Of a DNA stretch of 64,000 nt, positions 1-64,000 are shown in pieces. Origin of the DNA: an uncultured Gemmatimonadales bacterium (GTDB taxonomy: Bacteria; Gemmatimonadota; Gemmatimonadetes; Gemmatimonadales; GWC2-71-9). The notes beneath the pieces were generated by a model. That model worked only from the letters and a program-made list of their open reading frames with translations, was not told the origin of the DNA and did not search any database. Position numbers and translations under genes: made by a program. Position 1 is the first letter of the stretch, and every line of letters starts with the position of its first letter. The stretch covers positions 608,001 to 672,000 of the forward strand of contig CAWCFX010000004.1 of assembly GCA_963795085.1 (NCBI GenBank), written 5' to 3'.

Positions 1-438
1 CGCCTCCGGATCACGGTGCCGGCGACCCGGCACTTCGTTGTCCTCGATGACGCGCTGCCGGCGGGACTGGAGGCCATAGACCTTTCCCTGCGCACCGCGG
101 CGCCCCCCGGTATCGGCCTGGTGGAGCCGGAGGCGGGGGGGCCCGATGAAGCCACCGATGGTGAAGCTGGAGGACCGGGATACCGCTGGTCCTACGGCAG
201 CTGGGATTCGGGCTGGTGGTCTCCGTTCGACCACAAGGAACTCCGGGACGACCGGGTGGTCTATTCCGCCACCGTGCTCTGGCCGGGAAGTTACACCGCG
301 ACCTATGTCGCCCGGGCGACGACGCCGGGAGTCTTTCTCCGCCCCCCGGCCCATGCGGAGGAGATGTACAATCCCGGCGTTCATGGCCGAAGCGATGGCG
401 GGATCTTCACGGTGACGGCGCGGGGCGAGCGCCCATGA
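1..438 (+). CDS. Alpha-2-macroglobulin family protein, C-terminal fragment (5' truncated by window)
   Basis: Motifs VVLDDALPAGLE, ELRDDRV, YVARATTPGVFLRPPAHAEEMYNP; ATGA overlap with pbpC, the usual partner. Confidence 0.9.
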   Translation, partial: RLRITVPATRHFVVLDDALPAGLEAIDLSLRTAAPPGIGLVEPEAGGPDEATDGEAGGPGYRWSYGSWDSGWWSPFDHKELRDDRVVYSATVLWPGSYTATYVARATTPGVFLRPPAHAEEMYNPGVHGRSDGGIFTVTARGERP

Positions 439-2678
439 GATCGTCCCTGCGCCTGGTCCTCGGCGCGGCCGCGGCGCTGCTGGTGCCGGCCGCCGCCCTG
501 CTGGCGTATCTCGCCCGGCCGCTGCCCGGGGGCCTGGCGGATCGCCCGGTCACCGGCATCCGGATCGAAGACCGGAACGGGCTCCTGCTGCGGAGCACCC
601 GGGCCGGCGAGGGCAGCCGTCAGTCCTGGGCGCCGCTGGCCGAAATCGATCCCGATGTCATTGCCGCATTCCTCGCGGTGGAGGACCGCCGGTTCTACCG
701 GCACCGGGGCGTCGATGGGAGAGCCCTGGCCCGCGCGGCGCGCGACAACCTGGGCGGCGGCACCGGGCTTTCCGGTGGTTCGACCATCACGATGCAGCTG
801 GCCCGGATCTACTTCGGCACGCCGCGTACCCTGCCCGGAAAGGTTGTCCAGGTGCTGCAGGCGAGGCGACTGGAATGGCACCTGGACAAGCAGACCATCC
901 TGGAGCAGTACCTGAACCGGGTACCGCTGGGCCAGGGCGCCGTCGGTGTCCCTGCCGCGGCGGCGCTCTACTTCAACCGCGGCTCCGCCGACCTGAGCCT
1001 GGGCGAGTCGGCGCTGCTGGCCGCGCTGGCGCGAGGACCGTCCAGCAACAATCCAATCGTCTCTCCGTCCCGGGCCGAGGGCCGGCGGCAGGCAGGCCTG
1101 CGACGGCTGGTGGCCGCCGGGTATGCCACCGAGGCGCAGGCCGCGCTGGCTTCCCAGGAACCGATCCTGGCCCGAGGCAGGCCCCACGCGTTCCTGGCTC
1201 CCCATTTTACCAGCCGTATCCTGCAGGAAGATCCGCCCGGGGCGGGCGAGTCGGTGCGGCGGACCACGCTGGACCTGCCGCTCCAGAGGGCGGTGGAGGC
1301 CGAGGTCCGGCACACGGTGGATCTGCTGGGAAGCTCGGGGGCCCGCCATGCGGCGGTGATCGTGCTGGAGAACCAGACCGGGGAGATTCTCGCGTGGGTC
1401 GGCTCTCCCGATTTCTGGTCCGACACCTCCGGCCAGGTGGACATGGTGGTCTCGGCCCGGCAGCCGGGCTCCGCCCTCAAGCCCTTCCTGTATGGTCTCG
1501 CCTTTGACCATGGCTACACGCCCGCCTCGGTGCTGCCCGATGTGGCCCGGTCGTACGCCACGTCGCTGGGCCCCTACCGTCCGCGGAACTACGACCGGCG
1601 CTTTCATGGCCCGGTGCGAAGCCGCGAGGCGCTGGCCAGTTCCTACAATGTCCCGGCGGTTGAACTCACTTCGCGGCTGGGTGCGGGCGCCCTGCTCGGC
1701 GTACTGCACGACGCCGGGTTTGCCAGCCTGACCCGGTCCCCCGGGCACTACGGGCTGGGCCTGGCGCTGGGCAACGGCGACGTCACCCTCTTCGAGTTGG
1801 CCAATGCGTACCGCGCGCTGGCTAATCGGGGTGCCTGGTCCCCCGCAACCTGGAGAGCGGGACATCGTCCGGCGGCCACCCGGGTGACCAGGCGGGTCAT
1901 GACGGCGGCGTCGGCGGCCCTGGTGCTGGACATCCTGTCCGATGCGGAGGCCCGAACCCCCGGCTTCGGGATCTCCACCCCGTTCGATTTCCCGTTCCCG
2001 GTCGCGGCCAAGACGGGCACCAGCCGTCACTTTACCGATAACTGGGCGGTGGCGGTGGCAGGCAACTTCACCGTTGCCACGTGGGTCGGCGATTTCAGCG
2101 GGAGGCCCATGGCTGGCATCAGCGGCATCACCGGAGCAGGGCCTCTCCTGCACCGCGTGGTCATGACCACGGCGACGCGCCACCCGGCGGGCTCGCTTCC
2201 CACACCCGGTGAGACAGGCGCGGTGAGGGCATCCGTCTGCGTTCTCTCCGGCGAACGGGCCGGGCCGGGATGTCCCACCTATTCCGAGTGGTTTGCGCCG
2301 GGCACCGAACCGGCCGGAGTCTGCCGCTGGCATCGGCCGGAAGGCCTGGTATTGCCGGCTGAGTACCAGGAGTGGGCCGGGCAGGCGGGGCCGCGACTGG
2401 CCTCGGTCGCCCGGGTCGAAGACAGCGCGGGGGAAGGGTTTCGTATTACGGCGCCCCGGCCGGGAGACCGCTACAGCGTGCCGCCCGGCGTGGAGCAGCG
2501 CTACGCGACACTGGCCTTCCGTTCGACCGGGTCCAGGCGCAAGGTGACGTGGATGGTGGACGGCGTGCCGGTTCCGGGCGGGCGGTGGCCGCTCCAGCCG
2601 GGACCCCACACGGTCAAGGCGATCACTCGGAACGGAGAAGCAGATTCCGTCCAGTTCGAGGTCATGGGTGTCCGATGA
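435..2678 (+). CDS. pbpC: Penicillin-binding protein 1C
   Basis: Transglycosylase EDRRF and GGSTITMQ; transpeptidase GSALKP, SYN and KTGT; N-terminal TM; start ATG 435 overlaps the A2M stop. Confidence 0.93.
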   Translation: MRSSLRLVLGAAAALLVPAAALLAYLARPLPGGLADRPVTGIRIEDRNGLLLRSTRAGEGSRQSWAPLAEIDPDVIAAFLAVEDRRFYRHRGVDGRALARAARDNLGGGTGLSGGSTITMQLARIYFGTPRTLPGKVVQVLQARRLEWHLDKQTILEQYLNRVPLGQGAVGVPAAAALYFNRGSADLSLGESALLAALARGPSSNNPIVSPSRAEGRRQAGLRRLVAAGYATEAQAALASQEPILARGRPHAFLAPHFTSRILQEDPPGAGESVRRTTLDLPLQRAVEAEVRHTVDLLGSSGARHAAVIVLENQTGEILAWVGSPDFWSDTSGQVDMVVSARQPGSALKPFLYGLAFDHGYTPASVLPDVARSYATSLGPYRPRNYDRRFHGPVRSREALASSYNVPAVELTSRLGAGALLGVLHDAGFASLTRSPGHYGLGLALGNGDVTLFELANAYRALANRGAWSPATWRAGHRPAATRVTRRVMTAASAALVLDILSDAEARTPGFGISTPFDFPFPVAAKTGTSRHFTDNWAVAVAGNFTVATWVGDFSGRPMAGISGITGAGPLLHRVVMTTATRHPAGSLPTPGETGAVRASVCVLSGERAGPGCPTYSEWFAPGTEPAGVCRWHRPEGLVLPAEYQEWAGQAGPRLASVARVEDSAGEGFRITAPRPGDRYSVPPGVEQRYATLAFRSTGSRRKVTWMVDGVPVPGGRWPLQPGPHTVKAITRNGEADSVQFEVMGVR

Positions 2679-3637
2679 CGATCGCCACGGCGGGTATCCA
2701 TCACATCAGCTCCATCGCGGGCGATGCCCAGCGCAACCTGTCATTTTACAGCGGTGTGCTGGGACTCCGGTTGGTGAAGGTAACGGTGAACTTTGACGAT
2801 CCCGGGTCATACCATTTCTACTATGGCGACCAGACCGGACAGCCGGGGACGTTGCTGACCTTCTTTCCCTGGGGCAGGAAGGCCGCGGGAGGCCGGGTCG
2901 GCACCGGGCAGGCGGCCGCCATCGCCCTGTCCATTGCGCCGGCTGCCATGGCTTTCTGGATCGGTCGGCTCATCGAAAAGGGGATCCCATTCGAGGGACC
3001 CCGGGGCCGGCTGGGGAACCAGGTGCTTTCATTCAAGGACCCTGACGGCAACCCGCTGGAACTGGTCGGCCATGCCACCGCACTGGTGCGGCCCGGGAGG
3101 GAGATCGATGCGATTCCGGCGGACGCTTCTATCCGGGGCATTCATGGCGTCACCCTGCTGGTGTCCGACCTGGACGCGACAGCCCGGGTCCTGACCGAAG
3201 TGCTGGGGCTGGTGCCGAAGGAAACCGGGGACAGCCGGTACCGATTCGAGAGCGCCGGCGAGCTGGCCAGCATCGTGGATGTGCGGGTGGTCACCGGATT
3301 CTGGAGTGCCGCGATGGGCGTGGGTTCGATCCACCACGTGGCGTTCCGCTCGGCTGATCCGGAGAGCCAGTCGGCCACCCGGGCTCGCGCCATGGCGGCG
3401 GGCCTGGAGGCGACGGCGGTGCAGGACCGCCACTATTTTCAATCGGTGTACTTCCGGGAGCCCGGTGGAGTCCTGTTCGAATCGGCTACCGAGGAACCGG
3501 GGTTCCTGGTGGACGAGTCAGCGGATCAGCTGGGCCATTCGATCCAGCTCCCGCCCTGGCTGGAACCGCAGCGAGCCGCGGTCGAAGGCCGGCTTCCACC
3601 TCTGGTGCTCCCGCACCAGGATTCCTTCCCCTCGTGA
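2675..3637 (+). CDS. Ring-cleaving dioxygenase (VOC/glyoxalase, MhqO-like)
   Basis: GIHHI, VNFDDPGSYHFYYGD, IHHVAF, DRHYFQSVYFREPGGVLFE. Confidence 0.9.
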   Translation: MTIATAGIHHISSIAGDAQRNLSFYSGVLGLRLVKVTVNFDDPGSYHFYYGDQTGQPGTLLTFFPWGRKAAGGRVGTGQAAAIALSIAPAAMAFWIGRLIEKGIPFEGPRGRLGNQVLSFKDPDGNPLELVGHATALVRPGREIDAIPADASIRGIHGVTLLVSDLDATARVLTEVLGLVPKETGDSRYRFESAGELASIVDVRVVTGFWSAAMGVGSIHHVAFRSADPESQSATRARAMAAGLEATAVQDRHYFQSVYFREPGGVLFESATEEPGFLVDESADQLGHSIQLPPWLEPQRAAVEGRLPPLVLPHQDSFPS

Positions 3638-3649
3638 GGTGATGACCGC

Positions 3650-4291
3650 ATGGCATGTCGCTGGACCCTGCCTCTCCTCGGCATTGCCCTTTTCGCCCGT
3701 TCGGCACCAGCGCAGGTCACGATGGAGGCGTTCACGGGGACCGCGTTCAATCTCCACACCCGGCTTTCAATCAGCCAGGCCGGCCAGCCCGACATCGGCT
3801 TCACCGCCCGGTACGAGACCAAGCCGATGGAGGATACGCCGTATTTCGGGGCCCGTGTTTCCGTCTGGAAGAACGACCGGGCCTGGGTCGCTACTTTCGT
3901 CCACCACAAGCTCTACCTCGCGAATCCGCCCCGGGAGGTCCAGTGGTTTCGGATCACCTATGGCTTCAACATCGCGACCCTGGGCCTGGCCTGGCGGCAC
4001 GGGAATTTCATTTACGGCGTGGGGGCCGGTGCCGTCATTACCCACGCGTCCAATTCGGTGCGCGGAAAGCGCTACCTCGGCACCGGAGGCCCGTTGAACA
4101 AGGGCTACACCTTCTCCGGCGTGTCCGCGCTGGGAAGCTTCCAGTACAAGCTGCCGGTGTCCAGGGTCTTCTCCCTGTCGGCGGAGACCATGGCGTCGGC
4201 GTCGTACATCGAGGTCAGCGTCAAGGATGGCCAAGCCCGAGTGCCCGCAGCGGCGCTGCACCTGCATGCGGGGTTCGGGTACGAGTTCTAA
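3650..4291 (+). CDS. Hypothetical exported beta-barrel-like protein
   Basis: Signal peptide, alternating beta-strand pattern, C-terminal GFGYEF; SD GAGGTG upstream. Confidence 0.65.
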   Translation: MACRWTLPLLGIALFARSAPAQVTMEAFTGTAFNLHTRLSISQAGQPDIGFTARYETKPMEDTPYFGARVSVWKNDRAWVATFVHHKLYLANPPREVQWFRITYGFNIATLGLAWRHGNFIYGVGAGAVITHASNSVRGKRYLGTGGPLNKGYTFSGVSALGSFQYKLPVSRVFSLSAETMASASYIEVSVKDGQARVPAAALHLHAGFGYEF

Positions 4292-4338
4292 AAGAGGGCA
4301 AGAGGGCAAGAGGGCAAGGGGGCAAGGGGCAAGGGGGC
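4292..4338 (+). repeat. Tandem octamer repeat AAG(A/G)GGGC, about 6 units
   Basis: Read directly; begins on the base after the stop codon at 4291. Confidence 0.9.
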
Positions 4339-4352
4339 CGGAGGAGAGTGGG

Positions 4353-5318
4353 TCAGTCTCCCGCGCTGAGCATGCCGTCCATCTGGGACCGGAGCCGGAG
4401 GGCCAGCCGCTCGCTCTCGGCGAACTGCTTGCCGGCGTTCTCAAGGTGGGTGCCGACCTTTTCGTAGCTGGACCAGAACCGGGAAAGATGCTCCGCCAGC
4501 TGGCCCAGTTCGTCCTGCAGCCGGCGGGCGTGCTCCTCCACACGAAGTCCTTTGAGGCCATGGAGGACCGCGGACAGGTAGGCATAAAACGTGTGGGGCG
4601 AAACCGGAATGACCCGCCGGGACATGGCGTAGGCCAGGAGCGAGTTCCCGTCCAGCTGTTCGCCCCGGACGATGGCCTCGTAGTAGACATTCTCCGCCGG
4701 GATGTACATCAGGGCAAAATCGAAGGTGCCGTCGCCGGGACAGATATATCGCTCGGCGATCTCGTCGATTCGCTCCCGAAGCGACTTCCGAAAGGCCCGG
4801 CGTTCCCGCTCCGCCGCCGCGGGTTCGGCTGCCAGCATGCGTTGGCACGCCTCGAGCGGAAACTTGGCGTCAATGGCCAGGAGCCGCTCGCCGATCCGGA
4901 TCACCGCGTCCACCCGTACGCCGGATCCCAGGGAATACTGCATTTCGTAGAGACCTTCGGGAAATACCTGCCGCAGCAGTTCCTCCAGCCAGATCTCCCC
5001 GATGGTACCCCGGAGCCGGGGCACCCGCAGCAGTTCCTGCACTTCCCGCACCGACTGCCCCATCGCTTCTACCCGGGCCGTGGCCTCGGCCAGGTGCCCC
5101 AGCCGCTCCCGCAGATCGGCCACTACCTGGCCGGTGGCATCCAGCCGCTGCCCCAGCGTGGTCTGGGTGGCCTCCAGCTGCCGCGTCACCAGGGTGGAAA
5201 GGGTGGCGACCTGCTCGGACATCTGCCGGTCCATCGGCGCCGGCCGCCGCCGGAGCAGCAGGGCCAGCAGCAGCACCGCGATCGTGCCGAGCAGGAGGGT
5301 GTCGAGATCAGGGGTCAT
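4353..5318 (-). CDS. rmuC: DNA recombination protein RmuC
   Basis: N-terminal TM and coiled coil, RGTIGEIWLEELL, IDAKFPL, FDFALMYIPAENVY, VSPHT. Confidence 0.92.
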   Translation of the reverse strand: MTPDLDTLLLGTIAVLLLALLLRRRPAPMDRQMSEQVATLSTLVTRQLEATQTTLGQRLDATGQVVADLRERLGHLAEATARVEAMGQSVREVQELLRVPRLRGTIGEIWLEELLRQVFPEGLYEMQYSLGSGVRVDAVIRIGERLLAIDAKFPLEACQRMLAAEPAAAERERRAFRKSLRERIDEIAERYICPGDGTFDFALMYIPAENVYYEAIVRGEQLDGNSLLAYAMSRRVIPVSPHTFYAYLSAVLHGLKGLRVEEHARRLQDELGQLAEHLSRFWSSYEKVGTHLENAGKQFAESERLALRLRSQMDGMLSAGD

Positions 5319-5323
5319 GGGTG

Positions 5324-5351
5324 AAGGGGGCAAAGGGGGCAAAGGGTCGGG
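5324..5351 (+). repeat. Degenerate AAAGGGGGC repeat, about 3 units
   Basis: Same family as 4292-4338; lies just upstream of the rmuC start. Confidence 0.6.
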
Positions 5352-5405
5352 CTCAAAGGCTGGAGCAAATCTAGCTGGAGGGGTCACCACCCGGGCCGGC
5401 GCCAA

Positions 5406-5434
5406 TTGACAGCGGGCTCCCTGCGTTGCATGTT
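5406..5434 (+). promoter_or_regulatory. Sigma70-type promoter of the arg operon
   Basis: TTGACA 5406-5411, 17 bp spacer, CATGTT 5429-5434. Confidence 0.65.
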
Positions 5435-5451
5435 TATGCATTATGCATAAA
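5427..5451. promoter_or_regulatory. ARG box (ArgR operator)
   Basis: TGCAT-GTTT-ATGCA at 5427-5440 plus perfect palindrome TTTATGCAT-T-ATGCATAAA at 5433-5451; overlaps the -10 and the argG start; argR is in the operon. Confidence 0.8.
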
Positions 5452-6639
5452 CAGCCCATCGTCCTGGCCTTCAGCGGCGGACTCGATACCTCCTACTGTG
5501 TGCCCCGGCTGGCCGAGCAGGGGCACCCGGTGCACACCGTGTTCGTGGATACCGGAGGAAGCACCCGGGAAGAGAAGGACCGAATCCACCGGCAGGCGCT
5601 CGCGGTGGGCGCCGTCGCCCACCACGAGGTGGATGCCCGCGCCGAGGTGTACCAGCGGTTCGTGCGGTTCCTGATCCAGGGCAATGTGCTCCGGGGGGAG
5701 GTGTACCCGCTGAGCGTGGCGGCAGAGCGCACCCAGCAGGCCATGTCGGTCATCGCCAAGGCACGGGAGCTGGGGGCGGCGGCGGTGGCGCACGGTTCCA
5801 CCGGCGCCGGCAACGACCAGGTCCGGTTCGATATCGCGTTCCGGGTGCTGGCGCCGGACCTCGCCATCATCACACCCATCCGGGACGAGTCGGTCACCCG
5901 GGACGCCTCGATTCGCTACCTGCAGGAGCGCAGGCTGCCGGTGCCGGAGAAAGCCGGAGCCTACTCGGTAAACCGGGGCGGGTGGGGCACCACCTGGGGC
6001 GGTGGCTGGACCCATGACCCCTGGGCCGGTCCGCCCGAGGACCTCCTTCACCCGCCGGCCGATGCGCCCGAAGCCCGGGAGATCGTGGTCGGCTGGGAAG
6101 CCGGGTTGCCCATCTCGCTCGACGGCCGCCAGAAAGCAGGGCCCGACCTGGTCGAAACCCTGGGCGACCTGTCCCACCGCTATGGCCTGGGCCGAAACAT
6201 TCATGTCGGTGAGACTGCCATGGGTATCAAGGGCCGAATCGGGTTTGAGGCCGGGGCCGCGTTGCTTCTGATCGCGGCCCACCGGGAGCTGGAGAAGCTG
6301 GTGCTCACCAAGTGGCAGACGTTCTGGAAGGACCAGCTGGGCCGTTTCTACGGCGACCGGCTCCACGAGGGGCAGTATTTCGATCCGAGCCTCCGGGACA
6401 TCGAGGCCCTGATCACCAGTTCTCAGCGCCGCGTCGCCGGCGAGACCCGGGTGTTGCTGGCGCCGGGACGGTTCCAGGTGGTGGGCACCCGGAGCCCGTT
6501 CTCCCTGATGGATCCCGCCGTGGCCACCTACGGGGAAGAGGCCCGGCTCTGGTCCGGCGACGAGGCGCGTGCCTTTGCCCGGGTCGCATCCATTCCTTCC
6601 CTGCTCGCGGCTCGGGCCGGCCAGGAGAACGGCCGATGA
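5443..6639 (+). CDS. argG: Argininosuccinate synthase
   Basis: VLAFSGGLDTS, AHGSTGAGNDQVRF, GIKGRIGFE. Confidence 0.97.
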   Translation: MHKQPIVLAFSGGLDTSYCVPRLAEQGHPVHTVFVDTGGSTREEKDRIHRQALAVGAVAHHEVDARAEVYQRFVRFLIQGNVLRGEVYPLSVAAERTQQAMSVIAKARELGAAAVAHGSTGAGNDQVRFDIAFRVLAPDLAIITPIRDESVTRDASIRYLQERRLPVPEKAGAYSVNRGGWGTTWGGGWTHDPWAGPPEDLLHPPADAPEAREIVVGWEAGLPISLDGRQKAGPDLVETLGDLSHRYGLGRNIHVGETAMGIKGRIGFEAGAALLLIAAHRELEKLVLTKWQTFWKDQLGRFYGDRLHEGQYFDPSLRDIEALITSSQRRVAGETRVLLAPGRFQVVGTRSPFSLMDPAVATYGEEARLWSGDEARAFARVASIPSLLAARAGQENGR

Positions 6640-7700
6640 TGACCACCCGGGTTCGGCTTGACCGGATTGCCTCCTCCACCCGGAACGCCAACCTGGCCTC
6701 CGAGGTGATGGTCGGTCCCGAGATCGTCTCCGAAGAGGGTTACCTGCTCGCGGTGCGGATACTCGCGGACAAGTCTTCCTACAACTCGGTGGAGGATCTC
6801 TCGGGGCGGATGGTCTCCCTCCGCGGGGGCGATGTGCTGGCCGGAACCCTGGGCAGCCGCCGCGCCCTTCGGGGATACGCCGGCATCGTGCCGGAGCGCC
6901 TGGTCCCCGGCGAAACGATCGAGGTGCTGAACCTCGGCGGCATCCTGGGACGCTGCACGTCGATCAATCCCGACATCGGCCCGCCGTTCCAGGCCGAGGT
7001 GCTGGGTGCCATACTCACCTTTCCCGCGCTGGGCGACCGGGTCGGCCGCCCGGCCCACATCCGCGAGCACTCGATCCCGCCGGCCGACCGGCTCGATGCC
7101 GCGATCCCGGTGGTGTATGTCGCCGGGACCTGCATGAACGCGGGGAAGACCGTCGCCGCCACCGAGCTGGTCCGGGGGATGACCCGGTCGGGCCTGCGGG
7201 TGGCGGCCGCCAAGCTCACCGGGGTCTCGTTGATGCGGGACGCCCTGGCGATGACCGATGCCGGCGCGATTACCGCCGCCACTTTCAACGACGCTGGCAT
7301 CGCCACCACCCGCGCCGGCATGACGGTGCCGGTGGCCCGCGGCATCTTCAACCGGCTGGCCACCAGCAAGCCTGACGTGATTGTCGCCGAACTGGGCGAC
7401 GGCATCCTCGGCGAGTACGGGGTCCAGGACATCCTGCGCGACCCGTCGCTCACCGGGGTGGGCGCCGCCTATGTCATGGCCGCGCCCGATCCGGTGGGAT
7501 GCTGGGGCGCCGCCCAGCTGATGACGCATAGCTTCCACCTGCCGATCACCGTGTTCACCGGTCCCGCCACCGATAACGAAGTGGGGCGGGACTACATCCG
7601 GAACGCGCTCGAGCTTCCCGCCCACAATGCCCTGCGGGACAGCGGGGGACTGACCCAGGTCGTGCTTGCCGCCCTCGCCTCGAACCTGGTGACCGCGTGA
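6636..7700 (+). CDS. DUF1611-like P-loop protein of unknown function in the arg operon
   Basis: VAGTCMNAGKT P-loop, AAKLTG, DAGA, DVIVAELGDG; overlaps argG stop and argC start. Confidence 0.75.
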   Translation: MMTTRVRLDRIASSTRNANLASEVMVGPEIVSEEGYLLAVRILADKSSYNSVEDLSGRMVSLRGGDVLAGTLGSRRALRGYAGIVPERLVPGETIEVLNLGGILGRCTSINPDIGPPFQAEVLGAILTFPALGDRVGRPAHIREHSIPPADRLDAAIPVVYVAGTCMNAGKTVAATELVRGMTRSGLRVAAAKLTGVSLMRDALAMTDAGAITAATFNDAGIATTRAGMTVPVARGIFNRLATSKPDVIVAELGDGILGEYGVQDILRDPSLTGVGAAYVMAAPDPVGCWGAAQLMTHSFHLPITVFTGPATDNEVGRDYIRNALELPAHNALRDSGGLTQVVLAALASNLVTA

Positions 7701-8725
7701 AAGCCGTCGTCATCGGAGCCGCCGGATATGTCGGCGGCGAGTTGCTGCGGCTCCTGCTGCAGCACCCGGAGGTGACCATTTGTTCGGCAGTAAGCCGGAG
7801 CCAGGCCGGCAAGGCGCTGGGCGAGATTCATCCCGGGCTGCTGGGCCTGACCGACAGCGTCTTCAGCGGGGCGAGCCCCGCCGAGGCGGCCCGGGAAGCC
7901 GATGTGGTCTTCCTGTCCCTCGAGCACGGCGAGAGTTCCCGGATCGCGGCGGAACTCTTTGCCAACCCTCCCGCGCTGGTGGTGGACCTGGCGGCGGATT
8001 TCCGGGTGCCCCAGGTGCCGCTCTACGAGCGGTACTACGGCGCTCACCCTTCGCCCGACTTGCTGTCCCGATTTCAGTACGGCCTCGCCGATGTGCGGGG
8101 GACCGAACTGCGGGGCGCCCGGGCGATCGCGGTCCCCGGCTGTTTCGCGACCGCCGCCCAGCTGGCGCTCTACCCGCTGGCCGGCATCGTGGACGACGGG
8201 CCGGCCCTCTTCGCGATTACCGGCTCGAGTGGGAGCGGGGTGCATCCCCGGGCGACCACCCATCACCCGGCGCGCGCCAATAATGTATTCGCCTACTCTG
8301 TGCTCTCTCACCGGCACGAGGCCGAAATCCTGGGCCAGTGGCGGGCCTGGACCGGCCGGGAAGATGCGTCGGTCCGCCTGATGACCCATTCGGGCCCCTT
8401 CGTCCGGGGGATCTATCTCACCCTTCGGGCGACTCGGCGGGCGGGCGGGTCCGCGCAGGAGCCCGCCGCCTGTTTCGAACGCACCTACGCCGGGCGGCCC
8501 TTCGTGCGGCTGCTTTCCCAGCCACCGGAGCTGACCCATGCTGTCGGCGGCAACAGCGCGCTTATCCACGTGGCCGCCGATGCGGCCGGCGCCGACATCC
8601 AGGTGTCGGTGGCCATTGATAACCTCATCAAAGGCGCCGGGGGCCAGGGGGTGCAGGCCATGAACCTGGCGCTGGGCTTGTCCGAGACGGCCGGGCTGCC
8701 GGCCGGGGGAATGTTCCCATGCTGA
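7697..8725 (+). CDS. argC: N-acyl-gamma-glutamyl-phosphate reductase
   Basis: GAAGYVGGE, VDLAADFR, PGCFAT, IDNLIKGAGGQ. Confidence 0.96.
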   Translation: MKAVVIGAAGYVGGELLRLLLQHPEVTICSAVSRSQAGKALGEIHPGLLGLTDSVFSGASPAEAAREADVVFLSLEHGESSRIAAELFANPPALVVDLAADFRVPQVPLYERYYGAHPSPDLLSRFQYGLADVRGTELRGARAIAVPGCFATAAQLALYPLAGIVDDGPALFAITGSSGSGVHPRATTHHPARANNVFAYSVLSHRHEAEILGQWRAWTGREDASVRLMTHSGPFVRGIYLTLRATRRAGGSAQEPAACFERTYAGRPFVRLLSQPPELTHAVGGNSALIHVAADAAGADIQVSVAIDNLIKGAGGQGVQAMNLALGLSETAGLPAGGMFPC

Positions 8726-9897
8726 CGACGCCCGGAGCCCAGGTGGCCCCACGGCGCGGCGCCGCGCTGCTTCCGGTGTACGCGCCGATGCCGCTTCGGG
8801 CCCGGTCCGGCCATGGGTCCTGGCTGGTGGACGAGGACGGTAACCGGTGGCTCGATGCCTATGGCGGCCATGCCGTGTCCTCTACCGGGCACTGTCATCC
8901 CCGGGTGGTCCAGGCCATCGCCGACCAGGCCGCGACCCTGCTGTTCTATTCGACCGCGGTGCCTCACGCTGCGCGGGAGGAGTTTGCCGACCGGCTGGCC
9001 GCCCTCTGTCCTCCGCAGCTGGACCGGGTTTTCCTGTGCAACTCGGGCGCGGAGGCGAACGAGAATGCCCTGCATTTGGCCCGGCGTTTCACCGGCCGCC
9101 AGCAGGTGGTGACCCTGGAGGGCGGCTGGCACGGCCGGACCGCGGCGACCCTGGCCTGTTGTGACGGCGCCCGATACGAGGCTGGCGCCCGCCGGGCCGG
9201 AATGCCCCTTTCCCGCCGCGCGGCGTTCAACGACCTGGACAGTCTCGCCCAGGTTCTCGACGATTCGGCTGCGGCGTTGCTGCTGGAGCCGGTGCAGGGC
9301 ATGGCCGGGGCCCGCGATTGTACCAGGGAGTTTCTCCAGGGCGCCCGCCGGCTCTGCGATGAGCGCCGGGTGGTGCTGATCTTTGACGAGATCCAGTGTG
9401 GCGCCGGCCGGAGCGGCCATTTCACCGCGGCCGAAGCGTTCGGGGTCACGCCGGACATTGTCACCATGGCCAAGGGTCTCGCGTCGGGCCTGCCGATCGG
9501 CGCGGTGGTCGCGTCCCGGCGGGTGACCGACGATCTCAAAGTGGGCGACCTCGGGAGTACCTTCGGCGGCGGACCGGTCCCCTGCGCGGCCGGCATCGCT
9601 ACCCTGGATGTGATCCGGGACGAAGCGCTGCTCCACAACGTCCAGGCGGTCGAGCGGCGGATCCGGGAGGGTGCCCTCCGCTTGGGGATTCCGGTGCAGG
9701 GGAAGGGGTTGTTGCTCGGGCTCCGGCTGGGCCGGCCCGCCACACCGGTCCAGCAATCCCTGTTCGAGCGTCGGATACTCACGGGGACTTCTTCCGATCC
9801 CGAAGTGCTCCGCCTGCTGCCGCCGCTGACTTTTTCCGAGGCCGAGGCCGGCCTGCTGCTGGATAACCTCGCCGCTTCCCTGGAGGCGCGGCCATGA
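8719..9897 (+). CDS. argD: Acylornithine aminotransferase (class III PLP)
   Basis: NSGAEANE, WHGRT, EPVQG, DEIQCG, MAKGL, GSTFGG. Confidence 0.93.
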   Translation: MLTTPGAQVAPRRGAALLPVYAPMPLRARSGHGSWLVDEDGNRWLDAYGGHAVSSTGHCHPRVVQAIADQAATLLFYSTAVPHAAREEFADRLAALCPPQLDRVFLCNSGAEANENALHLARRFTGRQQVVTLEGGWHGRTAATLACCDGARYEAGARRAGMPLSRRAAFNDLDSLAQVLDDSAAALLLEPVQGMAGARDCTREFLQGARRLCDERRVVLIFDEIQCGAGRSGHFTAAEAFGVTPDIVTMAKGLASGLPIGAVVASRRVTDDLKVGDLGSTFGGGPVPCAAGIATLDVIRDEALLHNVQAVERRIREGALRLGIPVQGKGLLLGLRLGRPATPVQQSLFERRILTGTSSDPEVLRLLPPLTFSEAEAGLLLDNLAASLEARP

Positions 9898-10904
9898 CCA
9901 AGCGCGATTTCCTTGCCGTGGAAGACTGGTCGCCTGCCCAGATCACCGCCCTTCTCGACCTGGCCGACCGGGTCAAGCGGGGCGAGGTGAGCGGCGGCCT
10001 GGAGCGGAAGGTCATGTCGCTGGTGTTCATGGATCCGAGCCTGCGGACCCGGGCCAGTTTCGAGGCGGCGATGTTCCTGCATGGCGGGCACGCCATTGTG
10101 TTGGAGCCGGGCAAGGGCAGCTGGACCCTGGAGACGGAGCCGGGCGCGGTCATGGACGGCGCCTCGGTCGAGCATATCGCCGATGCGGCCCGGGTGCTGG
10201 GGCGCTATGCCGACGTTGTCGGCGTGCGGAGCTTTCCCCGGGGGAGCGACTGGCAGGTGGCCCGCCAGGACCGGGTCATCCGCAACTTCGCCCGCTACTG
10301 CGAGAAGCCGGTGATCAACCTCGAGTCCTCGCGGCGGCACCCCTGCCAGGAGCTGGCGGACGCGATGACGCTGCGGGAGACCCTGGGGGATACCCGCGGC
10401 AAGCGCTTCGTGCTGAGCTGGGCCTGGCACCCCAAGGCCCTCCCGACGGCGGTGCCGGTGAGCGCCGCGCTGGCCGCGGCCCGGCTGGGTATGGAAATCG
10501 TGATCGCGCGGCCCGAAGGGTATGAGCTGGATCCGGATGATACCGCGCTCATCCGGCAGGTCACCCGGGAGTCCGGCGGCCAGGCGGTCCACATCATCAA
10601 CGACCCCGATGAAGCGCTGGTGGGTGCCGACGCGGTCTATGTCAAATCATGGGGCTCGTTGAAGCTGTACGGAAAACCCGACGAGGAGCAGGCCCTCCGC
10701 CACGGCCACCGTGACTGGAAGCTGACCGAGTCCCGCCGCCGCTCCAGCCGGGGAAGCAAGGGAGTCGTGATGCATTGCCTGCCGGTGCGGCGTAACGTGG
10801 AGATCGACGACGAAGTCCTCGACGGTCCCCACTCGGTGGTGGTGGACCAGGCCGAAAACCGGCTCCATGTCCAGCGGGCGCTCCTGCTGGAGATGCTCCG
10901 ATGA
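9894..10904 (+). CDS. argF: N-acylornithine carbamoyltransferase (ArgF' type, probably N-succinylornithine-specific)
   Basis: PSLRTR, HPCQ, HCLP; ArgF'-specific WTLETEPGAVMDG and WAWHPKALP loops. Confidence 0.92.
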   Translation: MTKRDFLAVEDWSPAQITALLDLADRVKRGEVSGGLERKVMSLVFMDPSLRTRASFEAAMFLHGGHAIVLEPGKGSWTLETEPGAVMDGASVEHIADAARVLGRYADVVGVRSFPRGSDWQVARQDRVIRNFARYCEKPVINLESSRRHPCQELADAMTLRETLGDTRGKRFVLSWAWHPKALPTAVPVSAALAAARLGMEIVIARPEGYELDPDDTALIRQVTRESGGQAVHIINDPDEALVGADAVYVKSWGSLKLYGKPDEEQALRHGHRDWKLTESRRRSSRGSKGVVMHCLPVRRNVEIDDEVLDGPHSVVVDQAENRLHVQRALLLEMLR

Positions 10905-10966
10905 GCGGCCGGCCGGGTGGGGTGCCGGGGACGGCGGGGCGGAAAACCGATACCGGAGAGACCAGG

Positions 10967-11899
10967 GTGATCGATTCAGCGAAGGGGGTGGTGGGACTCA
11001 AGGGCGCGTTGCGGTACGTGCGGGCCTACCGGGACAATATCTTCGTGCTCAAGCTGGGCGGAGACGTGGCGGGCGAGAGCGATACGCTGGACCATGTCGC
11101 CGCGCAGGTCGCCCTGCTTTCGTCCCTGGGCATCAAGCTGGTCATCGTGCACGGCGGCGGCCCCCAGGCCACCCGGGTGAGCCGCCGGCTGGGATTCGAG
11201 CCGCGGATGGTGAACGGCCGCCGGGTGACCGACGATTCCGCGCTGGAAGTGGCCAAGATGGTGTACGCCGGCACCATCAACGTGGACGTCGTGGCGGCCC
11301 TGCGGAGCCACGAAGTCCAGGCGGTGGGCCTCTCCGGCGTGGACGCCGACCTGCTGACCGCGCACCGGCGCCCACCGGTGACGGTGGCCACCGCCGGAGG
11401 GGGCAGCGAACTGGTGGACTACGGCCATGTCGGTGATCTCGACGGGGTGGATCCGCGGGTCCTGCACACCCTGCTGGCCGGCCGGTTCGTCCCCGTCATC
11501 GCCAGCCTGGCCGGCGACCAGGACGGCAACATCTTCAACGTCAACGCCGACACCGTGGCCGAGTCGCTGGCGGTATCACTCCAGGCCCAGAAACTCATCT
11601 TTCTCACTGGCGCGCCCGGTATTCTCCGGGACCGGAACGACGACTCGACCCTGGTCGCCTTTGCCGATCCGGAAGAGCTGGGCGCCCTGATGGCCGCCGG
11701 CGCGATCCAGGGCGGCATGCTGCCCAAGGTCGAAGCGTGCATCCGCGCGGCGACCAACGGGGTCGAGCGGACCCACATCATCGGCGGGAAGGGCACCGAC
11801 GCGCTGCTGCTGGAGGTGTTCACCGGGGCCGGGTGCGGCACCATGATCGTGGGGCGCAAGGAAAAGGCCGCCTATCTCGATGTCGATCTCGCCGACTGA
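10967..11899 (+). CDS. argB: Acylglutamate kinase
   Basis: VLKLGG, VHGGGPQ, GRRVTD, NVNAD, GGMLPK; GTG start with GGAG SD. Confidence 0.95.
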   Translation: MIDSAKGVVGLKGALRYVRAYRDNIFVLKLGGDVAGESDTLDHVAAQVALLSSLGIKLVIVHGGGPQATRVSRRLGFEPRMVNGRRVTDDSALEVAKMVYAGTINVDVVAALRSHEVQAVGLSGVDADLLTAHRRPPVTVATAGGGSELVDYGHVGDLDGVDPRVLHTLLAGRFVPVIASLAGDQDGNIFNVNADTVAESLAVSLQAQKLIFLTGAPGILRDRNDDSTLVAFADPEELGALMAAGAIQGGMLPKVEACIRAATNGVERTHIIGGKGTDALLLEVFTGAGCGTMIVGRKEKAAYLDVDLAD

Positions 11900-12962
11900 G
11901 ATCGCGCTGCTCCGCGACCTGGTCGCCACCCCTTCGGTCAGCGGGACCGAAGAGGCGGCCGGTCAGCTGGTGGAGACGGTCGCCCGGCAATGGGGTCTCG
12001 ACGTGGTGCGCGATGATGCCGGGGTGCGGATCGAAGTGGATTTCGGGGGCGGCGGGCCTACCCTCGCCCTGGTCAGCCATCTCGACGTGGTACCGCCGGG
12101 CGAAGGATGGACCCGCGATCCGTTCACCCCGGTGGTCGAGAACGGCCGCCTGTACGGGCGCGGCTCCGGCGACGCCAAGGCCTCGGTCGCGGCGATGCTG
12201 ACGGCGGCGCGGGACACGGCGGGGGATCGCTCCGGTGCCGCCGGGCGGCTGCTGGTCCTCCTGGGGTACGGCGAAGAGACCCACGACACCACGATGGCGG
12301 AAGCCGTACGCCGGTCCGGAACCATCGATGCGGCGGTGATCGGTGAGCCAACCAATCTCGAGGTCGCGGTAGCCCAGCGGGGCCTGCTGATGATCGACCT
12401 GGTGGCCCGGGGCAGCCAGCGACACGCCGCCTATGCCGGAGACGGCACCTTCACCAATGCCCTCGAGGTGCTGGCCCGGGACCTCGGCGCGCTGGGCGCC
12501 CTCTGCCGCGACCGGCCCCACCCGGTGCTCGGCCATCCCACGATCACCCCGACGATGGTCAGCGCCGGGGTGAGCCGCAACGTCACTCCGCCGACGGCCA
12601 CCGCGATCCTCGATGTGCGCAGCACGCCGAACTGGACCCATGAAGAGCTGGCAGAGGCTATCACGCTGGTCGTGAAATCGGAGGTCGTGGTGACGTCGGA
12701 CCGGCTGGTGCCCTGCGAGACTCCGGCGCCCTCGCGCCTCCTCGAGGCGGCGCTGGAGGTCCGGCCCGGGGCGGGGCGCTACGGCAGTCCTACCTGTTCG
12801 GACTGGGTCTTTCTCCGGCACGTGGACGCCTTCAAGTGTGGCCCGGGCACCAGCAAGGTTTCGCACACGCCGGACGAATGGGTCGCCCTGGCCGAGGTGA
12901 CCGAGGCGAGGTCATTCTACGGCAGGCTGGTGAAGACTTACCTCAATGCGGCGGCCCGATGA
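11880..12962 (+). CDS. argE: M20 deacylase (ArgE-like; acyl-citrulline deacylase in an ArgF' pathway)
   Basis: SHLDVVP, GRGSGDAK, GEE, IGEPT, HTPDE. Confidence 0.88.
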   Translation: MSISPTEIALLRDLVATPSVSGTEEAAGQLVETVARQWGLDVVRDDAGVRIEVDFGGGGPTLALVSHLDVVPPGEGWTRDPFTPVVENGRLYGRGSGDAKASVAAMLTAARDTAGDRSGAAGRLLVLLGYGEETHDTTMAEAVRRSGTIDAAVIGEPTNLEVAVAQRGLLMIDLVARGSQRHAAYAGDGTFTNALEVLARDLGALGALCRDRPHPVLGHPTITPTMVSAGVSRNVTPPTATAILDVRSTPNWTHEELAEAITLVVKSEVVVTSDRLVPCETPAPSRLLEAALEVRPGAGRYGSPTCSDWVFLRHVDAFKCGPGTSKVSHTPDEWVALAEVTEARSFYGRLVKTYLNAAAR

Positions 12963-14347
12963 AACCTGCACCGAAGCGGCCTACCCTGTGGGCCGCCCAT
13001 GCCACGCCGGACCCGGCCATGCTGGCCTACACCGCGGGCTCCGACCAGGCCTGGGATGCCCGGCTGCTGCCCTGGGACATCCTCGGCAGCCTGGGCCACG
13101 TCGAAGGCCTCGCCGCCTCCCGCCTGATCACCGGGCCTGACCGGGTCCGGCTGCAGCGGGCGCTGCGGTCCGCGCTGCGCGCCGCGGACCGAGGGTCGTT
13201 GGCGCTCGCGCCGGGCGACGAAGACGTCCACACCGCGGTGGAGAACTGGCTGACGGCCAGGTTCGGCCGGGTGGGCGAGATGGTCCATGCGGGCCGCTCC
13301 CGCAACGACCAGGTCGCTTGCGACTTGCGGCTCTACCTCAAAGCCCGGGTGCTCGCGCTGCATGCCCGGGGCCGGGGCGTGGTGCGCCAGCTGCTCGCCT
13401 TTGCCGCCCGGGAGCGGCGCTCGCTCTGGCCGGGCTACACCCACACCCGCCGGGCGATGCCCTCATCCGCGGCGCTCTGGGCGGCGGGGATCGCCGAGGG
13501 GTTGCTGGAAACGCTCGACGCGGCGCCGGCGTTGTGGGGACAGGTGGATCGTTCGCCCCTGGGGAGCGCGGCGGGGTATGGCGTCCCTCTCCCGTTGAAC
13601 CGGGAGGCCGCGGCGCGCGCGCTCGGATTCGGCGGACTCGACCACGCGGTGACCAGCACCCAGAACAGCCGCGGCCGCATCGAAGCGGCGGCGCTCTTCT
13701 GGTGCGCGCAGATTGCCCACGAGCTGGCCCGGTTGTCGGCGGACGTGATTCTCTTCAGCGCGGAAGAGTTCGGCTTCCTGGAGCTTCCCGCCGCGTTCGC
13801 GACCGGTTCCAGCATCATGCCCCACAAGAAGAACCCCGACCTGTTCGAAGTGACCCGGGCCCGCGCCGGGCTGGTCGAGGGTGACCTGGCTTCCGTGCTG
13901 GCCGTTCGGGGCAAGCTGACCAGCGGCTATCATCGCGACTACCAGCTGCTGAAGGAGCCGCTCTTCCGGGGGCTCGACCGGACGGAGGAAATGCTCGCCA
14001 TGCTGGAGCGGGTGATTCCGGCGCTGGTCGTCGCGCGCGGCCGGGCCCGCGCCGCGGTCTCCGGCGACCTGCTGGCGACCGACGAAGTCATGCGGCGGGT
14101 GGAGCGGGGGACGCCGTTCCGCCGGGCTTACCGCGAGGTCGCGCGCCTGCTGGCGGACGGCGAGCCGCCCGAGTCCGCGTCTCCCGGCGCGGTGCTCGCG
14201 CGGCGGCGTTCCACCGGCGGGATTGGGAATCCGGGCCTGCCGGTGCTGGCCCGAAGGCTCCGCGCCCGGGAGCAGTGGGAGAACCGGGAACGCACGCGGT
14301 TCTTCACCGCCATGACCCGGCTGGCCGGACGGAGGGTGGGTGAGTAG
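12959..14347 (+). CDS. argH: Argininosuccinate lyase
   Basis: EDVH, GRSRNDQV, PGYTH, TGSSIMPHKKNPD. Confidence 0.96.
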   Translation: MKPAPKRPTLWAAHATPDPAMLAYTAGSDQAWDARLLPWDILGSLGHVEGLAASRLITGPDRVRLQRALRSALRAADRGSLALAPGDEDVHTAVENWLTARFGRVGEMVHAGRSRNDQVACDLRLYLKARVLALHARGRGVVRQLLAFAARERRSLWPGYTHTRRAMPSSAALWAAGIAEGLLETLDAAPALWGQVDRSPLGSAAGYGVPLPLNREAAARALGFGGLDHAVTSTQNSRGRIEAAALFWCAQIAHELARLSADVILFSAEEFGFLELPAAFATGSSIMPHKKNPDLFEVTRARAGLVEGDLASVLAVRGKLTSGYHRDYQLLKEPLFRGLDRTEEMLAMLERVIPALVVARGRARAAVSGDLLATDEVMRRVERGTPFRRAYREVARLLADGEPPESASPGAVLARRRSTGGIGNPGLPVLARRLRAREQWENRERTRFFTAMTRLAGRRVGE

Positions 14348-14780
14348 CGAACGGAGGAAACGGCATCTTCGCATCCTGGAGCTGATCACCACGCGCCCGG
14401 TCCGCACCCAGGACGAACTCGCCGCGGCGCTGTCGTCCGAAGGATGGAAAGTCACCCAGTCGAGCGTGAGCCGGGATATCGCCGTGCTGGGCCTGGTCAA
14501 GTCGGGGGGGGCCTATCGCCGGGGCCTGCCCCGGGTCCCGGCCGACCCCGACGAGCAGCGCATCAGCGAGGGCGTGCTTTCGGTGGAACGGGCCGGTGAT
14601 GCGTTGCTGGTGGTGCACACCCCGCCCGGGGAGGCCAACCGGGTGGCCGTGGCCCTGGACCGGCTGGCGTGGAACGATGTCATGGGCACCATTGCCGGCG
14701 ACGACACCCTCTTCATCGCGGTGCGGGACCGGGCCAGCCAGACCCGGGTCCACCGGCAGCTGACCAAGATGAGTCCCTGA
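14340..14780 (+). CDS. argR: Arginine repressor
   Basis: TQDEL, VTQSSVSRDI, GTIAGDDT. Confidence 0.96.
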   Translation: MSSERRKRHLRILELITTRPVRTQDELAAALSSEGWKVTQSSVSRDIAVLGLVKSGGAYRRGLPRVPADPDEQRISEGVLSVERAGDALLVVHTPPGEANRVAVALDRLAWNDVMGTIAGDDTLFIAVRDRASQTRVHRQLTKMSP

Positions 14781-14909
14781 CCTGTTGTCCCATAAGGCCT
14801 TACAAGATCCTTCCCCGACCTCATGATTCCTCGCTGACCTGCCGATAATCCTGGTATTCCCGGGCCCTTCCCCCCCCTCGCCCGGAAAGCCGCCGCATCC
14901 GGTGCAGTC

Positions 14910-17411
14910 ATGGCGCTCTTCAGCGGGATCGACATCGCGAACATTCGTGGCAGTATCCGGGGACGGCTCACGCTGATGGCGGCGGCCGTGGTCGCCGCCT
15001 TTCTGCTGCTGTCCATCTCGGAGAGTTACGCGGTCCGGCTGATTCTCCACCGGGTGGAGGCGGACGGCCTGGCCCGCCGGCTGCACTACGCTCAGCGGTT
15101 TTTTGCCCGCCGGGCGGAGACCAAGGCCAACCTCATCAGTGAATTCGCGTTCTGGAATGACACCTGGCGGGCCGTCGAAGCCCCCCACAGCCTCGAATCG
15201 CGCACCCATATCCGGGAGAATTTTCTGGAGTGGCTGCCCCAGCGCTACGGGGAGCGCCTGGTCGAACTGTGGGACAAGGATCGAACGCCGGTCTGGCGCT
15301 GGGCCGATACCGCGATGGTCGGGCTCCAGCCGGGGTTCGACTGGACGGCGCTGTTCGACCGGCTGGATTCCAGCCGGCTGGGCGGCGGGTACCTCCAGAC
15401 TCCGCGGGGCGTCATGCTGGTGTCGGCCGGGGTGATCCTGCGGGAGTGGGATATTACGCTCAAGGGCCCCACCAACGGATACCTGGTCGCCGCCGAGCCC
15501 ATCGATTCTGCCCGGCTCCGCCGGTTCGAGTATGAACTGCAGGAGTCGATTGCCCTCGAGCCGCTGCCGGCCGGCTGGGTTGGTGATTCGGTGCGGATGG
15601 ACGTGGCCGGCGACCAGGCGCAAGCCACCTTCCCCCTCATGGGATTCGACGGACGCCCGGCGGCCCTGGTGACGATCAGTTCACCCCGGGTGGTGAACCA
15701 GCAGCTGGCGCTCTGGACGACGGTGCTCATTGCCGTCACCATGGTGGTGGGTGTGGTGGTGCTCGGTGTGCTCTGGCGGGCGGGCCACCGGCTGGTGGTG
15801 CGGCCGCTGGGCGAGATCGGCGAGAAGCTGGAAAACATGGAACGGGCGGGGGATCTCTCCCGGATCGAAACCTCTCCCCCGACCCGGGAATGGGGGCTCT
15901 TCGTCTCGGCCTTCAATCGCACCATCGACGCGCTCAAGAGCTCGGAGCGCCGGTATCGCGTCCTCTTCGACCATGCCGCGGACGCCCACCTGCTGCTGGA
16001 CGCCAAGACCCAGACCATCCTGGAAGCCAACCCGGCCGCGGAGCAACTGGCCGGGCGGGACCGCCACGCCCTGATCGGGCGGCCCTTCTCGACGGTGGTC
16101 AAGCTGGAACCTTCGGGCTCGCGGGACGGGACCTTTCGACTCCGGCGCCCCGATGGAACTCAGCTCATCGTCGGGGTGGCGACCGCGGAACTGGAGATCG
16201 CCGGCGCCCCCCGTCAGCTGGCTTCGCTGCGCGACCTGACCCGTAACGAGGCCCTCTCCGCCCAGCTCCGGCAGGCCCAGAAAATGGAGGCCGTGGGCTC
16301 CCTCGCCGGCGGGATCGCCCACGACTTCAACAACCTGCTGGGAGCGGTCATCATGGCCTCCTCCACGCTGAAGGAGGAGGTCGCCGGCAACCCGGCGGCC
16401 GCTGAATCCATCCAGACGATCGAACAGGCCTCCCAGCGGGCCGCCGAACTCACCCGGCGCCTGCTCAGTTTTGCCCGGCGGGAGCAGACCGTCAGCGCCC
16501 CGGTCGCGATGAACGAAGTAGTCCAGAACGTGGTGCGGCTGTGCGAGCGGACCTTCAACCGGGTAATCCGGATCGAGGTTGAACTCGATGACCCGCTGCC
16601 CCCGGTCTCCGGTGATGCCGGCCAGCTGGAGCAGGCGCTCCTGAATCTCTGCATCAACTCGCGGGACGCGATGCCACAGGGTGGCATCATCCGCATCGTG
16701 ACCCGGACCAGAAAGGTCTCTATCCGCGAGCCGGCGCACACCAGCGACCTGGAACCCGGTTCCTACGTGACCGTCTCGGTGAGCGACACCGGGTTCGGGC
16801 TGACCCAGCAGGCGGAGCAGCACCTGTTCGAGCCGTTTTTCACCACCAAGGGCCAGGGCAAAGGCACCGGGCTTGGCCTCGCGATGGTCTATGGGATGGT
16901 TCGGGCGCACGGCGGAGCGATCGTGGTTCGCAACCGGCCGGGACAGGGAGTGGAGTTCGAGGTCTTTCTGCCGATGAGACCGGACGGCGCCCTGGAACCG
17001 GCGCATACGCTGACCAGCGGCCCGGCCCGGGGGGAGGAGCGGCTGTTGCTCATCGACGACGAGGCGGCTCTGCGCCGATCAATGGCCCGGGCGCTGACCC
17101 GGCTCGGCTATCACGTGGCGGTGGCGGAGAACGGCGCCCAGGGAGCCCGGATGGTGCAGGAGGATCCCGAGGCGTATGACCTGGTGATCCTCGACATGGT
17201 CATGCCCGAAATGGGCGGAGCCGAAGCGTTCCACGTCATCCGGCAGATCCGGCCTGACATGCGCATCCTGGTGTGCTCCGGGTATTCCGCCGACGAAGAA
17301 CGCAACGAGTTGATACGGGACGGCGCATCCGGGTTCCTGCAGAAGCCCTTCGACACCGTCACTCTCACCGGCGCGATCCGGGAGATCCTGGACGGGGTGC
17401 GTTTGGCCTGA
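14910..17411 (+). CDS. Hybrid sensor histidine kinase (CHASE4-like, HAMP, PAS, HisKA, HATPase, REC)
   Basis: Two TMs, AFWNDT, AHDFNN, FFTTK, GTGLGL, C-terminal receiver LDMVMP. Confidence 0.92.
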   Translation: MALFSGIDIANIRGSIRGRLTLMAAAVVAAFLLLSISESYAVRLILHRVEADGLARRLHYAQRFFARRAETKANLISEFAFWNDTWRAVEAPHSLESRTHIRENFLEWLPQRYGERLVELWDKDRTPVWRWADTAMVGLQPGFDWTALFDRLDSSRLGGGYLQTPRGVMLVSAGVILREWDITLKGPTNGYLVAAEPIDSARLRRFEYELQESIALEPLPAGWVGDSVRMDVAGDQAQATFPLMGFDGRPAALVTISSPRVVNQQLALWTTVLIAVTMVVGVVVLGVLWRAGHRLVVRPLGEIGEKLENMERAGDLSRIETSPPTREWGLFVSAFNRTIDALKSSERRYRVLFDHAADAHLLLDAKTQTILEANPAAEQLAGRDRHALIGRPFSTVVKLEPSGSRDGTFRLRRPDGTQLIVGVATAELEIAGAPRQLASLRDLTRNEALSAQLRQAQKMEAVGSLAGGIAHDFNNLLGAVIMASSTLKEEVAGNPAAAESIQTIEQASQRAAELTRRLLSFARREQTVSAPVAMNEVVQNVVRLCERTFNRVIRIEVELDDPLPPVSGDAGQLEQALLNLCINSRDAMPQGGIIRIVTRTRKVSIREPAHTSDLEPGSYVTVSVSDTGFGLTQQAEQHLFEPFFTTKGQGKGTGLGLAMVYGMVRAHGGAIVVRNRPGQGVEFEVFLPMRPDGALEPAHTLTSGPARGEERLLLIDDEAALRRSMARALTRLGYHVAVAENGAQGARMVQEDPEAYDLVILDMVMPEMGGAEAFHVIRQIRPDMRILVCSGYSADEERNELIRDGASGFLQKPFDTVTLTGAIREILDGVRLA

Positions 17412-19083
17412 CGCCCGCCTGGGGCCGGTACCCGGCTCCGCGCACGACCCGGCCGGGCCGCGCGCCGGTGTGCTCCCCGTCCTTGAGCACCTGCACGCCG
17501 TTCACGAATACATGGACCATGCCGGTCGCGAACTGCTGCGGCCGTTCGAAGGTAGCATGATCGCGGATCTGCTCCGAATCGAAAATCGCGAGATCGGCAA
17601 ACCGGCCCGGCGCCAGGGCACCCCGCCGGGCGATTCCCAGGTTTTGCGCCGGGAGGACGGTGAGCCGGCGGACCGCCTCGGCCAGTGAGATCAGGCCTTC
17701 GTCCCGCACGTAGCGGCCCAGCACGCGGGCGAAATTGCCATAGGCCCGGGGATGCGTGGATGAGCGCAGGAACACTCCCTCGGGCGCCTGGGAACTGGCG
17801 TCCGACCCGAAACTCACCCAGGGCAGCGCGATCGCCTTCCGTACGTTCTCCTCCGACATCAGGAAGAACACGCAATCCACCCGGCTGTCGTCCTGGATTA
17901 CCAGGTCCATCGCGGTTTCCTCGGGAGAAGTGCCCCGGAGGGCGGCGACCTCGGCCAGGGTCTTTCCGGTCAGGTACTTGAGGCTGTCCTGCCGGAACCC
18001 CACCAGCAGGATACCGGCGCCGCCGCCGGCGTTGATGAACATGTTGTCGAAGGCATTCCCTTCATTGCGCATTTCATCGGCCACCCGGGCCCGGATGGCG
18101 GGGTCCCTGAGCCGGGTCACCCAGGCTCGGTGGCCGCCCTCCTGCACCCAGGGCGGCATCGTCGCATCCAGCCCGGTGGAACCGGCCGGGTAGGTGTACA
18201 TGTCCGCCGTAATCTTGAGCCCGCTGGCCCGGGCATACTCGACCCGCGCAATGACGCTGTCCATCCGGGGCCAGTTGTGCCGCCCGCTGGCCTTGAGGTG
18301 ATAGATCTCGGCCGGCACCTCGGCTTCGCTCGCGATCGCGATGAGCTCGTTCACCGCTTCCAGCAGGCGGTTTCCCTCGTTCCTGATATGCGAGATGTAC
18401 ATGCCGCCGTGGTCCCCCGCGACTTCCGCCAGGGCGATCAATTCATCGGTGCGGGCGTAGGCGGCCGGCGCGTAGATGAGGGAGGACCCCACGCCGAGGG
18501 CTCCCTCCTCCATGGCGGCGCGGACGAGGGCTCGCATCCGATCCAGTTCTTCCGGGGTGGGGCGGCGGTTTTCATGTCCCAGCTCGTGGATCCGAACGGT
18601 GGTGGCGCCCACGAACGACGCCACGTTGGGCGAGATCCCCCGCTGCACCAGGTGGTCGAGATATTCCCCGAGGGTGGTCCAGGGCACGTCAAACTTGAGG
18701 TCGCCCTGGCTTTCGATCATGTCCCTGCGCATGGACTCGTTGATCGGGCCCATGGACCACCCTTCTCCGAACACCTCGAGGGTGACGCCCTGCCGGATAT
18801 CGCTGTGGGAGCGCCCATCTTCGAGCAGTGACTCGGTGGCCCAGCTCAGCATGTTGATGAAGCCGGGGGCCACCGCCAGCCCGCGGGCGCTGATTTCAGC
18901 GTCCCCGCGTCCGGTCACCCGCCCGATCGCCGCGATGGAATCGCCCCGAATCGCGACATCGCCCACGAAGGGCCGGCCGCCGGTGCCGTCATAGATGGTG
19001 CCGCCCCGGATAACCACATCGTAATCGGCCGGCGGAAGGGACGCGGTGAACCAGGGGAGCAGGAGGAGCAGGGCTCGGCGCAT
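17365..19083 (-). CDS. N-acyl-D-amino-acid deacylase family amidohydrolase, exported
   Basis: DVVIRGGTIYDGTG, APGFIN, SHIRNE, GSDA, HPRAYGNF, ADLAIFD; signal peptide. Confidence 0.9.
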   Translation of the reverse strand: MRRALLLLLPWFTASLPPADYDVVIRGGTIYDGTGGRPFVGDVAIRGDSIAAIGRVTGRGDAEISARGLAVAPGFINMLSWATESLLEDGRSHSDIRQGVTLEVFGEGWSMGPINESMRRDMIESQGDLKFDVPWTTLGEYLDHLVQRGISPNVASFVGATTVRIHELGHENRRPTPEELDRMRALVRAAMEEGALGVGSSLIYAPAAYARTDELIALAEVAGDHGGMYISHIRNEGNRLLEAVNELIAIASEAEVPAEIYHLKASGRHNWPRMDSVIARVEYARASGLKITADMYTYPAGSTGLDATMPPWVQEGGHRAWVTRLRDPAIRARVADEMRNEGNAFDNMFINAGGGAGILLVGFRQDSLKYLTGKTLAEVAALRGTSPEETAMDLVIQDDSRVDCVFFLMSEENVRKAIALPWVSFGSDASSQAPEGVFLRSSTHPRAYGNFARVLGRYVRDEGLISLAEAVRRLTVLPAQNLGIARRGALAPGRFADLAIFDSEQIRDHATFERPQQFATGMVHVFVNGVQVLKDGEHTGARPGRVVRGAGYRPQAGVRPNAPRPGSPGSRR

Positions 19084-19088
19084 GTCTC

Positions 19089-19167
19089 AAGGGGGCAAGA
19101 GGGTAAGGGGGCAAGAGGGCAAGAGGGCAAGAGGGCAAAGGGGCAAAGGGGCAAGGGGGCAAGGGGC
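19089..19167 (+). repeat. Tandem octamer repeat AA(G/A)(A/G)GGGC, about 10 units
   Basis: Read directly; on the minus strand its C-rich complement ends 5 nt before the deacylase start. Confidence 0.92.
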
Positions 19168-19187
19168 GCGTCAGACCCTCTGTCCTC

Positions 19188-19221
19188 CTCAGCTATGGCA
19201 CCATCTCAGCTATGGCACCAT
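19188..19221. repeat. Perfect 17-bp tandem duplication CTCAGCTATGGCACCAT x2
   Basis: Copies at 19188-19204 and 19205-19221; duplicates the last codons and stop of the adjacent gene. Confidence 0.9.
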
Positions 19222-19940
19222 CCCCGGCCGCAGGCAATCCAGAATACCTGGCTGGTGAGGTCGGTCCCCTGCCAGAAGGCGTCCTTGTCCGCGGGGGCGC
19301 CGGCGGGGGGACGGGGGCTCCAGATGAGGGGCATGATTTTCGGCGGGACGACAACCGACGTGGACCATATTTCCGCTTGCAGCGGCTGGCCCAGGACCCC
19401 CTGAAGCCAGATGAAATTGTCCCCGTTGTGGATTGAGAGTGCCGGCAGGGCGGCTTCGCTACGGATCCTGGCCACGACCCGTCCCTGGGCCAGGGCCGTC
19501 GAGTCAATCTGGCGCAGGTTGGCCAGCGGCTCCACCCGCACCATCCGGGTCCGCCCATGTTCGTCCACCGGGAGCGAAAGCTCTCCGCCGCGGGCCGGGT
19601 CGAACAGCATCCGCCTGGCATATTCCAGCAGGTTGGCGACGGGAACCGAACCGGTCCGCTCGAAATTCGGCGGCGGGGCAATGAAGGGGGTGTCGGGAGG
19701 CCGGGGGCCGATCACGGTGAGCTCGCCGGGATGGTCCGGCGGGACCCCGCTGTCGGGCGGCACGACCGGCCCACTGGAATCCGCCGTGGCGACCTGGATG
19801 GGGCGCGCCACCGGCTCAACCACCTTGTTCTGCTGGAACCAGATATAGAACCCGAAAGCGGAGACCAGCACGAGCGCGAGGAGCAGCCACCAGCTGGCTG
19901 CTCCCCGCCTTGCGTTGGGGGTCCTGTTGTTTGCCTTCAC
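19206..19940 (-). CDS. Hypothetical membrane-anchored protein (paralog A)
   Basis: One N-terminal TM, Pro-rich linker, ends FWIACGRGWCHS; GGAG SD. Confidence 0.75.
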   Translation of the reverse strand: MKANNRTPNARRGAASWWLLLALVLVSAFGFYIWFQQNKVVEPVARPIQVATADSSGPVVPPDSGVPPDHPGELTVIGPRPPDTPFIAPPPNFERTGSVPVANLLEYARRMLFDPARGGELSLPVDEHGRTRMVRVEPLANLRQIDSTALAQGRVVARIRSEAALPALSIHNGDNFIWLQGVLGQPLQAEIWSTSVVVPPKIMPLIWSPRPPAGAPADKDAFWQGTDLTSQVFWIACGRGWCHS

Positions 19941-20014
19941 CCGGCGGATCTCCGGAGGTATCGGGAGGACCGTATTCTACTCCCTCATCCCCGCCGGGGG
20001 AACGCCTGACTGGA

Positions 20015-20707
20015 TCAGCAGCGCCCGCAGGCGATCCAGGGACTCCCGTTGACCCAGTAGGCTCCCTTTTCCAGGGGGACGCCGCCGGGTGTGCGCTCGC
20101 TGATCGCCACCTGGTCGAGGTCGTGCAGGGGCACGAACGCGGTGGCCGGGATAACCACCCCGCGATAACCTCCCCCGGGGCGGGATTCCACCCACAGGTA
20201 GTTGAGACCATCGGCCAGTCCGAGTTTCTCGTAGCCGACATTGCTCTCGATACGGGCGATGATGCGGCCCTGCCCGAGTGCGTCCGCTTCGAGGCTGCTG
20301 GCCCCGGCATACGGCCACAGCTTGACGCGGACGGTACGCCCGGCCTGGTTCGGGCCCAGTTCCATCTCGTGTCCCCGGGCCTCGGCATAGGTCAAGGTCC
20401 GGGCATGGTCCAGGATCTCGCCCAGCGGCACGTCATGAATGTCCCGCCCGGCGAACAGCGCGGCCTCCGCCGGCAGGCCGGCACCGACGCCGTTACCGTC
20501 CCGGTTGGACCGTCCCGGTTCCGTGCCCGCGGCCGCCGGAGAGTCAGCCAGGGAGTCCGGTGTCAGGGCATCGACCGTGGCGACATCCCGGGCGTCCCGG
20601 TCCCGGTCGCGGGCGAGAAACCAGAAGCCCAGGCCGAGGATAGCCAGGATGACCACGACCATTCCAATGACCGGTCCTGATGGTTTGCGCGCGTCTGCGT
20701 CAGCCAT
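20015..20707 (-). CDS. Hypothetical membrane-anchored protein (paralog B)
   Basis: AGGAGG SD, one TM, ends PWIACGRC; aligns by eye with paralog A. Confidence 0.78.
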   Translation of the reverse strand: MADADARKPSGPVIGMVVVILAILGLGFWFLARDRDRDARDVATVDALTPDSLADSPAAAGTEPGRSNRDGNGVGAGLPAEAALFAGRDIHDVPLGEILDHARTLTYAEARGHEMELGPNQAGRTVRVKLWPYAGASSLEADALGQGRIIARIESNVGYEKLGLADGLNYLWVESRPGGGYRGVVIPATAFVPLHDLDQVAISERTPGGVPLEKGAYWVNGSPWIACGRC

Positions 20708-20823
20708 ATGGCCTCCTGCCAGAGTTTGGAGTAGAGCGAGTAGTTTGCCAGTCCACCTTAGGCGGGGTCCGGACCGGCGGCGGTGCGGTAGCGCACAATG
20801 GCCGAAAATCGGTACATTGGGCG

Positions 20824-21546
20824 ATGCTTCGCCTGGCCATGTGGTCCGGTCCCCGGAACATCTCGACCGCGATGATGCGCTCCTGGGGTAACCGGCCCGA
20901 CACCGTTGTCTGCGATGAGCCCCTCTACTCCCATTATCTCCGCCACGTCCCGGTGGATCATCCCGGGCGCGACGAGATCATGGCCGCGCACGATGGCGAC
21001 TGGCGGTCGGTGGTGCGGTGGCTGACCGAAGAGGAGATCCCGGGGGCCCGGGTTTTTTACCAGAAGCACATGGCCCACCACCTGCTGCCGCATATCTCCC
21101 GCGTCTGGCTGCCACGGGTGACCCACGCATTCCTGATTCGGGATCCGCGGCGGATGCTGGCCTCGCTCGCGGCCCGGATGGGCCTGCCGGTTCTTCGCGA
21201 TACCGGGCTGGAGCAGCAGGTCGAAATTTTCCGGGCGACCAGGGAACGGAGCGGCCGGGTCCCCCCGGTGATCGATTCCGCCGACGTGCTCCGGGACCCG
21301 CGGCGGGTGCTGACCCGGCTCTGCGACGCGGCGGGGGTCGAGTTCAGCGAGGCCATGCTGACCTGGCCGCCCGGGCCCCGGGAGACCGACGGGGTCTGGG
21401 CCAGATACTGGTACGACGCGGTGGAACGCAGCACCGGGTTCGAAGCACCGGCGGACCGGCCCGTCGAGCTTTCTCCCGAATTGGAGTCGCTCGCCGCGGC
21501 ATGCCAGCCGTACTACGAGGAACTGCATCAGCACCGCCTGGCCTGA
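20824..21546 (+). CDS. Sulfotransferase-like P-loop protein (partner of class IV aminotransferases)
   Basis: MWSGPRNISTAMMRSW, DEPLY, QKHMAHH, FLIRDP, DGVWARYWY. Confidence 0.85.
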   Translation: MLRLAMWSGPRNISTAMMRSWGNRPDTVVCDEPLYSHYLRHVPVDHPGRDEIMAAHDGDWRSVVRWLTEEEIPGARVFYQKHMAHHLLPHISRVWLPRVTHAFLIRDPRRMLASLAARMGLPVLRDTGLEQQVEIFRATRERSGRVPPVIDSADVLRDPRRVLTRLCDAAGVEFSEAMLTWPPGPRETDGVWARYWYDAVERSTGFEAPADRPVELSPELESLAAACQPYYEELHQHRLA

Positions 21547-21593
21547 CCGCGCTCCTTTCGGCGGTCTCCACTCACTCGCCACCAGGAGTCTCC

Positions 21594-22496
21594 GTGCTCC
21601 AGTCGTTCAACGAGAAGAACCGCGACCTGATCGTCAACATCAACGGCACCCTGGTGCATCGGGATCAAGCCGGGGTCAGCCCCTTTGACTCGGCGGTGCA
21701 GGGGGGCGACGCGGTGTGGGAGGGGCTCCGGGTGTATGGCGGGCGAATCTTCCGGCTGCACGAACACCTGGAGCGGCTGCGCCACTCGGCGCTGGCCCTT
21801 GCGTACACCGACATCCCGCCGGCGGAGCGGCTGATCGAGGAGATTCGCCGGACCCTGGACGCCAACCGGATGCGGGACGGCGTCCACATCCGGCTGACGC
21901 TCTCCCGCGGCGTCAAGATTACCTCCGGCATGGACCCCCGGCTCAACCAGTCAGGGTCCACCCTCATCGTGCTGGCCGAGCACAAGCCGCCCGTGTACGG
22001 CCAGACCGGCCTGGCTCTGGTCACCAGTTCCATTCGCCGGTTTCCGCCCGACTGCCTGGATCCCAAGATCCATCATTGCAACCTGATCCAGTCCATCCTT
22101 GCCAAGATCGAAGCCAATGCGGCGGGGGCGGACGATGCGCTGATGCTGGACACCCGCGGGTTCGTGGCGGAGACCAACGCGACGCATGTATTCGTGGTGG
22201 AGAAGGGTAACGTCCGCACCAGCCGGACCGTGGCGTGCCCGGAAGGCATTACCCGCGCGGCCGTCCTCGAACTCTGCGGGACCCACGGCATTCCCTGCGA
22301 CGTCACCGACCTTTCGCTGACCGAGATTTACCGCGCCGACGAGATGTTCTGTACCGGCACCATGGGGGAGCTGGCGCCGGTGACCCGGGTGGATGGGCGA
22401 CCGATTGGAGCCGGGACGCCGGGAGAACTGACCGGCACCCTTACCCGGCACTTTCAGGCGTTGACCCTAAGCGAAGGGGTCAGGCTGGTGGACTGA
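21594..22496 (+). CDS. Class IV PLP aminotransferase (IlvE/D-amino-acid transaminase-like)
   Basis: GDAVWEGLR, EHLERL, AETNATHVF, EGITR, GTMGE; AGGAG SD with GTG start. Confidence 0.9.
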   Translation: MLQSFNEKNRDLIVNINGTLVHRDQAGVSPFDSAVQGGDAVWEGLRVYGGRIFRLHEHLERLRHSALALAYTDIPPAERLIEEIRRTLDANRMRDGVHIRLTLSRGVKITSGMDPRLNQSGSTLIVLAEHKPPVYGQTGLALVTSSIRRFPPDCLDPKIHHCNLIQSILAKIEANAAGADDALMLDTRGFVAETNATHVFVVEKGNVRTSRTVACPEGITRAAVLELCGTHGIPCDVTDLSLTEIYRADEMFCTGTMGELAPVTRVDGRPIGAGTPGELTGTLTRHFQALTLSEGVRLVD

Positions 22497-23184
22497 GCCG
22501 GGCCGCGGCCCGGCGGATGGCGGGTACATCGATGACCCGGATGCCGTCTGCCGGGTCCTCCACGGCATGCACCAGGGCGGCGATCATCTGGTCCCGGGTC
22601 ACCAGGCCCAGCCGTTCCGCGCCTGCGCGCGTCGCGGGAATCAGGCCGAGCAGCCAGTAGGCCGGCAGGACCAGGTAGGGCCACCGGTGCCCGGGACCCA
22701 GGATATACCAGGGACGCAGGAAAGTCGCCGCCAGCCCGCTCCTGCGGATGATCTCCTCCGCCTTCCGCCGCGCGGCGACGTAGGCCCGCATCACCGGCGC
22801 CGGCTGCGCGACGCTGACATAGACGAAATGGCGGACGCCCGCCACCACCGCCGCAGCCACGGCCGCCTCGACGGAAGCCAGGTCAATCCGGAGAAAATCC
22901 TCGGCCTTGGCGGGACTGGGGCGAGCGACTCCGACCAGGTGCACGAAGGTGTCCGCCGGAGCAATGGACCCGGCGTAGCCGGCCCCGTGCAGCGCATCAC
23001 CCACGACCGGTTCGGGGCCGGCGGGAAGGCGGTGCAGTGACCCCTGCCGGACCAGCGCCTTCACGGCGTGCCCCCGCCGGCTCAATACCATGATCAGCCG
23101 GCTCCCCAGGTAGCCGGTGCCGCCGGTGACGAACACCGCGGCTGGGTGCGCCGGCCGAGTCGCCGCCCGCTCAGGCCTTGCCAT
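22480..23184 (-). CDS. NAD(P)-binding atypical SDR/epimerase family protein
   Basis: VFVTGGTGYLG, TFLRPWYILG. Confidence 0.85.
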   Translation of the reverse strand: MARPERAATRPAHPAAVFVTGGTGYLGSRLIMVLSRRGHAVKALVRQGSLHRLPAGPEPVVGDALHGAGYAGSIAPADTFVHLVGVARPSPAKAEDFLRIDLASVEAAVAAAVVAGVRHFVYVSVAQPAPVMRAYVAARRKAEEIIRRSGLAATFLRPWYILGPGHRWPYLVLPAYWLLGLIPATRAGAERLGLVTRDQMIAALVHAVEDPADGIRVIDVPAIRRAAARLSPPA

Positions 23185-24241
23185 GGCGGGCCATGGTCAT
23201 CTCCGCGAGAATGGCGAGCGCCGTTTCCGCCGGCTCTTTTCCCCCAAGGTCGAGGCCGATTGGACCGTGCAGGCGGGCGATTTCTTCACCGCTGAATCCC
23301 CGCTGGGCCAGCCGCTCCCGGCGGGCCGCCTGGGTTTTCCTGGAACCAATGGCGCCGATGTAGGCGGCGTCCGACCGCAGGGCGATCTCCAGCGCGGTCT
23401 CATCAAACTTGGGATCGTGGGACAGCACGCATACGCAGGTGCCCCGGTCGATACCGGTCCGGGCAAAGGCGTCTTCCGGCCAGCCCAGCACCAGCTCGTC
23501 GGCGTCGGGAAAGCGTTCCCGGGTGAGAAAGGCGGCGCGGCCGTCCGCCACCACGGTGCGATACCCCAACCGGCGGGCCAGGCCCACCAGGGCCATCGCG
23601 ACATGGGTGGCGCCGAAGATCAGGAGGGTGGCTTGCCGGGGGAAGAATTCGAGGAAGATGCGGTGGGGCTCGCCGTGCTGGCCTGGAATGTCGAACGCCA
23701 TGCTGGCGTGCCGCCGGTGGGCCTCGGCTGCGCGGGCCAGGACTTCCGGCCCCAGTTCGCGGAGCGTGGCCAGGGCCCCAGTATCATCCTGCCCCACATC
23801 GGGTGGAAGTACCGGACCGCTGGGCTCGTCGTCGTCGGGGACGATCCAGTGGGCGCCGGGGGGAGCCGGACCGGCCACGACCGTGGCCACGACCACCCCG
23901 CCCCGTTCGGCTGCCGCCAGAATCTCGGGACGGACCACTGGCTCGAAGAGAATCTCGATGCTCCCGCCGCAGGCCAGTCCCACCCCCCACGCCGTTTCGT
24001 CGGAAACCGAGAACCGGTCCACCCGGGGCGTACCCCGCAGGATGGCAAGGCCAATCTCTTCGACCGCGGCGGATTCCACGCAGCCGCCCGATACCGACCC
24101 CGCCATCGTCCCGTCAGGGCGAGCCAGCAGGCAGGCGCCTTCCGGGCGGGGTGCCGATCCCCAGACGCTCGTCACCACCGCCCGTCCCACCGGGCCCCCC
24201 TCGGCGAGCTGCCGGTACTCGGGAAGGAGGTCTCGCATCAT
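23171..24241 (-). CDS. xdhC: XdhC/CoxI family molybdoenzyme maturation factor
   Basis: WGSAPRPEG, GSVSGGCVE, GLACGGSI, SHDPKFD, YIGAIGSR, PIGLDLG. Confidence 0.92.
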   Translation of the reverse strand: MMRDLLPEYRQLAEGGPVGRAVVTSVWGSAPRPEGACLLARPDGTMAGSVSGGCVESAAVEEIGLAILRGTPRVDRFSVSDETAWGVGLACGGSIEILFEPVVRPEILAAAERGGVVVATVVAGPAPPGAHWIVPDDDEPSGPVLPPDVGQDDTGALATLRELGPEVLARAAEAHRRHASMAFDIPGQHGEPHRIFLEFFPRQATLLIFGATHVAMALVGLARRLGYRTVVADGRAAFLTRERFPDADELVLGWPEDAFARTGIDRGTCVCVLSHDPKFDETALEIALRSDAAYIGAIGSRKTQAARRERLAQRGFSGEEIARLHGPIGLDLGGKEPAETALAILAEMTMARHGKA

Positions 24242-24687
24242 CCGGCCTCGACGGTGGCGATGAACCGGTCCCAGAACCGCTGGGTGAGATCCCTGGCCAG
24301 CCCCTCCAGCCGGCTGCCGCCGACCCGGGCCACGATACCGGTCATCTCGGTGGTGGCCGCCCAGCGCAGCTGGGTGTGGGTCTCGCCCCTGGATTCCAGC
24401 TCCACGGCCGAGGTCACCCGGATCGAGGATCCGGTCGCCTTGCCGCGGGCGTCCATGGTGAGTTTGCGTTCCGGCACCACGTCGGACAGCGCCACTTTCA
24501 TTGTGAACTCCAGCTTGAACGCCGCCAGCTTGAGGGCGGTCACGACTTCGAAATGGTGCGAATCGATGACCCTGACCCGCTGGACCCCGGGCCCGGCGTT
24601 GGCGATCGTCTGGGGATCCAGCAATCGCAGCCAGACCCGGTGCAGGGGGGCCGCCACCTCGGGTGTTCCGGAAAACTCGAATATCAT
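24238..24687 (-). CDS. coxG: CoxG/SRPBCC family protein
   Basis: VWLRLLDP near the N-terminus, GIVARVGGSRL; context. Confidence 0.8.
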   Translation of the reverse strand: MIFEFSGTPEVAAPLHRVWLRLLDPQTIANAGPGVQRVRVIDSHHFEVVTALKLAAFKLEFTMKVALSDVVPERKLTMDARGKATGSSIRVTSAVELESRGETHTQLRWAATTEMTGIVARVGGSRLEGLARDLTQRFWDRFIATVEAG

Positions 24688-25304
24688 CGGGCCATGGACT
24701 CCAGCCGAGCAAGGTCGGAAGGGGTGGAGATATCAGGATTGATACCGGGCACGTCTATCGCCGTGACCAGTTCCGGGTACTTTCGCAGCAAGGGAGCGAA
24801 CCCGGCGTCGCCCCGCAGTTCGCCGGCCCGGGGCCAGAACGACCGGTGGAGCAGCACCGGATGCCCGGGAACGCCGGGAGCGCCGGCGAACCGGGGCCGC
24901 ACCACCGGAGTTGACTCGCGGCCGGCGGCCACCAGCCTGGCAATCACGTCCCCGGGGAGCAACGGCTGGTCCCCCTGGAATACCAGCGCCGCATCGGCGT
25001 CGGGGTGACGGGCGGCCAGGGTCTCCAGTCCCAGGGCAAGCGAGCGAGCCACGCCGGCCGCCGGGTCGGGGTTTCGCACGTATTCGAAGTCCGCCGAAGC
25101 CAGCAACGCTTCCCGCTCCGGTACGCCGGCCGGGATGACGGCAAGGCCGCCGTGGAGCGTCGTCTTCCGGATCGCGTCGCGCACGGTGGCCAGGACGTGG
25201 GCAAGGACCGGGCGGCCGCGCAGTTCCGCCAGCAATTTATCGGCGCCGAACCGGCGGCTCCGGCCGGCCGCCAGGACCAGGGCATAGACGCGGAAGGCAG
25301 CCAT
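24684..25304 (-). CDS. mocA: Molybdenum cofactor cytidylyltransferase-like nucleotidyltransferase
   Basis: LAAGRSRRFGADKLL, GDQP, GHPVL, GDAG, DISTPSD. Confidence 0.85.
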   Translation of the reverse strand: MAAFRVYALVLAAGRSRRFGADKLLAELRGRPVLAHVLATVRDAIRKTTLHGGLAVIPAGVPEREALLASADFEYVRNPDPAAGVARSLALGLETLAARHPDADAALVFQGDQPLLPGDVIARLVAAGRESTPVVRPRFAGAPGVPGHPVLLHRSFWPRAGELRGDAGFAPLLRKYPELVTAIDVPGINPDISTPSDLARLESMAR

Positions 25305-25384
25305 GGCGTATAAAGTAAGCGGATCACGCTCGAGCCACGGGCTCCCGGTTTTCCCCGGTCGGAACTCGGTTAGATTCTGGACAT

Positions 25385-25457
25385 TGGGGTGTAGCTCAAT
25401 TGGCAGAGCGCCCGGCTGTTAACCGGGAGGTTGCTGGTTCGAAGCCAGCCGCCCCAG
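25385..25457 (+). tRNA. tRNA-Asn (GTT), CCA not encoded
   Basis: Acceptor TGGGGTG/CGCCCCA, D-arm GCTCAATTGGCAGAGC, anticodon arm CCCGG-CTGTTAA-CCGGG, T-loop TTCGAAG; TAGATT -10-like box at 25371. Confidence 0.96.
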
Positions 25458-25460
25458 TTT

Positions 25461-26603
25461 ATGCGCATCGCCATCTTTTCTGAGGTTTACTGGCCGATGG
25501 TCAGCGGGGTCGGCGTGACACTGCGCCGGCTCTCCGATGCGCTGGTCCAGCGGGGCCACCAGGTGCGGGTCTATTCGGCCGCCTACCCGCTTCCCGACGG
25601 GCAGCCCGACCGCCCCGATGTGCACCGCTCCGGCAGCCTCCCGCTGTTTCTCTATCCCGATGTGTACTGGGCCTTTCCCCGCTATCGCGAGGTGCTGGAC
25701 GATGTGGCCCGGTTCAGGCCCGACCTGGTGCATGTCGCCACCGAGTTCGCCATGGGGGTGACCGGCAACCGGATCGCCCGCCAGCTCGGCGTTCCGGTCA
25801 TTTCCTCCGCCCACACGGATTACGAGCACTACGCTTCGCGCTATAAGCTGGACTGGTTCATGGGGGCCGGCTGGAGCTATCTCCGCTGGTTCTACCGGCA
25901 GACCGAGGCGGTGCTCTGCCCCTCGGCGATCTACCAGCGGCACCTCCAGTCCCGGGGGGTCACCAATACCAGGATCTGGAGCCGGGGGGTGGATGCCGAG
26001 CAATTCCATCCCCGGCACCGGCGGGAATCCTATCGCCGGGACTTGGGGCTGGACCCGGGGGACCGCCTGGTGACGTACGTCGGACGGCTGGCGCGGGAAA
26101 AGGATCTTGACCTGCTGGTGCAGGCGTGGAAGCTGCTGGATCCCGGTCCCCGGGCCCGGCTGGTCCTGGTGGGGCGGGGGCCGATGGAGAACGATCTTCG
26201 GCGGATGGGCATTCCGGGGCTGGTGCTCACCGGGATCAAGCGGGATCTCGATCTCTCCGCCGCGTACGCCTCGTCCGACCTGTTCGTATTTCCCTCGACC
26301 ACGGAGACCTTCGGCAATGTCCTGCTGGAGGGGATGGCGTCGGGGCTGCCCTGCCTCGCCGCCGCGGCCGGCGGCGTGCTCGAATATGCGCGGCATGGAG
26401 CCAACGCGTGGCTGGTTCAGCCGCACAGCGCCGCCGCCATCGCCGAAGGTCTGGACCGCCTGATGGGGGATGCCGGGTTGCGGGGAGAACTGTCCGCCGG
26501 GGGGCGGGCCACCGCGACGGAGCGTGACTGGGGCCCGGTTTTCGATGCGCTGGTTCTCGACTATTTGCGGGTCAGCCGGACCCCGCATCACCGGGCCGCC
26601 TGA
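25461..26603 (+). CDS. GT4 family glycosyltransferase
   Basis: MRIAIFSEVYWPMVSGV, YVGRLAREK, ETFGNVLLEGMASG. Confidence 0.92.
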   Translation: MRIAIFSEVYWPMVSGVGVTLRRLSDALVQRGHQVRVYSAAYPLPDGQPDRPDVHRSGSLPLFLYPDVYWAFPRYREVLDDVARFRPDLVHVATEFAMGVTGNRIARQLGVPVISSAHTDYEHYASRYKLDWFMGAGWSYLRWFYRQTEAVLCPSAIYQRHLQSRGVTNTRIWSRGVDAEQFHPRHRRESYRRDLGLDPGDRLVTYVGRLAREKDLDLLVQAWKLLDPGPRARLVLVGRGPMENDLRRMGIPGLVLTGIKRDLDLSAAYASSDLFVFPSTTETFGNVLLEGMASGLPCLAAAAGGVLEYARHGANAWLVQPHSAAAIAEGLDRLMGDAGLRGELSAGGRATATERDWGPVFDALVLDYLRVSRTPHHRAA

Positions 26604-26614
26604 ACGGCGGCCGC

Positions 26615-27640
26615 CTACCGTATTATCGCGTAGAACAGGGCCGCGATCGCGGCGCTCATCGGGATCGTCAGGATCCACGCCCACACGATTTTCCCCGCCA
26701 CTCCCCAGCGCACCGCCGAGAACCGCCTGCTGGCGCCGACCCCGACGATCGCGCCGGTGATGGTATGGGTGGTACTGACCGGGACACCCAGGTGAGTCGC
26801 CATCAACACGGTCAGGCCGCCGGCCGTCTCCGCGCAGAACCCGCCGAATGGACGCAGCTTGGTGATCCGGGTGCCCATGGTCTTGACGATCCGCCACCCA
26901 CCCATCGCGGTGCCCATCGCGATGGCGATATGGGCGGCCAGCACGATCCACATGGGGATCTCATCGGCGTTGGGCAGATACAGGTGGGAGAGGTAGCCGG
27001 TCTGATTGATGAAGTAGGCCTGGGTCGCTACCAGCAGGCCGACGATGATGCCCATGGTTTTCTGAGCATCGTTGGCCCCGTGGCTCAGTGAGTAGAGTGC
27101 CGCCGACACCAGCTGGAGGCGCTTGAACAGCTTCTCGGTCGGGTGGGCCGGGCGCTTGTAGAACGCCCAGGATAATCCCACCGTCAGCAGCAGGGCCAGG
27201 AGCATGCCGGTAATGGGGGACAGGAAGATGAAGAGAATCGGTTTGACCCACCCGGCAAGAATGAGGGATCCCAGGCCCGCCTTCGCCACCGCGGCCCCGC
27301 CGTACCCTCCCAGCAGGGCATGGGAGGACGACGAGGGAAGCCCCAGCCACCAGGTTACCAGGTTCCAGATGATCGCGCCCAGCAGGCCGGCGAGGATCAC
27401 GTTGGGGTCCACGATCGCCGGGTCGATCAGGCCCTTGCCGATGGTCTTGGCGACGGCGGTGCCGACGGTAAACGCCGCGATGAAGTTGAAGAATGCGGCC
27501 CAGAGCACGGCCACCCCGGGCGACAGGACCCGGGTGGACACCACCGTTGCGATCGAGTTGGCGCTGTCGTGAAACCCGTTGATGAAGTCAAAAATCAGCG
27601 CCACGCCGATGATGACCAGGACGTACGTGACGGTGTCCAT
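26615..27640 (-). CDS. pit: Inorganic phosphate transporter, PiT family
   Basis: NGFHDSANSIAT, GLPSSSSHA, HGANDAQK, PVSTTH. Confidence 0.95.
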   Translation of the reverse strand: MDTVTYVLVIIGVALIFDFINGFHDSANSIATVVSTRVLSPGVAVLWAAFFNFIAAFTVGTAVAKTIGKGLIDPAIVDPNVILAGLLGAIIWNLVTWWLGLPSSSSHALLGGYGGAAVAKAGLGSLILAGWVKPILFIFLSPITGMLLALLLTVGLSWAFYKRPAHPTEKLFKRLQLVSAALYSLSHGANDAQKTMGIIVGLLVATQAYFINQTGYLSHLYLPNADEIPMWIVLAAHIAIAMGTAMGGWRIVKTMGTRITKLRPFGGFCAETAGGLTVLMATHLGVPVSTTHTITGAIVGVGASRRFSAVRWGVAGKIVWAWILTIPMSAAIAALFYAIIR

Positions 27641-27642
27641 GA

Positions 27643-28263
27643 TCAGCTGTGCTTGATGGCGATGGACTCCAGCACGTTGGCCACGTCCTCCGCCTGGTCC
27701 AGTGTTTTCTCCAGGGTGTCGTAGATCTCCTTCCACTTCATGACCGCGAGCGCATCGGTGCCCTCTTCGAAGAGGCGGGCCAGCCATTCGTGATAGAGGG
27801 CGTCCCCCTCCTCTTCCATGCGCTTGACCTCGATGCAGGCGGCGATGACCACCTGGGCCCGGCCGCTGTCCAGTACCTTGACCGCGGCCAGCAACTGCCC
27901 GGTGGCGCGATGGATGACCTCGGCAAGCATCACCGCGCCCACGGGGGCGGGGCCCGGCTTGAAGATCATGGTCCGCCGGGCGGCGCCGTCGATCCGGTCC
28001 AGGATGTCATCCAGCCGGGAGGCCAGCATGTGGATGTCTTCGCGGTCCAGCGGTGTGATGAAGCTCCGGTCCAGCCGGGTGACCACTTCGTGGGTCAGTT
28101 CGTCGGCCCGGTGCTCGCATCGCTTGATAGCGTCGGCGATAGGTCCCCGGCGATTCTGGTCGGCCTGGAGCATCTGGTGCAGTTGCTCGGCGGCCTGGAC
28201 ATTCAGGGTTGCGACCTCGGTGAACAGGTCGAAGAAGCGTTCGTCGCGGGGTAGCAGGCGCAC
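27643..28263 (-). CDS. DUF47 (PhoU-like) phosphate transport regulator
   Basis: EHRADE, FITPLDREDI, EEEGD, WKEIY; adjacent to pit. Confidence 0.92.
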   Translation of the reverse strand: MRLLPRDERFFDLFTEVATLNVQAAEQLHQMLQADQNRRGPIADAIKRCEHRADELTHEVVTRLDRSFITPLDREDIHMLASRLDDILDRIDGAARRTMIFKPGPAPVGAVMLAEVIHRATGQLLAAVKVLDSGRAQVVIAACIEVKRMEEEGDALYHEWLARLFEEGTDALAVMKWKEIYDTLEKTLDQAEDVANVLESIAIKHS

Positions 28264-28335
28264 GGGACGGAACTCCGGTTGGGGTAGACCGGGGCAGAAG
28301 ATGGCGTTCCCGGCAGCCGCCGACAAGGTCTCAGG

Positions 28336-28989
28336 TCACACCGGTATTTCCAGCAGGGCCAGCAGGGTTGCCGGGGTCTCCAGCCAGTGGTCCGGCCGGG
28401 TTTCTTCCAGGTGGCGGCGCCCGAAAGGCCCCCAGAGGACGGCGCCGGTCCTGACCCCGGCATCCCGACCGCACCGCATGTCGTGGACGCTGTCTCCGAC
28501 GAACAACGTCTCCTCGGGCCGGGCCCCGAGCAATCCGAGGGCCTTGAGCACCGGCTCCGGATGGGGCTTGGGATTGACCACGTCGTCGGCACAGACCAGG
28601 TGGTCAAACTGCTCCAGGATGCCCGCCAGCCGGAGGCCCCGAATGGCACCCGGCCGGTTTTTGCTCGTCACCAGCCCGATCCGGTAGCCTTCGGATCGGA
28701 CCCGCCGGATGAGTTCGGGGGCCCCCACGTAAGGAAGTACGTGAGTATCGTGGTGCGCCATGTTGTATTCCCGGTAGGTCTCGACCAGCGCTTCCATCTG
28801 TTCCGGCCCCGGCGCGATCTCCCCAAAGGCGACCCGGAGCGGGGTACCCACCCCGGCCAGCCATTCTTCGTCGGTCCGGGGCGGCAGCCCATGGGTCTTG
28901 AGGGTGTGGTGGTAGCTGTCCAGGATCAGCCGGATCGAGTCGATCAGGGTCCCGTCCAGGTCGAACAGCAGCGTAGTAAATCGAGGCAT
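28336..28989 (-). CDS. HAD-IA hydrolase (PpaX-like pyrophosphatase)
   Basis: FDLDGTL, VTSK, KPHPEP, VGDSVHD. Confidence 0.9.
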   Translation of the reverse strand: MPRFTTLLFDLDGTLIDSIRLILDSYHHTLKTHGLPPRTDEEWLAGVGTPLRVAFGEIAPGPEQMEALVETYREYNMAHHDTHVLPYVGAPELIRRVRSEGYRIGLVTSKNRPGAIRGLRLAGILEQFDHLVCADDVVNPKPHPEPVLKALGLLGARPEETLFVGDSVHDMRCGRDAGVRTGAVLWGPFGRRHLEETRPDHWLETPATLLALLEIPV

Positions 28990-28998
28990 CCGGGAAGC

Positions 28999-31287
28999 TT
29001 AATCGGGCCGGTCTCCCCCGAATACTACGAGTCCGAGCAACGCACCCAGCACCAGCGCCCCTTCCGGTTCCCGGCCGGGGCACTGATCGATGGCGCGCAG
29101 GAACTCCCGGGCAGGAAGTTCCATTACCTGCTCAAGCCAGAGCCGCTCACCGGCGGTGTGCCCTCTCCGCGCGAAGGCGATTCCCCGCTCCAGCGCTGCG
29201 ACCCGGGCTCCATCTCGCGCCTTTACCGCGTCCGCCGCCAGCCGGTTGAGCCTGCCGATCAGCTTCGTCTGCATGGTGGTGAGTGGACGGGACCACTGCG
29301 CCTGCTGGAAGGTCGAGAGGTAGTGCTGGAGTCCGGCTGCCGCGCGCGAAATGGCCTGGATACGGTCCTCGGAGGAGAGCCGGAGCCGGGTGCGCGACCC
29401 GGCAGCCTGCATGCGCCGCTCGACCCGTGCCAGGTCTTCCGACCAGGCGCCGTCCGGGCCGCAGGACGCCACGACCGATGCAAGCCGCCGCGGCCCATCG
29501 GGAGCCACCTCCACGATGGCGAAGCCCGCCAGCAACCCGGGCTCGCCATGAACGCCACAATACCCGGCAGGCCCGGACCCGAAGGGGCCTCCATGGCGCG
29601 CCACGACTTCCTCCCGCCGGGTCCAGTCCAGGGCCGCCTGCTCGATCCCGGCCTGGGTGGGGAGACGGCGTTTCCGGGCCAGGACCGGGAGCTGCTCCAG
29701 CCGGCGGCGGATGGGAGCGGGGAGGTTGAACCGGATGACTTCTACCCGTTCGTGACGGGATCCCCGGCGAATGGCGCGGCCGTCCCGCTGGTCGAGCCGA
29801 ACCGCGGTCCAGGGCAGATCGTAGTGGATCACCCGCTCGGCTCCCTGCAGGTCGAGTCCTTCCGCCAGGACATCCGTGGTAATCAGCACCCGGGGCCCGC
29901 CGGGCGGTGCCCCAGGCCCGAACCAGGACAGGATGGCCTGCCGGGCCATTCGCTGCCCACCGATGCCCGCGGATTCCCCAGTGCACCACGCCGATCCGGG
30001 CAAGTGGTTCCGGAGATACCGCACGGTGCCGCGCGCGCAGGTGAAGACCAGCGTGGTCCTGCCATCGGCGGTCATCCCGGCGAGGCGCTCACACCGCGGG
30101 TCCCTCCGCCGCTGGGCGGTTCTGGCCTGCTCGAGGAGCGTGTCCAGCAACGGCAGGTCATCCAGGCAGAGGTCGGTCAGCGAGGCGTCCGCGGGCATCA
30201 GGCTCCACATGATCAGCTGGTCGTCGTCCGGTGGAAGTATGCATCGCAGCGAGCGGCGGTCCAGCTCCAGCCCGACGGCGCGCGCATCCTGCGCGTGGGC
30301 CAGCAGGTTCCGGTAGCGCCGGAGCAGGTCGAGTAGCGCGGCATCGCTGGAGCCCAGCGCCCGCCAGAGCAGGGAGCGAAGCAGGACCCGGGTGGGTTCC
30401 CGGGGTGAGAGAGCCAGCTGTTCCAGTTGCCGGCACCGGCCCTCGAGGTCATCATCGCCGGGCGGCGGATCCACCTTGCGGCGAAGCCGTGCCGGCCGGC
30501 CGGACCCGTGCGCGGCCTGCCCTACGATCAACTCGCCCAGGGCTGGTGAAGCCCGGCCCGGCCGGCCCAGGTGGTCAGCGATCGACGCCACCCCGAACGG
30601 CGCCAGCGCATCGTCCCGCACGCCGAGGGCGAGCTGCGCGGCCAGGTCGGCCAATCGGTTCACGGCCGGTGTCGCGCTGAGAAGCAAAACCGTCCGGTTT
30701 ACCAGGCAGGGTGCCAGGACCCGGTAGCGCCGGCAGCCGGGTGAACGGTAGTGGTGGCTCTCGTCGATGATCACGAGCGTGGAGCCGAGTCCGGGCCGGA
30801 GCGTGGCTGGGACGTTGCCGCGGCTAAGCCGCTCATGCGACCAGGTCATAAGGGAGACGCCGGCGGAGCTTCCGGCGCGCCGCCATTGCTCCTGCAGCGC
30901 GGCGGGCAGCAGCACGGTCACCGGCCGGGTGTCGGGCCACAGGCTGGCCACGGCCAGGGCTACCCACGTCTTGCCGCTGCCAACCGGGTCGGCCAGCAGC
31001 GCACCGCGGAAGCGTTGGAGAATCGGCAGCAATCGCGCGCAGGAGTTCTGCTGTTCCGGGCGGAGCCACCCTGGCATTGGCCGGGGGTCGCGGGGGCGGG
31101 CCATCCCTGCGGCGATCTGCTGCACCACCCGCCGGGGCGAAGCCAAGCGGGGGTGAAGCAGCGTGCCCAGCGGCATCGGAACATCGCGGAGCGATTCGGC
31201 CACCAGTGCCGGCACCGGCTCACGCCAGGTTTCCCAGGGTGCGGAGGGATCCGGGGGGCAGATCGAGATGCATAGCGGCGAGGTCAT
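28999..31287 (-). CDS. SNF2-like SF2 helicase/ATPase (start uncertain)
   Basis: ALLADPVGSGKT, IIDESHH, LSATP, TDVLAEGLDLQ, YDLPW-QRDGR. Confidence 0.88.
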   Translation of the reverse strand: MTSPLCISICPPDPSAPWETWREPVPALVAESLRDVPMPLGTLLHPRLASPRRVVQQIAAGMARPRDPRPMPGWLRPEQQNSCARLLPILQRFRGALLADPVGSGKTWVALAVASLWPDTRPVTVLLPAALQEQWRRAGSSAGVSLMTWSHERLSRGNVPATLRPGLGSTLVIIDESHHYRSPGCRRYRVLAPCLVNRTVLLLSATPAVNRLADLAAQLALGVRDDALAPFGVASIADHLGRPGRASPALGELIVGQAAHGSGRPARLRRKVDPPPGDDDLEGRCRQLEQLALSPREPTRVLLRSLLWRALGSSDAALLDLLRRYRNLLAHAQDARAVGLELDRRSLRCILPPDDDQLIMWSLMPADASLTDLCLDDLPLLDTLLEQARTAQRRRDPRCERLAGMTADGRTTLVFTCARGTVRYLRNHLPGSAWCTGESAGIGGQRMARQAILSWFGPGAPPGGPRVLITTDVLAEGLDLQGAERVIHYDLPWTAVRLDQRDGRAIRRGSRHERVEVIRFNLPAPIRRRLEQLPVLARKRRLPTQAGIEQAALDWTRREEVVARHGGPFGSGPAGYCGVHGEPGLLAGFAIVEVAPDGPRRLASVVASCGPDGAWSEDLARVERRMQAAGSRTRLRLSSEDRIQAISRAAAGLQHYLSTFQQAQWSRPLTTMQTKLIGRLNRLAADAVKARDGARVAALERGIAFARRGHTAGERLWLEQVMELPAREFLRAIDQCPGREPEGALVLGALLGLVVFGGDRPD

Positions 31288-34225
31288 CGAGTTCGGCCTG
31301 CACAAATGAATGGGTGGTGGCGCGCCGGGCCCACGCGGCAAGGTCGGAGCTTCCTGGTACGGACGCCGGGAGCGGAAGACCCCCGACAATCCGGGCATTG
31401 AAGCGCCGGAATCCGCCGCTCGCCGGGTCGGCGGTGAGCCGCGCGAGCGCTCCCATCCAGCTGCTGTTGAGCCACGCCGCCAGCGCGAAGCACTGGGTCT
31501 CATCCGCCCGGATTGCGTAACAGGTGTTGAGCGGCACCGCCACTCTTTCCGGCTCCAGGGGCACCGCTCCAAGCCGCCGGGCCAGGTCGGCCCAGATGAC
31601 CCGGGGGCCCGGGGCAGCGCCCGCGGTGCGGAACAGCGCCCATGCCGGTCCGCTTCGATAGTCGGCCCGCGCCCGAAGGCGGTCGTCGTAGTGCGCCAGG
31701 TATCGGCCGGCCCGGGCTGGCAGCCGCTCGAGCGGTACGCCTGAGTCGGTGCAGGGCCAGAGCAGCGGCACCGTGCGAAGCAGGCGAAAGGGTCGGGTGT
31801 CCCGGCCCCGGATGGCTGGCCTGATCAGCCCCGGCTCGAGCGAAGCGGGAGGGTTCAGAAAAATCCGGTTGTCGCCCGTCTTTACTCCCAGGTGAATCGG
31901 AAAGCGGGACGCCACTGTCGGGAATCGAAGGGCCAGTTCGCGGGAGATTTCCATCCCGCCTCCACCGCGAAGGATCCACGGCCCCCCATCGAGATCGGAC
32001 TGTGCCGGCCCCGCCGGTACGGGTTGTCCCAGCCGGGTTCGGACCCGGTGATGAGGGGGAGGAGGCCGTTTGCTGGAGACGATGGCCATGGGATACACAG
32101 TGGCCTCGAACAACGCGCCTCCCTGGCTGCCCAGGTCTGCCACGGTATGCAGGGTGACATCGCGGCTCAGGGCCTGGCGGGCCCGGGAGGCATAGGCTGA
32201 CGAGGCGGTTTTCACGGGGACCAGCAGGCCCACCACCCCGTTCGGAGCAGCCAGTTCATGGGACCGTTCCATGAACGCGATGGCCAGGTCCGGCTGGTGC
32301 CGATACCCGGCGGCCATTGCGGGCGTGCTGCGCCACCAGCCATAGCGGGCGGCCAGGTGTTCCCGCACCCGGGCCGGAAGTTTCTCCGCGCGAACCCATG
32401 GCGGGTTGCCGATGACGATGTCAAAACCGCCCCGGTGGGCGAACACATCGGCGAAGTGCGACTCGTACTGAAACCAGCCGACCTCTCCCTCCTGTTCCAG
32501 CCGCCGCCCTGCCTGCCGCACCGGCAGGAGCCGCTGCCGCAACCCGCGAAGTCGCTCGGCAGCCACCCGGCCGGGGCGGCGCGTCACTCCAAAAAGGTCT
32601 GGCGTCCGCGCGTCAGCAATTGTCTCCCGGATGGCCCGGGTCAGGGCTGCCTCGGCCCGGTCCAGGCAGGCGCGCATGGCCACCTGTTCAGCCTGCCGGA
32701 GCGTGCGGGCGGCGGCCCGCTTCCCGACCCCGGTGGAGGCGATAAACGCCTTGCGAAGGTTCGCCAACGGCTCTCCCAACGCCCCGGGCCCTACCGGCAT
32801 TCGGGCCATCATGCCGAGCGGATCGGCAAGGCTATCACCCTGGCGAACCAGGCAATCGAGGTTGGGCAGGGGAGCGACTCGCTCCGGAATTCCGGGGCGC
32901 TCGGCGGCGATCACCGCGAGCCAGAGTCGCAGTTCGGTGAGGCGGACCGCCGTGGGATTGATATCTACCCCAAAGAGACTGGTCTGGAGAATGCGGCGCC
33001 GAAGACCGCTTCCAGATTCCCCGCCGCGGTGCAGCAGGTCCGCCAACCGTTCCAGGGCGGCAAGCAGAAACGCGCCCGATCCCACCGCCGGATCCAGGAG
33101 AGTCACCGAGGAAAGCAGCCGGCGAACCCGGGGATTCCGCTCGGCGAGCATTCGTGCCGCCTCGTCCGGCGCTATGCCGGGCGCGCCGGAGACCAACGCG
33201 AGGAGGCACTCATCCAGCAGGGCATTCACCAGCGCGGGCGGAGTATAGAACGTTCCGCTTCCCCGCCGCTCCCGCGGGGCCATCACGCCCTCGAATACCC
33301 TCCCCAGCATGTCGGGAGCGATGGCGCCGCCGGTGCCTTCGGTGGTCGTGAACTGGAAGCGCTCGAACAGGTCGTCGAAGACAGCGCGCCAGGCCAGGTT
33401 GGGGATGACCGGTTTGCGCCGCCGCTCCAGGGGATGGGGCTCGAAGAGGCCGCCATTGAGAAAGGGAATGCGTCCAAAGGCCCGGGTGGACCGGGACCGA
33501 TCGGCGGCCGGGCGGTTGAGGGTGCCGAAGAACAGGGGCTTGAGGAGATGGCGGTCCATCTCCTTGCCGCTGGCGAGGCAGCGGTCCACCTGCCGGCGGA
33601 GGAAGTCGGGCTGACCGTCGAGCCACCCCTTGCTCTGCACGAAGTAGAGGAAGAGAACCCGGTTCAGCTGGAGCAGGGCCAGGCTTCGGCATTCCGGGCC
33701 CGGGCCGCCGATGCACTGCGCTACCCGCTCCAGCTGCCGCTCGAAGGCGTGGAAGAACCGGCGCCCGATGCCTTCCATCGACAGGATCTCCGCCAGGCTC
33801 GCCGCGGTGGTGATCGGTGGCCCTGGCGCCAGGCGGGCGAGACGCTCGATGCACGTGGCCAGCACCGATTCATCATCCGCGGGCCGGAGGATCAATACCG
33901 GCAGACCTTCGAACGCCACCGAAAGCGCGAGCCCGTCCCCGGCCGGGTCAAAAGCAAGGACGACGGCCGGTTCCCCGCGGCGAAACAGCAGCCCGGCGAG
34001 TTTGCGGGCCGCTCGCGCGGGAGCAGCCGCAGCGGCGCCGACCACCGACAGACTGCCCAGCCTGCCCACCACCGCTGAGCCGGTGCAGGGCGGCGGATCC
34101 GCCTCCCGGCGCCGCCATGCGCTGAGCGGGACCGGCTCCCACGCCCGCTCGAAGTGCAGGATTGCGGCCAGTTGATGCAAGTCCCGGAGGGAGGTGACCG
34201 GGGGAAGAGCCGGGGGTGCGTTCAT
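31220..34225 (-). CDS. Large N6-adenine DNA methyltransferase (Eco57I/type IIG-like)
   Basis: IPFLNGGLFE, GTFYTP, LDPAVGSGAF, GVDINP, IGNPPW; GGAGG SD before ATG 34225. Confidence 0.9.
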   Translation of the reverse strand: MNAPPALPPVTSLRDLHQLAAILHFERAWEPVPLSAWRRREADPPPCTGSAVVGRLGSLSVVGAAAAAPARAARKLAGLLFRRGEPAVVLAFDPAGDGLALSVAFEGLPVLILRPADDESVLATCIERLARLAPGPPITTAASLAEILSMEGIGRRFFHAFERQLERVAQCIGGPGPECRSLALLQLNRVLFLYFVQSKGWLDGQPDFLRRQVDRCLASGKEMDRHLLKPLFFGTLNRPAADRSRSTRAFGRIPFLNGGLFEPHPLERRRKPVIPNLAWRAVFDDLFERFQFTTTEGTGGAIAPDMLGRVFEGVMAPRERRGSGTFYTPPALVNALLDECLLALVSGAPGIAPDEAARMLAERNPRVRRLLSSVTLLDPAVGSGAFLLAALERLADLLHRGGESGSGLRRRILQTSLFGVDINPTAVRLTELRLWLAVIAAERPGIPERVAPLPNLDCLVRQGDSLADPLGMMARMPVGPGALGEPLANLRKAFIASTGVGKRAAARTLRQAEQVAMRACLDRAEAALTRAIRETIADARTPDLFGVTRRPGRVAAERLRGLRQRLLPVRQAGRRLEQEGEVGWFQYESHFADVFAHRGGFDIVIGNPPWVRAEKLPARVREHLAARYGWWRSTPAMAAGYRHQPDLAIAFMERSHELAAPNGVVGLLVPVKTASSAYASRARQALSRDVTLHTVADLGSQGGALFEATVYPMAIVSSKRPPPPHHRVRTRLGQPVPAGPAQSDLDGGPWILRGGGGMEISRELALRFPTVASRFPIHLGVKTGDNRIFLNPPASLEPGLIRPAIRGRDTRPFRLLRTVPLLWPCTDSGVPLERLPARAGRYLAHYDDRLRARADYRSGPAWALFRTAGAAPGPRVIWADLARRLGAVPLEPERVAVPLNTCYAIRADETQCFALAAWLNSSWMGALARLTADPASGGFRRFNARIVGGLPLPASVPGSSDLAAWARRATTHSFVQAELDDLAAMHLDLPPGSLRTLGNLA

Positions 34226-34397
34226 GGGGCCTCCATGGAGGCCCAGCTTACCAGCCAACCGTCCGGGTACCGGGACCGGATTTACGCGGATCGGATCAAA
34301 AAAAGCCGGCCCGGCGGTGGGTTCCCCGAAACGGCCTCACGGGGTACCTTGGGGGGCCTGTTTTCTGACCGTTCGGCCCCCTCTTGAGCCAGGACTC

Positions 34398-36152
34398 ATG
34401 GCAAGACGACCATCCAGCGGCGGCCGGTCTTTCCTGAATCCGTTGGTTATCGCGCTGGCGTATGCCGTTCTCAGCGCGGCGTACATCGTGCTTTCCGACC
34501 GGCTGCTCGCCCTGTTCGGGGGCGATGCTTCGGTCGCCTATCTCACCCGGATCCAGACCCTCAAAGGCATTCTCTTCATTTCCCTGACGGCGGGGTTCAT
34601 CTACCTGCTGATCCGGATTGGCGTCCGCCAGGTTCACTCCACCAGGGACGCGCTGGAAGAGGCCGAAGCCCGTTACCTCCAGCTGTTCGAAAAGACCGGA
34701 GCCGTCATTCTGGTTGTGGACGGCACCACCGGGGCAATCATTGACGCCAACCGCTCGGCGGAACGGTTCTACGGGTGGAGCAAGGCGGAACTGGCGGGGA
34801 TGTCCTTTCGTGATCTCCAGGTTTCCCATGGGCCCCGGGTGAGCGGAGATTTCTTTGCCCGGCTGGAGGACAACCAGTTCAGCTACGGCCGGCAGCGCAC
34901 GGCGAGAAGCGGGGAACGGGACGTCGCGATCAACGTGACGCCGGTGGCGGCCGGCGGGCGGGTGACCGAATTCGTGCTGATTCACGACGTGACCGAGCGG
35001 CTCCTGCTGGAGAACCAGCTGCGGCAGTCTCAGAAGATGGAGGCGGTGGGGCAGCTGACCGGCGGAATTGCGCACGACCTCAACAACGTGTTGACTGTCG
35101 TGCTGGCCGCCGCCGACCTGATCGCCGCCGAGCTGCCCGAGGCGCAGGCGGACATGAAGACCGATCTCAACGACCTGCGTGCCGCGGCCCGGCGAGGCGC
35201 CGCGATGATCCGGAAGCTCCTCAGTTTCAGCCGGAACGCCAGCCTCCGGCTCTCCACGATGGACCTGGGCCAGGCGGTCGAGGAGCTGAAACCCATCCTC
35301 CGCCGGCTCCTGCCCGAGAGCATTACTCTCACATCGGAGGACCGGGCGGCCGGCATGATCAAGGCCGACCAGGTGGCGCTGGAGCAGATCGTCCTGAACC
35401 TCGCCACCAACGCTCGCGATGCCATGGGGGCCGGCGGAACTTTTCACCTGGAAACCGGGAGCGCCTGGCTCTACCCGACCGCCGAGCACCCGTGGGTCCA
35501 GCCCGGGTATTACGCCTACCTGAAGGCGAGTGATACCGGCGCCGGCATGGATGCGGCGACCCAGGCCCGGATGTTCGAGCCTTTCTTCACCACCAAGGCG
35601 CCGGTCGAGGGGTCAGGACTCGGCATGGCTATGGTGTACGGGCTGGTGAAGCAACATGCCGGGTTCGTCATCGTGGACAGCGCGCCGGGGGCCGGTACTA
35701 CGGTGGCCGTCTACCTGCCGCCGGCATCCAAGCTCGACCTGATGGAACAGGCCCGGGCCGAAATGCCCGCGGAGAAGAGCCTGACGGGGGAGACGATCCT
35801 GCTGGTTGAGGACGAAGATGCGTTGCGGCGGGCCGGGCAGCGGATCCTGGAGCGGCTCGGCTACGTGGTGGTGTGCGCCGTCGACGGAGAGCAGGGGCTC
35901 GAAGTGCTGGCGCAGCAGGGAGAGACGATTGACCTGGTCATCTCGGACGTGATCATGCCCCGAATCGGGGGCCGGGCCTTCTACGAGGCAGCCCGGACCC
36001 GGTACCCGGACCTGCGCTTCCTCTTTACCAGCGGGTACGCGCCATCATCGCCGGGGCAGGAGGCGCCGTTGCCCGATGTGCCGTTCATCCAGAAGCCGTG
36101 GACCTTTGACGAGCTGGGCAACAAGGTCCGGGAGGTGCTCGACCGGGTCTAG
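34398..36152 (+). CDS. PAS hybrid sensor histidine kinase
   Basis: Two TMs, PAS, AHDLNN, FFTTK, GSGLG, receiver SDVIMP. Confidence 0.92.
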   Translation: MARRPSSGGRSFLNPLVIALAYAVLSAAYIVLSDRLLALFGGDASVAYLTRIQTLKGILFISLTAGFIYLLIRIGVRQVHSTRDALEEAEARYLQLFEKTGAVILVVDGTTGAIIDANRSAERFYGWSKAELAGMSFRDLQVSHGPRVSGDFFARLEDNQFSYGRQRTARSGERDVAINVTPVAAGGRVTEFVLIHDVTERLLLENQLRQSQKMEAVGQLTGGIAHDLNNVLTVVLAAADLIAAELPEAQADMKTDLNDLRAAARRGAAMIRKLLSFSRNASLRLSTMDLGQAVEELKPILRRLLPESITLTSEDRAAGMIKADQVALEQIVLNLATNARDAMGAGGTFHLETGSAWLYPTAEHPWVQPGYYAYLKASDTGAGMDAATQARMFEPFFTTKAPVEGSGLGMAMVYGLVKQHAGFVIVDSAPGAGTTVAVYLPPASKLDLMEQARAEMPAEKSLTGETILLVEDEDALRRAGQRILERLGYVVVCAVDGEQGLEVLAQQGETIDLVISDVIMPRIGGRAFYEAARTRYPDLRFLFTSGYAPSSPGQEAPLPDVPFIQKPWTFDELGNKVREVLDRV

Positions 36153-36205
36153 TGCGGGCCTGGTGGACTGTATCCAAAGTTCCGGTCAGATGGGGAAGAA
36201 CTGGA

Positions 36206-36339
36206 TCACCACGGAGTCACGAAGTTCACGAAGGCAGCACGAAGAAACTTCATGCTGCCGCCAAGGTATTGGGATTGCGGCTCTTGAGCCCGCTACGGTG
36301 GGTGCTGCTACCTCCGTGTGCTTCGTGGCTCCGTGGTGA
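36206..36339. repeat. Intergenic inverted-repeat (REP/MITE-like) element built from CACG(G/A)AG units
   Basis: Left arm 36206-36240 TCACCACGGAGTCACGAAGTTCACGAAGGCAGCAC; reverse complement of right arm 36302-36339 TCACCACGGAGCCACGAAGCACACGGAGGTAGCAGCAC. Confidence 0.85.
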
Positions 36340-36379
36340 GCTGTTCGACAGCGCCTATCGAAACACGTGAGACAGCCCA

Positions 36380-36631
36380 CTAGTAGGCGTCCATTACCAT
36401 CAGGCTCAGGGCATCGAGCGCCTGGTGCTCCGGCAGGACGTTTCCCTTGTCATCGAATCGGATGTTCATCGCGCACAGTTCCTCGAGCGCGGTGCTCTCT
36501 TCGTTCTTGAGCTGAAGCAGGTACGGTTCTCCGCCTGCCCGGATCACGGCCAGCCGGTCGATAAGCCAGTCGGGCTTGTCGGTGGATTTCTCCAGGGCGG
36601 CAAGCATGTCGGGCGTCAGGGTCAGCTTCAT
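36380..36631 (-). CDS. Hypothetical 83-aa acidic protein
   Basis: GAGGA SD, ATGA overlap with the GT2 stop, GC3-rich codons. Confidence 0.7.
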   Translation of the reverse strand: MKLTLTPDMLAALEKSTDKPDWLIDRLAVIRAGGEPYLLQLKNEESTALEELCAMNIRFDDKGNVLPEHQALDALSLMVMDAY

Positions 36632-37836
36632 GGAGTCCTCGTTTTCTGATGTTGCCCCAGTTGGCCGGCCGCCGGCGTAGGGTCGGTCAATCCGCGGCCG
36701 CGACCTTCGATGTGCGAGTAGGTCCTGCCCCGCCACTCCACCGCCCGGCTTCCCCGCCAGATCGAGCGGCCAATGATGTACATGGACATTAACGCACCCA
36801 GCGGGAAGGCCAAGCCGTACCAGGGAGGAATGCCCAGGGCGACGCAACTGGCGGTCCAGAACAGGGTGCAGAGCGATGTGGCCAGCAGGGCCGCCTCGAG
36901 GCCCGGCACGGCGCCGGCCCCGGCCAGCGCCAGCCACGCAGGAGGCACCAGCCAGTACAGCAGTCCCAGCAGCAACCCGATGGGAGCGAAACGGCCGGTG
37001 AACGGGTTGTCCGGGAACGAGGCGCGGCTGCCGAGATAGAGGTTCTTGGACCAGCCTTCGATCAGGCCGCGGAGGCTGGTGTACATCCGGGTCTGGATCA
37101 GGCTCTCGGCGTGAGCCAGGTGAAGGGTGGCGCCGGTCCGCCAGAAGGCCTGGGCCAGGGCCAGGTCTTCGGCGACCTGGTCGCGAACCCGGTAATGGGT
37201 ACCCACGGCTTCGTAATGTTCCCGGCGCACCAGGATAAACTGGCCGTTCGCGATCACCTGACGCGACCGGCGGGCCCGGTTCACCGATGCCGGCGAAAAC
37301 CGCAGCGCCAGCATGAGCCCGATCTGGGGCATGATGACCCGCTCCCAGAACGTCAGGCAAACCTGGCGGGGGATCAGGCTGACCAGGTCCGCCCCAGCGG
37401 CTTGGAGGGCGCCTACCGCCCGTCCCAGCAGCCCCGGGTCATGCCGGGTGTCCGCATCGGTGAACAGGAGCAGGCTCCCGCTTGCCTCCCGATACCCCTG
37501 GTAGCAGGCCCACGGCTTGCCATACCAGCCCGCCGGCAGTTCGCTGCCCCGCACCAGCCGGAACCGGGTGTCCCGGGCCACGAACGACTCCGCCAGCCGG
37601 GCGGTCTCATCGGTTGACCGATCGTCCACCACCAGGACCTCGAAGCGATCGTACTCACTTCGTTGCAGCGACTCGAGCAACCCTTCGATGTTGTCCGCCT
37701 CGTTCCGGGCCGGCACGATGATGCTCACGAGGACACCACGGGCCGGCGGGGTGCGCGCAATGTCTGGTTTTCGGGGAATCAGCCGCAGGACCGCGAAGAA
37801 TGGCGCCAGCCATAGTATGCCGGGCAGAATGTTCAG
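36628..37836 (-). CDS. GT2 family membrane glycosyltransferase (CrtQ/HpnB-like); probable CTG start
   Basis: SIIVPARNE, VDDRSTD, WYGKPWAC, FTDAD, ANGQF, VAEDL, RMY-GWSKN. Confidence 0.85.
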   Translation of the reverse strand: MNILPGILWLAPFFAVLRLIPRKPDIARTPPARGVLVSIIVPARNEADNIEGLLESLQRSEYDRFEVLVVDDRSTDETARLAESFVARDTRFRLVRGSELPAGWYGKPWACYQGYREASGSLLLFTDADTRHDPGLLGRAVGALQAAGADLVSLIPRQVCLTFWERVIMPQIGLMLALRFSPASVNRARRSRQVIANGQFILVRREHYEAVGTHYRVRDQVAEDLALAQAFWRTGATLHLAHAESLIQTRMYTSLRGLIEGWSKNLYLGSRASFPDNPFTGRFAPIGLLLGLLYWLVPPAWLALAGAGAVPGLEAALLATSLCTLFWTASCVALGIPPWYGLAFPLGALMSMYIIGRSIWRGSRAVEWRGRTYSHIEGRGRGLTDPTPAAGQLGQHQKTRTP

Positions 37837-38369
37837 TTCTTGACCTCCCCTCGATTAGCTTTCCCGGTCGTTTCCGACAAGTCTTTCTCGAGGGCATCGA
37901 GTTGGCGGTTGATATCGTTGGAATCGAGCTCGGTGTCTCCGGACGGCACGCCGTTCTGCACGAACAACGTCGCCACCAGTGCGTCCGTGTACCCCACCAC
38001 GGCCACCGCGATCCCCTTGTCGAGGACGCGGTTCAGGCGGAGCATGGTGGCCATGCCCTGGCGGGCCCGCATGGCGGCCAGCACCGGCGAGAGGTTCCGG
38101 GTGAGCAGCTCGCGAAGAAATTGCATCTCTTCTACGACTTCTCCAGCCGCGAGGCCTCGGGCGGCGGCGACCCGGCCATAGTGCTCGCAGGCCTGGTACC
38201 AGATCTTCTTGACATCGCGCCGCATCGGGCCGACCATTTCGGTCATGACGTCAATGAGGAGCCGAAGCTCTCGCTCGACGGTAGGGCGGGGCACCGAGTG
38301 GGCGGACGTCATGCGGTCGCCCAGCCACGACGCCCACTGGGTTACCATCGGGTCGCGCAACTCGGCCAT
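37833..38369 (-). CDS. Hypothetical all-helical protein (RsbRD N-terminal-like)
   Basis: YGRVAAARGLAAGEVVEEMQFLRE resembles RsbRD_N helices; family call is tentative. Confidence 0.65.
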   Translation of the reverse strand: MAELRDPMVTQWASWLGDRMTSAHSVPRPTVERELRLLIDVMTEMVGPMRRDVKKIWYQACEHYGRVAAARGLAAGEVVEEMQFLRELLTRNLSPVLAAMRARQGMATMLRLNRVLDKGIAVAVVGYTDALVATLFVQNGVPSGDTELDSNDINRQLDALEKDLSETTGKANRGEVKN

Positions 38370-38459
38370 GGCGCGGCCGACGGCGAGGAGTGCTGGAATG
38401 GAAGCGCGCAGGCCGGAGACTCCGAGTGAACTGAGAGGGCAATCTACATGGGAGGTGGA

Positions 38460-39422
38460 ATGCGGTCAAAAGCCCTGACACGCCCGCCCCGGCTCGCCCC
38501 GGGCAGCCGGATCGCCCTGGTGGCGCCCGCCGGCCCCCTGCTGGAGCGCGATGACCTCACGCGGGGGGAGGAGCTTTGCCGCGCGCTGGGCTTCGAACCG
38601 GTTCTCGCGGCCCATGCCGGCGGCCGATACGGCTACCTCGCCGGCACCGACGAGCAGCGGCTGGCCGATCTCAACGCCGCCCTGCGCGATGACCGGGTGG
38701 ACGCGGTGTGGTGCCTCCGGGGCGGGTACGGGATCACCCGCATCCTGGACGGCGTCGATTTCCGGGCGCTGGAGCGTCACCCCAAGGCGGTGATCGGGTA
38801 CTCGGATATCACGGCCCTCATCAATGCCCTCGCCCGACGGAGCGGTGTGGTCACCTTCCATGGGCCGATGAGCCGGTCCAGTCTCTCGCCCTTCAGCCGG
38901 TGGCACCTCGACCGGGTGCTGACCAACCTGAGCGAGGCCGGACAACTGGGCCGCATCGCGCAGCCGGCCGACGTGCTGGTTCCCCGGGACAACCGCATCG
39001 TGACGCTGACGCCCGGCGTGGCTGAGGGCCGCCTGTACGGAGGCAACCTCACGCTGCTCCAGGCCCTGATCGGGACCCCGTACTTTCCCGACCTGGACGG
39101 AGCCCTCCTCTTCCTGGAAGATGTGGGCGAGGACCTCTATTCGGTGGACCGGATGCTGGCCCACCTGCGAATGGTGGGCGCGCTCGCCAAACTCAACGGT
39201 GTCGTCGTCGGCCGCTTTACGGAAATGAAGCGAGGTACCGACGACGGCGCCCTGGGGTTCGACGAGGTGCTCTCCACCTACCTGGCGCCGCTCAAGGTCC
39301 CGGTCGCCTATGGGTTTCCGCTGGGCCACATTGACGACCAGTGGACTCTTCCCCTCGGCGTGCGGGCCCGCCTCGATGCGACGGCGGGCGCGCTGGATAT
39401 TCTGGAGCCGGCGGTCTCGTAG
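38460..39422 (+). CDS. ldcA: LD-carboxypeptidase (peptidase S66)
   Basis: RGGYG, IGYSDIT, GGNL, FLEDVGE, LGH; GGAGG SD. Confidence 0.93.
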   Translation: MRSKALTRPPRLAPGSRIALVAPAGPLLERDDLTRGEELCRALGFEPVLAAHAGGRYGYLAGTDEQRLADLNAALRDDRVDAVWCLRGGYGITRILDGVDFRALERHPKAVIGYSDITALINALARRSGVVTFHGPMSRSSLSPFSRWHLDRVLTNLSEAGQLGRIAQPADVLVPRDNRIVTLTPGVAEGRLYGGNLTLLQALIGTPYFPDLDGALLFLEDVGEDLYSVDRMLAHLRMVGALAKLNGVVVGRFTEMKRGTDDGALGFDEVLSTYLAPLKVPVAYGFPLGHIDDQWTLPLGVRARLDATAGALDILEPAVS

Positions 39423-39434
39423 GAACCGGCCCGG

Positions 39435-39953
39435 TCAGTTTCCCGGCTCGACCCGCAATGATTTCCGCACTACCGTGACCGTGTCGCCGTGGTGCTCCGC
39501 TACCTGGAGCACTTCCCACCCGCACCGCTCGAAAAGTTCGGCCGCCCTGATGGTCACCGCATGGAGTTGGGTAAACCCCTGGCCTGCCGCCAGGTCTTCC
39601 ACTGCCCGGATCAACTGCCGGCCAATGCCGCGGTTCCGCCAGGCCGGGTCAACGTACAGGTGGGTGAGCCAGGGAGTGAACTCGCGGCACACCGTGCTGC
39701 TTTCGGCCGACAGGGTCACCGTCCCCGCAAACGACAGACCGACCATCGCGACCAGGGCAAGCGGGAGGCCTTCATCCCGGCAGCGGTCGGCGAATCCCAT
39801 CTTGATCGCGGCGATGGGCTGGTCGGCGAAATAAACCGGCCACTGGGCTTTGAACCCCTGGGCCAAGTCGCCCAACACCTCGGGATGGTCCGCGAGGTGG
39901 CTGATCTCGACCTCCGGAACCGGAGATTGGGGAGGCTGAATCAATTTGCCCAT
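39435..39953 (-). CDS. GNAT family acetyltransferase
   Basis: WLTHLYVDPAWRNRGIG. Confidence 0.88.
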   Translation of the reverse strand: MGKLIQPPQSPVPEVEISHLADHPEVLGDLAQGFKAQWPVYFADQPIAAIKMGFADRCRDEGLPLALVAMVGLSFAGTVTLSAESSTVCREFTPWLTHLYVDPAWRNRGIGRQLIRAVEDLAAGQGFTQLHAVTIRAAELFERCGWEVLQVAEHHGDTVTVVRKSLRVEPGN

Positions 39954-40017
39954 CCTGGTCGTATCATTTCACATTGAAACGTGATCTGATCCCCCTCATG
40001 GCATGGAGAAATCTCGT

Positions 40018-40478
40018 ATGAGCAAAGGCCTCATCGCTTTAGCTGTCCTGACTATGGTCTTCCCACTCGTCGCTGGGGCGCAGGACCAGCAGGCCAGGCT
40101 GGGGACGCCAGTATCGAGGGCGATACCGTGGCGATCGTAGAAGCGCTCAATGCCGGCGCTGAGATCGACCGGCTCGACACCCGGAGAAATTCCAACGGCC
40201 GCCGCGCGCTCAACTATGCGGCCTACTTCAATCGGGTCCCTGCGGTGCGCGTGCTGCTTGCCCGAGGCGCGAGTGTCAACCTGGCCAACACCAGCGGGTT
40301 CACACCGGTCCATCATGCCGCCGAGGGAGGCGCGACTGACGCGTTGATGATACTGCTTGGAGCCGGCGCCGATGTGTCCTTACCCAACGTGAATGGCCGG
40401 CTTCCGATTGATACCGCGACCTCGCGAGAGTATTTCGACATCGTGCAGATCCTGGCCGCGGCATCGAAGAAACCCTGA
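40018..40478 (+). pseudogene. Secreted ankyrin-repeat protein with a 1-nt frameshift near 40101
   Basis: SD GGAGA, ATG 40018 and signal peptide in one frame; ankyrin repeats (GRRALNYAA, GFTPVHHAA, GRLPIDTA) in another. Confidence 0.75.
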
Positions 40479-40551
40479 CGGTCACGAAGGGAGCCGGGGC
40501 GGACCGTGCCACCGGAAATCAACACCGCTGGTTTCCGGGGCACAACCGACG

Positions 40552-41391
40552 TCAGGCCAGGAACCGGGAGAACCAGTTCACGGTTTCGCCAAGCGCCAGG
40601 TCAAGGGCGGGCGGCAGCGTCTGGAGTGGATGGGTCGCGCCAAAGGTATGGCCGGTGTCAGGAATCATGAGCAGCCGGGCCCGGGAGCCGGAGCCGAGGT
40701 GCAGGGCCTGGGCATCTTCGGGTGCCACGGTTTCATCTCCGGCACCGTGAATAATCAGCCACGGGCGTTCGATCCTGCCGCCGGCTGCCGCGATGTCGAG
40801 GGTGCTCCTGGCATTCTGGTCGATGTCGTCGAGCACGTCGGTGGAGAGCGGCATGGTCTGGCCGGTCCTGGCGTTCTGGATGCTCAGGTACCCCCGGCGC
40901 CGCCATGCGTCCCTGGCGTCCGCCGACCATCGATCCGCCTTTCCGATCGCCGCCCAGGTGACGAGGCAGCGCACATCCTGGTTTTGCGCGGTCTCCAGGA
41001 TGGCTATCCCGCCGCCCCGGGAATGGCCGAGAATGCCGAGGGAGGTAGGGGCTGGAATTCCGAACGGGTCACCTAGGCGGAGCGCGAGCGCGGTGCGATG
41101 GAGGTCTTCCAGTTCCGCGGAATAGGTGTTCCGTCCGAACCTGTCCTCATGCGTAAACTGGCCCTGGTCGTCCACGCCGCTGCCACTCACGTTCAAGGAA
41201 AGCGCTGTCATTCCGGCCCGGGCCAGCCGCTCTGCGGCCAGCGGGAACATGCCCCAATCCTTGAAGCCCTTGAACCCATGCAGGATGATCACCGCGGGGC
41301 GGGGATTCCGCCGGTCTCCGGTGCGCAGGTCGACGAGGATTTCGCCCAGCGATCCTGCGAGAGTGTGCTTGGTAGTCGTTGCCGTAGCCAT
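40552..41391 (-). CDS. Alpha/beta hydrolase
   Basis: HGFKGFKDWG, GHSRGG, HGAGDETV, GHTFG. Confidence 0.9.
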   Translation of the reverse strand: MATATTTKHTLAGSLGEILVDLRTGDRRNPRPAVIILHGFKGFKDWGMFPLAAERLARAGMTALSLNVSGSGVDDQGQFTHEDRFGRNTYSAELEDLHRTALALRLGDPFGIPAPTSLGILGHSRGGGIAILETAQNQDVRCLVTWAAIGKADRWSADARDAWRRRGYLSIQNARTGQTMPLSTDVLDDIDQNARSTLDIAAAGGRIERPWLIIHGAGDETVAPEDAQALHLGSGSRARLLMIPDTGHTFGATHPLQTLPPALDLALGETVNWFSRFLA

Positions 41392-41414
41392 GGAAAGCCC
41401 CTTATTCTTCAAGC

Positions 41415-41636
41415 ATGCCGGTCTACGAATACTACTGTCTCGAGTGCGGAAACGCCTTCGAGCTCCTGGTGCGGGGCGAGATGGTCCCGGCTTGTCCGGC
41501 CTGCGCCGCCGTCCGCATCGAGCGCCGGATGTCGGTGACCGCACGACCGGGGGGCGGGCCACGGTCCCCCGATTTCAGCTCTCTGGGGCCACCGTCGGGT
41601 TCGGGAGGGTGCGGTAGCGGCTGCGGGTGCCACTGA
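41415..41636 (+). CDS. FmdB family zinc-ribbon protein
   Basis: MPVYEYYCLECG-FE, CPAC, Cys-rich tail. Confidence 0.88.
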   Translation: MPVYEYYCLECGNAFELLVRGEMVPACPACAAVRIERRMSVTARPGGGPRSPDFSSLGPPSGSGGCGSGCGCH

Positions 41637-42211
41637 GCCCGCTGCAGCAACTCCTGTCGCTTCGGTTACCCCTCCGCTCCCCGGCAGTGGTCGAGGAATC
41701 GGAACTGAGCCAGGCCGCCGTGGCGGTACTGGTGGGATCAGACCCGGACGCAGTGCTTCTCATCCGGAGGTCGGAGCGGGACGGGGACCCCTGGTCCGGT
41801 CATATGGGTCTGCCTGGAGGGCGCCGCGGCCCCACGGATGAGCACCTGCTCGCTACGGCCATTCGAGAGACCATGGAAGAAGTCGGGGTCGAAATCCTGC
41901 CCCATCAATTGCTGGGAACGCTCGACGATGTCGCGCCCAAATCCAAGCCCGTCCTCCCGGTGTTCGCCCGCCCTTTCGTGTTCGCTGCCCAGGGCCACCC
42001 GGTGCTCCGGCCGAACCACGAGGTGTCCACCGCCCGCTGGGTTCCACTCCAGGCACTCACCGATCCTTTGAACGTCCGCCAGTTCTCAGTCCAGATCGGC
42101 GGCACCTCCCGCACTTTCCCTTCCTACCATCTTGTTGAGGGCCCGGTCTGGGGCATGACTGAGCGAATACTCACATCTCTCATCTACATAATCGGCGAAC
42201 CGACCAGCTAG
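41627..42211 (+). CDS. Nudix hydrolase (CoA pyrophosphatase-like)
   Basis: AAVAVL, WSGHMGLPGG, AIRETMEEVG, VWGMT. Confidence 0.88.
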   Translation: MPLSPLQQLLSLRLPLRSPAVVEESELSQAAVAVLVGSDPDAVLLIRRSERDGDPWSGHMGLPGGRRGPTDEHLLATAIRETMEEVGVEILPHQLLGTLDDVAPKSKPVLPVFARPFVFAAQGHPVLRPNHEVSTARWVPLQALTDPLNVRQFSVQIGGTSRTFPSYHLVEGPVWGMTERILTSLIYIIGEPTS

Positions 42212-42270
42212 TGTCATAACTGTGGCGTCATGCTGGGAGCGGCTTGGTGGACTATTAGGTCGTGATAATC

Positions 42271-42312
42271 TTGACATTAGTGTTGGTTGAGTTAGGATTT
42301 AGTCTATCCTAA
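42271..42312 (+). promoter_or_regulatory. Sigma70 promoter overlapped by a DtxR/MntR-type operator
   Basis: TTGACA 42271-42276, 16 bp spacer, TAGGAT 42293-42298; inverted repeat TTAGGAT-N7-ATCCTAA at 42292-42312 in an AT-rich patch. Confidence 0.75.
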
Positions 42313-42325
42313 TTTCAGGGCACTC

Positions 42326-43018
42326 ATGGCTTCCGCCGCAGCGCAGGACCCGATCACCCGGTCGGTCGAAGACTACCTCAAGACCATCTACCATCTTTCC
42401 CTGCACGGCAATCCGGCGGGCACCAGCGATATCGCGCACGCCCTCGAACTGTCTCCGCCGTCGGTCAGCGGGATGGTGAAGCGGCTGGCCGAGCAGGGCC
42501 TGGTCCAGCATGCCCCCTACAAGGGAGTGGAATTGACTGGCCCGGGCCGGCGCCTGGCCCTCCGGATGGTGCGCCGGCACCGGCTGATCGAATCCTACCT
42601 GGTGGAGTTTCTGAACTACGACTGGGATACCGTGCACGAGGAAGCCGAGCGGCTGGAGCATGCCGTCTCCGACACCCTTATCGAACGGATGGCGTCCGCC
42701 CTGGGCGATCCGCTGGTGGATCCGCACGGTGACCCCATTCCCACGGCGGACGGGACCATCCTGGAGCTGGTCTTTACTCCGCTTCCCGAAGTCGCGGTGG
42801 GGGAGACGGTCGAGGTTCGCCGGGTGGACGTGCGGGACGCGGAACGGCTGCGGTACCTCGCTTCCCTGGGGCTCAAGCCGGGCGCCCGGGTTGCGGTTAC
42901 CGACCGGCAGCCGTTCAATGGACCCATCACCATCAGGACCGATTCGCGGGATCACATTTTGGGGTATGAGCTGGCGTTGTCGCTGCTCTGTGACGCGGTG
43001 CCGGCGGAGGGAGACTGA
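42326..43018 (+). CDS. DtxR/MntR family metal-dependent repressor with FeoA-like domain
   Basis: SVEDYLKTIY, RRHRLIE, HEEAERLEH, DPHGDPIP. Confidence 0.94.
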   Translation: MASAAAQDPITRSVEDYLKTIYHLSLHGNPAGTSDIAHALELSPPSVSGMVKRLAEQGLVQHAPYKGVELTGPGRRLALRMVRRHRLIESYLVEFLNYDWDTVHEEAERLEHAVSDTLIERMASALGDPLVDPHGDPIPTADGTILELVFTPLPEVAVGETVEVRRVDVRDAERLRYLASLGLKPGARVAVTDRQPFNGPITIRTDSRDHILGYELALSLLCDAVPAEGD

Positions 43019-43020
43019 GA

Positions 43021-44043
43021 ATGGGTAAACTCTCGAAACTCCAGCTTTCCCGGCGGGACCTGCTCAAAGTCGGGGCCCTGGGCGGCGTGGGACTGGCCGC
43101 CGGGGGCAGCGCCTTTGTGCTGGGTGGCCAGGAACAGACGCCCCGTTCCGTTCCTGCCCCCGGATCTCACCATGACATGGTCACCATGGGCGAACTGCAG
43201 CCCGGCTCGTTCGATCCCACGGCTTACCTGCGGACTTTCGATACCGGGGTGGTCTCCACCCTTCCCAACGGGCAGACGCTGCGGGAGTACCAGCTGGTGG
43301 CGGAAGACCGGGAGATCGAGGTCGCGCCCGGGGTGTTTTATCCGGCATGGACTTATAACGGCAGCGTCCCGGGGCCCACGATTCGCTGCACCGAGGGAGA
43401 CCGGGTCCGGATCCGTTTCACCAACCGGGGCAGCCACGCGCACACCGTCCATTTCCACGGCATCCATGCGGCCATGATGGACGGCGCCTTTGAACCGGTG
43501 CAGCCGGGGCAGAGTTACACCTATGAGTTCGATGCCGAGCCGTTTGGTCTCCATCTGTATCATTGCCACACCGTGCCGATCAAGCGTCATATCCACAAGG
43601 GCCTCTACGGCGTATTCCTGATCGACCCGAAGGCGGGCCGTCCCCCGGCCCATGAGCTGGTCATGACGATGAACGCCTTCGATACCAACTTTGACGGCGA
43701 GAACGAAGTCTACGCCGTCAACACGGTGGCGTTTCACTACCAGAAGCATCCGATCACGCTGCAACTGGGTGAGGTGGTGCGCATCTACCTGGTCAACATC
43801 ACCGAGTTCGACCTGCTCAATTCGTTCCACCTGCACGGGAACTTCTTCAAGCTCTACCGGACCGGGACCGACCTCGAACGCTACGAGTTCACCGACACCG
43901 TCGCGCTCTGCCAGGGCGAACGGGCCGTGCTGGAGTTTACCTACAAGTTCCCGGGCATGTTCATGTTTCACGCGCACCAGAGCGAGTTCGCCGAGCTGGG
44001 CTGGGCCGGCATCTTCAATGTGAAGGCGTTACCCAATGCCTGA
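43021..44043 (+). CDS. Tat-exported two-domain multicopper oxidase
   Basis: SRRDLLK; HTVHFHG, YHCH-HIHKGL, FHLHG, FHAH. Confidence 0.92.
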   Translation: MGKLSKLQLSRRDLLKVGALGGVGLAAGGSAFVLGGQEQTPRSVPAPGSHHDMVTMGELQPGSFDPTAYLRTFDTGVVSTLPNGQTLREYQLVAEDREIEVAPGVFYPAWTYNGSVPGPTIRCTEGDRVRIRFTNRGSHAHTVHFHGIHAAMMDGAFEPVQPGQSYTYEFDAEPFGLHLYHCHTVPIKRHIHKGLYGVFLIDPKAGRPPAHELVMTMNAFDTNFDGENEVYAVNTVAFHYQKHPITLQLGEVVRIYLVNITEFDLLNSFHLHGNFFKLYRTGTDLERYEFTDTVALCQGERAVLEFTYKFPGMFMFHAHQSEFAELGWAGIFNVKALPNA

Positions 44044-45253
44044 ACTCGACACGCTGCCGGAACGGGAGACCGTCACCCCGTCGCCGCCCCGGGGGGGCCT
44101 GCCGCTCTGGGCGAAAGGGCTGCTGCCGCTGCTCCTGCTGGGCCTGCTGCTCGCGGGATTCCTCGCCCTGGGGCCGGTGGGTGTCTTCCAGCGGGCCTTT
44201 CCGCCGGTGGAGGAGCTTACGGTCGAGCGGATCACGCTGCCGCGCCCCTATCGAATGGAAGTGCGGGTGGTCAACGGTGGGCCGGAACCGGTGACCATCG
44301 CGCAGGTCATGGTGGACGATGCCAACTGGGTCTTTGGCATCGACGGCAGCGCGACCGTGGACCGCCTGGCGACCCGGATCATTACGATTCCCTACCCCTG
44401 GGTCGAGGGAGAGCCGCATGTCGTCAAGGTGGTGACCAGCACCGGGCTCACCTTCGAAGGCGATGTCGCGGTAGCCACCCTGACCCCGGTTGCGGATGCG
44501 CGGTACCTGGGCACCTTTGCGCTCCTCGGGGTGTACGCCGGCGTGGTCCCGGTCCTGCTGGGTCTGCTCTGGTTTCCCTTTCTGCGTCAGGTGGATCGCC
44601 GGTGGGTGGATTTTTTCCTGGCGCTGACCATCGGCCTGCTGGGATTCATTGGCGTCGAGGCGCTGGCCGAGGCGCTGGAGACGTCCGGACGGGTGGCCAG
44701 GGCATTCCAGGGCACCGGCCTGGTAGTGATTGGCGTGCTGGCGGCGCCGCTGCTGCTCGCGTCGCTGGGGCGCTGGCGCGGCGCCGCCCGGGGCACCCGC
44801 CCCGGGTTCCATGTCGCGCTGCTGATCGCCATTGGAATCGGGTTACACAACCTCGGGGAGGGCCTGGCGATCGGGACATCCTACGCCACCGGCGAGATCA
44901 CCCTGGGCACTTCCCTCCTGGTAGGCTTCCTGCTCCACAACACCACGGAAGGCCTGGGGATCATTGCGCCCCTCTCCGGCGAGCGTCCCGGCTTCCGGCG
45001 CCTGGTGCTGCTGGGACTCATTGCCGGTGTCCCGACGGTGGTGGGCACCTGGATCGGTGGATTTTCCTACTCGCCCATCTGGACCACCCTGTTCTTTGCC
45101 CTCGGTGCCGGCGCCATCGTCCAGGTGATCTACGAACTCTTCCGCCTGTTCGCCCGCCGGGGCCCCGGGGCGCTGCTGGCGCCGCTCAACGTGGCCGGCC
45201 TGCTCGCCGGCGTGATGATCATGTACCTCACCGGCCTGCTGGCGGTCGGCTGA
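44036..45253 (+). CDS. ZIP family metal transporter with an N-terminal extracytoplasmic domain
   Basis: IGLHNLGEGLAIG and LLHNTTEGLG; multiple TMs. Confidence 0.9.
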   Translation: MPELDTLPERETVTPSPPRGGLPLWAKGLLPLLLLGLLLAGFLALGPVGVFQRAFPPVEELTVERITLPRPYRMEVRVVNGGPEPVTIAQVMVDDANWVFGIDGSATVDRLATRIITIPYPWVEGEPHVVKVVTSTGLTFEGDVAVATLTPVADARYLGTFALLGVYAGVVPVLLGLLWFPFLRQVDRRWVDFFLALTIGLLGFIGVEALAEALETSGRVARAFQGTGLVVIGVLAAPLLLASLGRWRGAARGTRPGFHVALLIAIGIGLHNLGEGLAIGTSYATGEITLGTSLLVGFLLHNTTEGLGIIAPLSGERPGFRRLVLLGLIAGVPTVVGTWIGGFSYSPIWTTLFFALGAGAIVQVIYELFRLFARRGPGALLAPLNVAGLLAGVMIMYLTGLLAVG

Positions 45254-45278
45254 CCTTTACAACTCTCCCGGTTTGCTC

Positions 45279-46088
45279 ATGCATCGTCTTGCCGTAATTG
45301 TCGGTCTGCTGTGCTGGAACGGGCCCCTCCTGGCCCAGGACCGGATCGAGGACAACAGCTTCCTGATCGAGGAGGCCTACAATCAGGAATCGGGCGTCGT
45401 CCAGCACATCAGTACCTTCGCCCGGGCCTCGATGGGCGACTGGGAATACACCTTCACCCAGGAATGGCCGTTCCTGGGCCAGGCCAACCAGGTGGGCTTC
45501 ACGATTCCGGTGGCTGGGCTCGACGCCGGAGCCGGCAGGGAAACCCGGATCGGAGACGTCGCGCTCAATTACCGGCGGCAACTGCTGGGGATCGGCGGCG
45601 GGCGGGTTGCCCTGAGTCCCCGGCTTTCGCTGCTTCTCCCGACCGGGCGGGAGGAGAGCGGTCACGGAGCCGGAGGCCTCGGTCTCCAGGCCAACCTGCC
45701 CGTGAGTCTCCTGATCACCGGCCGGCTGGTCACGCACTACAACGCCGGGTTCACCCTCACGCCGCGCGCCCGGAACGGGGCCGGAGCCAGGGCCAGCGCG
45801 TTCGGCTATCACGTGGGCGGGAGCGCGATCCTGCTGCTGACGCAGCGGCTCAACCTGATGGTCGAGGGTCTCTGGCTCAGCAACCAGGACGTGGTCGCCG
45901 GCGACCTCACCGCCGTGGTCCAGGAAGCCTACCTCAATCCCGGGTTCCGCTACGCGATCGACACCCCAGGGGGACTCCAGATCGTGCCCGGCATCGCCTA
46001 CACCATCGGGCTCGGTCCCAGCGAAGGCGACAACAGCATCTTTGTGTATTTGAGCCTGGAGCACAGGTTCAAGACGAGTGACAGGTGA
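45279..46088 (+). CDS. Outer-membrane beta-barrel protein (MetA-pathway-like transporter)
   Basis: Signal peptide, IEDNSFLIEEAYNQE, IGDVALNYR, LPTG, C-terminal YLSLEHRF. Confidence 0.75.
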   Translation: MHRLAVIVGLLCWNGPLLAQDRIEDNSFLIEEAYNQESGVVQHISTFARASMGDWEYTFTQEWPFLGQANQVGFTIPVAGLDAGAGRETRIGDVALNYRRQLLGIGGGRVALSPRLSLLLPTGREESGHGAGGLGLQANLPVSLLITGRLVTHYNAGFTLTPRARNGAGARASAFGYHVGGSAILLLTQRLNLMVEGLWLSNQDVVAGDLTAVVQEAYLNPGFRYAIDTPGGLQIVPGIAYTIGLGPSEGDNSIFVYLSLEHRFKTSDR

Positions 46089-46151
46089 GCGTGAGGGGTG
46101 GGAGGGCGAAGAGGAGGGTGCTGCCTCTGGCCATGGGCCATGCGCTGCCGT

Positions 46152-47108
46152 TTACTCGGAGGGCACCTCCTCCTCGCTCAGGGCGTTGAGCAGCCGGGCC
46201 AGCCGGAGGTCGCGGGCCGCGCGCAACTGGGGAATCTGGGCCCCGTAGGTTTTCTCGATTGCCCGGGTCAGCCGGTGCTGGTCTTCGGAGCTGAGCTGGG
46301 TCCATCCGGCGAGGTGTTCCCAGCGGGCGGCATTGATACTGATGAGCCGGGCCAGCATGCCGGCTTCGTCCTCGTTCGGCCCCAGCAAGTTCGTAAGATG
46401 CGGGCCGGCCGCCGCCCAGCCCAACGCGGGGCCCATCTCCAGGACGGTATCCACGTCCACGATGTCCACCACGCCTTCCAGCACCAGGTGGATACACTCC
46501 CGCCAGACCGCCGCCGAAATCCGGCCGGCCACACTGCCGTCAATCTCCTTCTTCAGAATGACCGGCACCCGGCCGAGGCCGGTCAGCCAGAAACGAACGT
46601 CCTCGACGCAGTCGGAATCGGTGAGTGGGCTGGGGACAATCTCGACCGCCGGCAGCAGTTCGACTGGCTTGAGCGAATGGAGCACCAGCATTCGGTCGGG
46701 CCGGCGCAGCCGGCCGCAGAGGTTGCTGGGGAGAAGGTTCTGGGTGTTGCTGGTGATGACCGCCTTGAGGCGGCAGACTTGTTCGACCTGCTCGAGGACC
46801 CGCTGTTTCGCACCCAGGTCGTCAGTGGTGGCCTCGATGATCCAGTCGGCTTCGGTCACGGCATGGAGCAGGCTGCGGCCCAGGCGAAGCTCACTCAGCC
46901 CGACCGCGGTGGTGGCTTCGTCGGCATGGCCCATGGCGGCCAGCGAATGGGTACGCCGACCGATGGTGGCCTGGGCCCGTTGCAGCTGCCCGGTGTTGGT
47001 GTCGTAGATGGTCACGGACCAGCCCCGGGAGACGGCCAGCGCTGCCCACCCGCAACCGACGTCTCCGGCACCGAGAATTGCGACCCTGGGGGGAACGAGA
47101 TCAGGCAT
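46152..47108 (-). CDS. 3-hydroxyacyl-CoA dehydrogenase family protein (carnitine/gulonate dehydrogenase-like)
   Basis: VAILGAGDVGCGWA, IIEA, SNT, KEIDG, AAGPH. Confidence 0.85.
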   Translation of the reverse strand: MPDLVPPRVAILGAGDVGCGWAALAVSRGWSVTIYDTNTGQLQRAQATIGRRTHSLAAMGHADEATTAVGLSELRLGRSLLHAVTEADWIIEATTDDLGAKQRVLEQVEQVCRLKAVITSNTQNLLPSNLCGRLRRPDRMLVLHSLKPVELLPAVEIVPSPLTDSDCVEDVRFWLTGLGRVPVILKKEIDGSVAGRISAAVWRECIHLVLEGVVDIVDVDTVLEMGPALGWAAAGPHLTNLLGPNEDEAGMLARLISINAARWEHLAGWTQLSSEDQHRLTRAIEKTYGAQIPQLRAARDLRLARLLNALSEEEVPSE

Positions 47109-47204
47109 GAGTGGGTACACGATAACGAAAAGCCCGGCGGGAGTCCATTGAACGGCGGCACCCATGCCGCAGCCGGTTCCGGGGCCGGGTAGATTGAGGA
47201 CCTG

Positions 47205-48068
47205 ATGACGCGCACCCTGGTTTTCCGCCTGGGGGGACTGGTGGCCGGCCTGGGCCTTTTGCTGGGCCGGGTACCGGCCCTGTCCGGCCAGGCGCCGGCT
47301 CCAGCCCCGTCGCCGGTGGCGGTCGAACGCCGCCTGGCGGAACGCCTGGGGCTGGCCATCGGTGACGCGGTGGCGCTCGGCACCCATCCCGATTCAATAG
47401 GTCACGCCGGGGTGGTAGCCGCGATCTACGAGCCGGCACCCGATCCCGCTTCAATTACCCGGCGGGAACTGGGTGTGCGCATGCACCTCCCGGATCTGGC
47501 GGCGATGCTCCGGGTGCCGGACCGGGTGGACCGCCTCGGCGTTCGGCTGCGGCCCGGTGTGGATCCGGATAGCGCCGCGGCCCGGCTCAACCAGCTGGCC
47601 TTCGGGTTCCGGGCCCATTCCTCCCGGGCGATTGCCGCCGGGTCTTCCCAGACCTTCCGGGTGGTGAGCCGGTTTCACCGGGCGATTGCCGTCATTTCCA
47701 TTGTGGCCAGCGCGGTGTTCCTGCTCTGCATCATGCTGCTCAAGGTGGAGGAGCGCCGGCGTGATGCCGCTCTCATGCGGTTGATTGGCGTCCGCCGCCG
47801 GGTCATCTTCGGCGCACTGCTCCTGGAAGCGGTCGCCGTGGCGCTAATCGGCTCCGCGGCAGGGGTACTGCTGGCGGCAGCGGCCGGCGCGGTCACCAAC
47901 CTGTATTACCAGCGGCTCTTCGACACCGCATTGATTTTCTCCCGGATTACCGCCGACATCGTCCTTTTCAGCGTGGCGCTTTCCCTCCTGCTCGGCGTGG
48001 GCGCCGGGGCGCTGGCTGCCACCCGGTTGATCCGGACTCCACCCCTGGTGCTGTGGGGCCGGGGATGA
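47205..48068 (+). CDS. MacB/FtsX-type ABC permease, C-terminal half with signal-peptide-like N-terminus
   Basis: LAERLGLAIGD, VEERRRDAALMRLIG, three C-terminal TMs. Confidence 0.82.
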   Translation: MTRTLVFRLGGLVAGLGLLLGRVPALSGQAPAPAPSPVAVERRLAERLGLAIGDAVALGTHPDSIGHAGVVAAIYEPAPDPASITRRELGVRMHLPDLAAMLRVPDRVDRLGVRLRPGVDPDSAAARLNQLAFGFRAHSSRAIAAGSSQTFRVVSRFHRAIAVISIVASAVFLLCIMLLKVEERRRDAALMRLIGVRRRVIFGALLLEAVAVALIGSAAGVLLAAAAGAVTNLYYQRLFDTALIFSRITADIVLFSVALSLLLGVGAGALAATRLIRTPPLVLWGRG

Positions 48069-49246
48069 GCGCGATCCGGAACCTGCGGCGGCATCCGCTC
48101 CGCACCGCCCTGGCGGTGCTCGGACTGGCGGTCAGTTCGGCCATGCTGCTCGACATGATCCTGCTCTCCGGCGGACTGGAGCGTTCCTTCGAACAGCTCC
48201 TCCTGAACCGGGGATACCAGGTCCGCATCAGTCCCAAAGGGACGCTTCCGTTCGACTCCGATGCCAGCATCGCCGGCGCCGGTCGCCTGCTGGATTCGCT
48301 CCGCGCGGTGCCCGGCGTCGCGGCGGTGGCGCCCGTCCTGGGAGCCTCGCTGCACGGCCGCCGGGGCGATTCACTACTCACGCTGGTCGGCTATGGTATC
48401 GATCCGGCCAACCAGGCGATGTACCAGGTGGAGGCGGGCCGCGACCTCGATCCCCGCGACACGGCGGGAATCCTCCTCAGCCTCCCCGCCCAGCGGGACC
48501 TGGGGATCACCATGGGCGACAGTATTACGGTGGCGGGGGCCCTCGACCCCCAGATGGCGCGGGCCGGACTGGAACGTACCATGGTGGTCAGAGGACTGGT
48601 CCGCTGGCTCTATGATCCGGAGGGACAACCGTCGGTGGGCACCGTGCTTTCCGTCGCCCAGCGGCTGCGGGGACCGGGCGGCGCGGACCGGGTGTCGTTC
48701 ATCGCGGTGCGGGTGGCGGATGGCACCGAGGTCTCCGCCCTGACGAACCGGCTGCGGGCGAGGTGGCCGCTGCTCGAGGTCAACAGCGTGGGCGACCTGG
48801 TCGCGCACTTCCGGACCCGCATGGTCTATTTCCACCAGCTCGCGTTCATCCTGGGCAGCATCAGCCTGGTGGTGACCCTGCTCCTGGTCGCCACCCTCCT
48901 GACGATCACCGTCAACGAGCGGCGGGGCGAGATCGCCACGCTCCGCGCCATCGGGGTGGGACGGATGCATATCGTGCGGGACGTCATGCTGGAGGGACTG
49001 GCCCTGACCGTCATCGGCGGCCTGGCCGGGGTGGCGCTCGGCCTGGTGACGGCCCGGTACCTGGACATCATCCTCACTTCCTTTCCCGGGCTGCCGGCGT
49101 CCATATCGTTTTTCGTGCCGCGGACCCGGGGCCTCGTGACGGCTGGCATCGTCCTACTCCTGAGCGGCACGCTGGCGGGTGCCTATCCGGCGTGGCTCGC
49201 CGCCAGCGCACCCATCGCTGAAGCCCTGCGCACGGAGGCGGCATGA
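48065..49246 (+). CDS. MacB/FtsX-type ABC permease (complete)
   Basis: NLRRHPLRTAL, VNERRGEIATLRAIG, YPAWLAA. Confidence 0.92.
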   Translation: MSAIRNLRRHPLRTALAVLGLAVSSAMLLDMILLSGGLERSFEQLLLNRGYQVRISPKGTLPFDSDASIAGAGRLLDSLRAVPGVAAVAPVLGASLHGRRGDSLLTLVGYGIDPANQAMYQVEAGRDLDPRDTAGILLSLPAQRDLGITMGDSITVAGALDPQMARAGLERTMVVRGLVRWLYDPEGQPSVGTVLSVAQRLRGPGGADRVSFIAVRVADGTEVSALTNRLRARWPLLEVNSVGDLVAHFRTRMVYFHQLAFILGSISLVVTLLLVATLLTITVNERRGEIATLRAIGVGRMHIVRDVMLEGLALTVIGGLAGVALGLVTARYLDIILTSFPGLPASISFFVPRTRGLVTAGIVLLLSGTLAGAYPAWLAASAPIAEALRTEAA

Positions 49247-49959
49247 CGAACGGCCTGGGCGCCGGGGGGCCAGGGGGCCGGGCAGTCGTGCTGCGGGCGG
49301 TGGATGTCCGAAAGGACTACCCGATGAACGGGGAGCAGGTGCATGCCGTGCGCGGGGTCTCGCTTGAAATAGAAACGGGCAGCCATACCGCCATCGTGGG
49401 GCCATCCGGCTGCGGCAAGTCCACCCTGCTGCACCTGCTCGGTGGCATTGACACTCCCAGTGCCGGGTTGGTGGAGATTCTCGGCACTTCGTTGTCACAG
49501 CTGACCAGCAGCCAGCTGACCCGGCTGCGCCTGCTCCGGCTGGGATTCATTTTCCAGCGGTTTCACCTGCTCCCGGTGCTCAGCGCGCGGGAAAACATCG
49601 AGTTGCCCCTGGCCGAGGCGGGGGTGCCGGGGCGGGAGCGGCGGGCCCGGGCTCTGGAGCTGCTGCGGTACGTGGGCCTCGGCGCGCGCGCCGACCACCG
49701 GGCGACCCAGCTCTCCGGCGGAGAGATGCAGCGGGTGGCCATCGCCCGCGCGATGGCGAACCGCCCCGCCATACTCCTCGCCGACGAACCCACCGGCGAA
49801 CTGGATGCCCGCACCGGCCGGGAGATTCTCGATCTCTTCCGCCGGCTCAACCAGGACGGCACCACGCTGGTCGTGGTCACCCACGACGAGCACCTGGCCG
49901 CCGAGGCCGGACAGCGCATCCATATGCTGGACGGCCGCATCGTGCCGGCGGAGCGGTAG
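49243..49959 (+). CDS. ABC ATP-binding protein (LolD/MacB-like)
   Basis: GPSGCGKST, LSGGEMQRV, LLADEPTG, VTHD. Confidence 0.96.
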   Translation: MTNGLGAGGPGGRAVVLRAVDVRKDYPMNGEQVHAVRGVSLEIETGSHTAIVGPSGCGKSTLLHLLGGIDTPSAGLVEILGTSLSQLTSSQLTRLRLLRLGFIFQRFHLLPVLSARENIELPLAEAGVPGRERRARALELLRYVGLGARADHRATQLSGGEMQRVAIARAMANRPAILLADEPTGELDARTGREILDLFRRLNQDGTTLVVVTHDEHLAAEAGQRIHMLDGRIVPAER

Positions 49960-49963
49960 GGGC

Positions 49964-51394
49964 ATGCTGTTCACCCTGGCATTCCGGCCGCTGCTGGTGC
50001 GGCGGGGACGATCGCTCTTCCTGCTCACCGGCTATGCGCTCGGCGTCGGTGTCATGATCGTGCTCCTGTCCGTGGGCGAGGCCATGCTGGACCAGTCGCG
50101 GGACGTGTCGCTGGTGGGCGGCGGCGAGGTGACCGTGCTTCCCGAGGGTATCGACATCGAGGCGTTGCGCACCGGCGGGCTGTCGGGGCTGTTCTTTACG
50201 GTGGACCGGGCCCGGTACGTAACCCGCCAGGCGCTGGGCGGGCCCCGTTATGCGGGCATGGTGGAAGCCGTCTCGCCCTCCCTCGAGCACAAGCTGATAT
50301 ACCTGGCGCACGGGCCGGATACCGTGGCGGTCCAGGCGGGCGCCGAGGTTCCCAGCCGCGCGGCTGCGGTGGGGGCGGGCCTCCGGGTCCTCCTGGGAGA
50401 ATGGGACGACACGCCCCGAGACTCGGCCTATATCGCGCCCACTGCGCAGCAGCTCTACGACGAGATCGACCGGTTCCACCTGCCCCAGACCGCCGACTCG
50501 AGTTGGGGGGAGTGGCACTACTTCAACGTCGTCACCGGTCCGGATGAGTGGTGGTATATCAGCTTCCTGGTGGGAGGCCTGGTCCCGGACGGCCGCTGGG
50601 GTGGCCAGGTGATTATCACCCACCGGCGGCCGGATGGCCGGTATGAGAAACTGGAGCAGGCGGTGCCCGCGGCGGCGGTCCGGTTCGATACCGCGGCGGC
50701 TGGCCTGGTCCTGGGGGCGAACCGGGTGGAGCAGCGCCAGGGGAAGTACACGGTGACCATCCGGCTCCCCTCGCAGCGGCTCAGCATGGACCTGCAGATT
50801 CGCCCGGCGCCTTTCCATTACTTCCCGCCCGTGCAGTTGCGGGAAGGGGAGTTTACCTCCGGGTACGCCGTCGCCGCCGTGCGAGGGACCGCGGAGGGAG
50901 AGATCTGCCTCGACCAGTGCCGGCCGGTGTCCAACGCGCCAGCCTATCACGATCACAACTGGGGCGTCTGGAGGGGCGTCTCCTGGGAGTGGGGCGCGGC
51001 GGCGGGTCCGCGTCTGAGTTTCCTGTACGGCCAGGTCCAGGCCCCCGACAGCGCTACCGCGCCGGAGCCCTTCTTCTTTGCGCTGCTGGATTCCATGGGC
51101 GTGCGGCAGGTGCTGACCTCGCGCTCCATTCGCTTCGAGGGAGACTTGCCGGTGGCGACCGGCGGACCGGCAACGGCACCGGGGCGATTCGAGTTCGTGG
51201 CGGGGCGGGGCGCGGACAGTGTGCGGGTGCGAGTCCAGGTGCGGGAGGCGGCGGGGACCCGGATGGCGTCAGCCGGATTCGAGCGCTATTTCCTGCAGAT
51301 GCGGGGAAGCTTTCTTCTGACCGGGGTGATCGGGGGAGAGCCGATCCGGGAGGAAGGGACAGGCTTCTTCGAAACCTGGCGGCGGCCGCCCTGA
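49964..51394 (+). CDS. Fusion: MacB-type permease N-terminal half + AttH/CrtC-like (double lipocalin) domain
   Basis: N-terminal RRGRSLFLLTGYALGVGV TM; then WGEWHYFN, AYHDHNWG, WEWG, GFFE. Confidence 0.75.
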   Translation: MLFTLAFRPLLVRRGRSLFLLTGYALGVGVMIVLLSVGEAMLDQSRDVSLVGGGEVTVLPEGIDIEALRTGGLSGLFFTVDRARYVTRQALGGPRYAGMVEAVSPSLEHKLIYLAHGPDTVAVQAGAEVPSRAAAVGAGLRVLLGEWDDTPRDSAYIAPTAQQLYDEIDRFHLPQTADSSWGEWHYFNVVTGPDEWWYISFLVGGLVPDGRWGGQVIITHRRPDGRYEKLEQAVPAAAVRFDTAAAGLVLGANRVEQRQGKYTVTIRLPSQRLSMDLQIRPAPFHYFPPVQLREGEFTSGYAVAAVRGTAEGEICLDQCRPVSNAPAYHDHNWGVWRGVSWEWGAAAGPRLSFLYGQVQAPDSATAPEPFFFALLDSMGVRQVLTSRSIRFEGDLPVATGGPATAPGRFEFVAGRGADSVRVRVQVREAAGTRMASAGFERYFLQMRGSFLLTGVIGGEPIREEGTGFFETWRRPP

Positions 51395-51413
51395 CGGCCG
51401 GACCGCGGAACCG

Positions 51414-51932
51414 TCAGGCATCGGCAGCGCGAAGATCCCGGACCTGTTCGGTGTGGCGGTCGGTGTGGGTGGCCAGGAAAAGGATCCACTGGTGGCCGTC
51501 CAGCGCCTTGAGAGAGGGATGGGGGGCGCAGTAGTCCCGCAGGTTTCGCGTCTCTTTCGCGAGTAGTTCGATCGTGGCGCTCCTTGCCCGGCGGAACGCG
51601 TCCACCGCCTGGTCCGGACTGGGCCACCGTCCGGCGGGCTGGACCAGGTCAGGGGCCTTCCTCCGCGTCATCCGATCCCGCATGGCTGCGACGATGAGAT
51701 CATCCTTGCCGATGGTCTGGGCATGATGCTCGGGGGCGCAGGGCGCCACAAGGAGCCGGCGGGCCAGCAACTCGTTCACGCCGATCTCGACCGTGGCGAT
51801 GTGCTCGACCACCTCGAGCACCGACCAGCGGTCCGGCGCCGGCTTTGCGGTCCACGCCGGCGGGTCCAGGCCGTCCAGGGCCTCAAGAAACGCGGTCCGG
51901 CTGGTTTCGAGGTGCTTCATCAGGGCCTGCAT
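51414..51932 (-). CDS. DinB family protein
   Basis: WSVLEVVEHI, HTDRH. Confidence 0.88.
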   Translation of the reverse strand: MQALMKHLETSRTAFLEALDGLDPPAWTAKPAPDRWSVLEVVEHIATVEIGVNELLARRLLVAPCAPEHHAQTIGKDDLIVAAMRDRMTRRKAPDLVQPAGRWPSPDQAVDAFRRARSATIELLAKETRNLRDYCAPHPSLKALDGHQWILFLATHTDRHTEQVRDLRAADA

Positions 51933-52035
51933 GATTGGATCCGGATAGAGGAAGCTGAAAAATAGCCGCTTGGTTGCGCCCCGACCGAATTGCGCCGATC
52001 TTCCTTGGCGGAACGCATCCCTTTCCTACGGATCC

Positions 52036-54897
52036 ATGGCCACACCCGAGATGCTGCAGGAGGCCCTGAGGGACAAGTACAGGGTCGAGAAGGAAATTGG
52101 CGCGGGCGGCATGGCGACCGTCTACCGCGCGCTGGATCTCAAGCACCAGCGGGCGGTGGCGATCAAGGTGCTCAGGCCGGAGCTGGCCGCCTCGCTGGGC
52201 ACCGAGCGGTTCCTGCGAGAAATCGAACTGGCGGCCCGGCTGCAACACCCGCATATCCTTCCGCTGTACGATTCCGGTTCCGCGGCCGGGATTCTCTATT
52301 ACGTGATGCCCTTCGTCGAGGGCGAATCGCTGCGCGACCGGCTCCAGCGGGAGAAAACCATTCCCCTGGAAACTGCGGTCCAGCTGACCCGCGAGGTGGC
52401 CAGCGCCCTGGCGTACGCCCACAGTCACGGGGTCGTCCACCGGGACATCAAACCGGAAAACATCATGCTCTCCGGGGGCCATGCCGTGGTAGCCGATTTT
52501 GGTATCGCGCGCGCCCTGGACGCGGCATCCGGTGGCGAGCGGCTGACCGGCATGGGGCTGTCTATCGGCACCCCGGCATACATGAGCCCGGAACAGGCGA
52601 CCGCGAGCGACGAGGTCGGTCCCCCCAGCGACGTGTATTCGCTCGCCTGCGTTCTCTACGAAACCCTGACGGGCCAGCAGGCATTCTCGGGGCCCTCGGT
52701 GCAGTCGGTGATCACCAAGAGTATCTCCGGCCCCCGGCCGCACGTGCGCGCCGTGGACAAATCGGTGCCCCAGGCGATCGACGCGGTCATCGTCCAGGCC
52801 CTGGCCCAGGACCCGGCCGAGCGGTTCCCCGGTGCCACCGAGTTCTCCGACAACCTCGACGCGGCGCTGCGGGGCGAGTTCAGGGGAGCCAAACGGTGGA
52901 CGCCGATCCTGGCCGGCCTGGTCACCGCCCTACTCTTTATCGGGGCGTTTCTCGGGTATCGTGCCTGGTCCACCCGGAGCCCGGTGCGCAGCGGCGCGGA
53001 GCTGATCGCGGTGCTGCCCTTTACGACGGCGGGGAGCGGGGTGGAGTTGCTGGGCGAGGGCATGGTCGACCTGCTCTCCACCAATCTCAACGCGGTCGGC
53101 GGGATCGCCACGGTGGATCCGCGAAGCGTGCTTTCCCGCTGGAAGAAGCAGGGCAGCACCGACCGCAACGCGGCGCTGGCCATCGCCCGCGCCCTGGAGG
53201 CCGGCTCGTTTCTTACCGGCAGCGTGGTCGCCGCGGGGCATACCGTGCGGATCAACGCCGAGCTGACCTCGGTAAACGGCGAGTCGCTGGCCAAGGCGCA
53301 GATCGACGGAACATCCGACAACCTGATCGGGCTGGTGGACAGCCTCAGCCTGGCCCTGCTCCGGGATATCTGGCGGTCGAACAAGCCGCTTCCCTCGCTG
53401 CACGTCGCCGCGATCACCACCAGCTCGGTGGACGCGATCCGCGCCTTCCTCTCCGGCGAGAAGGCCTATCGCGAAGCCCGCTGGGACAGCGCGACCGCGT
53501 TCTTCTCCCGTGCGGTAGAGCTGGACTCGACCTTCGCGCTGGCCAACTTCCGCCTCGCTCTCTCCTATGGATGGAACGGCGGCTGGCAAAGCGAGCGCTC
53601 CCGGAAGGCGACGGAGGCCGCCGTCCGCTTCGTGAACCGGTTGCCCGAGCGGGACCGGGCGCTGCTCACCGGGTACCGGCTGTTCACGCAGGCCAACCTC
53701 GCCGCGGTGGACAGCATGCGCCGATACCTCGCCCGGTATCCCGGCGATCCGGATGGCTGGTTCATCCTCGCCGACGCCCAGTACCACATGAATGCACTGG
53801 TGGGATTGTCGCCGGCTCAGCTCCGGGCACCGTTCGATTCGGTGCTGCGGCTGGATCCGACGCTGGTGCCCGCTTACTTCCACCCGGTCGAATCGGCGCT
53901 GATGCGGCGGGACAGCGCCCTGTTTACGGCCTATGTGGCTACCATCGATTCGGTGCTCGGCAAGGAAACGGCGGGGCAGTTCCGGCTGGCCGGACGGGCC
54001 GTCTGGGGGCCGGGACGCGACTCGGCCTACGCCGAGTTGACTACGGCGCAGGTTGGGCTGGCCGGTTCCGCTCTCATGTCGGAATATTACAGCCCCACCC
54101 CGGACCTCGGCGTGGTGAACCGGGAGATCACCCGGCAGTTCAGCCGCGGCATGGGCGGACCCCAGGCGGAAGCCCAGCTACTGATCAGCCGGGTGTCGGT
54201 CTACGTCGGGTTGGGACAATTGGGTAAGGCCCGGCAGCTCACCGACTCGTTGATGACGGTCAGCCGCGACTTCGGGTACTCGGCAATGCTGCAGCCGGTC
54301 TATGCCGGGCTAATTCCTGCCGATTCGGTTCGCCAGATAATTGCGGCGGTAGAGCAGGCCCCGCTCACCTATCCCCAGGTCGCGATGACCCGGGCGACGA
54401 TCGCGCTCAGCCAGAACGACGCGGCGGCGGCCAAACGGGTGCTGGATGAGGCCCTCAAGCAGACCGGGGAGATGTACAACGAGGAGTTCCGCGCCGTGCT
54501 CCGCGCATACCGGGGGTGGGCGGAGGTCGTGGCGGGCGATACGGTGGCGGGGATTCGCACCATCGAAACAGAGCTGGGGCGGTCCGGCAACATCGGCATC
54601 AGCTGGGCGACTTCGAACCTGCGGTTTCACTACGCCGGCATCCTGGCCTCCCGTCCCTCCACGCGGGACCAGGGCCTCCGGCTCCTGCAACATACCTTCA
54701 GCAGCGGCCCCGATATCATGTACCTGCCGCTGACTTTCCTGGTGGCGGGCCGTGCCCTGGAAGATGCCGGACGGCGGGCTGAGGCGGCCGAGGCATACGG
54801 CCAGTTCATCCGGCTGTGGAAGGACGCCGACGCTTCGCAACAGGGGCGAGTCCGGGAAGCGCGCGAGGGACTGCAGCGGGTGAGCGGGGAGAAGTGA
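52036..54897 (+). CDS. Membrane Ser/Thr protein kinase with TolB-N-like and TPR-like extracellular region
   Basis: GAGGMATV, VAIK, HRDIKPEN, DFG, GTPAYMSPE; TM; IAVLPF. Confidence 0.94.
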   Translation: MATPEMLQEALRDKYRVEKEIGAGGMATVYRALDLKHQRAVAIKVLRPELAASLGTERFLREIELAARLQHPHILPLYDSGSAAGILYYVMPFVEGESLRDRLQREKTIPLETAVQLTREVASALAYAHSHGVVHRDIKPENIMLSGGHAVVADFGIARALDAASGGERLTGMGLSIGTPAYMSPEQATASDEVGPPSDVYSLACVLYETLTGQQAFSGPSVQSVITKSISGPRPHVRAVDKSVPQAIDAVIVQALAQDPAERFPGATEFSDNLDAALRGEFRGAKRWTPILAGLVTALLFIGAFLGYRAWSTRSPVRSGAELIAVLPFTTAGSGVELLGEGMVDLLSTNLNAVGGIATVDPRSVLSRWKKQGSTDRNAALAIARALEAGSFLTGSVVAAGHTVRINAELTSVNGESLAKAQIDGTSDNLIGLVDSLSLALLRDIWRSNKPLPSLHVAAITTSSVDAIRAFLSGEKAYREARWDSATAFFSRAVELDSTFALANFRLALSYGWNGGWQSERSRKATEAAVRFVNRLPERDRALLTGYRLFTQANLAAVDSMRRYLARYPGDPDGWFILADAQYHMNALVGLSPAQLRAPFDSVLRLDPTLVPAYFHPVESALMRRDSALFTAYVATIDSVLGKETAGQFRLAGRAVWGPGRDSAYAELTTAQVGLAGSALMSEYYSPTPDLGVVNREITRQFSRGMGGPQAEAQLLISRVSVYVGLGQLGKARQLTDSLMTVSRDFGYSAMLQPVYAGLIPADSVRQIIAAVEQAPLTYPQVAMTRATIALSQNDAAAAKRVLDEALKQTGEMYNEEFRAVLRAYRGWAEVVAGDTVAGIRTIETELGRSGNIGISWATSNLRFHYAGILASRPSTRDQGLRLLQHTFSSGPDIMYLPLTFLVAGRALEDAGRRAEAAEAYGQFIRLWKDADASQQGRVREAREGLQRVSGEK

Positions 54898-54980
54898 GAA
54901 GTGCGAGAGGTGAGAAGTGAGAGGCCATCCTTTCATCACCTCGCCCCTCGCACCTCTTAATTCTTACTTCTCACCACTTA
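54889..54980. repeat. Inverted pair of tandem heptamer arrays (GTGAGAA / TCACCTC-like)
   Basis: Purine-rich arm 54889-54924 across and after the kinase stop; pyrimidine-rich arm 54936-54980. Confidence 0.8.
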
Positions 54981-55893
54981 TTTCGTCCCTTCCCGCCTCA
55001 GTGCCGTAGGCCAGCGCCGGAACCGTCGCCAGGTACCGGCGCACCGCGCGGAGTTCACTATCCGTCATCCGACCGTAGGCTTTCCACGGCATGAATGAAT
55101 CGATCGCCGTGCCGTTGGGCCGCTTTCCCCCGCGAAACGCACGAAGAAAATCCGTATCGGTCCAGTCACCGATTCCTGCCGGGGTGATATTGGTTGCCGG
55201 CGGATCATCCGGGCCTCCCGCGAGTTTCCCCCCGTTGAGATTCTCGCCGTGACAGGCCTGGCAGCCGCTGGTGGCGACGATGTAGCCGCCGTACTCCACG
55301 GTTTCTCCCTCCGGCGGGGCGGTGGGGATCGGTGCCTCGTGATTGACCAGTCGTGCCACGGCCAGCGCCGTGGGGCTGGTGGCGATGATCATCCGGCCAA
55401 TGGGGCCCAGTTCGGTTCGCGGCAGGGAGCGGCTCACCGGCGGGAGGGTCTTGAGATAGGCGATGATCGCGGCCAGATCGCCGGCTCCCAGGCGGGCAAA
55501 TACCTCGGAGGGCATGAAGAGCAGGGAAGTTCCGTCGGGCCGAAGCCCATGCCGGATGCCCCGGACCCAGTCCGCATTGGTATAGCGGGCGCCGATCCCG
55601 CCGGGCGTGAGATTGCTTCCCACGAAACGTCCGAAGGGCATGCCGTCAACCGCCACCTTGCCGCCCAGGTCCTCGCCGTGGCAGGTCACGCAGATCTGCC
55701 GCGCCGTTACCAGGTGCCGGCCCCGCTCTACCGAAGCCGAGTCAGTGGGGATTGTGAGGGCAGCGGGGGAAACATCCCAGGTCTGCCTCAGATTTCGGCC
55801 GCTCCAGACGTAGAGCCCGGCACCGGTGAGAAGGATCAGCAGGACAATCACGCCGAGCACGATTCCGAGTCTGCGAACCAGTCTTCCAGCCAT
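54964..55893 (-). CDS. Membrane-anchored diheme cytochrome c
   Basis: CVTCHGE and CQACHGE, N(L/I)TP, MPS and MPW axial Met motifs. Confidence 0.92.
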   Translation of the reverse strand: MAGRLVRRLGIVLGVIVLLILLTGAGLYVWSGRNLRQTWDVSPAALTIPTDSASVERGRHLVTARQICVTCHGEDLGGKVAVDGMPFGRFVGSNLTPGGIGARYTNADWVRGIRHGLRPDGTSLLFMPSEVFARLGAGDLAAIIAYLKTLPPVSRSLPRTELGPIGRMIIATSPTALAVARLVNHEAPIPTAPPEGETVEYGGYIVATSGCQACHGENLNGGKLAGGPDDPPATNITPAGIGDWTDTDFLRAFRGGKRPNGTAIDSFMPWKAYGRMTDSELRAVRRYLATVPALAYGTEAGRDEISGEK

Positions 55894-55946
55894 GAGGGAT
55901 TCTCCAGAGTGGGAGCCATTTCCAGGAACCACATCGGCCTGAACAT

Positions 55947-55985
55947 CCTCTCCCTTCTCACCTCTCACTTCTCCCTTCGTACTCT
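55947..55985. repeat. Tandem heptamer array TC(A/C)C(C/T)TC, about 5 units
   Basis: TCCCTTC TCACCTC TCACTTC TCCCTTC; purine-rich on the minus strand directly after the stop at 55986. Confidence 0.8.
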
Positions 55986-57344
55986 TCAGATTCCAACCCT
56001 TACCACGACCCCTGCCGTCCGGTATTCGAACGCCCCGGTGGTCGAGCTTTCGGCGCTGTTACTGATTCCCGCGAATACCTCGACCACGTTGTCGCTCCCC
56101 CAGTGCCGCCCGATCCGGCCTTCCAGGTGCCATTCGCCCTGGAAGTCCGACCCGGTGCCGATTTGCTGCACGCCGAGGCCTCCGCTGATCCGGCCGGTCC
56201 AGGGGAGGGTACTCCTGGTGTAGCCGCCCCGGGCCTCGTACACGGTAAACCGATCCGGGGAGAAGTATCCCACGCCCTTGAAATCATAGCCAAGCGCGCG
56301 GGCCATGATGCCGACGAAGAAGTCCCGGCGCAAGGTCTGGGTCAGGGTGAGGATCCCGGCGGTCCGGGAGTTGTCATCGCTCAGGGCGGTGAACGACGCC
56401 CCGGCGCCCAGCACCAGGCCCGGACGAAGCACGCCATCGCCGCTGGCTTCGATCACGTCCAGGTCCAGGTTACGCCCGATGAGCAGCGCGGTTTCGTCGA
56501 ACGGGTAATGCGCGTATCCCAGCCCAATGCCGGCCCTGCCCAGCCGGTAGGCTGCCGCCAGCCGGACGGTGCCCGCGGTACGGGCCGCACCGGTGTCAGG
56601 AGAGAGGCGGCGGGCACCCAGCGCGCCGGTGAGGCGGAGATCTCCCAACCCGTAGATGACACCCGCCTCGGCGCCCACTCTGCTCGCATCCCGAACCGGG
56701 TCGCTGGCCTGGAGGGCGCCGACGGACCCGGTAAGAACAACGCCGTCCACGAGCATGTAGGAAGCGCCGAGGCTCTGCCACCAGGTGGTGTTGTTGTCGG
56801 AATCGTTGCTCCACCCCAGGGTCAGCTCGGGCTGGGGGCGGAGCGCGCGGCGGACCGACCGATCCAGTTCCTGCGCCGCCCGGTTTCCGGGATCCGCTGC
56901 CAGCGCCCGGCTGGAGTACACCCCGGCCCGGGAGGGGCGCCCCTGCCAGAGATGGACCTGGCCCAGGCCGGCCAGCGCGTCCGGGTGGTCAGGATGGCGG
57001 GCCAGAACGCTGTCGTAGAGTGCGATCGCCTGGCCGCTCCTGCCCGCCCAACTGAGAACCCTGGCCTCCGTGGCCTGAATGTCCGGGTCCGCCGGGTCCC
57101 CGGAGCGCGCCCGGCGGATCAGGATCAGGGCGGAATCGAGGCGGCCGTCCCACGACGCCAGGATTCCCAGGCGGTAGTTGGCGCGGACGGAACCGGGATC
57201 GCTCGCCAGGGCGAGCTCATAGTTGATGCGGGCGAGATGATAATCACCGGCGGCCCAGGCAGAGTCGGCGGCCGCCTGCTGGGCCCGGAGCGGACCCGCG
57301 AGTAGCAGGACAGCAGTGGCCATGGCCAGGCTTCGCGGTCTCAC
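55986..57344 (-). CDS. TPR + outer-membrane beta-barrel protein
   Basis: Signal peptide, TPR helices (ARVLSWAG), beta-strand C-half with GYFSP; GTGA overlap with the upstream gene. Confidence 0.8.
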   Translation of the reverse strand: MRPRSLAMATAVLLLAGPLRAQQAAADSAWAAGDYHLARINYELALASDPGSVRANYRLGILASWDGRLDSALILIRRARSGDPADPDIQATEARVLSWAGRSGQAIALYDSVLARHPDHPDALAGLGQVHLWQGRPSRAGVYSSRALAADPGNRAAQELDRSVRRALRPQPELTLGWSNDSDNNTTWWQSLGASYMLVDGVVLTGSVGALQASDPVRDASRVGAEAGVIYGLGDLRLTGALGARRLSPDTGAARTAGTVRLAAAYRLGRAGIGLGYAHYPFDETALLIGRNLDLDVIEASGDGVLRPGLVLGAGASFTALSDDNSRTAGILTLTQTLRRDFFVGIMARALGYDFKGVGYFSPDRFTVYEARGGYTRSTLPWTGRISGGLGVQQIGTGSDFQGEWHLEGRIGRHWGSDNVVEVFAGISNSAESSTTGAFEYRTAGVVVRVGI

Positions 57345-59989
57345 GGCATGCTCCCCCAGGTGGCGCGCATGGCGCGATAGGCTGGCTTGGCCCGGGTGTG
57401 CCACCGGGGAGTCTCCCACCCATTCCAGAGCCAGGCCACGAACGACTCGGCCTGCCATCGCCCGCTGGCTTCGAGGCGGGGCAGGCCGCCAACGGAGGTC
57501 CGGGGGGATCCGTCGCGATAGGTGACCAGGCCAACGCGAATGCCGCGGGCCGTCTCGGTGCCGAACCCGCCGCCCGCCGAGGTTTCGTAGAGAATGGTAT
57601 GGGTCGAGGGATCAGTCACGTTGAGGAGGCCCCATGCGATGCGGATCTGCAGCAATCCCGACCGTGGATCATAATACCAATCGGAAAGTGAAGAAGCCGA
57701 ATCGGTTCCGAATCGGAGGCGGCCGCGGTTGACGCCTTTCGCGGGATAGAAGGTCCCATCCCGTCCGTAGCGGGCCCGGTTGATACCCACGTACATGGAA
57801 TCGAATATCCCGTCGTGGCGGTCCCGGACCGTGGCCGGACGCTGGTAGAAGCGACCGATGTCGTCACGGCTCGAATCGGGTGCTCCGCCATAGGGATTGT
57901 ATTCCGGCAGCACGCGGATCTCGGCGTCTCCGGGACCCCGGAGGTCCACCAGGAACTCGAACCCGACATCACCGGAAGCCATGCCGTCAGGCAGGACGTG
58001 CTGTCCCCTCGAGGGCAACCAGGTGTCCAGCGCGACCATGACCCCTTGGGTATTCCAGGGAAACGGTCCCCGGGCGAACCGGGCCGCGAGGTAGAGGTAG
58101 CTCGCGTCCGCGCCGAGATGGAGGGCGTGGGGGACCGAGGGGGCGGCTGACGGCTCTTCGTACACGGTCTGGCCCGCCAGCCAGGGGCGGGCATCTCCCC
58201 CCAGTCTTGGCGTGGCGGCGGCTTCTCCGGCGTACACTCCGATCACCCCGTAGTTCTGCTCCGCATCCATCACGTTGTGCCAGAGGCGGTTGTTCTCGGT
58301 CGGGATTTCGAGGTCGGTCACCACCCAGTTCCGCTTGAACCATTCATCGATCCAGGCGAACAGGACGCCGCCCGCGGCCCCGCTTTCTTTTATTTCCCGG
58401 GTGAGCCGGGCGTCGATACGTGCCATGGCCCGCTCGTCGTGGCCGCCATGGTGCCAGCCCTGGGGCTGCAGGTGGGCATTGCCCCGGCTGGACGGGACGC
58501 CATACTCGGCAATGACCACCGGGATGCTCCCATGGTGGCGGACCAGTGCCTTGAGATACCCGAAGTAATTTGACCGGCCCTCGCTGGATCGGGCCAGGTT
58601 ATAGCCCGGGTCGTGGAGCAGGAAATCAGGATAGTACGGATAGGCATGGAAACTGGCGAACCACCCCGCCGGGTTGGCGGCCGTCGGACGGACCAGGGCG
58701 GCGTCGAGCCCGATCACGTCGTTCTCGTATTCGTTGATGAGATGCGCCGGTTTGCCGAGCCGGGCGCGAATCGCGGACTCCTCGCCGGTGGTGGCTTCGG
58801 TTGGATGGGTGAGGGGGTCGAGGGTGGGCCAGTTGGTGTAGGCGATGGGCCGGATCGTGTTGTACCGGTCCACCTCGTACGACAGCATGTGATCGGAGAT
58901 TTCCGCCATCCACCGGTCGGCGGCAGGAGCGGAATCGGCGCGGAGGAAGCGGCCAGCATAAGGGGCGAGGCCCGGGTTGGCCTGGTCGAAGGCCTTCACC
59001 GCGTACGGTTCCCACTCCCGCCCGACAATGTAGGCCAGCACCCAGCGGGAAACATCGGTGTCGTAGCGGCCGGCGGCATGGCCGGGGCGGGGCGGAATGT
59101 CCGCCGCGCCGTGGAGCAGGTCCACCACCCGCTCCATTTCCCGCTCAAACTCCCGTCTCCAGGGAGGATGGTTGAAATCGTCGTCGGGCGGCAGTTCCGT
59201 CCACACGCCGTGGATTACCCACAGCGGGCGCGATGGATGGGCCCGGTTCCAGGCGCCCAGCGCCCGGTAGAAATCGGGAGGATGAATCGTGTACACCCGC
59301 ACCACGTTGGCGTTCATCCCGGCCATCTGCTCGATCCAGCGGGCATAGGTGACCGAGTCTGGCGGGAATTGAGAGGGGAACTTGCCGGGCAGCGCGGCGC
59401 CCAGGTTGATACCCTTGATATAGAAAGGCCGCCAACCGCCGCGGACCGGAATCTCGAAGCGGGCACCGCGGGTTCGCGCCACCACCTGGAGGGTCTGCGG
59501 CCGTTCCCGGGGGATGGTGGCCGGGCGATCCCAGTCCGGAACGACCCGGTCGAGGAGCGCTCTTGCCGCGCTGTCGCTGGGATCGAGCGCGATCGCCCGG
59601 CGGGCCGCCGTCACGGCGGCCGCAGTGTCACCCCGTCGGTTGGCGGCCAGGGCCAGGCCGCTCCAGGCGTCGCCGTTGCCGGGGTCTCGCCCAGTGACCA
59701 GGCGGAAGAGGGAGTCGGCCCTCTCCACGCGGTCGCTCCGGAGCGCGGCATATCCGAGGCCGACCTTGGCGTCCAGGTTCCCCGCACACCGCTGGTCGGC
59801 CCGGGTAAACCGGCGATCGGCTTCGGCGATCGAATCGGCCCGGTAGGCGGCCCAGCCAGCCTCGACCTCCCGCGCGGACTCCAGGGGGCAGGCGTCCTGG
59901 GCACCTGCCGCCGGCGGGCCGAGGAGGCCGGACAGCAGGAAGAGCCAGATCCGCCCGCGCAACCGGTTCTGATATAAGTTGATAGGCAT
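57341..59989 (-). CDS. Exported TPR + clan GH-A-like TIM-barrel glycoside hydrolase
   Basis: FYIKGINLG, MNANVVRVYT, GREWE (acid/base), IAEYG (nucleophile), FAWIDEW. Confidence 0.8.
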   Translation of the reverse strand: MPINLYQNRLRGRIWLFLLSGLLGPPAAGAQDACPLESAREVEAGWAAYRADSIAEADRRFTRADQRCAGNLDAKVGLGYAALRSDRVERADSLFRLVTGRDPGNGDAWSGLALAANRRGDTAAAVTAARRAIALDPSDSAARALLDRVVPDWDRPATIPRERPQTLQVVARTRGARFEIPVRGGWRPFYIKGINLGAALPGKFPSQFPPDSVTYARWIEQMAGMNANVVRVYTIHPPDFYRALGAWNRAHPSRPLWVIHGVWTELPPDDDFNHPPWRREFEREMERVVDLLHGAADIPPRPGHAAGRYDTDVSRWVLAYIVGREWEPYAVKAFDQANPGLAPYAGRFLRADSAPAADRWMAEISDHMLSYEVDRYNTIRPIAYTNWPTLDPLTHPTEATTGEESAIRARLGKPAHLINEYENDVIGLDAALVRPTAANPAGWFASFHAYPYYPDFLLHDPGYNLARSSEGRSNYFGYLKALVRHHGSIPVVIAEYGVPSSRGNAHLQPQGWHHGGHDERAMARIDARLTREIKESGAAGGVLFAWIDEWFKRNWVVTDLEIPTENNRLWHNVMDAEQNYGVIGVYAGEAAATPRLGGDARPWLAGQTVYEEPSAAPSVPHALHLGADASYLYLAARFARGPFPWNTQGVMVALDTWLPSRGQHVLPDGMASGDVGFEFLVDLRGPGDAEIRVLPEYNPYGGAPDSSRDDIGRFYQRPATVRDRHDGIFDSMYVGINRARYGRDGTFYPAKGVNRGRLRFGTDSASSLSDWYYDPRSGLLQIRIAWGLLNVTDPSTHTILYETSAGGGFGTETARGIRVGLVTYRDGSPRTSVGGLPRLEASGRWQAESFVAWLWNGWETPRWHTRAKPAYRAMRATWGSMP

Positions 59990-60029
59990 CCCGCAGGAAA
60001 CGTAAACTGGCGAGGAGCGGAGGAGCAGC

Positions 60030-60419
60030 ATGAGCGAGGAGTCCACGACCCCGCTGGTTGGCCGGGCGCTGATCGATGCCTTCGGGAAGGGCTGGAGCCG
60101 AGGGAACATCGATGCCCTGATGGCGGTCTTTGCCCCCGAGGCGGTGTTCATCGAAACGCCCTTCTCGACGCCGCTGGCCGGCACCGAGGCGATCCGCGGA
60201 TACTGGAAGGAGATTCCCCATTACCAGTCGGAGATCACCTTCAGCAGCGGGGAGATCTACGTGGCGGGCCCATGGTTTTCCACCGAATTCAAATGTACTT
60301 TCCGGCGCCGGCGGACCGGGGAGTGGGTGGACGCCCGGGGCGCCATCTTCTGCGAGTTAGCCGGAGACCGGATCGGCGAGATGCGGATGTATTGGCACCG
60401 ATGGGGGGACAGGGGGTGA
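60030..60419 (+). CDS. NTF2/SnoaL-like protein
   Basis: FAPEAVFIE, GTEAIRGYW, IGEMRMYW; GGAGGAG SD. Confidence 0.88.
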   Translation: MSEESTTPLVGRALIDAFGKGWSRGNIDALMAVFAPEAVFIETPFSTPLAGTEAIRGYWKEIPHYQSEITFSSGEIYVAGPWFSTEFKCTFRRRRTGEWVDARGAIFCELAGDRIGEMRMYWHRWGDRG

Positions 60420-60509
60420 AGTAGGGCCAGGGGCAAGGTTCAAGACGCCCATGCTGGACCAAGCTGGTACTGACCATCATACTGCACCCGTATCCGTGTG
60501 GAGCCCCGT

Positions 60510-61256
60510 ATGCAGACCAACAGGATTGCCGTTCTCGCTGCCGCCCTGGCCCTGATGTCTTCGGCGTCGCTCCCGGCCCAGGCAGAACCCCTCGAATTGA
60601 CGGTGAGTTTTTCACCCGCCGCGAAGGCGCCCGATGTCCGGCTGGCGACCGCGGCGGATGGCTATCTGATGCTCTTCCATGTTGCGGGCGGGCGGGTGCG
60701 GGTGATGTTCCCGGGCAATCCCTCCGGATCAGCGGCGTTGCCGGCGGGGACGTACCTCCTCGAATCCCTGCAACCCGAAATGCCCTATCACATCGAATAT
60801 GGGGGTGTGATCGTCGCGGCCTGGTCCGCCCAGCCGATCCGGACCAGCGAGATGGTACGCTATGGCCACTGGGCGGTAGGCGATCTGAGCAGAAAAGCTT
60901 TCAGCCAGAGGCCCCTGACGGCGACCGCGGGTCTGGTTGAGAAATTCGGATCGGGCGAGATCGTAGTCCGGGGCGCTGAGGTTGGCCCCATAGCGGGCGC
61001 CGGTCGGCGGGCGGTCCAGCCGGCTCTGCGACAGGACCCTGACCTTGCCCGCTTCGGCTATCCGAAGCATCAGAGAGGCCGCATGTACCTGCCGCCCTGC
61101 GGGCCCGGCAGTCGTCCCGTCTCGGACGGATACGCCGATGGCTGTATCACCATTGTCAGGACGTTACCTCCTCTCCGGGTGGAGTCCCGATCTGTCCCCC
61201 CGCCTCCGCCACCCCAGCCGAGGATTGCACTTTCCGACCGGCGGCCGGCACTCTGA
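60510..61256 (+). CDS. Exported hypothetical protein (DUF4384-like)
   Basis: Signal peptide, DGYLMLFHV-GRVRVMFP, Pro-rich tail. Confidence 0.65.
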   Translation: MQTNRIAVLAAALALMSSASLPAQAEPLELTVSFSPAAKAPDVRLATAADGYLMLFHVAGGRVRVMFPGNPSGSAALPAGTYLLESLQPEMPYHIEYGGVIVAAWSAQPIRTSEMVRYGHWAVGDLSRKAFSQRPLTATAGLVEKFGSGEIVVRGAEVGPIAGAGRRAVQPALRQDPDLARFGYPKHQRGRMYLPPCGPGSRPVSDGYADGCITIVRTLPPLRVESRSVPPPPPPQPRIALSDRRPAL

Positions 61257-61260
61257 TGGC

Positions 61261-61728
61261 CTACGCGTCGGCCTTACGGCGGGCGTAGTCCATTCCCCAT
61301 TCCACCATCTCGGGGCTGCGCAGTCCGATCCGCATCGCCTGCTCCATGGCAGTATCCTCGTCCATGCCCAGGTCCAGGATGAAGTGGGGCAGGAGCGATC
61401 CGCCCACCCGGTTGCCGCTGGCGCAGTGGACAAAGATCTGCTTGCCCCCCGCGTTGCGGTACACCGCCAGGACCCGCTCCATGGTGGCATCGTTCAGGGT
61501 GGCCGAGGAGACGGGAACGTTGATGTATTCGAGGCCGGCTTTCTTGGCGAGCTCGGGCTCGTCAAAGGGCCGCCGTTCCATCGGGTCGCGAATATCGAGC
61601 AGGATCGCCACTCCGGCATCTTTCAGCGCTTGAATATGGGCGGCTCCGGGCTGGCCCCCACCCGTGATGGTGGGGGTCACCTGGCAGGCGTTGACGATAC
61701 CGGAAGCGGCGGCGAGCGGATTGGCCAT
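61261..61728 (-). CDS. Cys-phosphatase-fold protein (DUF442/beta-lactamase-hydrolase-like)
   Basis: GGQP, GLEYINVPV, CX5R motif HCASGNR. Confidence 0.85.
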   Translation of the reverse strand: MANPLAAASGIVNACQVTPTITGGGQPGAAHIQALKDAGVAILLDIRDPMERRPFDEPELAKKAGLEYINVPVSSATLNDATMERVLAVYRNAGGKQIFVHCASGNRVGGSLLPHFILDLGMDEDTAMEQAMRIGLRSPEMVEWGMDYARRKADA

Positions 61729-61735
61729 AGAAGGT

Positions 61736-61794
61736 ATTGGTGATTGGTGATGAGCCATGGGATCGTTGGTCGGCTTTCCTGACTAATCACTAAT
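61736..61794. repeat. Inverted heptamer pair ATTGGTGATTGGT / ACTAATCACTAAT
   Basis: 13-bp stem with two G-U pairs on the + strand; intergenic between crcB and the phosphatase. Confidence 0.7.
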
Positions 61795-61803
61795 CTCCCA
61801 TCG

Positions 61804-62169
61804 CTAATTCCGGTATCCTCCGGCCACTGACCAGCCCGCCAGCACGGCCCCGATTGACAGCAGGACGCTGGCGCCGATGTAACCGGCGGCTCGCGCCCAG
61901 TGACCGTCCCGGAGCATGGCCATCGCGTCATAACTGAAGGCGGAGAAGGTGGTGAACCCGCCGCAGAAACCCACGACGATCAAGGCTCTGAGTTCCGGGC
62001 GACCGCCCGGCAGCATCAACTGCCTGACCACCAGGCCCAGCAGGAAGGATCCGGCGACATTGACGGCCAGGGTGCCCCAGGGAAAGGCGGAGAACCGTTG
62101 CAGCCAGCTGCCCACCAGGTACCGACTTACACCGCCAATGGCGCTTCCGATTGCCACGTAGAGGATCAC
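61804..62169 (-). CDS. crcB: Fluoride efflux channel Fluc/CrcB
   Basis: GSAIGGVSRY, FPWGTLAVN, GFCGGFTTFSAF. Confidence 0.95.
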   Translation of the reverse strand: MILYVAIGSAIGGVSRYLVGSWLQRFSAFPWGTLAVNVAGSFLLGLVVRQLMLPGGRPELRALIVVGFCGGFTTFSAFSYDAMAMLRDGHWARAAGYIGASVLLSIGAVLAGWSVAGGYRN

Positions 62170-62263
62170 AAGTTGCCTCGGAGGATTTCGGCTGAACGGT
62201 AATCCGGGGGAGAGAGATGCCATAGAGCCGAGGCGCGTTGGCGATTGTCCCCCGACCGAGCGG

Positions 62264-62302
62264 GCCCCTTGCCCTCTGGCCCGCTTGCCCCCTTGCCCCC
62301 TT
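62264..62302 (-). repeat. Octamer repeat GCCCCCTT, about 5 units (reverse complement of the AAGGGGGC family)
   Basis: Read directly; between divergent crcB and nadE. Confidence 0.8.
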
Positions 62303-62347
62303 GTTACCCACCTGCCCCCGGGCCCACTGGGCCGCTAGTTTTGGCGG

Positions 62348-64000
62348 ATGCTTCGCCTTGCCATCGCCCAGACGCGTCCGCACAAAGGCGCCTACCGGGA
62401 GAATCTCCACCAGCTCGGCGCCCTGTTCCGGGAGGTCGGACGCTGGGCCGAACCGCCGGAGCTCCTGGTGACGCCGGAATCCGCGCTCACCGGGTATTTC
62501 CTGGAAGGCGGCGTACGCGAACTCGCGCTTTCCGCGGAGCAGCTGCTGGCGGACCTTGCGACGCAGCACGCCGCCTCCGGCGCGGCTCCCTTCGATATTG
62601 CCATTGGTTTCTACGAGGTCCATCGCAACCAGCTGTATAATTCCTGCCTCTACGCGTCGCTGGGAGGCTCCGACGCCGGTATCCGGCATATTCACAGGAA
62701 AGTCTTTCTTCCTACGTACGGGGTCTTCGACGAGGAGCGTTTCGTCGAGCCGGGCCGGAGCGTGGAAGCCTTTGATACCCGGTGGGGCCGGGCGGCGATG
62801 CTCATCTGCGAGGATGTCTGGCATTCGCTCACGCCCACGATAGCCGCGCTCGATGGTGCCCAGCTGATCATCGTGCCCAGTGCCACACCGGCTCGCGGCA
62901 TCGGGCCGGGAAGCGGCGATTCCCGCCCCGCCAACCTCGACCGCTGGGAGCGTCTGGCCCGCAGCGTGTCGGAAGAGCACGGAGTTTACGTCGTCGTCAC
63001 CCAGCTGGTCGGGTTCGAAGGCGGGAAGGGGTTTGCCGGCGGCTCCGTGCTCTCCGGCCCGCGCGGGGAGCTGCTCGCGAGGGGGCCCATCTTCGAGCCG
63101 GCCATCATTACTGCGACGCTCGACTTCGACGAAATCACCCGGGCCCGCGCCGACCAGCCGCTGCTGTCGGACCTGGAGGCCCGGCTGCCCCACCTGCTGG
63201 AGAGCTGGCAGAAAAGCCGGACTGATCGCCCGGCGCCTCCCCGCGATGGCGGCCAGGCCAAAGTGCCGCAAACCCGTCGCCCTATCACGCCGGCGATGAC
63301 CGAGGCGCCGCTGGCCATTGATGGCGCGCTGACCCAGCGGTGGCTGGTCGAGTTCATCAGGGACGAAATCGTCCGCGGGCGGCGGTTCGATAAGGTGGTG
63401 CTCGGGCTCTCGGGCGGGGTGGACAGTTCGCTCGTCGCATTCCTGGCTGCCGAAGCGTTGGGGCCCGAGAACGTCACCGCGGTGCGGATGCCCTACCGCA
63501 CCAGTAGCCCGGAGAGCCTGGCCCACGCGCAGCTGGTCATCGACCACCTGGGTATCGGGTCCCGCACGGTGGACATCTCCGCCGGGGTGGACGGGATCGC
63601 CACCGCCATTGGAGACTCGGTCAGCCCCGCCCGGCTCGGCAACGTGATGGCCCGGGCGCGTATGATCACCCTCTTCGACCTGTCCGCCGAACTGCAGGCG
63701 CTGCCGCTGGGGACGGGAAACAAGACCGAGCGGCTGCTGGGGTATTTCACCTGGCATGCCGACGACACCCCACCGGTCAACCCGATCGGCGATCTTTTCA
63801 AATCCCAGGTCTGGGACCTGGCGCGGCACGTCGGCGTCCCCGAGGTGATCGTTGCCAAGCCGGCCAGCGCCGACCTGATCAAGGGCCAGACTGACGAGGG
63901 CGATTTCGGCATTTCGTATCCCAAGGCCGACCAGATTCTCCACTGGCTGCTGCTGGGCTACCGGCCGGAAGAGATCCAGGCCGTGGGCTTTACGGCGGAA
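62348..64000 (+). CDS. nadE: Glutamine-dependent NAD+ synthetase (3' truncated; absent from the ORF track)
   Basis: My translation: MLRLAIAQ, PESALTGY, HRKVFLPTYGVFDEERF, ICED (nitrilase triad), LGLSGGVDSS, GNVMARARM, GTGNKTE, KPASADL. Confidence 0.93.
   Translation, partial: MLRLAIAQTRPHKGAYRENLHQLGALFREVGRWAEPPELLVTPESALTGYFLEGGVRELALSAEQLLADLATQHAASGAAPFDIAIGFYEVHRNQLYNSCLYASLGGSDAGIRHIHRKVFLPTYGVFDEERFVEPGRSVEAFDTRWGRAAMLICEDVWHSLTPTIAALDGAQLIIVPSATPARGIGPGSGDSRPANLDRWERLARSVSEEHGVYVVVTQLVGFEGGKGFAGGSVLSGPRGELLARGPIFEPAIITATLDFDEITRARADQPLLSDLEARLPHLLESWQKSRTDRPAPPRDGGQAKVPQTRRPITPAMTEAPLAIDGALTQRWLVEFIRDEIVRGRRFDKVVLGLSGGVDSSLVAFLAAEALGPENVTAVRMPYRTSSPESLAHAQLVIDHLGIGSRTVDISAGVDGIATAIGDSVSPARLGNVMARARMITLFDLSAELQALPLGTGNKTERLLGYFTWHADDTPPVNPIGDLFKSQVWDLARHVGVPEVIVAKPASADLIKGQTDEGDFGISYPKADQILHWLLLGYRPEEIQAVGFTAE

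Follow-up and report, generated by a model that had tools for sequence, protein, structure and literature searches.

For Steroidobacter, the protein A0A127FCT3 was predicted to act as an alternative N-succinylglutamate synthase, a prediction that is listed as not confirmed (GapMind 2026). As that source describes the family, its members are hypothetical proteins whose genes nearly always sit in arginine operons (with argB, argC, argD, argF', argE, argG, argH and argR) in genomes without a recognisable ArgA; a remote fold similarity to DgcN (7XRJ) is mentioned, and position 92 of the neighbouring ArgF' is taken by a residue that is small or hydrophobic (A, P, S or V, or else I or T). The same text states that A, P, S or V at the position of E92 in the X. 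campestris enzyme switches its specificity to N-succinylornithine (GapMind 2026). More generally, the first step of arginine biosynthesis is a persistent gap in genome-based metabolic reconstruction, and genomes such as the present one, despite carrying a full operon, come out as incomplete or as auxotrophic for arginine. The known N-acetylglutamate synthases, which comprise ArgA (an amino-acid kinase plus a GNAT domain), short GNATs, ArgJ and the PF04768-type ArgA/B fusion, are like the protein described here, called X, in the L-glutamate N-acylation that we propose for it and in their placement in ArgR-controlled arg operons, whereas their folds are unrelated to that of X. Two other described proteins are comparable in part of their structure. 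BioD, a single-domain protein of about 220 aa, forms a C-N bond with ATP and, unlike X, has no linkage to arginine genes; X has an additional N-terminal domain of 150 aa. The DUF1611 protein DgcN is named a D-glutamate N-acetyltransferase in its PDB title and in GapMind 2026; its substrate, too, is a glutamate acylated on the amino group, and this is the reaction type proposed for X.

The window, by which we mean the whole stretch of 64,000 nucleotides that was analysed, belongs to a genome of 3.89 Mb in 6 contigs that is 93.4% complete, and carries on its + strand the operon argG-X-argC-argD-argF'-argB-argE-argH-argR, in which the neighbours of X were identified with Pfam and NCBIfam. The operon starts with argG (argininosuccinate synthase, 5443..6639; PF00764 and PF20979, TIGR00032 267 bits), followed by gene X (6636..7700), a stop-free frame of 354 aa coding for a candidate N-succinyl-L-glutamate synthase, and by argC (7697..8725; TIGR01850 322 bits, cut-off 233.6). 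The ATG of X overlaps the argG stop by 4 nt (ATGA, 6636-6639) and its stop overlaps the GTG start of argC by another 4 nt (GTGA, 7697-7700). Further downstream lie argD, coding for a transaminase of the acetyl/succinyl-ornithine family (8719..9897; PF00202 304 bits, TIGR00707 322 bits), argF' for an N-acylornithine carbamoyltransferase (9894..10904; 417 bits to NF003384, N-acetylornithine carbamoyltransferase, cut-off 288), argB for N-acylglutamate kinase (10901..11899; PF00696 alone, TIGR00761 225 bits), an argE-like gene for an M20 deacylase of the ArgE/DapE family (11880..12962; PF01546 and PF07687, TIGR01910 136 bits, below cut-off), argH for argininosuccinate lyase (12959..14347; TIGR00838 287 bits, the ATG overlapping the argE stop as ATGA being taken as start) and the arginine repressor gene argR (14340..14780; PF01316 and PF02863, TIGR01529 116 bits). 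A consensus scan marks a terminator-like hairpin 3' of argR (14978..14999, +), and scanning detected no promoter-like sites within the operon. Ahead of argG, with a gap of 2 nt to its ATG, lies an ARG-box-like palindrome of 14 bp, TGCATGTTTATGCA (5427..5440, no strand assigned), which probably represents an ArgR operator that overlaps the promoter; TGCAT-N(2-8)-ATGCA in its exact form precedes argG in 33 of 73 related loci, and near-variants occur in many more. An earlier note on this DNA had described an operon holding every step after glutamate acylation, with X overlapping both neighbours and lying downstream of an ARG box, and all of this is borne out by the annotation.

The same note had reported the absence of argA, of argJ and of an ArgA domain fused to ArgB, which held on a genome-wide search with PF01960 and TIGR01890 and on a Pfam search of ArgB. 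ArgJ (PF01960) has no match in the source genome as assembled, and the ArgA model TIGR01890 matches only ArgB itself and one 161-aa GNAT on another contig; by Pfam and NCBIfam, ArgB consists of the amino-acid kinase domain with no NAT or acyltransferase domain fused to it, and X contains no GNAT, ArgJ or PF04768 catalytic domain. Five X-positive genomes of other phyla gave a corresponding picture, with no ArgJ and with TIGR01890 matching the ArgB part only. An unrecognised GNAT may nevertheless be encoded elsewhere in the genome, as GNATs are diverse and the assembly is 93.4% complete. The 161-aa protein has some resemblance to the NAT domain of ArgA (35.6 bits to TIGR01890, 49.6 bits to NF005921) and contig 6 of the same genome carries a genuine DUF1611 gene (PF07755 249 bits, 201.7 bits to DgcN), so that either could be imagined to supply the acylglutamate while X acts at another step. 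This is, however, hardly credible: the GNAT passes the equivalog cut-off of ArsN2 (NF040501, 148.8 bits against 125) and sits in an ars cluster, between ArsM, which is adjoined by ArsR, and a phosphoesterase-like ORF; DUF1611 occurs in 80 of 121 genomes whatever their X or ArgJ state, including one that lacks ArgC (G023), and therefore does not track arginine synthesis; and all other arginine steps already have dedicated genes in the operon.

To follow X through other genomes, a search pattern was built from an alignment of 13 X rows and 80 related loci were fetched, from Gemmatimonadota, Myxococcota, Acidobacteriota, Planctomycetota, Elusimicrobia and others. X lies beside arg genes in all 80, and argC follows it directly in 77, the remaining three comprising two contig ends and one locus without argC (L096). 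The linkage persists at 42-47% identity (G043, G061, G079) and in the Myxococcota order X-argC-argD-argB-argE-(argR)-argG-argH. Of the pattern that the earlier note had named as counter-evidence, neither half was seen: no canonical argA or argJ in the source genome and the five X-positive genomes from other phyla, and no X unlinked to arg genes in these loci. The phylogenetic profile proposed in that note was also run. Across a phylum sample of 121 genomes, X was found in 31, ArgJ in 48 and both in none; within the same family, each of the 45 genomes with a strong ArgC has exactly one of the two, and the eight genomes lacking both also lack a real ArgC. With one genome per genus of this family (61 genera), X was present in 28 and ArgJ in 16, again without overlap, and TIGR01890 exceeded its cut-off in none of the 61. 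A GNAT resembling the ArgA NAT domain at 60-79 bits was found in 14 genomes, 13 of them ArgJ-positive and the other (G134, 83% complete) with no ArgJ or X found; where such a GNAT is arg-linked the genome is of the ArgJ type and never of the X type, and no NAT-domain match in X-positive genomes exceeded 40.5 bits. PF04768 is confined to another family of the phylum. Whereas the distribution in GapMind 2026 is, in the text on this family, contrasted only with Pseudomonas-type ArgA, the contrast here is thus with ArgJ and with an arg-linked GNAT. The anti-correlation with ArgJ is confounded by operon type, because X goes together with the linear argE/argF' operon type as a whole, so that an accessory gene of any kind in such an operon would be expected to mirror it. 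In some related genomes, ArgC and ArgB occur with none of X, ArgJ or PF04768 found, so that further, unknown first-step solutions exist.

With regard to selection on the gene itself, 2258 relatives of X were found at E<=1e-3 among 8000 candidates scored, the best 120 of these being 75-84% identical. Across the 34 loci that hold all nine genes, X has a median identity of 74.6%, next to 75.3% in ArgG, and the remaining seven proteins have medians of 59.6-71.6%; X is a real gene under strong constraint, conserved about as ArgG. The motifs on which the earlier note had relied are present in the translation. GTCMNAGKT, a Walker A motif, spans residues 164-172 (7125..7151, +), with G170 and K171 invariant and T172 kept in at least 90% of 58 family members; Lys193, in AAKLTG, is invariant (codon 7212..7214, +); and the Walker-B-like strand DVIVAELGDG spans residues 247-256 (7374..7403, +), with E252 and G254 conserved in at least 90% of the family, and occupies the place of VEGAGG in BioD and of VEGQGS in DUF1611.

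That X is the first enzyme of this pathway, catalysing the missing acylation of glutamate from whatever donor, we consider likely. The other way to read a P-loop protein in such an operon is as an accessory NTPase, which might act as a chaperone inserting metal into the M20 deacylase, like the G3E GTPases HypB, UreG and MeaB, or might serve in assembly or regulation, with the first enzyme being an unrecognised protein elsewhere. HypB, UreG, MeaB and ApbC/Cfd1 are indeed among the structural neighbours of X, GNATs occur in large numbers and are difficult to assign, and the confounding by operon type described above would apply to such a factor as well. We nevertheless regard it as unlikely, since the first step would then be left without any candidate in 28 of the 61 genera, X stays next to argC and not argE through the rearrangements of the operon, and its GTCMNAGKT segment has a single Cys and no CxCC or His-rich metal motif. 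A conservation equal to that of ArgG would moreover fit a core enzyme. Finally, Steroidobacter reportedly has a homologue but no ArgE (GapMind 2026), a difference from the operon of X, which has its M20 deacylase.

The identity of the acyl group can be approached through ArgF'. Its closest solved relatives are the X. campestris AOTCase chains, and a gap-free alignment to these places Val92 (codon 10167-10169) at the E92 position. Among 63 X-linked ArgF' proteins, residue 92 is Val in 60 and Ile, Thr or Ala in one each, and Glu in none; the top PDB match of ArgF' also has Val there, the other chains shown having Glu, Ala or Ser. Val92 predicts N-succinylornithine as the substrate of ArgF' and, as this position decides between succinyl and acetyl, the product of X is probably N-succinyl-L-glutamate; the M20 deacylase would then probably act as an N-succinylcitrulline desuccinylase. 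An acetyl variant of the pathway, in which X makes N-acetyl-L-glutamate and ArgF' is an N-acetylornithine carbamoyltransferase, agrees with the name that NCBIfam gives to ArgF', with the AOTCase chains being its nearest solved relatives and with DgcN being an acetyltransferase by its PDB title. We hold it to be quite improbable in view of residue 92, both here and in the linked and top-matching ArgF' proteins, and of the deacylase, which scores best with models of the DapE/ArgE type (succinyl-DAP desuccinylase). The non-orthologous N-succinyl- (or N-acetyl-) L-glutamate synthase put forward in the earlier note thus gains support from the pathway gap, from synteny and from the exclusion of ArgJ, and Val92 favours the succinyl form.

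The AF2 model of X (pLDDT 96.9, pTM 0.93) has two domains. Residues 1 to about 150 (6636..7085, +) form an all-beta domain by DSSP of the models, with S13, G35, E53, G73, R75, P86, G102, G105 and G124 invariant or nearly so. Pfam gave no match for residues 1-150 at E<=1, and a fold search with this domain against 48,161 chains reached a best Z of only 3.6 (LexA/lambda-repressor C-domains and Tudor domains) and listed no DUF1611 chain; as far as the model goes, this would amount to no clear match and fall short of proof of a new fold. Residues about 151-354 (7086..7697, +) form a SIMIBI-type P-loop domain according to VIA-align and hhalign. VIA-align ranked DUF1611 proteins highest, with a Z of 17.5 for 2g0t and 16.2 for 2obn, and gave 15.8 for BioD (1a82; rmsd 3.2, 179 residues aligned) and 15.2 for DgcN (7xrj_A; rmsd 3.1, 187 residues), the three DUF1611 structures together covering rmsd 2.8-3.1 and 180-187 residues. 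The presence among them of DgcN, an enzyme that acylates a glutamate, speaks for the first-step role.

Although X shares this domain with DUF1611, and also the Glu that ends the Walker-B-like strand, it is not a true DUF1611/DgcN member, which is one new point of the present analysis. PF07755 reaches 20.2 bits on X against a cut-off of 25, over residues 155-201 only, and matches 15 of 58 family members at E<=0.01; hhalign of X against DUF1611 gives a probability of 50% (E 1.6e-4, 179 columns) for X 150-346 alone; and PF17396 (DUF1611_N), to which the true DUF1611 protein of the genome scores 95.7 bits, is missing from X. DUF1611 proteins have GTDxxxGK[MR] and ATGQTG where X has GTCMNAGKT and AAKLTG: the Walker A motif ends in GKT in X, in GKM in DgcN (7xrj), 2obn and 15 Gemmatimonadota DUF1611 proteins, and in GKR in 2g0t, and Lys193 of X aligns with Gly. 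Since X differs from the DgcN-type proteins in its Walker A motif and in its whole N-domain, an analogy of mechanism is unsafe. The structural link itself is weak as well. Several unrelated SIMIBI enzymes score like 7xrj_A, with BioD, ApbC, CTP synthase and SRP GTPases lying within 1-3 Z units of the DUF1611 matches; Foldseek with the whole X model returned generic SIMIBI matches only (TM <=0.39 on the query); and PDB sequence searches (P0001, family profile, P0377) gave matches at the P-loop level only, with DgcN, 2OBN and 2G0T absent from them. The label 'DUF1611-like' that the earlier note had given to X therefore stands loosely for the C-terminal P-loop domain, on fold and hhalign. It does not extend further: the HMM and structure searches recovered a SIMIBI P-loop fold there, but left PF07755 below its cut-off and the all-beta N-domain without a clear match.

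A second new point is that the nucleotide site of X, read from its sequence, is canonical and BioD-like (GKT, Lys193, Glu252), as opposed to the GKM/GKR of DgcN-type proteins. BioD has, like X, a GTxxxxGKT Walker A motif, a Lys on the following strand and a Glu in hhhEGxGG; the invariant Lys193 aligns with the Lys of its AxKP strand and E252 sits where it carries the Glu of VEGAGG. The top sequence-level PDB matches of the X family profile are BioD chains (E 1.7e-4), and hhalign scores X against BioD at 91.6%, over the first 48 profile columns only. Family-level models do not join the two, as PF13500 (BioD) matched 5 of 58 members of the X family weakly and no protein of the genome, X included, matched TIGR00347 at E<=1e-10. 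As the site is BioD-like and not DgcN-like, an ATP-dependent succinate:L-glutamate ligase still has to be considered besides a succinyl-CoA transferase. Such an enzyme would use its P-loop site to phosphorylate succinate, the glutamate amino group attacking the succinyl phosphate with no acyl-CoA involved, by the logic of dethiobiotin synthetase, the cobyrinic acid amidases and formate-tetrahydrofolate ligase; it would be a variant of the first-step role with other chemistry and is compatible with X as the first enzyme. Besides the canonical Walker A motif and the two matched residues, the presence of ATP-dependent C-N-forming SIMIBI enzymes among the structural matches (BioD, CTP synthase, formyl-THF synthetase) argues for it. 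The short span of the similarity to BioD argues against, and a canonical P-loop could also hold the CoA diphosphate. In BioD, the residues aligned with the Walker A motif, Lys193 and E252 presumably have catalytic roles. To our knowledge, every known N-acylglutamate synthase uses acyl-CoA or transacetylation. We rate the ligase as possible but rather doubtful. Equally speculative is the broader idea of a new enzyme class, which would combine a BioD-like P-loop with a previously unseen beta-domain, make N-succinylglutamate via succinyl phosphate and recycle the succinate released by the deacylase.

For the acyl donor we lean slightly, and with some hesitation, to succinyl-CoA over succinate plus ATP, because DgcN alone among the characterised fold relatives has glutamate as its substrate. 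In the scheme that we infer for X, which concerns its reaction, acyl group, donor and domain roles alike, the protein would acylate the alpha-amino group of L-glutamate to N-succinyl-L-glutamate, which would then be processed by ArgB, ArgC, ArgD, ArgF' as N-succinylornithine carbamoyltransferase, the M20 deacylase, ArgG and ArgH, giving a linear, N-succinyl-type pathway with all steps encoded in one ArgR-controlled operon. The all-beta N-domain, which has no recognisable relative, probably contributes to substrate binding, and the C-terminal SIMIBI-class P-loop domain would carry the catalytic nucleotide or CoA site.

A first-step role is already in print as a prediction for what is apparently the same family, so the interpretation is not new, and the value of the present work lies in the added comparative evidence and a sharper mechanistic question. 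As far as the features of the A0A127FCT3 family are described (GapMind 2026), all are reproduced for X, namely the arg linkage, the absence of a recognisable ArgA, the remote fold similarity to DgcN and ArgF' residue 92; X and A0A127FCT3 thus appear to belong to one family, being equated by matching descriptions and not by sequence comparison. In that source, the text on the family takes the enzyme to be an acyl-CoA transferase and leaves the Walker A motif and the resemblance to BioD unmentioned. No Steroidobacter name was found among 120 listed P0001 relatives, 80 named loci and 120 listed P0121 relatives. An Atlas look-up returned cluster labels only, mostly of Pseudomonadota.

Should X be the enzyme, the first step would be filled in at least 594 species-level genomes matching the search pattern, among them about half of the sampled genera in the Gemmatimonadota family, cultured myxobacteria, Acidobacteriota and Planctomycetota, and a P-loop fold would join the enzymes that N-acylate glutamate; if succinate plus ATP were the donor, the reaction would be new as well.

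A search for fusions yielded only four longer proteins, of which three are X-ArgC read-throughs, each in a single copy, and the fourth matches weakly (37 bits). These were dropped as Rosetta-stone evidence, since gene calling across the 4-nt overlap has probably produced them. In favour of the first-step role, a single protein of 626 aa (P0237) carries an X domain together with an ArgB-like kinase domain, a fusion that may be genuine.

The 64-kb window is G000:C4:608001-672000, with a GC content of about 0.70; close relatives carry Gemmatimonadota/Gemmatimonadales names. Gene X lies at 6636-7700 (+) in the window as a stop-free reading frame with a 354-aa product; its start shares ATGA with the stop of argG, its TGA shares GTGA with the GTG start of argC, and its residues 164-172 and 247-256 read GTCMNAGKT and DVIVAELGDG. 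It is preceded by argG and directly followed by argC (TIGR01850, 322 bits), argD, argF' (NF003384, 417 bits at a cut-off of 288), argB, an M20 deacylase of the ArgE/DapE type, argH (start at 12959, with an ATGA overlap with the preceding gene) and, at the operon end, argR; all these neighbours were assigned with Pfam and NCBIfam. Every junction is overlapping or abutting, and a consensus scan showed no promoter-like sites within the operon and a terminator-like hairpin 3' of argR. An ARG-box-like palindrome, TGCATGTTTATGCA, ends 2 nt 5' of the argG ATG, which leaves no space for a ribosome-binding site, and the argG mRNA may be leaderless. Among 73 related loci, 33 carry an exact TGCAT-N(2-8)-ATGCA 5' of argG. 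A TTGACA also occurs 5' of argG (window 5406-5411), where the consensus promoter scan called no promoter. The operon had thus been described correctly in the earlier note in all points that could be checked. In ArgB, only the kinase domain is recognised.

Neither argA nor argJ, both of which the earlier note missed in the operon, was detected in the whole genome (3.89 Mb in 6 contigs, completeness 93.4%). ArgJ (PF01960) gave no match in a search that was positive in 10 of 14 control genomes, the ArgA model TIGR01890 matched only ArgB and one 161-aa GNAT on contig 3, and neither this genome nor any other of its family showed PF04768, the NAT domain of ArgA/B fusions. The 161-aa protein, the sole ArgA-like GNAT detected in the genome, scores 148.8 bits with the ArsN2 equivalog model, whose cut-off is 125, and adjoins an arsenite methyltransferase and ArsR; this ArsR-ArsM-ArsN2 cluster lies outside the window, on contig 3 (L002 1426-3212 (-); ArsM 358 bits, ArsN2 148.8). 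Non-detection of ArgJ and ArgA at 93% completeness does not amount to absence; given the comparative data from other genomes, an assembly gap is an unlikely reason for it.

Relatives of X are numerous: 2258 of the 8000 candidates scored match at E<=1e-3, as do 1394 clusters of a 50%-identity library (862 at E<=1e-10), and the 120 relatives among the matches listed are 75-84% identical and carry no function name. By a pattern scan of species-representative genomes at least 594 relatives were obtained, the best 80 of which were examined; these belong to Gemmatimonadota or to MAGs with the labels Myxococcota, Acidobacteriota/Thermoanaerobaculia, Planctomycetota, Elusimicrobia, Deltaproteobacteria and Verrucomicrobiae. 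In all 80 loci X adjoins arg genes, with argC directly after it in 77, a contig end in 2 and argG only in L096. The order is X-argC-argD-argB-argE-(argR)-argG-argH in four Myxococcota/Deltaproteobacteria loci, with no argF' nearby and X still first, beside argC. The X-argC adjacency is also kept in distant Gemmatimonadota copies (46-47% identity in G061 and G079, 42% in G043). Across the 34 loci with all nine genes, the median identity of X (74.6%) is close to that of ArgG (75.3%), the other seven genes being less conserved. The relatives of P0121, itself an X relative, include proteins of the cultured myxobacteria Corallococcus, Stigmatella and Hyalangium, which their sources name 'DUF1611 domain-containing protein' or 'D-glutamate N-acetyltransferase-like'.

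Of 121 sampled genomes from the phylum, 31 matched X and 48 matched ArgJ, and none matched both. Among the 53 other genomes of the window's family in this sample, X is found in 27 and ArgJ in 18, and all 45 have a strong ArgC match; the other 8 have no real ArgC (six without match, two with weak matches of 4.8e-14 and 6.4e-4). These eight genomes (G023, G059, G060, G063, G070, G090, G109 and G112; completeness 95-98%) gave no real match to ArgJ or X either, and they are probably arginine auxotrophs. To control for kinship, one genome was taken per genus for 61 genera of the family: 28 have X, 16 have ArgJ, none has both and 17 have neither. Of these last, 14 also lack an ArgB-like match; the remaining three (G134, G144 and G153), two of which are only 83% complete, have one. 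In 14 genomes of the genus sample there is an ArgA-NAT-like GNAT with 60-79 bits, mostly on the contig that carries argC-argB; 13 of these genomes are ArgJ-positive and the 14th is G134. In the X-positive genomes the highest such match has 40.5 bits and is unlinked. Outside the phylum, ArgJ was not found in five X-positive genomes (three Myxococcota, one Acidobacteriota and one labelled Verrucomicrobiae), in four of which TIGR01890 matches the ArgB part only and in the fifth nothing. The phylum-sample counts of X, ArgJ, ArgC, PF04768 and DUF1611 include the unpublished-flagged genomes G057 and G097, and the genus-sample counts include G134; the conclusions are independent of them. Since X travels with the whole linear operon type (argE plus argF'), exclusion of ArgJ is expected for any gene of that type; the X-type operon offers no other candidate for step one in our data.

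Other arg clusters were seen in related genomes. Five genomes of a sister family (G036, G040, G074, G114 and G047; loci L102-L105 and L107) have argC-argB-argD clusters, in four of these loci together with a divergent argR-argG-argH, which was not seen in L104; ArgJ, an arg-linked X and PF04768 were not found in any of the five. In the same-class genomes G058 and G064, argC and argB flank an ORF of about 220 aa that begins with Met-Cys (L108 7386-8057 (-) and L109 9286-9936 (+)); one copy matches the class-II glutamine amidotransferase family GATase_4 (26.2 bits, cut-off 23) and the other has no Pfam match. ArgJ, X and PF04768 were not found in these two genomes, and the ORF could be another unrecognised enzyme of arginine synthesis.

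The AlphaFold2 model of X, built from a 58-row alignment (pLDDT 96.9, pTM 0.93), has an all-beta N-domain that reaches to about residue 130-150 and, after it, an alpha/beta P-loop domain. Foldseek with the whole model returned only generic SIMIBI NTPases (SRP GTPases, BioD, ParA, HypB, MeaB). In an exhaustive VIA-align search the two DUF1611 structures 2g0t (Z 17.5, 180 residues aligned at rmsd 2.8) and 2obn (Z 16.2) ranked first, followed by BioD-containing chains (Z 16.0 and 15.8), ApbC (15.9) and the D-glutamate N-acetyltransferase DgcN (7xrj, 15.2), the alignments covering essentially residues 150-353. The N-domain, modelled alone (pLDDT 90.4), had no structural match above Z 3.6 in 48,161 chains and no Pfam match at E<=1. 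Profile-profile comparison of the X family with 15 Gemmatimonadota DUF1611 proteins (one row from the unpublished genome G097) gave 50% probability and E 1.6e-4 over 179 columns of the C-domains only, and with six BioD proteins of the window's family 91.6% probability and E 8.4e-7 over 48 columns only. The genome also has a true DUF1611 protein, encoded outside the window on contig 6 (L124 3773-4849 (-)), which matches PF07755 with 249 bits, PF17396 (DUF1611_N) with 95.7 bits, 2obn with 240 bits and DgcN with 201.7 bits; this family occurs in 80 of the 121 phylum genomes, irrespective of X, ArgJ or ArgC, and its role here may be in D-glutamate use. The label 'DUF1611-like' originally given to X therefore holds only loosely, for its P-loop C-domain, and X is an unassigned SIMIBI family, roughly equidistant from DUF1611_C and BioD.

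Within the 58-member alignment G170, K171, K193 and P86 are invariant, and T172, D202, E252, G254 and D285, together with S13, E53 and R75 of the N-domain, are kept in at least 90%. The Walker A motif of X is a canonical GKT, as in all six BioD proteins, whereas DgcN and 2obn have GKM and 2g0t GKR; in the 15 Gemmatimonadota DUF1611 proteins the residue after an invariant G-K is M in at least 90%, where X has T. Lys193, in AAKLTG, falls on the Lys of the BioD AxKP strand; against DUF1611, hhalign pairs it with the Gly of the ATGQTG motif. In BioD, these residues bind the ATP phosphates and Mg2+ and stabilise the phosphorylated intermediate. Judged by its residues, the nucleotide site of X looks like that of ATP-using ligases and not like that of the one characterised acetyl-CoA-using relative, which keeps both options of the earlier note, an acyl-CoA transferase and an ATP-dependent ligase, in play; that X is such a ligase we consider possible, if rather doubtful.

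Concerning the acyl group, a gap-free alignment of the window's ArgF' with N-acetylornithine carbamoyltransferase chains of X. campestris places Val where the native-residue chain has Glu; the four chains shown carry V, E, A and S at the Glu92 position, the top match being the Val form. The X. campestris enzyme switches to N-succinylornithine when its Glu92 is exchanged for A, P, S or V, as stated in Appendix 2 of the GapMind paper. At this position the 63 X-linked ArgF' proteins have V (60), I (1), T (1) or A (1), and never E. The best models for the deacylase are ArgE/DapE and succinyl-diaminopimelate desuccinylase, all with scores below cut-offs. Because of the Val in ArgF' and these deacylase matches, the arginine pathway here is probably the succinyl variant.

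For Steroidobacter denitrificans ACG33_RS14135 (A0A127FCT3), Price and co-workers had already predicted the same role. They based this on its conserved association with arg operons, the lack of co-occurrence with ArgA of the Pseudomonas type, a weak match to 7XRJ in Foldseek (rmsd 5.6 Å, E 1.4e-7) and the rule for position 92 of ArgF'. Appendix 2 of the preprint has the protein included in GapMind as predicted ArgA, and its entry in the paper as published in PLoS Genet (12 Nov 2026) reads 'confirmed: no'. We are very confident that X and A0A127FCT3 form one family, judged by the match in all four descriptive features. The first-step role proposed in the earlier note is supported by comparative genomics as a predicted role already in print, neither new nor proven; on this genomic evidence X is a likely candidate for the first-step enzyme of arginine synthesis and, if so, its product would very probably be N-succinyl-L-glutamate. 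New here are the genus-level exclusion test against ArgJ and arg-linked GNAT inside one family, the demonstration that X and the genome's own true DUF1611 gene are distinct, an N-domain lacking a recognisable relative, and the canonical BioD-like nucleotide site, with which X may be an ATP-dependent ligase.

A paralogue of X in G047 (L106 6874-7947 (+); 32% identity, with GTSMDAGKT and EIADG) has no arg context, so that further functions may exist in the wider family; it lies directly 5' of the gene for a protein of 800 aa that matches PGA_cap (230.7 bits) and, weakly, an M36 peptidase. On L094, a contig labelled Verrucomicrobiae, an X 76% identical to that of the window is matched from locus position 8384 onwards only; argC and argF' are incomplete there, and no argD, argB or argE was detected; it looks like a damaged Gemmatimonadales-type operon or a mis-binned contig. 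Long forms are rare. Four that join X to ArgC-like sequence (P0250 and P0271-P0273), each a single sequence, are probably read-through gene calls, and in P0237 (626 aa) the X domain is fused to a kinase domain like that of ArgB (127 bits, below its cut-off).

Follow-up and report, generated by a model that had tools for sequence, protein, structure and literature searches.

In a window of 64,000 nucleotides from an uncultured Gemmatimonadales bacterium, four consecutive genes (g1 to g4; Table 1) raise the question of whether one permease subunit of an ABC transporter can be divided between two polypeptides, one of which also carries a domain of another fold. The four open reading frames lie where the preliminary description had placed them and constitute a tight operon that encodes one type VII (MacB/LolCDE-like) ABC system. 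The g2 start codon (ATG at 48065; an alternative GTG lies at 48053) overlaps the g1 stop codon as ATGA, the last 4 bp of g2 are shared with g3, and g4 starts 4 bp past the g3 stop. The g4 frame opens at 49805, and the methionine at 49964 is the start in all ten orthologues examined. Our analysis confirms that one of the two permease subunits is encoded as two pieces, one of them fused to an AttH/CrtC-like domain. The interpretation of these genes as a two-piece permease subunit with a tethered domain is, by computation alone, largely supported.

Table 1. Coordinates of the operon genes and of their parts within the window.
Feature	Position	Strand	Description	Evidence
g1	47205..48068	+	287 aa; C-terminal piece of split permease unit	ORF, Pfam, hhalign
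g1 leader, residues 1-37	47205..47315	+	signal-peptide-like, poorly conserved	
g1 periplasmic part, residues 38-150	47316..47654	+	second half of MacB-type periplasmic domain	
g1 TM2-TM4	47670..48044	+	FtsX C-terminal domain	hydropathy, Pfam FtsX
g2	48065..49246	+	intact 4-TM MacB/LolC-type permease	
g3	49243..49959	+	ABC ATPase, LolD/MacB/FtsE type	
g4	49964..51394	+	476 aa; N-terminal permease piece fused to AttH-like domain	
g4 residues 1-147	49964..50404	+	TM1 and first half of MacB-type periplasmic domain	Pfam, hhalign, AF2
g4 residues ~170-476	50471..51391	+	AttH/CrtC-like double lipocalin-type beta-barrel	AF2, Foldseek, VIA-align, hhalign, Atlas search

The intact permease, g2, spans positions 1-206 of the Pfam MacB_PCD profile and has an FtsX domain, and a profile search of the PDB matches it to MacB, LolF, LolC and LolE with E values of 1.5e-16 to 1e-9. 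The ATPase, g3, matches ABC_tran (E 7.7e-33). Measured against this template, g1 corresponds to the later part of a permease unit. BLASTP aligns g1 with g2 at E 5e-8, and hhalign of the two families places g1 38-279 on g2 140-387 (Prob 99.1, E 5.8e-19), beginning with VAVERRLAERLGLAIGD on ILLSLPAQRDLGITMGD. Pfam FtsX covers g1 160-280 (E 1e-15). Residues 38-150 comprise the rest of the Sabre subdomain and the C-terminal beta-alpha-beta element of the Porter subdomain.

The N-terminal part of g4 corresponds to what g1 lacks. BLASTP of g4 against g2 gives nothing significant (best E 0.19, misaligned), so the match first made by eye is not detectable pairwise. The same strings are recovered when families of 42 g4 and 11 g2 sequences are aligned by hhalign: g4 1-133 falls on g2 1-121 (Prob 93.3, E 2.6e-7), with RRGRSLFLLTG on RHPLRTALAVLG, GGEVTVLPEG on RGYQVRISPKG and VEAVSP on VAAVAP. 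Hydropathy indicates a single TM segment in g4 (approximately residues 16-44). It is followed by the N-terminal Porter beta-alpha-beta element and the first Sabre hairpin; the AF2 model has a helix at 14-46 and strands at 110-116 and 119-125. The 207 positions of the MacB_PCD profile are thus shared out between the two proteins, with 2-110 in g4 (residues 18-147; E 0.039, 14.7 bits) and 117-206 in g1 (residues 32-130; E 1.2e-3, 19.6 bits), each half-domain match lying below the gathering cut-off of 27 bits. Pfam and hhalign agree that g4 and g1 complement each other across the MacB periplasmic domain and the TM bundle.

Hydropathy of g1 reveals a weak N-terminal hydrophobic leader (window 5-23) followed by three TM segments, in keeping with the original reading, in which this gene has a signal-peptide-like leader, takes up the permease where the g4 match ends and runs through TM2-4. 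We considered whether g1 might instead be a self-sufficient, shortened FtsX-type permease that keeps its leader as TM1 and has a reduced periplasmic domain, with g4 an accessory single-pass protein whose N-terminus is a permease relic that does no more than hold the AttH-like domain close to the pump. A hydrophobic segment does precede the periplasmic part of g1, the similarity of g4 to g2 is weak, and type VII permeases tolerate loss of Sabre, as in FtsX proteins that lack it (PMC5985334). However, the hydrophobic run is only about 10-13 residues long. The leader varies across 11 orthologues, conservation beginning at (I/V)A(V/I)(E/D); a run of at least 8 hydrophobic residues in 10 lies just upstream in 58 of 61 g1 matches and often ends in A-x-A-Q. 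An in-frame stop occurs no more than 110 codons before the conserved start in 48 of the 61 matches (60 loci; median 55), which leaves no room for a hidden TM1 and half domain. Nor is the N-terminal Porter beta-alpha-beta element, which a review describes as common to all type VII members, present in g1. The first 150 residues of g4, by comparison, are well conserved, with many positions nearly invariant, and MacB_PCD is matched by 26 of 42 family members (best E 1.5e-6). We therefore judge a self-sufficient g1 unlikely. Under the split-subunit reading, the g1 leader would take over from TM1 as the export signal and would probably be cleaved.

Co-folding of g4 with g1 predicts that the two halves dock. 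The ipSAE is 0.64 (runs 0.63-0.65), compared with 0.00 for the best of three controls; the mark applied is reached by 116 of 157 solved complexes and by 2 of 215 mismatched pairs. Runs share at least 92% of contacts, with partner pLDDT of at least 72. The predicted interface is interdigitated, with about 461 contacts, and pairs strands g1 111-114 with g4 102-105 and g1 91-95 with g4 125-129. In this model TM1 of g4 (20-44) packs on TM2-4 of g1, and g1 residues 1-36 lie outside the interface, an arrangement that also speaks against the leader serving as TM1. The docking result may arise because the folding model has learned the solved single-chain MacB/LolC structures; it is a sign of likeness rather than of binding. 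Of the proposal that the second permease subunit is built from two polypeptides, complementarity and predicted docking bear out the parts, and assembly itself stands as a prediction.

The split is not peculiar to this assembly. Gene order and strand are kept in 10/10 loci fetched from relatives, in 61/61 Gemmatimonadota contig loci with at least 2.9 kb upstream (Longimicrobium included), and in 3/3 loci from other families. Of 41 related genomes, the 13 with g4 are the very ones with a strong g1 match (E <= 1e-62); in the remaining 28, g1 matches reach only E >= 1.6e-10. No fused g4-g1 form appears among the best 150 of 498 representatives or among 23 longer g1 relatives. These data already refute the idea that frameshift, mis-assembly or pseudogene formation produced the split, as an artefact or through gene decay; we regard it as extremely improbable. 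Metagenome-derived databases do contain run-on or frameshifted calls of this locus (for example P0153 and P0224, ATPase plus g4, and P0276, g1 plus g2), but all 74 testable loci, at 40-74% identity, have the split arrangement without internal stops, and the g1 and g4 pieces are not adjacent, since g2 and g3 lie between them. One locus (L098) has a citrate-transporter-like gene and a response regulator before g3-g4 in place of g1-g2, on a contig of just 4,982 bp.

The remainder of g4 is a barrel of about 300 residues (AF2 pLDDT 88.4). Foldseek returns E values of 4e-13 to 5e-8, and VIA-align gives Z scores of 22.4-24.4 for 14 PDB entries, including AttH (2ich), kievitone hydratase, 25-phosphosteroid lyase and the fungal Diels-Alderases Fsa2, Phm7 and CghA; after these 14 the score falls to 8.1. 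Fold and profile agree on the AttH/lipocalin-like assignment, as hhalign against Gemmatimonadota AttH proteins (E 6.1e-6) places WGEWHYF on EWWYF and YHD on WMD. The barrel carries the motifs W-x-E-W-H-Y-F, S-G-Y-x-V-P, Y-H-D-H-N-W-G, W-x-W-G, F-L-Q-M-R-G and G-F-F-E-T, and WGEWHYFN, YHDHNWG and WEW are nearly invariant across the family. None of 42 family members matches Pfam CrtC or Lipocalin_9 at E <= 1, and the domain is thus a divergent branch of the CrtC/AttH superfamily. By sequence, the only hits are to Tocopherol_cycl, in 11 of the 42 members, and these are short and below threshold; a sequence-profile search of the PDB yields nothing significant.

The double barrel (Z 22-24) is shared with the AttH-like fold superfamily of CrtC carotenoid 1,2-hydratase, kievitone hydratase, archaeal hydroxy-GDGT synthase, 25-phosphosteroid lyase and decalin-forming Diels-Alderases. 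Sequence identity to these structures is just 8-15%, without Pfam membership, and for none of these enzymes is fusion to a transporter fragment described. The hydratases among them act on hydrophobic, mostly isoprenoid substrates (10.1101/2025.10.20.683597, PMC4717167), AttH-like enzymes hydrate isoprenoid double bonds (10.1101/2025.10.20.683597), and CrtC requires a conserved Tyr-x-Asp (PMC4717167). The aromatic-x-Asp motif of g4 aligns with the invariant WMD of AttH, and Y328/D330 may be equivalent to Tyr266/Asp268 of CrtC, judging from the motif pattern and the AttH alignment rather than from a CrtC structure. The suggestion of a tethered lipid- or terpenoid-handling domain holds as to fold and fusion, and the substrate itself is inferred. 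Because a permease piece carries it, this enigmatic, lipid-handling domain probably works directly on the pump.

Free AttH proteins beside FtsX-type ABC systems, the pairing cited in the preliminary description, have been described (PMC2954199, PMC7761784), among them NE1406, which is genomically linked to a LolD-like system (PMC2954199), and occur in related genomes. Systems of the AttEFGH, Rv0986-Rv0988 and NE1404-NE1406 type resemble the present operon in combining, within a single operon, a LolD/FtsE-like ATPase, two FtsX/MacB permease units and an AttH-fold double barrel. Their AttH is free and secreted, whereas here the barrel is joined covalently to a permease fragment, the first of the two that make up one unit. 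The two units here extend over three polypeptides, one unit having its break within the periplasmic domain. The operon reads C-half, intact unit, ATPase, then N-half with barrel, and the barrel falls short of both the CrtC and the Lipocalin_9 model. Genome G021, of the same phylum, has a classical unsplit system of ATPase, 840-aa permease (two MacB_PCD and two FtsX domains) and 389-aa AttH (CrtC E 8e-45, Lipocalin_9 E 9e-37), with similar neighbourhoods in G058, G149 and G017. The classical-form genomes G017, G021 and G058 contain no g4 match.

We favor, with a probability of about 0.62, a model in which g1-g4 form one type VII ABC machine with a two-polypeptide permease unit and a tethered AttH-like barrel. 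Two g3 ATPases would combine with one intact g2 and a second, pseudo-single permease unit. Of this unit, TM1 and the opening half of the periplasmic domain would come from g4, and the second half with TM2-4 from g1, which its Sec-type leader would export. Folding together, the halves would yield a single Porter/Sabre domain and a single four-helix bundle. The double barrel would hang from the break inside Sabre, past the first hairpin, and therefore sit atop the periplasmic domain. If the machine works as LolCDE-LolA and YbbAP-TesA do, g3 might use ATP binding and hydrolysis to drive periplasmic movements that extract a hydrophobic, probably isoprenoid, lipid and push it into the tethered barrel. 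There it could be bound, or modified at a C=C bond by an acid-catalysed addition or elimination in which the conserved Asp of Y-H-D would serve.

Alternatively, the halves may reassemble as proposed, with the AttH-like domain, instead of being fed an extracted lipid, acting as a periplasmic effector switched mechanically by the ATPase cycle, in the manner of FtsEX switching EnvC, PcsB or RipC, or as a passive carrier of a lipid toward the outer membrane. As a rule, type VII systems act by mechanotransmission on a periplasmic partner bound to them (PMC12646458, PMC5985334), and an ECF sigma/anti-sigma pair between g2 and g3 in 2 of 80 loci (L052, L057) hints at an envelope-stress link. We consider these roles rather unlikely. 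A domain that is tethered could not travel back and forth across the periplasm, and the near-invariant polar cluster Y-H-D-H-N-W, set within a barrel whose superfamily is rich in enzymes, points to chemistry and not to carriage alone; both feeding and switching fit our results. Neighboring genes show no conservation (none recurs in more than 23 of 80 loci), and context therefore gives no substrate clue.

The lipid hand-over that we infer has parallels in known machines. YbbAP pulls out hydrophobic molecules for a docked enzyme; YbbAP-TesA is likewise a type VII machine with an enzyme-like periplasmic partner placed to receive inner-membrane hydrophobic molecules (PMC12646458). Its partner is a free SGNH hydrolase and its permease one 10-TM chain, in contrast to a barrel fused to a permease fragment. 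LolCDE, which takes lipid moieties from the outer leaflet to a periplasmic acceptor on the periplasmic domain (PMC12646458), is built, like the complex proposed here, from two unlike 4-TM permease units, which form a heterodimer, and from one ATPase present twice. Its acceptor is free rather than tethered. The lolCE model and the NCBIfam LolD model are the best-scoring ones for g2 and g3, but the scores are far under the equivalog cut-offs (58 versus 362 bits and 230 versus 307.75 bits, respectively), and the cassette occurs in just 111 of the 301 genomes sampled from the phylum. This genome contains 14 FtsX-domain matches, and the cassette is therefore not the housekeeping Lol system.

Four ORFs on the plus strand, with almost no spacers between them, make up the cassette: g1, g2, g3 and g4 (see table). 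The g2 product is an intact four-TM permease and g3 encodes its ATPase. The products of g1 and g4 are, respectively, the C-terminal piece of a second permease and an N-terminal permease piece that continues into an AttH-like double barrel. The FtsX domain of g1 (TM2-TM4, PF02687) is recognized above the cut-off at residues 160-280 (E = 9.9e-16; 58.3 bits versus 25.5). Only the second half of the periplasmic domain is present ahead of it, where residues 32-130 match positions 117-206 of the 207-position MacB_PCD profile (E = 1.2e-3). In g4, which has one TM segment, residues 18-147 match positions 2-110 of the same profile (E = 0.039), and this is the sole Pfam match of the protein. Both half-domain matches lie below the Pfam cut-off in the window's own proteins; across the g4 family, MacB_PCD is matched in 26 of 42 members, with a best E value of 1.5e-6. 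Instead of the single-polypeptide layout TM1-Porter(/Sabre)-TM2-4, where Porter and Sabre are periplasmic subdomains, TM1 is carried by g4 and TM2-4 by g1, two genes upstream.

Coordinates of the cassette, its flanking genes and a classical relative (window positions unless a locus is named)
Feature	Positions	Strand	Remarks
g1	47205-48068	+	ORF; 287 aa
g2	48065-49246	+	ATG overlaps g1 stop as ATGA; alternative start GTG 48053
g3	49243-49959	+	4 bp overlap with g2
g4	49964-51394	+	start 4 bp past g3 stop; 476 aa
3-hydroxyacyl-CoA dehydrogenase-like gene	46152-47387	-	longest ORF; upstream of cassette, divergent (Pfam)
Ser/Thr protein kinase with TPR repeats	51970-54897	+	975 aa; directly downstream of cassette
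Classical arrangement in genome G021	L113:3713-8480		ATPase, 840-aa permease (two MacB_PCD and two FtsX), free 389-aa AttH

The intact permease provides a template on which the two pieces can be placed. In profile-profile comparisons, residues 1-133 of the g4 family align to g2 residues 1-121 (Prob 93.3, E = 2.6e-7), and residues 38-279 of the g1 family align to g2 residues 140-387 (Prob 99.1, E = 5.8e-19), such that g4 and g1 jointly span one permease unit, minus about 18 residues at the break. Pairwise BLASTP relates g1 to g2 with an E value of 5e-8 and gives no significant alignment of g4 to g2, a relation that is visible to profile methods only. The profile alignments recover the string pairs quoted in the preliminary description, and the split permease described there is confirmed by the complementary profile coordinates and the gene layout. 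The proposal made from that observation, that the second permease subunit consists of two polypeptides that tether a lipid- or terpenoid-handling domain to the transporter, is supported in its two-polypeptide part by independent lines, all of them computational: profile comparison, co-folding of the N-terminal part of g4 with g1, and conservation.

Porter is defined, in excerpts of a MacB review (PMC5985334), as two beta-alpha-beta motifs that flank a contiguous Sabre subdomain. On this definition, we infer from the profile coordinates that the permease break sits inside Sabre, past its first hairpin. The hairpin ahead of the break corresponds to strands 110-116 and 119-125 in an AlphaFold2 model of g4.

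The two inner genes have the features of a type VII (MacB/LolCDE-like) ABC system. By Pfam, g2 is a complete MacB/LolC-type permease (MacB_PCD at 1-206, plus FtsX), and its family profile matches the structures of MacB, LolF, LolC and LolE with E values of 1.5e-16 to 1e-9. Within the same operon, g3 is an ATPase of the MacB/LolD/FtsE type (ABC_tran, E = 7.7e-33), for which LolD, MacB and FtsE are the best NCBIfam models. Scores stay below the NCBIfam equivalog cut-offs for LolCDE, at 58.1 bits versus 362.45 for g2 (lolCE) and 230.4 bits versus 307.75 for g3 (LolD). FtsX domains are matched 14 times in the window's genome, with four in a row on contig C3 (279.9-284.1 kb), and the organism therefore has a greatly enlarged set of type VII ABC systems.

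Among 11 orthologues, the first 25-50 residues of g1 are variable and hydrophobic, and conservation begins sharply at (I/V)A(V/I)(E/D)RR/EA. We surveyed 61 g1 matches from 60 further loci. A hydrophobic run, frequently ending in A-x-A-Q, lies just ahead of the conserved start in 58 of them, and an in-frame stop occurs no more than 110 codons back in 48 (median 55), a distance too short for g1 to conceal a TM1 and half domain. The leader can be read as a Sec signal peptide, putatively cleaved, that would stand in for TM1 as the export signal.

Co-folding was carried out with g1 (11-row alignment) and residues 1-175 of g4 (42-row alignment), in three runs and with three controls. The ipSAE value is 0.64 (0.63-0.65 across runs) versus 0.00 for the best control, with some 461 contacts and a partner pLDDT of 72 or more; the runs share at least 92% of their contacts. 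In calibration, 116 of 157 solved complexes attained the ipSAE mark, as did 2 of 215 mismatched pairs. The contacts with the lowest predicted error are strand pairings (g1 111-114 with g4 102-105, g1 91-95 with g4 125-129, and g1 57 with g4 115). Residues 20-44 of g4 (TM1) are predicted to pack against the three TM helices of g1, and g1 residues 1-36 fall outside the predicted interface. The modeled interface has the appearance expected of a rebuilt single domain, which is a likeness and not a measure of binding. The docking result may also echo the solved single-chain structures of the fold to which the halves belong.

The C-terminal part of g4 is predicted with confidence to be an AttH-like domain. 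The AlphaFold2 model, built from a 42-sequence alignment (mean pLDDT 88.4, pTM 0.82), is all-beta over residues 181-473 and displays the two orthogonally packed lipocalin-type beta-barrels of that fold. Foldseek matches to the model, with E values of 4e-13 to 5e-8, include the decalin-forming Diels-Alderases Fsa2, Phm7 and CghA, the putative AttH protein NE1406 (2ich), kievitone hydratase and 25-phosphosteroid lyase. VIA-align places 14 such entries at Z 22.4-24.4, with the next entry at Z 8.1; for 2ich_B the Z score is 23.7, with an rmsd of 3.6 A over 287 aligned residues. A protein-atlas look-up likewise returned CrtC, Lipocalin_9, Svf1 and Diels-Alderase clusters (scores 0.94-0.96).

By sequence, the barrel is remote from its AttH relatives. 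At default thresholds g4 is assigned to no Pfam or NCBIfam family, and comparison with CrtC (PF07143) and Lipocalin_9 (PF17186) yields nothing at E ≤ 10; none of the 42 family members matches either model at E ≤ 1. No significant entry emerged when the PDB was searched with a sequence profile of the g4 family; TM1 of a MacB-like permease ranked first (5xu1_M, E = 0.21). Tocopherol_cycl (PF14249) is matched by 11 of the 42 members, always below threshold (best E = 1.6e-4; 21.3 bits versus a gathering cut-off of 26.6), and the match is short, covering 47-56 residues at about positions 292-355 in the four members with a listed range among 17 scanned singly. Neither PF07143 paralogues nor Tocopherol_cycl matches were found in the window's genome. 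Sequence homology is nonetheless detectable when the g4 family is aligned by hhalign to six true AttH proteins of Gemmatimonadota (Prob 85.2, E = 6.1e-6, 308 columns).

This alignment pairs WGEWHYF with TEWWYF, YHD with the invariant WMD, WEWG with WDWF, and GFFET with GYVEL. Near-invariant residues of the g4 family include W181, E183, W184, Y186, F187, S299, G300, Y301, Y328-W333, W341, W343, Q445 and E470. Within the stretch Y328-H329-D330-H331-N332-W333, D330 is aligned with the invariant Asp of AttH. CrtC-type hydratases have a catalytic His-x-Trp and a conserved, required Tyr-x-Asp, which are H239, W241, Y266 and D268 in RgCrtC (PMC4717167, in excerpt). The YHD of g4 is likened to this Tyr-x-Asp by motif and by the AttH alignment, with the CrtC residue numbers taken from excerpts of PMC4717167.

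Homology searches reveal the fusion in many Gemmatimonadota. Of 8,000 scored candidates, 2,835 proteins are related to g4 at E ≤ 1e-3, and a library of 1.84 billion representatives contains 498 matches at the same threshold. The best 120 relatives are 472-539 aa long, share 56-74% identity at 94-100% coverage and have the same full-length architecture. Where the source names an organism it belongs to Gemmatimonadota, and most of the listed source labels read “hypothetical protein”. Among species-representative genomes, 383 relatives were confirmed; the best 80 of these are from Gemmatimonadota (Gemmatimonadales, Gemmatimonadaceae, Longimicrobium) except for one labeled “Acidimicrobiales”, on a 3.3-kb contig, and one labeled “bacterium”. 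Among sampled Gemmatimonadota, g4 is present in 111 of 301 genomes and in 40 of 128 genera, almost always as one full-length copy (a count that takes in the unpublished genomes G083 and G177).

The split is not unique to this assembly. The order g1-g2-g3-g4 is kept on one strand in 10 of 10 loci, taken from 10 of the 12 matching relatives, in every one of the 61 loci, out of 80, whose sequence extends 2.9 kb or more ahead of g4 (19 are too short), and in three of three loci from three further families. An exception is L098:72-2030, on a 4,982-bp MAG contig, where g3-g4 is preceded not by g1-g2 but by a CitMHS/Na-sulfate-symporter-like transporter and a response regulator. The two permease pieces also occur together: in a set of 41 related genomes, which takes in the unpublished G018 (weak matches only), g4 and a strong g1 match (E ≤ 1e-62) are confined to the same 13, and the remaining 28 have generic FtsX matches only (E ≥ 1.6e-10).

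No fused or unsplit g4-g1 form was found among the best 150 of the 498 g4 representatives or among 23 longer g1 relatives, and an FtsX domain was matched in none of the 10 scanned g4 representatives that are overlong or match in several stretches. Candidates for such a form have other explanations. P0153 and P0224 are frameshifted calls of ATPase plus g4 (blastp), P0170 has a beta-lactamase domain behind its g4-like part, and P0276, the best of the 23 g1 relatives longer than 503 aa, is a run-on of g1 and g2. The others in this group share 24-43% identity with g1 and, except for P0277, bear FtsX and/or MacB_PCD Pfam labels.

Classical relatives do exist in the phylum. A true CrtC-domain protein occurs in 6 of 151 sampled genomes, and in each of four enlarged loci a free AttH with a signal peptide has a g3-like ATPase a few kb away, with a g2-like permease match between them in two. 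The AttH of G021 (CrtC, E = 8e-45; Lipocalin_9, E = 9e-37) stands in an arrangement of the AttFGH/Rv0986-0987 kind (PMC7761784, in excerpt), similar to the context of NE1406 (PMC2954199, in excerpt). Given this ATPase-permease-AttH form, the cassette is a known pairing that has been rearranged, split and fused. Loci L114-L116 resemble L113, and these relatives are without the split cassette.

The association of AttH with a neighboring ABC system is described from genome context only in excerpts of PMC2954199, and the mycobacterial AttH-type system is called poorly classified in those of PMC7761784. AttH proteins adjoin FtsX-type ABC transporters in many bacteria, with no known mechanism to link the two. 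The barrel of g4 is joined covalently to a fragment of the periplasmic domain, which is strong comparative evidence for direct physical coupling of AttH and permease, and the fusion points to the place on the permease where the barrel would dock. The cassette also represents a new type VII permease organization, with a break within the periplasmic domain and a putative signal peptide replacing TM1 on the second fragment. The excerpted portions of the 2018 MacB-family review list fused, homodimeric, heterodimeric and duplicated forms and do not list a split unit (PMC5985334), and we found no description of an AttH fusion with an FtsX, MacB or type VII permease in the full-text literature searched. 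The cassette is a conserved, unannotated and large family in which the split and the fusion are new, whereas the AttH/ABC pairing is already known.

Rather than moving substrates through the membrane, type VII ABC systems pass ATP-driven movements to periplasmic domains; LolCDE supplies LolA with the acyl chains that it extracts, and YbbAP is proposed to extract hydrophobic molecules and to drive them into the docked hydrolase TesA (PMC5985334 and PMC12646458, both in excerpt). Enzymes of the AttH fold act on hydrophobic, mostly isoprenoid substrates, with CrtC and kievitone hydratase hydrating isoprene double bonds and an AttH-like protein making hydroxy-GDGTs (10.1101/2025.10.20.683597, in excerpt). 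On the basis of these mechanics and this chemistry, we propose that a complex of g3(2)-g2-(g4+g1), as its stoichiometry might be, extracts a membrane lipid, by analogy probably an isoprenoid. The tethered barrel at the Sabre break would receive the lipid and bind or chemically modify it, with Asp330 as a candidate acid; both substrate and chemistry are inferred from these relatives.

A broader reading unites an ATP-powered “extract-and-modify” lipid machine, a “Rosetta stone” for the docking of free AttH and a circularly permuted operon, and we give it roughly one chance in four. The split permease would lift a carotenoid, hopanoid, quinone or similar isoprenoid from the inner membrane, and the tethered AttH-like enzyme would hydrate, cyclize or eliminate at a C=C bond via Asp330. 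If this is true, the fusion would show that free AttH, including that of the AttEFGH and Rv0986-0988 type, docks on the Sabre subdomain of its partner. Read as a circle, the gene order is ATPase, N-half plus barrel, C-half and intact unit, as expected from an operon with an ATPase, a permease into which the barrel is inserted and a further permease, in that order, which suggests a permutation scenario. We speculate that tandem duplication of such an ancestral operon, after which the outer copies were lost, might have created both the present order and the break. No ancestor-like gene, an unsplit permease with an inserted barrel, was found.

Flanking genes offer no conserved neighbor as a clue to the pathway, since each flanking ORF of the window recurs in at most 23 of 80 loci; the downstream kinase recurs in just 14. 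At its greatest length, the reading frame of the dehydrogenase-like gene runs past the start of g1. The first Pfam domain in it is not reached until residue 88, and with a later start near 47165 the divergent genes would be separated by only some 40 bp. An ORF opening at 49805 was rejected as the g4 gene because the Met equivalent to 49964 is the start in 10 of 10 orthologues examined. Apparent stops inside g4 matches at L019 and L020 are the true stop codon, overrun by the alignment.

Extra genes occur between g2 and g3 at L052, L057 and L081, and between g3 and g4 at L105 and L100. Those at L052:2708-4209 and L057:2510-3852 encode an ECF sigma factor and an RskA-type anti-sigma factor (zf-HC2 in L057), which hints at envelope-stress control of the cassette. 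At L105:3760-5334, in another family, the inserted gene encodes a 524-aa protein of the endonuclease/exonuclease/phosphatase family. A free 346-aa ORF at L103:1100-2140 (G081), which lacks any Pfam match and has no relative of g1-g3 closer than 9 kb, is a distant relative of the g4 barrel alone (24% identity by tblastn), and its profile match covers positions 162-480 with an E value of 1.7e-37.
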